Part shown: piece after piece, positions 1-11,848 of the stretch
Layout of the letters: every line of letters starts with the position of its first letter
Numbering within the stretch: position 1 is the stretch's first letter
Virus record (IMG/VR): IMGVR_UViG_2597490260_000009
Length of the DNA: 11,848 bases
Source of the DNA: a virus
Lineage: Duplodnaviria; Heunggongvirae; Uroviricota; Caudoviricetes
Direction: 5' to 3' (one strand)
Program-made: the position numbers and the translations under genes
The notes under the pieces: model-generated
What the model was told of the DNA's origin: nothing
The model's database searches: none
The model's input: only the letters and a program-made list of their open reading frames with translations

Positions 1-1
1 T

Positions 2-640
2 ATCTACGACGCTGTAACGTCTTCCGGTAATCCGTATTTAAAATTCATTGATAATATCGATAAAATAAAAAAACTTGCAAAAGATAAAACTGAACAACAG
101 CAAAAAAACCACTTGCTTAGTTTGCTCTACACGAATGTTATTACAGCTTTGGAAACGCTTTATGTTGAGCTATTCATTAATTCTATAGAGAAAGATGATG
201 TCTACATAGCCAATTGTATAGAAAAAGGTAAGACTGAATTTAAAGTAAGCAAAGATATTGCTGCGTTGCCTTTCAAGGGTGAACCCATCGAGAAAATTAG
301 GGGAGAGCTAATCAGGTCAATCAAGGAACACTTGATCAGTGCAAGCTGGCATAGCACTAAAAAGGTAATCGACCGCTATGAAGCTACATTCGATATAAAA
401 GTACAAAAAGACTGTCCGATAGAAGCTATTGAATTGGCAACCCTCAATCGAAATCACTTAGTGCATCGTGGTGGAAAGGATAAAGAAGGGAACCTCGTAG
501 TGATTACAGACCAGGATCTTGAAACGCTGATTGAAAATGCATCGAACCTGGCAATTATGCTCTACAACAGTTTAAATGTAGCAACGAATAAAACCACCAT
601 TTTGCAACCAGATGACAAACCGTTCATTCATGAATTTTAA
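2..640 (+). CDS. 5'-truncated CDS encoding a protein with a C-terminal HEPN-like Rx4H motif; putative RNase-type toxin or abortive-infection effector
   Basis: Frame is open from nt 2 to TAA at 638-640. The ORF track start at 113 is a TTG with no SD, so the true start is probably upstream of the window. R-N-H-L-V-H is encoded at nt 449-466 (ATLNRNHLVHRGG), matching the HEPN Rx4-6H signature. Region is visibly AT-rich compared with the prophage genes downstream. Confidence 0.6.
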   Translation: MYDAVTSSGNPYLKFIDNIDKIKKLAKDKTEQQQKNHLLSLLYTNVITALETLYVELFINSIEKDDVYIANCIEKGKTEFKVSKDIAALPFKGEPIEKIRGELIRSIKEHLISASWHSTKKVIDRYEATFDIKVQKDCPIEAIELATLNRNHLVHRGGKDKEGNLVVITDQDLETLIENASNLAIMLYNSLNVATNKTTILQPDDKPFIHEF

Positions 641-655
641 TAGCGCAGGTCATAC

Positions 656-1657
656 ATGGATATTCGCACACGAAAGACAAAATTTTTAGAGTCGTTAGAT
701 TCAACTGAAGTGATACGCAAAGCAGTAAGTCTCGCTATAGATTGCATTATTGATAATCATAATAGTAATGAAGATACCCCCTTAGTTATTACCAGCTATG
801 ATGATCTCTGTAGAATCCAGGTGCTAAATTATGTACAGGAGTTTTGCGAAGCTGCATTCCCTGATATGGATGAATATTACTTTAGTCCTAACATACTTCG
901 CATCAACGGCAAGACTAGTGAAGAAGCTTGTATTAACTTAATTAAACTCTTAAGAAGTACAAAAGGCATGCTATTCTGGTCCGATGCCCCATCGTGGTTC
1001 GCTAGCCTCCCCGACGGATTATTCCATGTTGTTAACATTGATCAAAAAATCGTTACTCGCGGCCTTAATAAGAAAAACTCTAAGCCGACAATAATCAATA
1101 AAGATTACAGTGTAGATACACTACTATCAGAGCTATTTTTGAATGGCGCACACATGGAGCAACCCAACGTACACAACGTTTCTGAGGGAAACATGAAGTT
1201 CTATGATGAATGCCATGCTGGATTAATCAGACCAATACCCGCTCCAATAGGCGCGTCATACGATGAAGAGATCACAATTAATTCTCCAGATTGGCAAAAG
1301 CTCGCGTGTGTAGCTTTACGCCGCTATCAGTCGAAGGAATGTCATGACGGAATGCAATGGGATACAACCGATCATGGTTGGACTGATGTAATCGCGTATC
1401 CATTCGTCGAAGAAATACAATCAATGGATAATAGTGGTTATCGACAATGTTTAGTTGGGCTGGTCACAATAAACAATTCAAATGCAAATTCTCCGTACCT
1501 ATCTACCGTTTGGATACATCCATTTTATCGCAGGAGAGGGTTATTAAGTAAGTTATGGCCAAAATTACAAGAGTTATATGGAAGTAACTTCGAAATTGAG
1601 CGACCTAATGAAAATATGAAAGCATTTCTGAAAAGTGCGAAACACGCAGATTACTAA
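656..1657 (+). CDS. Hypothetical 333-aa protein with a GNAT-like C-terminal region; likely operon partner of the upstream HEPN-motif gene
   Basis: ATG at 656 lies 15 nt after the upstream stop, on the same strand and with the same AT-rich composition. C-terminal segment LVGLVTIN...WIHPFYRRRGLLSKLW (nt ~1511-1560) resembles GNAT motif A (Q/R-x-x-G-x-G/A) but is degenerate. N-terminal ~250 aa has no motif I recognise. Confidence 0.6.
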   Translation: MDIRTRKTKFLESLDSTEVIRKAVSLAIDCIIDNHNSNEDTPLVITSYDDLCRIQVLNYVQEFCEAAFPDMDEYYFSPNILRINGKTSEEACINLIKLLRSTKGMLFWSDAPSWFASLPDGLFHVVNIDQKIVTRGLNKKNSKPTIINKDYSVDTLLSELFLNGAHMEQPNVHNVSEGNMKFYDECHAGLIRPIPAPIGASYDEEITINSPDWQKLACVALRRYQSKECHDGMQWDTTDHGWTDVIAYPFVEEIQSMDNSGYRQCLVGLVTINNSNANSPYLSTVWIHPFYRRRGLLSKLWPKLQELYGSNFEIERPNENMKAFLKSAKHADY

Positions 1658-1973
1658 TTTATGAATCAGTCTGTGGAGTTAGGGTTGGTGTCAACAAGTA
1701 GGGTAAGAGCCTCAACGTGATGCTATGCCGACCTGCTCCCTGAGAATTCACACAGAAGGCTGCTAGCAATGTCTGCAGATCGCTCAAAGCGGACTAGAAG
1801 GTTAGCTTGCGTCGGACTTGGCGTATTTAAAGAAGTGCTGGTGGTGACTGGTTGTTGTGTTCCATTTCTACAGAACAAAATCACAGAAACTATACCCAAT
1901 AGTTATATTGAATCAATGATGAGACAGCCTCATATTTATCAGAACTGGTGTACGTCCAATACAGGAGGTTGTC

Positions 1974-2063
1974 GTGCTGGTTCTCAAATGTGCGCTAGCT
2001 ATTGCGGCTGTAATGGCAATTTATTGTCTTGCTGTTGTTCTTATGGATCGCCTTTCTGATTGA
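1974..2063 (+). CDS. Candidate small hydrophobic peptide (29 aa, MLVLKCALAIAAVMAIYCLAVVLMDRLSD if GTG is read as Met)
   Basis: Consensus SD AGGAGG at 1963-1968, 5 nt before GTG at 1974; single predicted transmembrane helix; stop TGA 2061-2063. Too short for the ORF track. Confidence 0.3.
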   Translation: MLVLKCALAIAAVMAIYCLAVVLMDRLSD

Positions 2064-2274
2064 TTTTATATTGGCGAGGTGACGGGAGTTAAGTAGAATT
2101 GCTGCGGGTGCTTGAGGCTATCTGCCTCAGGCATGAACACCAAAGGCAGATAGAGAAAAGCCCCAGTTAATATTACGCGTCCTGCAAGACGCTTAACATT
2201 AATCTGAGGCTCAATCTATGAACGGCAAATCTAGGTTAGCCTCTTACGTGCCGAAAGGCAAGGAGAAGCAGGCT

Positions 2275-2430
2275 ATGAAGCAGCAAAAGGCGATGTTAAT
2301 CGCCCTGATCGTCATCTGTTTAACCGTCATAGTGACGGCACTGGTAACGAGGAAAGACCTCTGCGAGGTACGAATCCGAACCGGCCAGACGGAGGTCGCT
2401 GTCTTCACAGTTTACGAACCTGAGGAGTAA
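2275..2430 (+). CDS. hokD: Hok-family type I toxin, HokD-like (51 aa)
   Basis: Translation MKQQKAMLIALIVICLTVIVTALVTRKDLCEVRIRTGQTEVAVFTVYEPEE is near-identical to HokD as I recall it. SD AGGAG at 2261-2265. An in-frame upstream ATG at 2218 would give a 70-aa form. Confidence 0.85.
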   Translation: MKQQKAMLIALIVICLTVIVTALVTRKDLCEVRIRTGQTEVAVFTVYEPEE

Positions 2431-2500
2431 GAGACCCGGCGAGGGAGAAATCCCTCGCCACCTCTGATGTGTCAGGCATCCTCAACGCACCCGCACGTAA

Positions 2501-2525
2501 CCCGCTTCGGCGGGTTTTGTTTTTT
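2501..2525 (+). terminator. Intrinsic terminator downstream of hokD
   Basis: CCCGC-TTCG-GCGGG hairpin (UUCG tetraloop) followed by TTTTGTTTTTT. A separate 9-bp stem with GAAA loop lies at 2438-2459. Confidence 0.7.
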
Positions 2526-2597
2526 CCTGGCATTCTGGTTTACAATTCGCACGCCAGCCTGAACAACTGGCACCTGCTGCGCCAGCAGAGACAACCG

Positions 2598-2876
2598 ATG
2601 GCGCACGATACCAAATTACACAATTCTGATGATTCTGCCGTCTTTGCCAGCAGGCACGGGCGGCGTTCCCGCACTTTCAAATCTGACTGGTTCCAGCATC
2701 CCCCATGCACTGAAGAACAGGCCGAGTGGCTAATTCAGTGCTACCGCAGACACGGATACGAGATTAAGAAAGCCCTCAGCCTCGATTATCGTCACTGGAT
2801 AATCTCCGTCAGGCTTCCTTACTCCGAACGATCACCGCGTCCGTCCCGCACATTCCAGCAACGCATCTGGAGGTAA
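2598..2876 (+). CDS. Small hypothetical protein (92 aa) in the position of rem in Qin-type prophages
   Basis: ATG at 2598; stop TAA 2874-2876 sits inside the SD of the next gene. Positional analogy to hokD-rem-ydfU order from memory; the sequence match itself is not verified. Confidence 0.5.
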   Translation: MAHDTKLHNSDDSAVFASRHGRRSRTFKSDWFQHPPCTEEQAEWLIQCYRRHGYEIKKALSLDYRHWIISVRLPYSERSPRPSRTFQQRIWR

Positions 2877-2877
2877 C

Positions 2878-3924
2878 GTGCGAGTATTACTTCGACCTGT
2901 TCTGGTACCGGAACTCGGGCTGGTGATCGTTAAGCCGGGCCGTGAATCCATGCCGGTATTCCACAATACCCGGGTACTGGTGGAGCCGGAACCGAAAAGC
3001 ATGCGTAATCTGCCGTCCGGGGTTGTTCCTGCCGTTCGCCAGCCGCTAGTGGAAGACAAAACATTGCTGCCGTTTTTCAGTAACGCACGGGTGATTCGTG
3101 CTGCTGGTGGTGCTGGTGCATTGTCTGACTGGCTGTTGCGCCATATTAAATCCTGCCAGTGGCCACACGGCGATTATCATCACAGCGAAACCGTCATTCA
3201 CCGTTATGGTACCGGCGCAATGGTGTTGTGCTGGCACTGCGACAACCAGCTGCGTGACCAGACATCCGAATCACTCGAGCAACTTGCTCATCAAAACCTG
3301 TCAGCATGGATGATTGACGTCATACTCCATGCAATGAATGGCTCGCAGGAACGGGAATTATCGCTGGCTGAATTATCCTGGTGTGCGGTCCGCAATCAGG
3401 TGGCGGACGCGCTACCGGAAGCGGTATTACGTCGTTCGCTGGGGTTGCGTGCGGAAAAAATCCGCTCAATGTACCGTGAAAGCGACATCGTACCGGGAGA
3501 GCAGACCGCCACCAGCATACTGAAGCAGCGCACAAAAAATCTTGCGCCGCTGCCTCACGCCCACCAGCAAAACCCGCCACAGGAAGAGACGGTGGTCAGC
3601 ATTGCCGTTGATCCTGAGTCTCCGGAATCTTTCATGAAACGACCTAAACGTCGCCGCTGGGTTAACGAGAAATACACACGCTGGGTGAAGACACAGCCGT
3701 GTGCGTGTTGTGGTAAGCCAGCCGACGATCCCCATCACCTGATTGGTCATGGTCAGGGCGGAATGGGGACAAAATCTCACGATATTTTCACGCTACCGCT
3801 GTGTCGGGAGCATCACAACGAGCTTCATGCGGATCCTCTGGCGTTCGAAGAAAAGCATGGTTCTCAGGTTGATTTAATTTTTCGTTTTCTTGATCACGCC
3901 TTTGCAACTGGCGTGCTTGGGTAA
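2878..3924 (+). CDS. DUF968 (YdfU-like) prophage protein with a Cys/His-rich HNH-like C-terminal motif
   Basis: 348 aa, GTG start with GGAGG SD at 2868-2872. C-terminus CACCGKPADDPHHLIGHGQGG...CREHHNELH. Size and position match ydfU-type genes upstream of Q. Confidence 0.75.
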   Translation: MRVLLRPVLVPELGLVIVKPGRESMPVFHNTRVLVEPEPKSMRNLPSGVVPAVRQPLVEDKTLLPFFSNARVIRAAGGAGALSDWLLRHIKSCQWPHGDYHHSETVIHRYGTGAMVLCWHCDNQLRDQTSESLEQLAHQNLSAWMIDVILHAMNGSQERELSLAELSWCAVRNQVADALPEAVLRRSLGLRAEKIRSMYRESDIVPGEQTATSILKQRTKNLAPLPHAHQQNPPQEETVVSIAVDPESPESFMKRPKRRRWVNEKYTRWVKTQPCACCGKPADDPHHLIGHGQGGMGTKSHDIFTLPLCREHHNELHADPLAFEEKHGSQVDLIFRFLDHAFATGVLG

Positions 3925-3936
3925 AAGAGGTGACTG

Positions 3937-4311
3937 ATGCTCATAGATTTGGTTTTACCTTACCCGCCGACGGTGAACACTTACTGGCGACGCCGTGGCA
4001 GCACATATTTTATCTCGGAGGAGGGAAAGCGTTATCGCCGGGCTGTGGCGCTTATTGTTCGCCAGCAGCGGCTGAAATTAAGCCTGTCCGGAAGGCTGGC
4101 GATAAAGGTGATTGCAGAGCCACCGGATAAGCGTCGTCGCGACCTGGACAATATCCTGAAAGCACCGCTGGATGCGCTGACGCATGCGGGAGTGTTAATG
4201 GACGATGAGCAGTTTGATGAAATCAATATCGTTCGTGGTCAGCCAGTATCTGGTGGACGTATGGGGGTGAAGATTTACCCCATAATGCATGAAGAGCAGG
4301 TCAAAAAATGA
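3937..4311 (+). CDS. rusA: Holliday junction resolvase RusA
   Basis: 124 aa; PDKRRRDLDNILKAPLDALTHAGVLMDDEQ matches the RusA catalytic core (PDRRRRDLDN...DAL...G..DD). SD AAGAGG upstream. Stop overlaps the next start (ATGA). Confidence 0.85.
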   Translation: MLIDLVLPYPPTVNTYWRRRGSTYFISEEGKRYRRAVALIVRQQRLKLSLSGRLAIKVIAEPPDKRRRDLDNILKAPLDALTHAGVLMDDEQFDEINIVRGQPVSGGRMGVKIYPIMHEEQVKK

Positions 4312-5127
4312 AACTGGAAGATTTACCGAAATACTACTCCCCAAAATCCCCTGGCCTGACCGATGCATCGGCCTCAACGTCAAAAGATGCGCTGAGTATC
4401 ACTGATGTGATGGCCGCGCAGGGCATGACACAGAATCGGGCTGAGATGGGGTTTTCTGCGTTCCTGGGGAAAATGGGCATCAGTATGAATGACAGGGCGC
4501 GGGCAACAGAATTACTGGCAGATTATGCACTCAGTCGGTGCGATCGTGTGGCGGCGTTGAGAAAACTTCCGGCAGAAATAAAACCGGTAGTGATGCGCAT
4601 TGGCTTCGTATGCGTTTGAAGATTATGCCCGTAGCGCGGCGAGCAAAAAACAGTGCCCTTGCTGTCACGGAAAAAAATTTATTGAAAGCGAGGTTTTTAC
4701 AAACAAGATCCAGTATCCGGATGGTAAGCCACCAGTGTGGGCAAAGTGCACAAAAGGCGTGTATCCGTCTTACTGGGAAGAATGGAAAAAAGTCAGGGAG
4801 GTGGTAAAAGTTGCCTGTCCGGAGTGTGGCGGAAAGGGTGAGGTTTCCACCGCCTGTAAGGATTGCCGTGGGCGTGGTGTCGCCATTCATCGTGAAGAGT
4901 CGGTAAAACGTGGTATGCCTGTTATCAGAGATTGCCAGCGTTGTGGTGGTCGTGGCTGTGAAAGGCTGCCATCAACGGAGGCATTTAATGCCATATGCAA
5001 AGTGACGAGTGCTATCACGCTTGATACGTGGAAAAAATCAGTGAAACGCTTTTACGATACGTTGGTGGTTCGGTTTGACATTGAAGAGGCATGGGCGGAG
5101 CGGCAGTTAAAGAGGGTAACGCGATAG
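4308..5127 (+). pseudogene. Q: Lambda-family late antiterminator Q (QuuQ-like, with an enlarged zinc-finger region), split by a frameshift near nt 4594-4602
   Basis: ORF 4308-4619 aligns to the lambda Q N-terminus (SPKSP, TDVMAA.GM) and ORF 4600-5127 in the +1 frame aligns to the C-terminus (YA.EDYARSAA, CxxC pairs, LYDTLVV). The second frame has a TGA at 4591-4593, so the shift lies within about 10 nt. No homopolymer at the site. Confidence 0.65.
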
Positions 5128-5132
5128 TGTTG

Positions 5133-5181
5133 TTGATTTTTCCCGAATCTGTGGTAAATTTGCTCTAACGATGGGCGTTTT
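5133..5181 (+). promoter_or_regulatory. Late promoter pR' with promoter-proximal pause element (lambda-like)
   Basis: -35 TTGATT (5133-5138), 16-nt spacer, extended -10 TGgTAAATT (5152-5160), then TTGCTCTAACGATGGG, which closely resembles the lambda pR' core GGTAAATTTGACTCAACGATGGG as I recall it. Sits immediately downstream of Q. Confidence 0.6.
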
Positions 5182-5209
5182 ATGCCTGACGTTAGAAGAT
5201 TTTTTACAC

Positions 5210-5231
5210 CCCGCCGCCTGGCGGGTTTTTT
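5210..5231 (+). terminator. tR'-like intrinsic terminator about 65 nt downstream of the pR' start
   Basis: CCCGCC-gcct-GGCGGG hairpin followed by TTTTTT (5226-5231). Confidence 0.65.
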
Positions 5232-5351
5232 ATGACTGAAATCGCGTCAGTACAGTAAACGCGCTGGTGGCGGTGAATACCTGTCTTTCAGCTTGCTGGC
5301 TTTTTCGACAAGAGTTATTGGTGTGTCACGTTAACCGGAAAAGGAAAAGAC

Positions 5352-5549
5352 ATGCTAAAACAGCAGGATATGACAGAAACCGCCAGAGTGGTGTTTAATG
5401 AATTAAGCGTTACCGACCCGGCGACAGTCGGGGAGATAGCGCAGAATACTTACCTTTCACGCGAACGCTGCCAGTTAATACTGACTCAGCTGGTTATGGC
5501 GGGTCTGGCAGACTATCAGTTCGGTTGTTACAGACGCCTTCCGCAGTGA
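5352..5549 (+). CDS. Small hypothetical protein (65 aa), possibly winged-helix DNA-binding
   Basis: ATG at 5352 with AGGAAAAG upstream. Segment VGEIAQNTYLSRERCQLILTQLVMAGLA looks like an HTH recognition helix; fold not verified. Confidence 0.5.
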   Translation: MLKQQDMTETARVVFNELSVTDPATVGEIAQNTYLSRERCQLILTQLVMAGLADYQFGCYRRLPQ

Positions 5550-5559
5550 AGGCTTTTTT
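5536..5559 (+). terminator. Intrinsic terminator overlapping the stop of the 65-aa ORF
   Basis: GCCTTC-cgcagt-GAAGGC hairpin followed by TTTTTT (5554-5559). Confidence 0.6.
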
Positions 5560-5699
5560 ATTTGTGGTAAATGGGCGGCTGGTGGGTGTTAGGGGCACCC
5601 ACCAGCCATCTGCTCATGCGTCCGGATCACAAGCAAACCTCAGGCCCACTGCTTTGCGCAAAAGCAGAATGAGCCTATCAGAGACAGGCTTAATGATCC

Positions 5700-6824
5700 A
5701 TGCTTAATACTGTAAAAATATCCAGTTGTGAGTTAATCAACGCCGACTGCCTGGAATTTATCCGGTCGTTACCCGAAAATTCTGTTGACCTGATAGTCAC
5801 GGACCCGCCGTACTTTAAAGTGAAGCCTGAGGGCTGGGATAACCAGTGGAAGGGCGACGATGATTACCTGAAGTGGCTGGACCAGTGTCTGGCGCAGTTC
5901 TGGCGGGTGCTGAAACCTGCCGGAAGTCTTTACCTGTTCTGTGGTCATCGCCTGGCATCTGATATCGAAATCATGATGCGTGAACGCTTCAGTGTGCTGA
6001 ACCATATTATCTGGGCGAAGCCGTCCGGACGCTGGAACGGATGCAACAAGGAAAGCCTGCGGGCGTATTTCCCCGCCACAGAGCGCATTCTGTTCGCGGA
6101 ACATTATCAGGGGCCGTATCGTCCGAAAGATGCCGGGTATGCGGCGAAGGGCAGTGCACTGAAACAGCATGTGATGGCCCCGCTGATTTCTTACTTTCGT
6201 GATGCGCGCGCGGCCCTGGGGATAACGGCAAAACAGATTGCAGATGCCACAGGAAAGAAAAACATGGTGTCGCACTGGTTCAGTGCCAGTCAGTGGCAGC
6301 TACCGAATGAAAGCGATTATCTGAAATTACAGGCGCTGTTTGCCCGGGTGGCAGAAGAGAAGCATCGGCGTGGTGAACTGGAAAAGCTCCACCACCAGCT
6401 GGTGGATACGTATACCTCACTGAACCGGCAGTATGCGGAGCTGCTGAGTGAATATAAACATCTGCGGCGGTATTTTGGCGTGACGGTGCAGGTGCCGTAT
6501 ACCGATGTGTGGACGCATAAACCGGTGCAGTTCTATCCCGGNNNNNNNNNNNNNNNNNNNNNNNNNNNNNNNNNNNNNNNNNNNNNNNNNNNNNNNNNNN
6601 NNNNNNNNNNNNNNNNNNNNNNNNNNNNNNNNNNNCCGGCAGAAATGCTGCAGCAGATAATCAGCGCAAGTAGCCGTCCTGGTGATCTGGTTGCGGATTT
6701 TTTCATGGGGTCGGGTTCAACGGTAAAAGCGGCGATGGCACTGGGGCGTCGTGCGATTGGTGTTGAGCTGGAGACCGGACGTTTTGAGCAGACAGTCAGG
6801 GAAGTTCAGGATTTAATCGTTTGA
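5700..6824 (+). CDS. Orphan beta-class DNA amino-methyltransferase (probable N6-adenine); internal N-masked run
   Basis: Motif IV DPPY (LIVTDPPYF) near the N-terminus precedes motif I FxGxG (DLVADFFMGSGST) near the C-terminus, which is the beta-class order. No restriction endonuclease gene adjacent. Reading frame is continuous across the N run at 6542-6635. Confidence 0.85.
   Translation: MLNTVKISSCELINADCLEFIRSLPENSVDLIVTDPPYFKVKPEGWDNQWKGDDDYLKWLDQCLAQFWRVLKPAGSLYLFCGHRLASDIEIMMRERFSVLNHIIWAKPSGRWNGCNKESLRAYFPATERILFAEHYQGPYRPKDAGYAAKGSALKQHVMAPLISYFRDARAALGITAKQIADATGKKNMVSHWFSASQWQLPNESDYLKLQALFARVAEEKHRRGELEKLHHQLVDTYTSLNRQYAELLSEYKHLRRYFGVTVQVPYTDVWTHKPVQFYPXXXXXXXXXXXXXXXXXXXXXXXXXXXXXXXXPAEMLQQIISASSRPGDLVADFFMGSGSTVKAAMALGRRAIGVELETGRFEQTVREVQDLIV
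6542..6635. other. Run of 94 N (masked or unresolved sequence) inside the methyltransferase gene
   Basis: Direct observation. The flanking coding frame is preserved across it. Confidence 1.
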
Positions 6825-6835
6825 AACGGATGAGA

Positions 6836-6864
6836 TTGCAGAATTAATTACGCACCATTATTAT
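6836..6864 (+). promoter_or_regulatory. Sigma70-type promoter for the tRNA cluster
   Basis: -35 TTGCAG (6836-6841), 17-nt spacer, -10 TATTAT (6859-6864), 9 nt before the first tRNA. Confidence 0.5.
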
Positions 6865-6873
6865 TCTGCTCCC

Positions 6874-6949
6874 GGCCCTTTAGCTCAGTGGTGAGAGCGA
6901 GCGACTCATAATCGCCAGGTCGCTGGTTCAAATCCAGCAAGGGCCACCA
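6874..6949 (+). tRNA. ileZ: tRNA with CAU anticodon, tRNA-Ile2 (lysidine) type
   Basis: Manual cloverleaf: acceptor GGCCCTT/AAGGGCC, D-arm GCTC/GAGC, anticodon loop CTCATAA, T-arm GCTGG-TTCAAAT-CCAGC, discriminator A, CCA encoded. Closely resembles E. coli tRNA-Ile2 (ileX). Gene name is by analogy to the ileZ-argN-argO cluster of Stx phages. Confidence 0.8.
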
Positions 6950-6956
6950 TCACATA

Positions 6957-7033
6957 CCGCCATTAGCTCATCAGGAAAGAGCGCCAGCCTTCGAAGCTGG
7001 TTGCGCGGAGTTCGGGTCCCCGAAGGCGGTCCA
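6957..7033 (+). tRNA. argN: tRNA-Arg-like (anticodon UCG by manual fold); possibly degenerate
   Basis: Anticodon stem CCAGC/GCTGG with loop CTTCGAA. Acceptor stem has one A-A mismatch, T-loop is TTCGGGT (G where A58 is expected), and the T-stem has a mismatch. Name by analogy only. Confidence 0.55.
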
Positions 7034-7046
7034 TTATCTGTATCCT

Positions 7047-7123
7047 GCGTTGTTAGCTCAGCCGGACAGAGCAATTGCCTTCTAAGCAATCGGTCACTGG
7101 TTCGAATCCAGTACAACGCGCCA
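7047..7123 (+). tRNA. argO: tRNA-Arg (anticodon UCU, reads AGA)
   Basis: Acceptor GCGTTGT/ACAACGC, D-arm GCTC/GAGC, anticodon stem ATTGC/GCAAT with loop CTTCTAA, T-arm ACTGG-TTCGAAT-CCAGT, discriminator G, CCA encoded. Confidence 0.85.
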
Positions 7124-7138
7124 CACTTATTTTCCCTG

Positions 7139-7162
7139 GCTCGCTTTTGCGGGCTTTTTTTT
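7139..7162 (+). terminator. Intrinsic terminator after the tRNA cluster
   Basis: GCTCGC-tttt-GCGGGC hairpin (one G-U pair) followed by 8 T (7155-7162). Confidence 0.55.
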
Positions 7163-7383
7163 AAATGTCTCACAATTCAGGCGGTTGACTGTTGTCTGGT
7201 TTGCGGGGAGTTTGTTAAAAGAAACTGGCATGGTGAATCCCCCTGTGCGGAGGGGCAATCAGCGAGTAGGTATATGGGATAATCGCGGATTCAGGTGCTG
7301 GTACTGAATTCACCGGGAGGCACCCGGCACCATGCAATGGCACATAGCGCCACTCTCCAGCCCCTCTCCGGAGGGGCTTTTCT
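7161..7383 (+). repeat. Structured repeat unit A (candidate small-RNA gene)
   Basis: Collinear with unit B at a +468 offset: TTAAATG...CTCACAATTCAG, TTGACT (7185-7190), TTTGTTAAAA, GCATGGTGAATCCCCCTGTGCGGAGGGGC, CACCGGGAGGCACCCGGCACCATG, and terminator GCCCCTC-tccg-GAGGGGC + TTTTCT (7360-7383). The middle segment differs between units. Confidence 0.5.
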
Positions 7384-7572
7384 GTGCCGGATACATCACA
7401 GTTTCTGGAACCTTAGGTACTACAGTATCAGTCAGGGTGCTATATTTTCAGATGTGATGAAAGCCTGTCAGCAGGCAGGGCGTATCGGAAATGACCCAGT
7501 AGAGAAAACGTTGACTCAGATACCGGTGCTGAGTTACCGGGAAACCGGCATCACATGACCGCTATCCTTCCA

Positions 7573-7599
7573 GGCCCATCCGCTCCGGTGGGCCTTTTT
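7573..7599 (+). terminator. Intrinsic terminator in the spacer between repeat units
   Basis: GGCCCA-tccgctccgg-TGGGCC followed by TTTTT. A TTGACT -35-like box lies upstream at 7511-7516. Confidence 0.5.
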
Positions 7600-7621
7600 A
7601 CTGCAGAAAACAGGTTCCCCG

Positions 7622-7870
7622 TTAAATGCTATGTTGCTCACAATTCAGTAAGTTGACAGTTGCCTGTCAGACTGGGCATTTGTTAAAAAAATTTCGCATG
7701 GTGAATCCCCCTGAGCGGAGGGGCGACTGGTGACGGTATAATCTCTGATTATCAAAACGAGAATGACGCGGGTTTAGTGGCACCGGGCTGAACTCACCGG
7801 GAGGCACCCGGCACCATGTGCATGATGATACAGATACGCGGCTTTAGCCCCTCTCCGGAGGGGTTTTCTT
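7622..7870 (+). repeat. Structured repeat unit B (candidate small-RNA gene)
   Basis: Same conserved blocks as unit A: CTCACAATTCAG (7637-7648), TTGACA (7653-7658), TTTGTTAAAA, GCATGGTGAATCCCCCTGAGCGGAGGGGC, CACCGGGAGGCACCCGGCACCATG, and terminator CCCCTC-tccg-GAGGGG + TTTTCTT (7847-7870). Confidence 0.5.
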
Positions 7871-7877
7871 GTGGGCA

Positions 7878-7905
7878 AAAAAAGCCCGCGCTGGGAGACG
7901 CGGGC
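7878..7905 (-). terminator. Minus-strand intrinsic terminator
   Basis: On the minus strand: GCCCGCG-tctcccag-CGCGGGC followed by TTTTTTT (plus-strand A run 7877-7883). Confidence 0.5.
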
Positions 7906-8098
7906 GGCAAGGAATAAACAATAAAACGTGAAGTAATATTTCAGCTGGCGAATAATACCCCATAGTAATCACTCTGCGCAACTGCGCGGTCTTTTTCGAA
8001 TTGCGGGCTGTCGTCTCTCTTCTGCCATTGTCCTGTAACTTCCGGACTTCAGCCCGCTCCTTATTTTACTCACAATATTATCCCGGCCGGGAGGATTC

Positions 8099-8326
8099 AT
8101 GGCATTTAAACACTATGACGTGGTCAGGGCGGTATCGCCGTCAGACCTTGCGAAACGACTGACACAAAAACTGAAGGAGGGCTGGCAGCCGTTTGGTAGT
8201 CCGGTGGCCATAACCCCTTATACCCTGATGCAGGCGATTGCAGCAGAAGGTGATGTGGTGGTCAGTGGTGCAACTGAGCCGGATTGGTACTACGTCATCG
8301 TACTGGCCCGGCATTCCAGGCCATAA
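8099..8326 (+). CDS. Small phage protein (75 aa), DUF1737-like
   Basis: Strong SD GGGAGGA at 8089-8095. Sequence MAFKHYDVVRAVSPSDL...EGWQPFGSPVA matches my memory of the small DUF1737 family found upstream of lysis genes; family assignment not verified. Confidence 0.6.
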   Translation: MAFKHYDVVRAVSPSDLAKRLTQKLKEGWQPFGSPVAITPYTLMQAIAAEGDVVVSGATEPDWYYVIVLARHSRP

Positions 8327-8530
8327 AAGACAGTCTGGCAGTGGGACTAAATGCACTGACGCTGATGGATATTACCAAAAATGTAACGTATGGCGTTGAG
8401 ATAGAAAGTCTGGCGCTGGAGATAAATGCACCGGCATCATCATAAAAAGTGAGCCAGTCAAATGGAAGGTATCGTTAAACTCACCGGTAGTGTCAGTGGG
8501 TCGTCTGAGACGCTTGCATGAGTTATCAGA

Positions 8531-8559
8531 GCCATCAGTAGTTAACTGGTGGCTTTTTT
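8531..8559 (+). terminator. Intrinsic terminator upstream of the holin gene
   Basis: GCCATCAG-tagttaa-CTGGTGGC hairpin (one G-U pair) followed by TTTTTT. Confidence 0.55.
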
Positions 8560-8594
8560 ATTGTTTTCAGCTTCCGGATAACGGGAGACGGGGT

Positions 8595-8810
8595 ATGGAC
8601 CAGATGGAAAAAATCACAACAGGTGTGTCATACACCACGTCAGCGGTGGGAACGGGCTACTGGTTCCTGCAGTTGCTGGACAGGGTTTCCCCGTCTCAGT
8701 GGGCGGCAATAGGCGTGCTGGGGAGTCTGCTGTTTGGGCTGCTGACATATCTGACTAACCTGTATTTCAAAATCAGAGAGGACCGTCGTAAGGCGGCACG
8801 GGGAGAGTAA
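8595..8810 (+). CDS. Phage-21-type pinholin (class II holin, 71 aa) with dual-start motif
   Basis: [10 protein letters not shown]...[49 protein letters not shown] matches S21 as recalled. Met1 and Met4 give the 71/68-aa antiholin/holin pair. GGAG at 8584-8587. The ORF track start at 8490 is an unsupported extension. Confidence 0.85.
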
Positions 8811-8814
8811 TTCA

Positions 8815-9159
8815 ATGACTCAAAACTATGAACTGATTGTGAAAGGGATCCGCAATTTTGAGAATAAAGTTACGGTAACTTTAGCATTACAGGACAAAGA
8901 ACGCTTTGACGGTGAAATTTTTGACCTGGACATCTCGCTGGACCGTGTTGAAGGTGCTGCGCTGGAGTTTTATGAGGCAGCGGCCAGAAGGAGCATCAGA
9001 CAGGTCTTCCTGGATGTCGCTGCCGGGTTATGTGAAGGGGATGAGCAGTCGCCGGAAAAGCGCCCCGTAATTTTAGAGGCGCAGAATGTATGGATAACCT
9101 ACAAAGGAAAGCTACCGGGAAGGATTACTGGTTCCCTGAAGACTCCGCCGAAATGGTAG
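8815..9159 (+). CDS. Hypothetical 114-aa protein translationally coupled to the holin; DUF1327/YdfR-like by position and size
   Basis: ATG 4 nt after the holin stop, with SD GGGGAGAG upstream. Sits between holin and endolysin as ydfR does in Qin-type cassettes. Assignment is positional; sequence identity not verified. Confidence 0.5.
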   Translation: MTQNYELIVKGIRNFENKVTVTLALQDKERFDGEIFDLDISLDRVEGAALEFYEAAARRSIRQVFLDVAAGLCEGDEQSPEKRPVILEAQNVWITYKGKLPGRITGSLKTPPKW

Positions 9160-9185
9160 TTTTGCCAGCATAATTTTCTTCCAGC

Positions 9186-9244
9186 NNNNNNNNNNNNNNN
9201 NNNNNNNNNNNNNNNNNNNNNNNNNNNNNNNNNNNNNNNNNNNN
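9186..9244. other. Run of 59 N (masked or unresolved sequence)
   Basis: Direct observation. Confidence 1.
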
Positions 9245-9440
9245 TGAAAGAATTTTGTTGTTCCTGGGACCATTTGGGGTTGCGTGATTCAAAATGAATG
9301 GATGCCAGCGTTGGCAGCATTTGCTCCCTGGGAATTGATAAGGCCAGATGTGAAAATGCAACAGTGAGGGCATTTACATCATCCCGAAGCCTGGAAATGC
9401 AGTCGAGCAACTCCTGTAGAGAAATGGTGCTATTGTCCAT
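9245..9440 (-). CDS. Antisense moron gene inside the lysis cassette; at least 65 codons, 3' end lost in the N run
   Basis: Minus-strand ATG at 9440-9438 with SD AGAGGA 8 nt upstream. Translation MDNSTISLQELLDCISRLRDDVNALTVAFSHLALSIPREQMLPTLASIHFESRNPKWSQEQQNSF. Possible promoter TTTATC-17-TATGTT further upstream on the minus strand. Confidence 0.45.
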
Positions 9441-9545
9441 AAATAATCCTCTTGATTGTCTTTACCTTTTCCCCGCCTGATTCAACAGGCCGGGACAGAT
9501 AAACATATCCAGGGTTCAGAAACCGATAAATCCTGATAAATATCC

Positions 9546-10079
9546 ATGAACGCAAAAATCAAATACGGCCTGTCAGCTGCAGTTCTGGCGCTGATTGGAG
9601 CAGGCGCATCAGCTCCTCAGATACTTGACCAGTTTCTGGATGAAAAAGAGGGTAACCACACTACGGCATACCGCGATGGTTCCGGCAACTGGACCATCTG
9701 TCGGGGGGCCACGATGGTGGATGGAAAACCCGTTTTTCCCGGTATGAAACTGTCGAAGGAAAAATGCGACCAGGTCAACGCCATTGAGCGTGATAAGGCG
9801 CTGGCATGGGTGGAGAAAAACATCAAAGTGCCATTGAGCGAACCCCAGAAAGCGGGGATCGCGTCATTCTGTCCGTACAACATTGGTCCCGGTAAGTGTT
9901 TCCCGTCGACGTTTTATAAACGAATTAATGCAGGTGATCGCAGGGGAGCGTGTGAGGCGATTCGCTGGTGGATTAAGGACGGTGGCAGAGACTGCCGTAT
10001 TCGTTCAAACAACTGCTACGGTCAGGTATCCCGTCGTGACCAGGAGAGCGCGCTGGCGTGCTGGGGTATCGACAGATAA
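9546..10079 (+). CDS. R: SAR endolysin (T4-lysozyme-like, GH24)
   Basis: N-terminal signal-arrest-release segment GLSAAVLALIGAGASA. Catalytic E-x8-D-x5-T arrangement (EGNHTTAYRDGSGNWT). Overall similarity to P21 and DLP12-type lysozymes. No obvious SD before the ATG. Confidence 0.85.
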   Translation: MNAKIKYGLSAAVLALIGAGASAPQILDQFLDEKEGNHTTAYRDGSGNWTICRGATMVDGKPVFPGMKLSKEKCDQVNAIERDKALAWVEKNIKVPLSEPQKAGIASFCPYNIGPGKCFPSTFYKRINAGDRRGACEAIRWWIKDGGRDCRIRSNNCYGQVSRRDQESALACWGIDR

Positions 10080-10238
10080 GCAGAATATTTTGCTGAAAAA
10101 TAAGGCATGGCCACGCGGGCGGATAACATGAAATCCTGCGAAGTGGCGAAACGTAAGTGAATAAAAGTAAAAACCCCGTTTGTTGGCACCAAGCGGGGTT
10201 TTGTGTTTCCTGACTCCGGAAAAGTCAAAGGAGAAAGT

Positions 10239-10376
10239 GTGTTTGATTTTAGCAAACTGATTCGGGAGATTCGAGTGATGGCTGAAAAATTATCCACCTG
10301 GAAGTTCATTCTTATCTGGCTGGTGTTTGTGATTATGGCCTCTGGTTATTTCATCGGTCAGATACGCTGGTGGTGA
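10239..10376 (+). CDS. Candidate small membrane protein (45 aa) immediately upstream of Rz
   Basis: SD AAGGAG at 10228-10233, 5 nt before GTG at 10239. Translation [45 protein letters not shown] has one hydrophobic helix. Stop TGA at 10374-10376, 1 nt before the Rz ATG. Confidence 0.35.
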
Positions 10377-10377
10377 A

Positions 10378-10842
10378 ATGAACCGCGTACTGTGCGTGGT
10401 CATCATTGCCCTGCTGGTGGCCTGTGGTGCGCTTAGTCTGGGGCTGAATCATTACCGTGATAACGCCATTACCTACAAAGCCCAGCGCGACAAAAATGTC
10501 AGAGAACTGAAGCTGGCGAACGCGGCAATTACTGACATGCAGATGCGTCAGCGTGATGTTGCTGCGCTCGATGCAAAATACACGAAGGAGTTAGCTGATG
10601 CGAAAGCTGAAAATGATGCTCTGCGTGATGATGTTGCCGCTGGTCGTCGTCGGTTGCACATCAAAGCAGTCTGTCAGTCAGTGCGTGAAGCCACCACCGC
10701 CTCCGGCGTGGATAATGCAGCCTCCCCCCGACTGGCAGACACCGCTGAACGGGATTATTTCACCCTCAGAGCGCGACTGATAATAATGCAAAAACAACTT
10801 GAAGGGGCACAGCTATACATTCGAGAGCAATGCCTCAGATAA
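10378..10842 (+). CDS. Rz: Spanin, inner-membrane subunit Rz (lambda-type)
   Basis: Near-identical to lambda Rz over most of its length ([17 protein letters not shown]...[42 protein letters not shown]). Confidence 0.9.
10598..10780 (+). CDS. Rz1: Spanin, outer-membrane lipoprotein subunit Rz1, embedded in Rz in the +1 frame
   Basis: [24 protein letters not shown]... has a lipobox (LVVVGC) and a proline-rich segment; near-identical to lambda Rz1. Confidence 0.85.
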
Positions 10843-11149
10843 AAACCGGCCAAGGATAATCCGCTGAAGATTCGCCGGTGGCTAAAGTGTGCCAAGAGTT
10901 CAATTTACGCAATTACTCCTGTCGATGCTATGTACCGTCTTTGTGAAGTCAATGGATACCTGATTTATTTCTGTGCGCTGTATCGTCGCTGTACTCTTGC
11001 ATTAATTATGACTGTAGCCTGACGGGGAACTCCTTCTGCACAAGTGTGGGGGAATAATCAAAAACGATGCACACCGGGGTTACCGGGTACACATATTTCA
11101 TCATGCCAGCGAGTCCGGTTCTGGCACGGAAGAAACCGGACGTTATGAT

Positions 11150-11560
11150 TTAGTGCGGAAATATTTGTGTAGTGTTCTGAATGTTCTCAGTAAAGAGTAA
11201 TGAATTATCAAAGGTATAGTAATACCTTTTGTTTTCGTGGATATTTGTAATCCATCTGAAAACCCCTGCTGTAGCAAGATTTTTCCTGTATTCGTAAAAT
11301 GATAACTCTCCTGATTTGAATCCTTTTAAGGTGGCTTCTATAAGGCATTTATTTTTTGAAAATCTTACATTTACAACCTTACCCTGTCCTTTTATTAAAA
11401 CCGTATTATCGTTTTCAAGAACAAGATGAATATTCTCTGTGGCTAAATAGTAAATGTAATGTGAGACATTGTGACGTTTTAGTTCAGAATAAAACCAGTG
11501 ATAGTTTAAATTATTTCGCACTTTATCGAATATTTGTTTAAAAATGGCAATCTGAGCCAT
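11150..11560 (-). CDS. AT-rich hypothetical protein (136 aa), homolog of the lambda right-end ORF downstream of Rz
   Basis: Minus-strand ATG at 11560 (MAQIAIFKQ...) with SD GGAAGG. The DNA closely matches the lambda right-arm sequence between Rz and cos as I recall it. The ORF track start at 11575 has no SD. Confidence 0.65.
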
Positions 11561-11617
11561 TGTAGTACCTTCCATGTGATATGAGGGGGGGTAGTCTGCA
11601 CGATTATCTAAATTGCT

Positions 11618-11848
11618 TCAATCTGGTCTGACCTGTTTTCTGAGCAATTCAGTAATGTCACTCTTTTCTTTGTTTGCTTCAGGCGAAACTCTTTTTTCTG
11701 AGCACAGTCTCCGGCGGCAGGCTTCAATGACCCAGGCTGAGAAATTCCCGGACCCTTTTTGAACAAGAGCGATGTTAATTTGTTCAATCATTTGGTTAGG
11801 AAAGCGGATGTTGCGGGTTGTTGTTCTGCGGGTTCTGTTCTTCGTTGA
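11618..11848 (-). CDS. 5'-truncated small DNA-binding-like protein (YlcI/YnfO, DUF3950-like); start codon is just outside the window
   Basis: Minus-strand translation from the window edge: STKNRTRRTTTRNIRFPNQMIEQINIALVQKGSGNFSAWVIEACRRRL..., stop at 11620-11618. The DNA matches the lambda right end just before cos. Confidence 0.6.
   Translation of the reverse strand, partial: STKNRTRRTTTRNIRFPNQMIEQINIALVQKGSGNFSAWVIEACRRRLCSEKRVSPEANKEKSDITELLRKQVRPD

What the first reader, a model, noticed from the sequence alone, without database searches (positions are those of the whole stretch)
2..1657. AT-rich two-gene module pairing a HEPN-motif protein with a GNAT-like protein: candidate undescribed toxin or anti-phage system
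Two same-strand genes 15 nt apart are clearly AT-rich and sit directly upstream of GC-richer prophage genes, so they look like acquired cargo in the nin-region position where relBE would be in Qin-type prophages. The first protein carries R-N-H-L-V-H (nt 449-466) about 55 residues from its C-terminus, which fits the HEPN RNase active-site signature. The second has a degenerate GNAT-like motif A (IHPFYRRRGLLSKLW) and an N-terminal ~250 aa I cannot place. I do not recognise this pairing as a named system; HEPN effectors usually pair with MNT, RHH or ATPase partners. The first gene is cut by the window edge, so the module may be larger.
Basis: partly seen in the sequence, partly recalled or inferred. 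Interest (0 to 1): 0.75.

Follow-up and report, generated by a model that had tools for sequence, protein, structure and literature searches.

The report
Known HEPN anti-phage cassette DS-33
The two AT-rich genes are a real, mobile anti-phage cassette in an E. coli prophage, but it was tested and named DS-33 in 2026: the HEPN nuclease gene gives the protection and the GNAT-like gene was not needed against the phages tested.

Summary
Window 2-643 is the 3' two-thirds of a 320-aa gene (A). Window 656-1657 is a 333-aa gene (B), 15 nt downstream. Both have about 39% GC against about 50% in the surrounding prophage.

The pair is not undescribed. The same protein A, with B differing by one residue, is system DS-33 of DefensePredictor (Science 2026). 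In that study the wild type protects against T7, T3, Bas67 and Bas26. Deleting the HEPN gene or mutating R258A abolishes protection. Deleting the GNAT gene does not, and often increases it.

My comparative data agree that the pairing is facultative. The pair travels as a 2.24-kb unit in at least 14 contexts, yet A-only and B-only relatives both exist. One caveat is new: the tested B allele carries P289L at a family-invariant residue.

A side finding is that the cassette ends in conserved palindromes. These also bound other cargo, including PD-T7-1, in prophages and in arrays.

The parts
2..643 (+). 3' part of gene A (DS-33A, WP_014639476.1), codons 109-320 plus the stop codon. The full gene is 320 aa and starts 323 nt upstream of the window. 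It has an N-terminal HEPN/RES-NTD1-like domain (aa ~26-92, outside the window) and a C-terminal RiboL-PSP-type HEPN domain (aa ~125-310).
   Evidence: The protein sequence matches DS-33A in Table S8 of PMC13092281.
449..466 (+). HEPN active-site motif R258-N-H-L-V-H263, followed by R264.
   Evidence: R, H and R are invariant in 76 relatives. Published R258A abolishes defence in two replicates.
644..655 (+). Short A-B intergenic spacer. The gap between the A stop codon and the B start is 15 nt in 26 of the 27 paired loci listed, and 14 nt in the other.
656..1657 (+). Gene B (DS-33B type, WP_000354966.1), 333 aa. The N-terminal ~175 aa are an unplaced alpha/beta domain. Residues ~180-330 form a divergent GNAT fold.
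   Evidence: It differs from the tested DS-33B (WP_000354965.1) only at residue 289, P versus L.
1514..1558 (+). GNAT motif-A region IHPFYRRRGLLSKLW (B residues 287-301). W286, H288, P289 and R292 are invariant. G295 is present in 35 of 44 sequences. The usual final G/A position is Leu.
1762..1807 (.). Right arm of the 46-nt imperfect inverted repeat that flanks the cassette. The left arm lies outside the window, at L001 11542-11587.
   Evidence: 74% complementary, 2174 nt between the arms.
1771..1794 (.). Right-end palindrome GTCTGCAGATCGCTCAAAGCGGAC (R type). Similarity to cassette copies in other contexts, and to alternative cargo at the same site, ends or resumes here.

Best explanation
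The locus is the anti-phage system DS-33, carried on a 2.24-kb mobile cassette inserted in the early-right region of a Qin/Rac-like lambdoid prophage.

**Gene A is the effector.** It combines an N-terminal HEPN/RES-NTD1-type domain with a C-terminal RiboL-PSP-type HEPN domain.
- Shown: defence needs gene A and its Rx4H arginine R258, and does not need gene B.
- Inferred from what is established for HEPN proteins: A is held inactive in uninfected cells, is switched on by an infection cue read through its non-catalytic N-terminal part, and then cuts RNA (tRNA or mRNA) so that the phage cannot complete its cycle. I put this inferred chain at about 0.6.

**Gene B is an accessory GNAT-fold protein.** It was recruited downstream of A in one lineage and is co-transcribed with it. 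I think its most likely role is to temper or time A's activity, that is, a non-essential brake or protection against self-damage (about 0.4). An unrelated function of its own is about equally likely.

The overall confidence of 0.8 refers to the identity with DS-33 and to A being the HEPN effector that works without B.
For: **Identity**
- A is identical to DS-33A and B is 332/333 identical to DS-33B.

**Published plaque assays, as log10 protection in two replicates**

| Construct | T7 | T3 | Bas67 | Bas26 |
|---|---|---|---|---|
| Wild type | 3.8 / 2.6 | 3.3 / 2.4 | 4.0 / 2.0 | 5.0 / 5.9 |
| HEPN gene deleted | 0.1 / -0.3 | -0.5 / 0 | 0 / -0.2 | 0.5 / 0.3 |
| R258A | 0.8 / 0.5 | -0.3 / 0.3 | 0.5 / 0 | 0.7 / 0.4 |
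| GNAT gene deleted | 4.8 / 4.3 | 3.3 / 3.3 | 4.0 / 3.3 | 5.0 / 4.9 |

**HEPN assignment**
- Relatives pass the PF18735 gathering score: 28.5-36.1 bits against 28.4.
- The AF2 model has pLDDT 86.7.
- R258, H263 and R264 are invariant.

**N-terminal domain as a swappable module**
- PF18870 also occurs fused to a PIN nuclease, in P0117.

**A is self-sufficient in nature**
- Single-gene relatives at 73-80% identity sit between housekeeping genes, in a P2-type prophage locus next to an ApeA-like gene, or beside a ParE/HTH pair.

**A and B travel together**
- The 15-nt gap and sharp cassette borders are kept in at least 14 upstream and 16 downstream contexts.
- This holds while A diverges to 77% and B to 74% identity.
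- Both are under purifying selection: median dN/dS is 0.16 for A and 0.29 for B.

**B as a brake**
- Across the five phages tested, T5 included, deleting the GNAT gene raised protection in 6 of 10 comparisons, by 0.5-1.7 log.
Against: - No RNA cleavage, trigger or abortive-infection phenotype has been shown for this protein. The paper's main text does not discuss DS-33.
- A itself gives no PF18735 hit at E <= 5, and its PF18870 hit is below threshold at 22.2 against 27.4 bits.
- **Against a brake role for B.** The effect is small. It was measured on a plasmid, with a B allele (P289L) that may be crippled. It could also reflect altered expression.
- **For an independent role of B.** B-only cassettes keep both cassette ends and the putative promoter, and they have spread to several genera. 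Distant B homologues never sit beside an A homologue.
Confidence: 0.8

Rival explanations
1. Obligate two-gene toxin-antitoxin or abortive-infection pair. A is a constitutively toxic RNase, and B is an essential enzyme antitoxin that neutralises it, for example by acetylation, in the way MntA AMPylates HepT.
For: - The fixed 15-nt spacing and co-divergence fit a coupled pair.
- In the paired clade, gene A has been deleted at least three independent times while B and both cassette ends were kept. The junctions are L001 11654|12577, 11611|12599, and a truncation at 12445.
- Four of 208 E. coli genomes cover less than 80% of A while all 208 cover at least 80% of B. AHB12, where IS1 removes the 5' half of A, is one of them.
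Against: - The GNAT-deletion strain was viable and defended as well as or better than wild type.
- Strain SF-173 has intact A with B split by IS1.
- A-only relatives at 73-80% identity exist without any B.
Confidence: 0.05
2. Two independent cargo genes share one cassette. A is a complete single-gene defence. B has its own function that has nothing to do with A, for example a second defence against other phages, an anti-defence, or modification of a host or phage protein.
For: - B-only cassettes occur in Rahnella, Enterobacter, Citrobacter and Mangrovibacter with B intact. Within one deletion lineage dN/dS is 0.07.
- B homologues at 33-62% identity in marine gammaproteobacteria never have A nearby.
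- The GNAT half also exists as stand-alone proteins of about 160 aa.
- The best Foldseek hits are protein lysine acetyltransferases: HAT1, ESCO1 and MYST.
Against: - B alone (HEPN gene deleted) gave no protection against the five phages tested.
- The tight 15-nt coupling has been kept through about 25% protein divergence.
- Protection shifts upward when B is removed.
Confidence: 0.35
3. B is the toxin, a GNAT toxin like TacT or AtaT that acetylates aminoacyl-tRNA, and A is its antitoxin or regulator.
For: Only the GNAT fold.
Against: - B is 333 aa and has no RHH/DUF1778 partner.
- B-only cassettes are common.
- Defence depends on A's HEPN arginine and not on B.
Confidence: 0.02

Closest known systems
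DS-33 (working name 'GNAT') of DefensePredictor, DeWeirdt et al., Science 2026, PMC13092281
   Same: It is the same system. DS-33A is WP_014639476.1, identical to gene A. DS-33B is WP_000354965.1, 332/333 identical to gene B. The genes have the same order and spacing, and the system comes from an ECOR E. coli strain.
   Different: The window's B allele has Pro at the invariant residue 289, where the tested allele has Leu. All 58 B copies in my loci have Pro.
PD-T4-2 (Vassallo et al. 2022)
   Same: Its B protein carries a RiboL-PSP-type HEPN domain (PF18735). The DefensePredictor authors list PD-T4-2_B as A's best remote hit, with a value of 96.1 and 0.55 of the length covered.
   Different: The partner in PD-T4-2 is a DUF262 protein, not a GNAT. 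PADLOC scans listed no PD-T4-2 model for A at E <= 5 or for B at E <= 1. A carries an extra NTD1 domain.
Single-protein HEPN defences: ApeA, HepS, Tha, DARNA/PD-T7-3
   Same: Each has one polypeptide with an Rx4H HEPN domain plus a non-catalytic domain. Where studied, a phage cue activates them and they cut tRNA (review passages; Tha abstract). The GNAT-deletion result puts A in this class.
   Different: There is no detectable sequence relationship beyond the HEPN fold. The sensor domain differs (HEPN/RES-NTD1). The trigger and RNA target of A are unknown.
HepT-MntA (HEPN-MNT) type VII toxin-antitoxin
   Different: The partner there is a nucleotidyltransferase and is essential. Here the partner has a GNAT fold and is dispensable.
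Integron gene cassettes, for the cassette architecture
   Same: Both have short promoter-plus-cargo units bounded by conserved imperfect palindromes, found singly or in head-to-tail arrays, and often carrying defence genes.
   Different: The ends show no RYYYAAC or GTTRRRY cores by eye. No integrase gene accompanies the cassettes consistently in the loci examined. Each cassette has one palindrome at each end rather than one attC. Exchange is seen inside lambdoid prophages.

Membership tests
DS-33 (DefensePredictor) | The two proteins of the validated transcription unit, in the same order | tested here: met
   The A sequence is identical. B differs at one residue (P289L). Gene order and spacing are the same.
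HEPN superfamily | Four-helix up-and-down bundle fold | tested here: met
HEPN superfamily | Conserved Rx4-6H motif | tested here: met
   R258-x4-H263 is invariant in 76 sequences. Published R258A is defective.
HEPN superfamily | Metal-independent endoribonuclease activity | not testable with these tools
   No biochemical data were found for this protein.
RiboL-PSP-HEPN (Pfam PF18735) | Score at or above the Pfam gathering threshold (28.4 bits) | tested here: inconclusive
   A itself gives no hit at E <= 5. Full-length relatives at 35-59% identity score 28.5-36.1 bits. The authors' HHpred analysis instead names PF18737 at probability 0.98.
HEPN/RES N-terminal domain 1 (PF18870) | Score at or above the gathering threshold (27.4 bits) | tested here: inconclusive
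   A scores 22.2 bits at aa 26-92. Relatives score 20.8-28.7 bits, and many carry the precomputed annotation.
GNAT acetyltransferases (PF00583) | GNAT alpha/beta fold | tested here: met
GNAT acetyltransferases (PF00583) | Pfam gathering threshold (20.7 bits) | tested here: not met
   B scores 19.9 bits. Some relatives pass, for example P0198 at 24.2, and P0164 and P0166 carry the precomputed annotation.
GNAT acetyltransferases (PF00583) | Motif A, Q/R-x-x-G-x-G/A, which binds the CoA pyrophosphate | tested here: inconclusive
   B has R292-R-R-G295-L-L297. R292 is invariant, G295 is present in 35 of 44 sequences, and the last position is never G or A.
PD-T4-2 | DUF262 partner, and a match to the PD-T4-2 PADLOC models | tested here: not met
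   PADLOC scans listed no PD-T4-2 model for A at E <= 5 or for B at E <= 1. The partner here has a GNAT fold, not DUF262.
HEPN-MNT type VII toxin-antitoxin | Adjacent minimal nucleotidyltransferase that is needed to neutralise the HEPN toxin | tested here: not met
   The cassette holds no MNT gene. The partner is dispensable in published data.
GNAT-RHH toxin-antitoxin (TacT/AtaT type) | A GNAT toxin of about 170 aa with an upstream RHH/DUF1778 antitoxin | tested here: not met
   B is 333 aa. Its upstream gene is a HEPN protein, or nothing in the B-only cassettes.
Integron cassette | A single attC site with R''/R' core sites, and an IntI integrase with attI | tested here: not met
   Each cassette has two end palindromes of the form GTCCGC-N12-GCGGAC, and no RYYYAAC or GTTRRRY cores are visible in the end alignments. 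No integrase gene accompanies the cassettes consistently in the loci examined.

The most novel reading that the evidence does not exclude
The GNAT-fold protein is an active acetyltransferase that covalently restrains the HEPN nuclease or its activator. That would be an acetylation-based, non-essential counterpart of HepT-MntA control. B-only cassettes would then be mobile antidotes that let other elements escape DS-33A. The published finding that the GNAT gene is dispensable would understate B's role, because the tested allele carries P289L at an invariant residue.
Probability: 0.15. Interest if true: 0.65.

Novelty: already known. Interest (0 to 1): 0.3.

Why it matters
As a discovery it adds little. 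Three points remain open.

1. **Trigger and RNA target of DS-33A.** Both are unknown.
2. **Role of the GNAT-like partner.** It has been conserved next to A through about 25% protein divergence, yet it was dispensable in the assay. The only allele tested carries a substitution at an invariant residue, so its role has not been properly tested.
3. **How the cassette moves.** It is one of a set of palindrome-bounded cassettes that replace one another exactly in lambdoid prophages and form arrays in enterobacterial islands. Known or candidate defence genes are among their cargo. This may explain how such genes are shuffled. I found no description of it in the papers I could search.

Tried and rejected
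- **Annotation scans found nothing usable.** PADLOC and NCBIfam gave no significant family for either protein. PHROGs gave only families of unknown function.
- **Profile searches against PDB sequences.** Nothing meaningful.
- **The afdb50 fold library.** Not available.
- **First impression that the pair exists only in near-identical copies.** Rejected after the metagenome and contig look-ups.
- **Idea that unknown genes upstream of distant B homologues are cryptic HEPN proteins.** hhalign probability was below 1%.
- **Idea of a strict asymmetry, with B kept and A lost, as for an antitoxin.** Weakened by A-only relatives at 76-80% identity and by SF-173.
- **Simple sigma-70 scan.** It found no promoter in the cassette's left end. 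By eye there is an extended -10, TGgTATAAT, at L001 11636-11644. This is unproven.
- **Covariation in the end palindromes.** The stems are conserved in sequence with few compensatory changes, so there is no evidence for an RNA structure.
- **STnc100 versus the prophage sRNA svsR.** Not linked: the svsR paper never mentions STnc100 and places svsR at the 3' end of cI, which is not in this window.
- **Literature searches for the palindrome-bounded cassettes.** Nothing found.
Full report
**1. What is in the sequence**

On the + strand, frame 2 is open from nt 2 to a TAA at 641-643. A second ORF runs 656-1657, 333 aa. The codons for R-N-H-L-V-H lie at nt 449-466, and IHPFYRRRGLLSKLW is residues 287-301 of the second protein.

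GC is 0.39 for window 1-1794 against 0.50 for the rest.

Window 1-2200 is 100% identical to E. coli UTI89, APEC O1, S88, IHE3034 and others. In UTI89 the region lies in a lambdoid prophage integrated beside ompW. The local gene order is cro/cI-type regulators, YdaT, a replication gene, DUF977, **gene A, gene B**, hokD, DUF968, rusA, Q, a DNA methyltransferase, three tRNAs and the lysis genes.

Gene A is 320 aa in full. It starts with GTG 323 nt upstream of window position 1. RefSeq calls both proteins hypothetical: WP_014639476.1 and WP_000354966.1.

**2. What the two proteins are**

*Protein A*
- The full-length protein gives a sub-threshold hit to PF18870, "HEPN/RES N-terminal domain 1", at aa 26-92: 22.2 bits against a cut-off of 27.4.
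- Its family has 122 clusters in Enterobacterales, Aeromonas and beyond. Members at 35-59% identity pass the gathering score of PF18735, RiboL-PSP-HEPN, with 28.5-36.1 bits against 28.4.
- In an alignment of 76 members, R258, H263 and R264 are invariant, as is a W-H pair at 224-225.
- The NTD1 domain also occurs fused to a PIN nuclease, in P0117. That fits a swappable non-catalytic module.

*Protein B*
- It misses the Pfam GNAT threshold narrowly, 19.9 against 20.7 bits at aa 264-311.
- The best Foldseek hits are protein acetyltransferases: HAT1, ESCO1 and MYST.
- A profile search of 1.84 billion representatives shows that residues ~180-330 also exist as stand-alone proteins of about 160 aa. 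The full two-domain architecture is rare, about ten clusters at 50% identity.
- In motif A, R292 is invariant, G295 is present in 35 of 44 sequences, and the last position is Leu, Met or Ile rather than Gly or Ala.
- The N-terminal ~175 residues could not be placed.

**3. It is already a named, tested system**

A search of supplementary tables found WP_014639476.1 in DefensePredictor (DeWeirdt et al., Science 2026, PMC13092281).

- **Table S6.** It lists the unit "GNAT" (WP_014639476.1 plus WP_000354965.1, from an ECOR assembly) as defensive, with the name DS-33.
- **Table S7.** It gives two replicates of log10 protection, reproduced in the table below.

| Construct | T7 | T3 | Bas67 | Bas26 | T5 |
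|---|---|---|---|---|---|
| Wild type | 3.8 / 2.6 | 3.3 / 2.4 | 4.0 / 2.0 | 5.0 / 5.9 | 0.8 / 0.1 |
| HEPN gene deleted | 0.1 / -0.3 | -0.5 / 0 | 0 / -0.2 | 0.5 / 0.3 | 0.5 / 0.1 |
| R258A | 0.8 / 0.5 | -0.3 / 0.3 | 0.5 / 0 | 0.7 / 0.4 | 0.4 / 0.3 |
| GNAT gene deleted | 4.8 / 4.3 | 3.3 / 3.3 | 4.0 / 3.3 | 5.0 / 4.9 | 1.7 / 0.5 |

The HEPN gene and its Rx4H arginine are required. The GNAT gene is not, and removing it raised protection in 6 of 10 comparisons.

The authors annotate DS-33A residues 144-306 as HEPN. They list PD-T4-2_B as its best remote relative. DS-33 is not discussed in the main text.

PD-T4-2 pairs a DUF262 protein with a RiboL-PSP HEPN protein. Our proteins do not match its PADLOC models.

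One caveat is new here. The tested B allele differs from the window's B at a single residue, P289L. P289 is invariant in 44 of 44 family members, and all 58 full-length B copies in the loci I collected have Pro. The tested partner may therefore have been impaired.

**4. Is the pairing real in evolution?**

*Evidence for a linked pair*
- Wherever A is at least 83% identical, B follows it. This covers E. coli prophages, Serratia grimesii, Aeromonas beside TIR and SIR2 genes, and many metagenome contigs. One locus with A at 77.5% also has B.
- The gap is 15 nt in 26 of the 27 paired loci listed, and 14 nt in the other.
- Nucleotide similarity to the UTI89 copy starts at L001 11555 and ends at 13795, which is window 1795. 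It is flanked by unrelated DNA in at least 14 upstream and 16 downstream contexts.
- Median dN/dS is 0.16 for A and 0.29 for B.

*Evidence that the pairing is facultative*
- **A alone.** Relatives at 73-80% identity stand alone. One sits between a CxxCxxCC gene and sucD and is followed by its own terminator-like hairpin. Others sit in a P2-type prophage locus next to an ApeA-like gene, or beside a ParE/HTH pair. More distant relatives sit next to integrases, next to Mrr, or inside Mu-like head modules.
- **B alone, by loss of A.** B copies at 86-91% identity in Rahnella, Enterobacter, Citrobacter and Mangrovibacter are deletion derivatives of the cassette. They keep the left end (L001 11554-11654) fused to the last codons of A and to B. 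There are at least three different junctions.
- **B alone, distant.** B homologues at 33-62% identity never have A nearby.
- **Within E. coli.** 208 of 5426 complete genomes carry the cassette. Four cover less than 80% of A while all 208 cover at least 80% of B. One of the four is AHB12, where IS1 removes the 5' half of A. SF-173 has intact A and an IS1-split B.

Together with the viable, defending GNAT-deletion strain, this rules out B as an essential antitoxin.

**5. Most likely mechanism**

- **Shown:** defence depends on A and on R258, and is independent of B for the phages tested.
- **Inferred for A,** from established HEPN biology (Anantharaman et al. 2013; ApeA, HepS, Tha and DARNA as summarised): A is an RNase that is silent until an infection cue is sensed through its non-catalytic part, and it then cuts tRNA or mRNA.
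- **Inferred for B:** a dispensable partner, with two readings that the data cannot separate.
  - It may be a mild brake on A. This is supported by the upward shift in the GNAT-deletion strain and by the conserved coupling.
  - It may be a gene with its own function. This is supported by the mobile B-only cassettes and the distant solitary homologues.

**6. Cassette ends (side finding)**

- **End structure.** The cassette is flanked by a 46-nt imperfect inverted repeat, L001 11542-11587 and 13762-13807 (window 1762-1807), 74% complementary. Similarity between contexts begins exactly at a palindrome GTCCGCTTTGTGCCAAnAGCGGAC followed by ATTGCTGGC (L type). It ends exactly at GCTAGCAAT followed by GTCYGY-N-TCGCTCAnAGCGGAC (R type, window 1771-1794).
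- **Arrays.** In several enterobacterial loci the same palindromes recur as R, then 14-22 nt, then L junctions, every 0.2-3 kb. These are head-to-tail arrays of cassettes. Shuffled loci give about 1.2 loose matches each.
- **Exact replacement, site 1.** A prophage with the same flanks as UTI89 carries a different 1-kb cargo between the same palindromes (L146).
- **Exact replacement, site 2.** In a Qin-like prophage the A-B cassette replaces the ydfV-flxA segment of K-12 (1646011-1646982) between an L and an R palindrome next to relB (L014).
- **Distribution.** An L-type match is found in 3521 of 5426 E. coli genomes.
- **Other cargo.** This includes PD-T7-1 and the PADLOC candidate PDC-S39. 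Most cargo proteins have no family.
- **What is missing.** I saw no target-site duplication, no canonical attC cores and no consistently associated integrase. The stems are conserved in sequence rather than covarying.
- **Open question.** Exchange could be site-specific, or it could be homologous recombination at shared boundary sequences. Two literature searches found no description of these cassettes.

**7. Verdict**

It is wrong that the system is undescribed, and wrong to treat the two genes as an obligate pair.

Novelty: already known (DS-33).

Three things are worth keeping: the P289L caveat on the only test of the GNAT gene, the facultative history of the pairing, and the palindrome-bounded cassette exchange.

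Noticed in passing
window 1762-1807 (right end); left end at L001 11542-11587; also L014, L103, L105, L108, L109, L134, L138, L145-L147, and K-12 1645981-1646995: Palindromes of the form GTCCGC-N12-GCGGAC, in L and R types, bound the A-B cassette. They also bound other cargo, singly in lambdoid prophages and as head-to-tail arrays in enterobacterial islands. Cargo is replaced exactly between identical flanks. It includes PD-T7-1, PDC-S39 and the K-12 ydfV-flxA segment. I found no published description.
   Followed up: partly
B residue 289 (window 1520-1522): The only experimentally tested DS-33B allele (WP_000354965.1) has Leu at this position. It is Pro in 44 of 44 family members and in 58 of 58 sampled copies, including this window. 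The published result that the GNAT gene is dispensable may therefore rest on an impaired allele.
   Followed up: yes
L001 11636-11644 (outside the window, 34 nt upstream of the A start codon): A perfect extended -10 element, TGgTATAAT, with a weak -35, lies inside the cassette's left end. It is retained in all A-deletion (B-only) derivatives. The consensus scan missed it.
   Followed up: partly
window 2106-2430: A hok/sok type I toxin-antitoxin locus lies just downstream of the cassette: an Rfam sok match at 2106-2280 and hokD at 2275-2430. In K-12 Qin, relB-relE abut hokD directly.
   Followed up: partly
window 7199-7389 and 7667-7876: There are two tandem copies of the sRNA family STnc100 (Rfam RF02076, 136 and 161 bits), downstream of three tRNA genes at 6874-7120. 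I found no link to the prophage sRNA svsR described for strain NC101: that paper never mentions STnc100 and places svsR at the 3' end of cI.
   Followed up: partly
window 6542-6635 and 9186-9244: Two runs of N (masked sequence) interrupt the DNA methyltransferase ORF and the region upstream of the lysozyme gene. ORFs that cross them are unreliable.
   Followed up: no
window 11000-11800: A second AT-rich patch (GC 0.33-0.38) holds a minus-strand 141-aa ORF at 11150-11575. UTI89 annotates a DUF1398 protein at the equivalent position, followed by ynfO, between the lysis genes and the terminase. This may be another cargo site.
   Followed up: no
L086-L089 (Aeromonas): In Aeromonas the A-B pair lacks the enterobacterial end palindromes. 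It sits with conserved 138-aa and 106-aa neighbours beside TIR and SIR2-STALD genes, in one case next to an integron-like aadA/integrase region.
   Followed up: no

Follow-up and report, generated by a model that had tools for sequence, protein, structure and literature searches.

Small RNAs of the STnc100 family (Rfam RF02076) were catalogued years ago and are known in E. coli O157 under the names EcOnc05, EcOnc04, EcOnc06, and EcOnc27 (sRNA103). EcOnc05 has been crosslinked to Hfq and runs at about 222 nt on Northern blots, and CRAC clusters show Hfq binding for both EcOnc05 and EcOnc27. A 247-nt form of EcOnc27 is listed as 'destabilised' in the table of Tree et al., which we read as a loss of stability without Hfq. 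In strain EDL933, 11 annotated STnc100 copies have RNA-seq reads and STnc100_4 was positive on Northern blots (PMC5331693), and the STnc100 promoters of Salmonella are reported to carry an RpoD ChIP-exo signal (PMC10794520). Related RNAs are PasD1 and PasD2 of enteropathogenic E. coli E2348/69 (EcOnc13 in EHEC), the stability of which is Hfq-dependent and whose RIL-seq chimeras map to a linker with the seed UGUGAG. Two further types of RNA are relevant for comparison, namely the "anti-sRNAs" AsxR and AgvB, which are convergent and lie immediately 3' of STnc100 in Sp5, and lambda 6S RNA and StxS, the short PR'-tR' transcript.

Here, the interval between the tRNA genes and the lysis genes was analyzed in a stretch of 11,848 nt of prophage DNA (the window). 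This interval is, with a probability of about 80%, filled by STnc100 prophage small RNA genes, three in tandem and each with its own terminator. As the family was catalogued long ago, this is the recognition of a known element rather than a discovery.

Results

Identification of the Units

Membership in RF02076 was judged by a covariance-model score at or above the gathering score of 47 bits. Using cmscan, two strong matches were obtained, one for unit 1 (7199-7389, 136.3 bits) and one for unit 3 (7667-7876, 161 bits), with E-values of 6e-37 and 1e-30 for the pair. The initial annotation, which had proposed candidate prophage small RNA genes in this interval, was therefore correct, and units 1 and 3 are clear Rfam STnc100 members. 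It had recognized two units, and both are real and far beyond chance, but the copy number is three. A third arrangement of TTGACT plus a terminator had been noted in the spacer; a third unit does exist there, although its TTGACT (7511-7516) is no -35 element, being the 5' arm of hairpin H2. This unit 2 (7428-7601) scored 30.1 bits (E = 0.002), below the gathering score, and by the covariance-model threshold alone it is not an STnc100 member; in the architecture that it has in common with units 1 and 3, it is a divergent third copy of STnc100 type. A possible identity as a PasD allele was discarded, as side-by-side reading by eye gave no sequence similarity beyond the shared fold. Unit 2 was found, unannotated, in 672 of 5426 complete E. 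coli genomes (12%).

The elements described as common to units 1 and 3 were recovered in both, namely the CTCACAATTCAG box, TTGACT/TTGACA, TTTGTTAAAA, the CCCCU...AGGGG hairpin, and the GC-rich terminator, together with a shared 3' block, here the 31-nt CTGAAYTCACCGGGAGGCACCCGGCACCATG, which is 97% identical between the two (Table 1). In both, the core is preceded by a conserved 5' extension, some 55 nt long, that includes an A-rich stretch, and the extension of unit 3 is 80% identical to unit 1 over 88 nt. The two copies are not, as had been thought, held at a fixed offset of +468, as unit 3 has 16 nt more in its middle; the offset is +468 in the 5' half, +484 at the H3/P1 block, and +487 at the terminator. 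From the alignment, read by eye, linker-terminator cassettes appear to have been exchanged between copies, the same cassettes being found with different cores.

From box to terminator stem, no base differs between unit 1 and the EcOnc05 locus of the E. coli O157 Sakai prophage Sp4, and the Hfq cluster of EcOnc05 spans the unit 1 linker. The Sp4 slot is also the same, following ileZ-argN-argO and preceding a DUF1737 gene and the lysis genes, with a convergent partner RNA as well; it differs in holding one copy, where the window has three in tandem. Unit 3 is EcOnc27-like in its 5' part and differs from EcOnc27 in its middle, linker, and terminator. Sequence features that would suit Hfq binding are present in the units (a terminator hairpin with U tail, plus A-rich or U-rich single strands), and binding itself is known from homologues.

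Table 1. Coordinates of the predicted features of the three units and of the convergent small RNA in the window.
Feature	Position	Strand	Details
Unit 1, 5' extension	7161-7227	+	-10-like TTAAAT 7161-7166; CTCACAATTCAG box 7169-7180; TTGACT 7185-7190; TTGTCT 7192-7197; TTTGT-TAAAAG 7211-7221
Unit 1, structured core	7228-7335	+	P1 7228-7235/7328-7335; H1 7240-7244/7251-7255; pseudoknot 7258-7263 with 7297-7302; H2 7287-7294/7304-7311; H3 7313-7317/7323-7327
Unit 1, linker	7336-7358	+	Variable, C/U-rich, candidate seed
Unit 1, intrinsic terminator	Stem 7359-7378, U tract to 7383	+	Terminator scan
Unit 2, promoter candidate	7438-7451	+	Extended -10 TGcTATATT 7438-7446
Unit 2, core	7452-7556	+	P1 7452-7459/7549-7556; H1 7463-7467/7472-7476; pseudoknot 7483-7488 with 7523-7528; H2 7512-7519/7529-7536
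Unit 2, H3	7537-7540/7545-7548	+	GAAA loop
Unit 2, linker	7557-7571	+	GACCGCUAUCCUUCC
Unit 2, intrinsic terminator	Stem 7572-7595, U tract to 7600	+	Terminator scan, 9 pairs then TTTTT
Unit 3, 5' extension	7622-7695	+	TTAAAT 7622-7627; TGcTATGTT 7627-7635; CTCACAATTCAG box 7637-7648; TTGACA 7653-7658; TTGCCT 7660-7665; TTTGT-TAAAAA 7679-7689
Unit 3, structured core	7696-7819	+	P1 7696-7703/7812-7819; H1 7708-7712/7719-7723; pseudoknot 7727-7732 with 7781-7786; H2 7770-7777/7788-7795; H3 7797-7801/7807-7811
Unit 3, linker	7820-7845	+	
Unit 3, intrinsic terminator	Stem 7846-7865, U tract to about 7870	+	Terminator scan
Convergent small RNA, EcOnc08/21/42 type	7877-7985	-	Terminator 7905-7884, U tract to 7877; body to at least 7985

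Position within the Late Operon

The units sit in the late operon of a lambdoid prophage, with Q, PR'-tR', and the tRNA genes on their upstream side and the lysis cassette on their downstream side. This layout matches that of the Stx2 phage Sp5, where the order is tRNAs, stx2AB, STnc100/EcOnc27, and a convergent small RNA. The slot had been described as that of stx or csp morons, and this was borne out by stx2AB in Sakai Sp5 and by an ORF in one further locus (L013) that lies between Q and the RNA and whose translation looks cspA-like by eye. Among the copies on viral contigs, lysis genes lay at most 4 kb downstream in 76 of 131, and Q lay upstream in 67 of 131.

Directly after Q, the window has a promoter that resembles lambda PR', TTGATT-16-TAAATT followed by AACGATGGG (5133-5175); tR' lies at 5210-5231. 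Like lambda 6S RNA and StxS, which are short constitutive late-region RNAs with an intrinsic terminator overridden by Q, the units are short late-region elements with terminators, but they lie 2 kb downstream of the PR'-like promoter and are thus separate genes. A reading of the units as the PR'-tR' late leader itself was discarded on the same ground (PR'/tR' at 5133-5231), a separate PR'/tR' being present also in two other loci (L079 and L007) with the order Q, PR'/tR', promoter-RNA-terminator, holin.

A terminator scan returned 16 terminator-like sites in 4 kb, versus 3.9 expected. One of these belongs to the convergent minus-strand RNA (8 pairs then TTTTTTT), an arrangement found also in Sakai Sp4. 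The window thus has a convergent terminator at the place that AsxR and AgvB occupy in Sp5, but its partner RNA resembles EcOnc08/21/42 instead; the EcOnc08 Northern probe matches the plus strand at 7951-7985 with a few mismatches (by eye). Neither AsxR (RF02703) nor AgvB (RF02702) gave a cmscan match at E <= 1 in the window, the positive control for AsxR in Sakai Sp5 scoring 88 bits.

RNA Folding and Covariation

A four-way junction of P1, H1, H2, and H3 was predicted as the minimum-free-energy fold in all three units, followed on its 3' side in each by a short single-stranded linker of high variability and an intrinsic terminator. Fold z-scores were -2.0 for unit 1, -3.5 for unit 2, and -1.95 for unit 3, and none of 200 shuffles folded as well as unit 2. 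The helices of the RF02076 consensus are all present in units 1 and 3 (P1, the CCCCU/AGGGG hairpin, H2, and a CCGGG-AGGCA-CCCGG hairpin that abuts the 3' strand of P1), and in unit 2 all four are formed from different sequences. Differences between unit 2 alleles in H1 and the terminator are compensatory. The consensus-structure line, as printed by cmscan, lacks the pseudoknot, and its first ~28 positions cover promoter DNA in PasD-type copies.

Covariation was assessed in 111 homologues below 88% identity. The long-range helix that had been proposed to form between the 5' and 3' blocks, GCAUGGUG/CACCAUGC, proved to be the family closing helix P1; it is found in all three units and covaries, the pair extending P1 being G-C in 70 homologues, A-U in 35, G-U in 3, and unpaired in 3. 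Over the whole structure, 83.6% of cells were paired versus 78.8% in shuffles (0 of 500 reaching the observed value), and this fell to 40-49% when the partners were slid out of register. The CACC strand has 10 variants, every one of them compatible with G-U pairing, and this indicates a plus-strand RNA. H2 folded better with its own partner than as a chimera (-10.8 vs -7.3 kcal/mol, p = 4e-18). P1 and H2 are therefore supported by covariation. A conserved pseudoknot, formed by the strand just 3' of H1 with the H2 loop, was likewise more stable with its own partner than with the partners of other sequences (-10.0 vs -7.9 kcal/mol, p = 3.5e-15). When columns of the MAFFT alignment were counted, the pseudoknot and upper H2 were only 55-58% paired, because loop lengths vary, and support for the pseudoknot and H2 is accordingly taken from these own-partner tests and not from alignment columns.

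Hairpins H1 and H3, loops included, hardly vary from genus to genus and show no covariation, the apparent invariance of H3 being inflated by the 22-mer used for collecting genome loci. Copies from E. coli show a similarity between H1 and the terminator, which other members lack. PasD keeps P1, H1, H2, and the pseudoknot (AAUGAUC/GAUCAUU) and resembles the window units in lying between Q and the holin gene and in having a linker and then a terminator, and it depends on Hfq, as would be expected of the units; it differs in lacking both H3 and the 5' extension (37.7 bits against RF02076), and its linker seed UGUGAG occurs in none of the window units. For the 5' extension, RNAalifold gave no supported structure; a hairpin CAGRC...GYCUG with TTGAC in its loop was considered and dropped, at -1.06 kcal/mol with zero compensatory pairs.

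Promoters and 5' Ends

The initial annotation had placed the promoters of units 1 and 3 at TTGACx with a 17-nt spacing to GAGTTT/GCATTT. Although in unit 1 this was the top candidate by a simple PWM (8.8 bits), it is the weakest of three candidates overall, its -10 matching only one or two of six positions, and the assignment of TTGACT/TTGACA as a -35 hexamer is probably wrong. Of 15 E. coli-type variants, 5 have another sequence in place of TTGAC, and in the homologue from Sakai Sp5 the start of the Hfq CRAC cluster (L112 2912-2991) falls inside TTGACA, showing that this stretch is transcribed there. Every candidate -10 hexamer in units 1 and 3 is weak. Among 75 distinct upstream regions from across the family, 34 had their best sigma-70 match ending 7-11 nt upstream of the core (peak at 8 nt), and in PasD a TAAAAA -10 box is found 7 nt upstream of the G of GCAUGGUG. 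The extended -10 of unit 2 ends 9 nt before GATGAA, the counterpart of the family GGTGAA (family mode, 8-9 nt), and this motif is kept in a 90%-identity allele although the sequence further upstream diverges. In E. coli-type copies, the distance from the start of the CTCACAATTCAG box to GGTGAAT is 63 nt in 27 of the 30 distinct upstream regions.

Processing from read-through transcripts had been offered as an alternative origin of the RNAs. It is not needed, because unit 1 begins directly 3' of the tRNA-operon terminator, relatives have well-placed sigma-70 promoters, and RpoD ChIP-exo signal is reported for Salmonella STnc100 promoters (PMC10794520). Judging by the length on Northern blots of the identical RNA in Sakai (about 222 nt), the 5' end of unit 1 should lie near 7162-7174. 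A start near the CTCACAATTCAG box is favored by Northern sizes and the EcOnc27 Hfq cluster, and a start at P1 by the RNA-seq start of PasD and the family-wide promoter position. The candidate primary 5' ends are 7172-7174 or 7228 for unit 1, about 7452 for unit 2, and 7642 or 7696 for unit 3.

Discussion

On the reading preferred here, each unit would be driven in the lysogen by a sigma-70 promoter of its own, and its transcript would end at its own terminator. Hfq may then bind both the A-rich stretch and the U-tailed terminator, and the constant scaffold would serve as a platform for stability or protein binding. By extrapolation from the relative PasD, which has its seed at the corresponding position, the variable linker is proposed to pair as a seed with mRNAs of the host or the prophage. 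In lytic growth, RNA polymerase modified by Q would be expected to pass all three terminators, which in the lysogen may, as a by-product, shield the lysis genes from upstream transcription. As Q is frameshifted in this strain, lytic-state behavior cannot be assumed.

A pseudoknotted junction with invariant loops exceeds what a typical Hfq-dependent small RNA needs, which suggests a further function. It is conceivable, though we consider it unlikely, that the core itself is the functional part, either as a domain that binds a ligand or protein or as a leader acting in cis (riboswitch-like, decoy, or tRNA-like), with the terminated lysogen RNA as the "off" product. Such a role would suit the closed multi-helix junction with its pseudoknot and following terminator, and the near-invariance of H1, H3, and their loops across genera, although the H3 figure is inflated by the locus collection and PasD, which lacks H3, is nonetheless abundant and Hfq-dependent with many RIL-seq partners. 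A tRNA-like gene is opposed by ARAGORN, which found only the three tRNAs at 6874-7123 and none at the units. A leader function draws support from a chromosomal subfamily in Klebsiella, Kosakonia, Enterobacter, and Raoultella, which lies 75-200 nt upstream of kdgM and a periplasmic pectate lyase gene. Of the 86 copies from species-representative genomes, 21 have the RNA just upstream of the kdgM porin gene, followed by a hairpin with no clear U tract (by eye); these 21 look more like a cis-acting leader. Many phage copies also lie directly upstream of a holin gene, but the downstream genes of phage copies vary (holin, DUF1737, tRNA, or a convergent small RNA in between), neither the linker nor the terminator is conserved, no common antiterminator is apparent, and tandem copies are separately terminated. 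We likewise regard as improbable a scenario in which the core is a sensor domain for a protein or small molecule, serving as the kdgM-pectate-lyase leader in the Klebsiella group and captured by phages, which joined exchangeable seed-terminator cassettes to it.

Still less probable, at odds that we put very low, is a role of the units mainly as DNA or RNA terminator modules that insulate the lysis genes from tRNA or moron promoters in the lysogen, with no role in trans. Three strong plus-strand terminators and one on the minus strand do lie within 750 nt directly before the lysis cassette, and the place between PR' or morons and the lysis genes is conserved. However, about 30 nt suffices for a terminator, which leaves the covarying scaffold of 105-125 nt unexplained, as it does the dedicated promoter of each unit and the abundant Hfq binding of the products, and the kdgM-linked copies have no lysis genes to protect. 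The least credible reading takes the conserved blocks for DNA-level recombination linkers or short protein-coding genes. The blocks do flank variable segments, identical linker-terminator cassettes occur with different cores (by eye), and a partial "hypothetical protein" is annotated by PGAP at 7218-7343 of the minus strand. The compensatory and G-U-only changes, however, are specific to a plus-strand RNA, discrete RNAs have been detected experimentally for homologues, and indels are not multiples of three. Core lengths modulo 3 were spread 38/37/35 and no frame was open in most copies, so the earlier view that the short ORFs are not conserved and that conservation is RNA-like holds, with P1 and H2 covarying. 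The pseudo-CDS that is the only annotation of the region in UTI89 is spurious, and PGAP misses these RNAs.

The value of the locus as a discovery is small, as the family has long been in Rfam and homologues are known from EHEC, EPEC, and Salmonella. To what was known we add the covariation of P1 and H2, the conserved pseudoknot, unit 2, and the chromosomal kdgM subfamily. At least three small RNA genes of this family, which is abundant on Hfq in EHEC, go unlabelled in uropathogenic and type-strain E. coli, in addition to a convergent fourth; sequence variants adjoining stx2 have been statistically linked to HUS (PMC12711010). Were the sensor-domain reading true, the tandem units would act as sensors or decoys in addition to base pairing, and unit 2 would be a variant with altered specificity. 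The pseudoknot and the constant scaffold with its exchangeable linker offer handles on the function of the family, as do the sub-threshold unit 2 in 12% of complete E. coli genomes and the kdgM-linked chromosomal relatives.

Prophage setting and late operon

The window is the late region of a lambdoid prophage of E. coli. The type strain ATCC 11775, UTI89 and other B2 strains match it with 100% identity over positions 6860-8100. The gene order is hok/sok, DUF968, RusA, antiterminator Q (PF03589), a 65-aa ORF and a DNA methylase, followed by tRNA-Ile(CAU) and two tRNA-Arg genes, the RNA units, a truncated DUF1737 gene and then holin, DUF1327, lysozyme and Rz. As a PR'-like promoter is located directly after Q, the late operon was taken to include the RNA units, which lie about 2 kb 3' of this promoter. 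The promoter and its AACGATGGG pause element resemble those of lambda PR', and a strong terminator was detected behind them by the terminator scan. Together, these three elements predict a short RNA (about 65 nt) of the late-leader type, comparable to StxS or 6S. In UTI89 the Q gene is intact (273 aa), but in the window a 2-nt (TA) deletion near position 4600 splits it. The split may be a sequencing error, or late antitermination may have been lost by the prophage, though its small-RNA units are intact.

Further features of the region were recorded. The hok/sok locus encodes a type I toxin-antitoxin system (Rfam sok, 113 bits; the UTI89 annotation includes hokD) and is followed by a sub-threshold isrK-like match (27.8 bits vs a gathering score of 50). 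Coordinate arithmetic suggests that the 113-N run inside the methylase gene stands for only about 38 bases in UTI89, and the longer methylase ORF of the window (374 aa vs 349 aa) was for this reason considered a masking artefact. The DUF1737 gene, truncated to 75 aa, is a pseudogene in UTI89; in Sakai ECs_1088, DUF1737 is fused to an esterase-type C-terminal part and the product exceeds 600 aa. A 29-nt direct repeat (79% identical) lies 3' of the gene.

Coordinates of features in the window
Feature	Position	Detail
hok/sok locus	2106-2520
isrK-like match	2439-2520	sub-threshold
Q gene	4308-5127	split
PR'-like promoter and pause element	5133-5175	TTGATT-16-TAAATT, then AACGATGGG
Strong terminator	5210-5231
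N run	6523-6635	inside methylase gene
tRNA genes	6874-7123	Ile(CAU), Arg, Arg
Unit 1	7161-7383
Unit 1, -10-like hexamer	7161-7166	TTAAAT
Unit 1, RF02076 match	7199-7389
Unit 1, linker	7336-7358	C/U-rich
Unit 1, terminator	7359-7378	+ strand
Unit 2	7438-7600
Unit 2, RF02076 match	7428-7601	below gathering score
Unit 2, extended -10	7438-7446	TGcTATATT
Unit 2, core	7452-7556
Unit 2, linker	7557-7571	C/U-rich
Unit 2, terminator	7572-7595	+ strand
Unit 3	7622-7870
Unit 3, -10-like hexamer	7627-7635	TGcTATGTT
Unit 3, RF02076 match	7667-7876
Unit 3, linker	7820-7845
Unit 3, terminator	7846-7865	+ strand
CTCACA copies	7169, 7637, 8069	+ strand
Minus-strand small RNA	7877-7985	possibly to ~8070-8150
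Its terminator	7905-7884	minus strand
Its candidate promoter	~7990-7955	minus strand, TTGCGC-18-TATTAT
EcOnc08/21/42 probe match	7951-7985	+ strand
DUF1737 gene	8099-8445	truncated
Direct repeat	8328-8356 / 8403-8431

The units belong to the STnc100 family

A cmscan search against Rfam matched units 1 and 3 to the prophage small-RNA family STnc100 (RF02076; gathering score 47) with 136.3 and 161 bits, respectively, and unit 2 with 30.1 bits (E = 0.002), below the gathering score. The initial annotation of candidate small-RNA genes is thus correct, although this family has already been described, and the additions made here (a pseudoknot, a sub-threshold third member and kdgM-linked relatives) are modest. 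The terminator-ended units that it described as shared are also real, as repeat blocks and intrinsic terminators were both found. The offset between units 1 and 3 was, however, not fixed at +468 as claimed: the repeat finder gave +468 for an 88-nt block (80% identity), +484 for a 31-nt block (97% identity) and +487 for the terminators, a variation caused by the longer middle of unit 3. Terminator-like sites numbered 16 in 4 kb, vs 3.9 expected. In agreement with the earlier reading that no ORF is conserved, a search for a coding frame across copies showed the core to be non-coding: its length modulo 3 was spread 38/37/35, and no frame stayed open in most of them.

STnc100 has 11 annotated copies with RNA-seq reads in EDL933, one of which is Northern-positive (PMC5331693). 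A copy situated 75 nt 3' of stx2B overlaps the Hfq-bound EcOnc27/sRNA103, and variants overlapping it are statistically associated with HUS (PMC12370729, PMC12711010). A 2026 preprint relates the family to PasD of EPEC (10.64898/2026.05.13.724894). Tree et al. 2014 list Northern probes and CRAC clusters in their supplement; when these were placed on the Sakai genome, the EcOnc05 probe and cluster mapped to a prophage Sp4 locus identical to unit 1 from the CTCACAATTCAG box through the terminator stem; EcOnc04 and EcOnc06 are additional STnc100 copies. Sakai Sp5 carries, in this order, tRNAs, stx2AB, STnc100 (207.7 bits), convergent AsxR (88 bits) and a DUF1737 gene, an architecture shared by the window, which lacks stx and has three RNA units.

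The published variants associated with HUS, at +90 and +103 after stx2B, lie within the TTTGTTAAAAAAATTTC box of STnc100/EcOnc27 (2937-2951 of the Sp5 locus, L112). This box is either a proximal -10/start region or an A-rich Hfq site, and variants located in it could therefore change the amount or stability of EcOnc27 RNA. The RefSeq annotation of UTI89 covers none of the three units; a partial pseudo "hypothetical protein" (UTI89_RS29460, minus strand, 7218-7343), antisense to the unit 1 core, is very probably a spurious CDS call.

A conserved core with a pseudoknot

An exact 22-mer from H3/P1 recovered 110 stretches from species-representative genomes of many Enterobacteriaceae genera, and a 5' motif recovered at least 120 viral contigs; tandem copies were common in both sets. 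Covariation was assessed with 111 representatives below 88% identity (homologue alignment A2). The previously proposed long-range GCAUGGUG/CACCAUGC helix was found to be P1, the closing helix of the family. Its second extension pair covaries (G-C in 70, A-U in 35, G-U in 3, unpaired in 3), and the + strand was assigned as the RNA because all 10 CACC-strand variants are G-U compatible. The whole structure was 83.6% paired, a level reached by 0 of 500 shuffles (78.8% paired), and pairing dropped to 40-49% when partners were slid. H2 was more stable than chimeras (-10.8 vs -7.3 kcal/mol, p = 4e-18). H1 and H3 are almost invariant among the representatives and are therefore uninformative on covariation; for H3 this is partly due to the collection of genome loci with the H3/P1 22-mer.

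The H2 loop is complementary to the segment immediately 3' of H1, giving a pseudoknot (AUCAGC/GCUGGU, CUGGUG/CACCGG, CUAGAC/GUCUAG, CCAGUC/GACUGG, GCUGA/UCAGC; UAUCGG/CCGGUG in unit 2) that is shared by PasD (AAUGAUC/GAUCAUU). Pairing with the own partner averaged -10.0 kcal/mol, vs -7.9 kcal/mol with partners from other sequences (p = 3.5e-15). The cmscan consensus-structure line for RF02076 contains nested pairs only.

A divergent third unit in the spacer

The spacer had been described as a third TTGACT-plus-terminator arrangement. A third unit with a terminator is indeed present, but its TTGACT (7511-7516) is the 5' arm of H2. Rather than being a degenerate remnant, the spacer holds a unit (unit 2) whose core was predicted to form the four-way junction seen in units 1 and 3 (z = -3.5; matched by 0 of 200 shuffles) from helix sequences that differ throughout, namely AUGUGAUG/CAUCACAU (P1), GCCUG-UCAG-CAGGC (H1), UGACUCAG/CUGAGUUA (H2) and CCGG-GAAA-CCGG (H3). 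The extended -10 of unit 2 ends 9 nt before the GGTGAA-equivalent, a family-typical spacing. Among 5426 complete E. coli genomes, unit 2 was found in 672 and is unannotated. It has a first allele at ≥99% identity (344 records), and 322 records fell in the 90-95% band, most of them representing a second allele at about 90.5%; the latter was again flanked by two STnc100 copies at the one locus examined (L235). Between the alleles, the H1 hairpin and terminator stem are replaced in a compensatory manner, and the promoter motif, H2, H3 and linker are identical.

Promoters and 5' ends

The best sigma-70 match ended 7-11 nt before GGTGAAT in 34 of 75 distinct upstream regions (peak 8 nt), and many family promoters across genera were near-consensus (TTGACx-17/18-TAAATT). 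At two homologue loci (L079 and L007) the order is Q, PR'/tR', a sigma-70-type promoter, the RNA, a terminator and a holin gene. It was therefore concluded, from these positions and this order, that the STnc100 family consists of autonomous genes.

For PasD1, published RNA-seq data place the start at the G of GCAUGGUG; TAAAAA precedes it by 7 nt, and TTGACT lies 18 nt upstream of TAAAAA. Units 1 and 3 contain a homologous TTTGT-TAAAAR box with TTGTCT or TTGCCT at 18 nt, which by analogy predicts transcripts starting at G7228 and G7696. Initiation near the CTCACAATTCAG box is instead suggested by the Northern sizes of the identical Sakai RNA, EcOnc05 (~222 nt; Tree et al. 2014), and of EcOnc27 (~235/247 nt), and by the EcOnc27 Hfq cluster, whose 5' edge is about 40 nt upstream of P1. 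In units 1 and 3 a conserved -10-like hexamer lies in front of this box, and the RNAs started there would be about 210 and 229 nt long. The P1 and box-proximal starts are both compatible with the sequence, and both may be used. The promoter originally suggested, TTGACx-17-GAGTTT/GCATTT, is the least likely candidate.

On the + strand of the window, CTCACA is confined to three sites, at each of which it forms part of CTCACAAT and is preceded by a -10-like hexamer (TTAAAT, TATGTT, TATTTT): at units 1 and 3, and 30 nt ahead of the start codon of DUF1737. CUCACA is also the common motif of PasD targets, the PasD seed being UGUGAG, and the repeats could represent a shared promoter/start module or cross-talk between small RNAs.

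A convergent minus-strand RNA

A minus-strand small RNA lies tail-to-tail with unit 3. EcOnc08/21/42, a convergent minus-strand RNA of about 271 nt on Northern blots in Sakai, resembles it and has a probe that matches the window with a few mismatches by eye. The Rfam scan assigned the convergent RNA to no family: AsxR and AgvB were not found, and the OmrA-B match was weak (25 bits).

Genomic context and proposed function

Lysis genes were located ≤4 kb downstream of 76 of 131 viral-contig copies, and downstream of 27 of 86 copies from species-representative genomes; Q was upstream of 67 of the 131. In another 21 of the 86, from Klebsiella, Kosakonia, Enterobacter and Raoultella, a chromosomal STnc100-type RNA precedes a KdgM-family porin gene and, behind that, a periplasmic pectate lyase gene. 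Here the hairpin 3' of the core appeared, by eye, to be without a clear U tract, with the porin start codon 75-200 nt further on; these copies are the main reason for keeping a cis-acting or scaffold-centred function of the core as a possible reading. The kdgM-linked loci include L034 (1841-2065), L006, L020, L029 and L043, with a LuxR-type regulator gene upstream on the opposite strand in L034. A CTCAAAACATCATTTCAnnTTGTGTAAAAGT box is conserved about 75-100 nt before their cores.

For the small-RNA reading, family membership, fold, terminators and position were observed in the window, and homologue expression and Hfq binding are known from the literature. Each unit would be transcribed in the lysogen from its own promoter and end at its own terminator, with Hfq on the A-rich stretch and terminator tail. 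The variable linker would act as the seed, by analogy with PasD, in which the seed and RIL-seq chimeras fall within the linker. Identical linker-terminator cassettes were found by eye with different cores in alignment A2, suggesting a constant scaffold with exchangeable seeds.

Follow-up and report, generated by a model that had tools for sequence, protein, structure and literature searches.

The window, an 11,848-nt stretch of DNA analyzed as a whole, is a contig from a lambdoid Escherichia coli prophage and is 100% identical to UTI89 outside its runs of N. The UTI89 annotation gives the order hokD, DUF968, rusA, a Q-like antiterminator, a methylase, three tRNAs, and a class II holin, followed by a "YdfR family protein," a minus-strand "hypothetical protein," a lysozyme (rrrQ), Rz, and terminase and head genes. 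Without its N run, the region 8560-10100 is also 100% identical to many other ExPEC chromosomes, and parts of this region are found in 4,408 of the 5,426 complete E. coli genomes. In window coordinates, it holds the following features.

8595..8810, plus strand: gene of an S21-type class II pinholin (S) with the dual start MDQM (PF04971, E = 9e-33; phrog_9876; annotated as a class II holin in UTI89)
8815..9159, plus strand: ydfR, 114 aa, DUF1327/YdfR family (PF07041, E = 6.9e-44; phrog_406, E = 2.7e-68)
9125..9440, minus strand: antisense gene with a true product of 90 aa (WP_001351274.1 in UTI89), placed by the UTI89 ORF and annotation and by phrog_2411 (E = 5.5e-55); the window copy is broken by an N run
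9154..9487, no strand: slot segment, from about codon 112 of ydfR to the block shared upstream of the endolysin gene (R), delimited by alignment with vB_EcoS-640R1; true length about 291 nt, GC 45%
9186..9244, no strand: N run, 59 N in place of 16 nt (AATGCCGCCAGCCACT) in identical genomes, from the UTI89 alignment
9452-9447, minus strand: Shine-Dalgarno (SD) sequence AGAGGA with 6-nt spacing to the ATG at 9440-9438, read from the sequence
9494-9471, minus strand: predicted leader hairpin CCCG-GCCUG-uugaau-CAGGC-GGGG (RNA fold centroid, -18.2 kcal/mol, z -1.7)
9502..9530, minus strand: candidate promoter TTTATC (9530-9525), 17-nt spacer, TATGTT (9507-9502), a conserved block below the threshold of a consensus scan
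9546..10079, plus strand: SAR-type endolysin gene (PF00959, E = 4e-24)

Because the window is one whole contig of 11,848 nt, its N runs are probably scaffold gaps, and the run at 9186-9244 does not preserve length. A second run, in the methylase gene, also exceeds the true length, giving 374 aa in the window versus 349 aa in UTI89. Window positions convert to those of L001 by adding 441 to the left of the N run at 9186-9244 and 398 to its right. The preliminary description had suggested that 59 masked nucleotides concealed the 3′ end of the antisense gene and its relation to ydfR; the true length is 16 nt rather than 59. Since the 59 N represent 16 nt, the 113-aa minus-strand ORF listed for the window is a gap artifact, and the length and 3′ end taken from it were wrong. 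The true product has 90 aa, its gene ends at 9125, and once the gap is resolved, the frame stays open for more than a few codons. A 65-aa partial protein is on record for the window contig. ORFs read through the N runs of this contig are unreliable, since the runs do not preserve length.

Matches to PF04971, PF00959, PF03245, and PF06085 mark the locus as a pinholin/SAR-endolysin cassette of the phage 21 type. SAR endolysins are recognized by an N-terminal signal-anchor-release segment together with the motif E-8-D-5-T, and the endolysin in the window starts with YGLSAAVLALIGAGASAP, followed by E-8-D-5-T. ydfR sits between the S21-type holin and the lysozyme, as in K-12 Qin, and its product matches PF07041 over profile positions 1-92 of 93 with 148.4 bits, against a gathering score of 25. 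It was proposed to be coupled to the holin gene, and this is borne out by its start 4 nt past the holin stop and by a GGAG within the holin 3′ end. The same proposal treated the genes between holin and endolysin as a departure from the canonical phage 21 cassette. This does not apply to ydfR: the order S-ydfR-R is itself standard, being found in K-12-type Qin and in many Stx phages, and it is common in lambdoid and Stx phages, with 370 matching phage records. Judged by family and gene order, ydfR is a common, standard partner of S21-type holins and an ordinary late accessory gene.

One close point of comparison is essQ-ydfR-rrrQ of K-12 Qin. It shares with the window the order of S21-type holin, ydfR, and lysozyme, a YdfR identical at residues 1-66, and the 11 nt preceding the endolysin ATG. 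In the alignment, residues from about 67 to 114 diverge, so that the window protein has another C-terminal part. Furthermore, ydfR of the K-12 type encodes 103 aa, overlaps the endolysin start in an ATGA, and has no antisense gene beside it, whereas in the true sequence of the window locus 343 nt holding the minus-strand gene separate the ydfR stop from the endolysin start. For K-12 YdfR, two-hybrid and copurification assays are reported to show binding to the catalytic N-terminal half of RNase E; residues 1-72 suffice for this binding, and the protein copurifies with RNA, while its overexpression has little effect on the transcriptome (PMC13232886, 2026). These RNase E data were obtained with overexpressed K-12 protein. 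A genetic screen that ties ydfR to envelope integrity is also cited in PMC13232886.

The endolysin gene had also been singled out for lacking an obvious SD. Indeed, no purine-rich SD precedes its ATG in the window sequence, but this is not special to the window, as the SD is absent in every version of the cassette. The missing SD is thus, from the versions compared, a property of the whole cassette family. In the compact K-12-type version, its absence is explained by translational coupling through the ATGA overlap with ydfR, and the 343 nt in the window break this coupling. The layout of the window recurs in Chlobot, a phage that was recovered from puddle water and mud and whose complete genome is on record; this suggests that the 343-nt arrangement still works.

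The convergent minus-strand gene was described as starting at 9440 behind the SD AGAGGA, and we confirmed both the ATG and the 6-nt spacing. The gene ends inside ydfR, its last 35 nt overlapping the ydfR 3′ end. We compared its alleles in UTI89, in phages vB_EcoS-783R2 and Chlobot, in three other chromosomes, and in an orphan copy next to iha. In all of these alleles, about seven, the frame is open, with 90 codons in each except one of 89. Differences between alleles concentrate at third codon positions (7/7/27 and 16/18/43), and dN/dS is 0.18 to 0.39 for allele pairs at a dS of 0.18 to 1.5. A plus-strand ORF that shares the third positions of the antisense gene has lost its ATG or gained a stop in other alleles. 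The SD is kept as AGAGGA or TGAGGA across the lysis-cassette alleles, with a shifted GAGGAG in the orphan copy. We also considered the orphan copy as independent evidence of selection; it is weak as such, its 58 to 60 copies being at least 99% identical to one another and hence a single lineage. Relatives with 24 to 35% identity can be aligned from end to end with the 90-aa protein, and E10, L11, L18, N23, L25, A28, F29, Y31, L32, E39, E51, S52, F65, and L72 are conserved among them. By the pattern of these substitutions, the antisense ORF is a real protein-coding gene under purifying selection.

Its product is a protein of 10.1 kDa, acidic (pI 4.95), with neither a transmembrane segment nor a signal peptide. 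We modeled P0002, a 97% identical stand-in for the UTI89 protein, with AF2 and obtained a helical bundle of three helices (residues 8-34, 38-52, and 59-76) with a pLDDT of 81. Searched by fold and by sequence, solved and viral structures gave generic helical matches, none of them informative, and a profile of the 90-aa protein found no match among PDB sequences. Scans of the 90-aa protein with Pfam, NCBIfam, and PADLOC gave nothing above noise, and neither did a Pfam scan of 20 members of the family. In the family searches, neither this protein nor YdfR matches a characterized lysis accessory family.

Residues 1-90 match positions 1-90 of the 90-position profile of PHROG 2411, which is labeled "hypothetical protein," goes by the name "Ybl58" in UniRef, and has no functional annotation. 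The antisense protein belongs to this same family, but the membership says nothing about mechanism. Literature queries by accession number and by the name Ybl58 returned nothing relevant. The exact 90-aa protein is on record in more than 1,000 contigs, and 1,052 of the 5,426 complete E. coli genomes (about 19%) carry the gene, the carriers including the uropathogen UTI89 and the Rac prophage of E. coli B, where the allele is at 91%. Nearly all close homologues are from Escherichia or Shigella, and a profile search of 1.84 billion representative proteins returned 19 matches to the family. The gene is widespread and already annotated; it is a modest lead, not a surprise.

More distant relatives occupy other places. 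Two (P0067 and P0070) lie antisense between the tail genes M and L, one (P0064) lies antisense upstream of the terminase genes, and another (P0069) is near other tail genes; still others stand alone in bacterial chromosomes, one such site being between dinI and bssS. Since relatives sit in tail and terminase regions or alone, the function of the protein does not appear to be tied to lysis. The E. coli copies, however, all adjoin ydfR apart from one island-borne lineage, and for this reason a functional link with YdfR or lysis is possible.

The junction between ydfR and R proved to be variable, with four states: empty, as in phage vB_EcoS-640R1; occupied by the 90-aa gene; occupied by gp06 (104 aa), as in Stx2 phage 86; or occupied by an 86-aa gene, as in PhiR5_1. 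Across the 5,426 complete E. coli genomes, the 90-aa gene accounts for 1,052, the empty state for about 1,216, the 86-aa gene for 294, and gp06 for 90. The genes in phage 86 and PhiR5_1 share with the window gene the slot, the antisense orientation, and a nearly identical upstream block, CATGGATATTTATCAGGATTTATCGGTT..CCCTGGATATGTT. They differ from it in encoding proteins without detectable homology to its product and in being accompanied by a YdfR with a long C-terminal extension. Homology among the three occupants was rejected, with an hhalign probability of <1%. The cassette inserted in the window has a GC content of 45%, versus 54% for the holin gene and 53% each for R and Rz.

A further proposal was that the antisense gene has its own promoter. 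A sigma-70 consensus scan of the minus strand upstream of the gene found none, but comparison points to a weak, conserved candidate, TTTATC-N17-TATGTT, which matches the two hexamers at 3 of 6 and 4 of 6 positions and lies inside the untranslated region upstream of the endolysin gene. Read on the minus strand, the block CATGGATATTTATCAGGATTTATCGGTT..CCCTGGATATGTT precedes all three unrelated antisense genes. TTTATC-N17-TATGTT is kept in the divergent orphan copy next to iha, and a distant member of the family, located in a tail operon, retains ATCAGGAT-N15-CCCTGGTTATGTT at the same spacing. In the empty-slot form, TATGTT is replaced by CAGGTT and the first ~20 nt of the leader are retained; the retention of these nucleotides suggests that the gene was lost secondarily. 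Taken together, these comparisons make a weak promoter for the antisense gene reasonably well supported, though not proven. We also asked whether the block could be part of an AgvB/AsxR anti-sRNA locus and rejected this because those sRNAs map to the PR′ moron site, upstream of the holin (PMC4104026).

A transcript from near 9495 would open with the stable hairpin at 9494-9471, the stem of which covaries in JJ1887 (AGCCTG/CAGGCT). At its other end, the minus strand from the stop at 9125 to the holin gene yielded no intrinsic terminator; all that it offers is a poor hairpin, the loop of which is 13 nt long. Because no terminator follows the gene, the transcript would run into ydfR and S.

The hairpin at 9494-9471 occupies the place of the first hairpin of a longer element, which we call R1, in the leaders of relatives. 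In phage-borne relatives and in gp06 of phage 86, about 80 nt lie between the promoter block and the SD, composed of UCAGCCCG, a covarying hairpin 1, and a hairpin 2 whose loop reads GAUGGCUGAUUA. When viral contigs were scanned for this loop, at least 120 loci were found, and among the matches listed the whole architecture is present in 109 of 122 instances. Downstream ORFs among the matches listed have a median length of 76 aa and are very diverse, with BLAST sorting their 77 unique sequences into 18 clusters. At 92 of the 93 viral loci among these matches, most of the large ORFs nearby run the other way. In a 55-sequence alignment, hairpin 1 is 96% paired, with many compensatory changes, while the invariance of the loop is uninformative, the aligned sequences having been chosen by the loop motif. 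A covariance model of R1 detects the element, at 32 to 84 bits, ahead of gp06 and five family members. Run with default filters, the model matches neither the window nor any of the 90-aa E. coli alleles. With the filters off, it gives a weak match of 9.2 bits in the expected place (9449-9502, minus strand), in which 32 model positions are deleted; the match spans the 5′ part and hairpin 1 only, the hairpin 2 positions being among those deleted. The leader of gp06 thus differs from that of the window gene, matching the model at 33 bits where the latter does so only marginally. The window gene does share the arrangement seen at R1 loci, a small ORF no more than 45 nt downstream that opposes large ORFs, in this case S, ydfR, R, and Rz. 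Scanning this region and related loci against Rfam gave no family for the antisense 5′ region, and a description of R1 was not found in Rfam or in the literature searched.

It is conceivable, though we would sooner doubt it than assert it, that the antisense gene is one cargo of a widespread modular platform, in which a conserved promoter and a structured leader of about 80 nt drive hypervariable small proteins that oppose late or structural operons. The window copy would then be a derivative with the promoter and hairpin 1 that has lost hairpin 2. The leader features include UCAGCC, a 3′ arm of hairpin 2 that resembles an anti-SD, and a possible UCAGCC:GGCUGA pseudoknot; R1 could be a translational switch under the control of a ligand, a protein, or an sRNA. 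Its cargoes could be arms-race proteins, such as antidefense or exclusion factors.

We weighed several other accounts of the antisense gene. That it is nonfunctional, an open frame called again and again by annotation pipelines, would fit its bare label as a hypothetical protein, the lack of a Pfam family, and the tiny size of the family (19 of 1.84 billion representatives). We find this account hardly credible: the low dN/dS and third-position bias, at a dS reaching 1.5, contradict it, and relatives at 24 to 35% identity still align in full length with conserved positions, the SD is conserved, and the AF2 model is confident. A role at the RNA level is unlikely but better placed. Here, a minus-strand transcript through ydfR and the holin gene would damp any lysis-gene expression that arises in the lysogen by leakage or read-through, leaving the protein a secondary role. 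With no terminator after the stop, the transcript would be antisense to both genes, and the gene itself already overlaps ydfR by 35 nt; moreover, three unrelated coding sequences have the promoter block and the orientation in common, so that transcription itself could be the common denominator. Against it, the coding frame is under clear purifying selection with its length conserved, distant relatives retain the protein in other operons or alone in chromosomes, and about 1,216 genomes do without the gene and have an altered -10.

Another account places the proteins in lysis itself, with YdfR, the 90-aa protein, or both modulating pinholin triggering or SAR-endolysin activation. In its favor, S and R flank both genes, translation of ydfR is coupled to that of S and, in compact cassettes, also to that of R, and there is the envelope-integrity link from the screen cited in PMC13232886. 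Yet both proteins are soluble, acidic, and without transmembrane segments, whereas known antiholins are membrane proteins; the antisense gene is missing from empty-slot phages and K-12-type cassettes, its relatives are located in tail and terminase regions, and its orientation uncouples it from late expression. We consider a tuning of lysis decidedly unlikely. Finally, the antisense protein might form a convergent two-gene module with the C-terminal part of its late-strand partner (YdfR residues ~80-114), for instance as inhibitor and target made at different times. Wherever a family member lies in a phage, its 3′ end is overlapped by a small ORF of the late strand, the partner ORFs share a similar terminal motif, IKGxL....I.GDL, and a profile built from four partners ranks YdfR first and third among 871 ORFs. 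Homology of the partner ORFs with the YdfR C terminus, suggestive by eye, was not accepted, the similarity being nonsignificant (E = 1.1 to 3.6). As the YdfR C terminus is also retained in the empty-slot form without the antisense gene, and chromosomal family members have no such partner, we regard a module of this kind as very improbable.

The explanation that we favor, and hold to be fairly probable, is that ydfR is a late accessory gene and the antisense gene an autonomous moron, predicted to encode a protein binder expressed in the lysogen. ydfR would be a late gene cotranscribed and translationally coupled with the pinholin gene, and its product, to go by the K-12 protein, would have RNase E or RNA as its target in late infection and would not serve in envelope disruption. 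The antisense moron would be an autonomous small-gene cassette dropped into the slot between ydfR and the endolysin gene, with a 90-aa product that is soluble and acidic and has three helices. A weak sigma-70-type promoter of its own, TTTATC-N17-TATGTT, would drive it in opposition to the late operon, so that its expression, in the lysogen for instance, would not require Q-dependent late transcription. The 90-aa protein would most likely stay outside the lysis machinery and help the lysogen or prophage by binding a protein of the host or the phage.

Morons were reportedly defined for HK97 and HK022, by Juhala et al. in 2000, and a further example is lambda bor, which lies antisense next to Rz. 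Like these, the window gene is an extra gene with a lower GC content than its flanks (45% versus 53 to 54%) and a plausible promoter of its own, and it opposes the late operon; the genes on either side of it are adjacent in vB_EcoS-640R1 and in the K-12-type cassette. In contrast to classic morons, it has no factor-independent terminator of its own, and its promoter is weak by consensus. Its product also differs from the envelope proteins Bor and Lom in being a predicted cytoplasmic helical protein. The suggestion that the gene is a moron gains from its being a real, selected gene found in only part of the otherwise collinear cassettes, from its low GC content and conserved upstream block, and from antisense relatives elsewhere, all of which agree with a moron that works independently of lysis. 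As an occupant of the slot, though, it is by these comparisons an ordinary moron in kind, one of several interchangeable passengers; lysogenic expression is a plausible reading.

Cassettes of the S21 type are often drawn as S-R-Rz, and the junction between ydfR and R should be seen as a recurrent slot for small genes that oppose the late operon. A phenotype of the antisense gene in phage exclusion, host physiology, or RNA metabolism, if found, would concern many strains, the gene being present in about one-fifth of complete E. coli genomes. If the R1 leader is indeed a platform shared by unrelated cargoes, then it would be a candidate for a new cis-regulatory RNA, and the promoter and leader common to these cargoes would provide a handle on further small phage effectors.

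A leader of about 80 nt is conserved upstream of small ORFs of great diversity, both in loci carrying relatives of the 90-aa antisense protein (family members) or gp06 of phage 86 and in the viral-contig loci L029-L148, which were picked by a loop motif of the leader and made up the viral sample (at least 120 loci). It comprises UCAGCC, a covarying hairpin and a second hairpin with the loop GAUGGCUGAUUA, and UCAGCC possibly pairs with GGCUGA as a pseudoknot. When compared with Rfam, the leader matched no family. The ORFs that follow it have a median length of 76 aa, fall into 18 clusters and, at 92 of 93 loci, run antisense to the phage structural genes around them. Individual leaders lie as follows:

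L003, 2885-2968, minus strand: leader
L013, 3918-4002: leader
L016, 3924-4004: leader
L020, 760-822: leader
L022, 380-457: leader
L026, 38-116: leader

In four of these loci, the 3′ end of the family member is overlapped by a small late-strand ORF with the C-terminal motif IKGxL....I.GDL. The C-terminus of YdfR resembles this motif, a likeness to the ORF ends that is without statistical significance (E of 1-4).

L016, 4261-4476: late-strand ORF
L022, 687-869: late-strand ORF
L026, 371-604: late-strand ORF
L013, 4248-4436: late-strand ORF
Window, 9070-9159: YdfR C-terminus, YKGKLPGRITGSLKTPP

The antisense gene itself recurs in other E. coli settings:

L011 (E. coli PKF4), 1146-1418: orphan copy adjoining iha
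L027 (E. coli B, Rac prophage), 2934-4833: holin, ydfR, antisense gene, lysozyme and Rz

With 76% nucleotide identity to the antisense gene, the copy by iha is intact over its 90 codons. Because traces of ydfR and of the start of the endolysin gene border it, the copy is what survives of a degraded lysis cassette. The same copy is found in 58-60 genomes, all at least 99% identical to one another, and these copies form one lineage. A 91% allele is present in the Rac prophage of E. coli B, where the lysis cassette directly adjoins trkG.

The window, one entire contig of 11,848 nt, contains two N runs (6533-6628 and 9186-9244), both longer than the real sequence at those places in identical genomes; at the second, 59 N replace 16 nt. 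The methylase ORF, read across an N run, has 374 aa in the window versus 349 aa in identical genomes. ORF calls spanning these runs are unreliable.

The interval that separates the tRNA genes from the holin gene, in the PR′ moron region where the published anti-sRNA/Pas sRNAs are located, contains three copies of the STnc100 sRNA family. Two, at 161 and 136 bits, pass the gathering threshold of Rfam; the third is weak (30 bits).

Window, 7199-7389, 7428-7601 and 7667-7876: STnc100 copies
L001 (UTI89), 7640-7830, 7869-8042 and 8108-8317: the same copies
Window, 8528-8556, late strand: terminator-like hairpin (AGAGCCATCAGTAGTTAACTGGTGGCTTTTTTATTG) directly 5′ of the holin gene

This hairpin could be an sRNA 3′ end or a site that Q-modified polymerase reads through. 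A HokD-type toxin ORF (2218-2430; hokD in the UTI89 annotation) at the prophage's early end is unrelated to the antisense-gene finding.

The endolysin-Rz junction holds two further features:

Window, 10170-10202: strong terminator-like hairpin, flanked on either side by T-rich runs
Window, 10203-10376: 57-aa ORF 3′ of this hairpin (phrog_6632, function unknown)

The C-terminal segment of the 57-aa protein is hydrophobic. The junction between R and Rz forms a second variable slot, with ant in Stx2 phage 86 and small ORFs in other phages.
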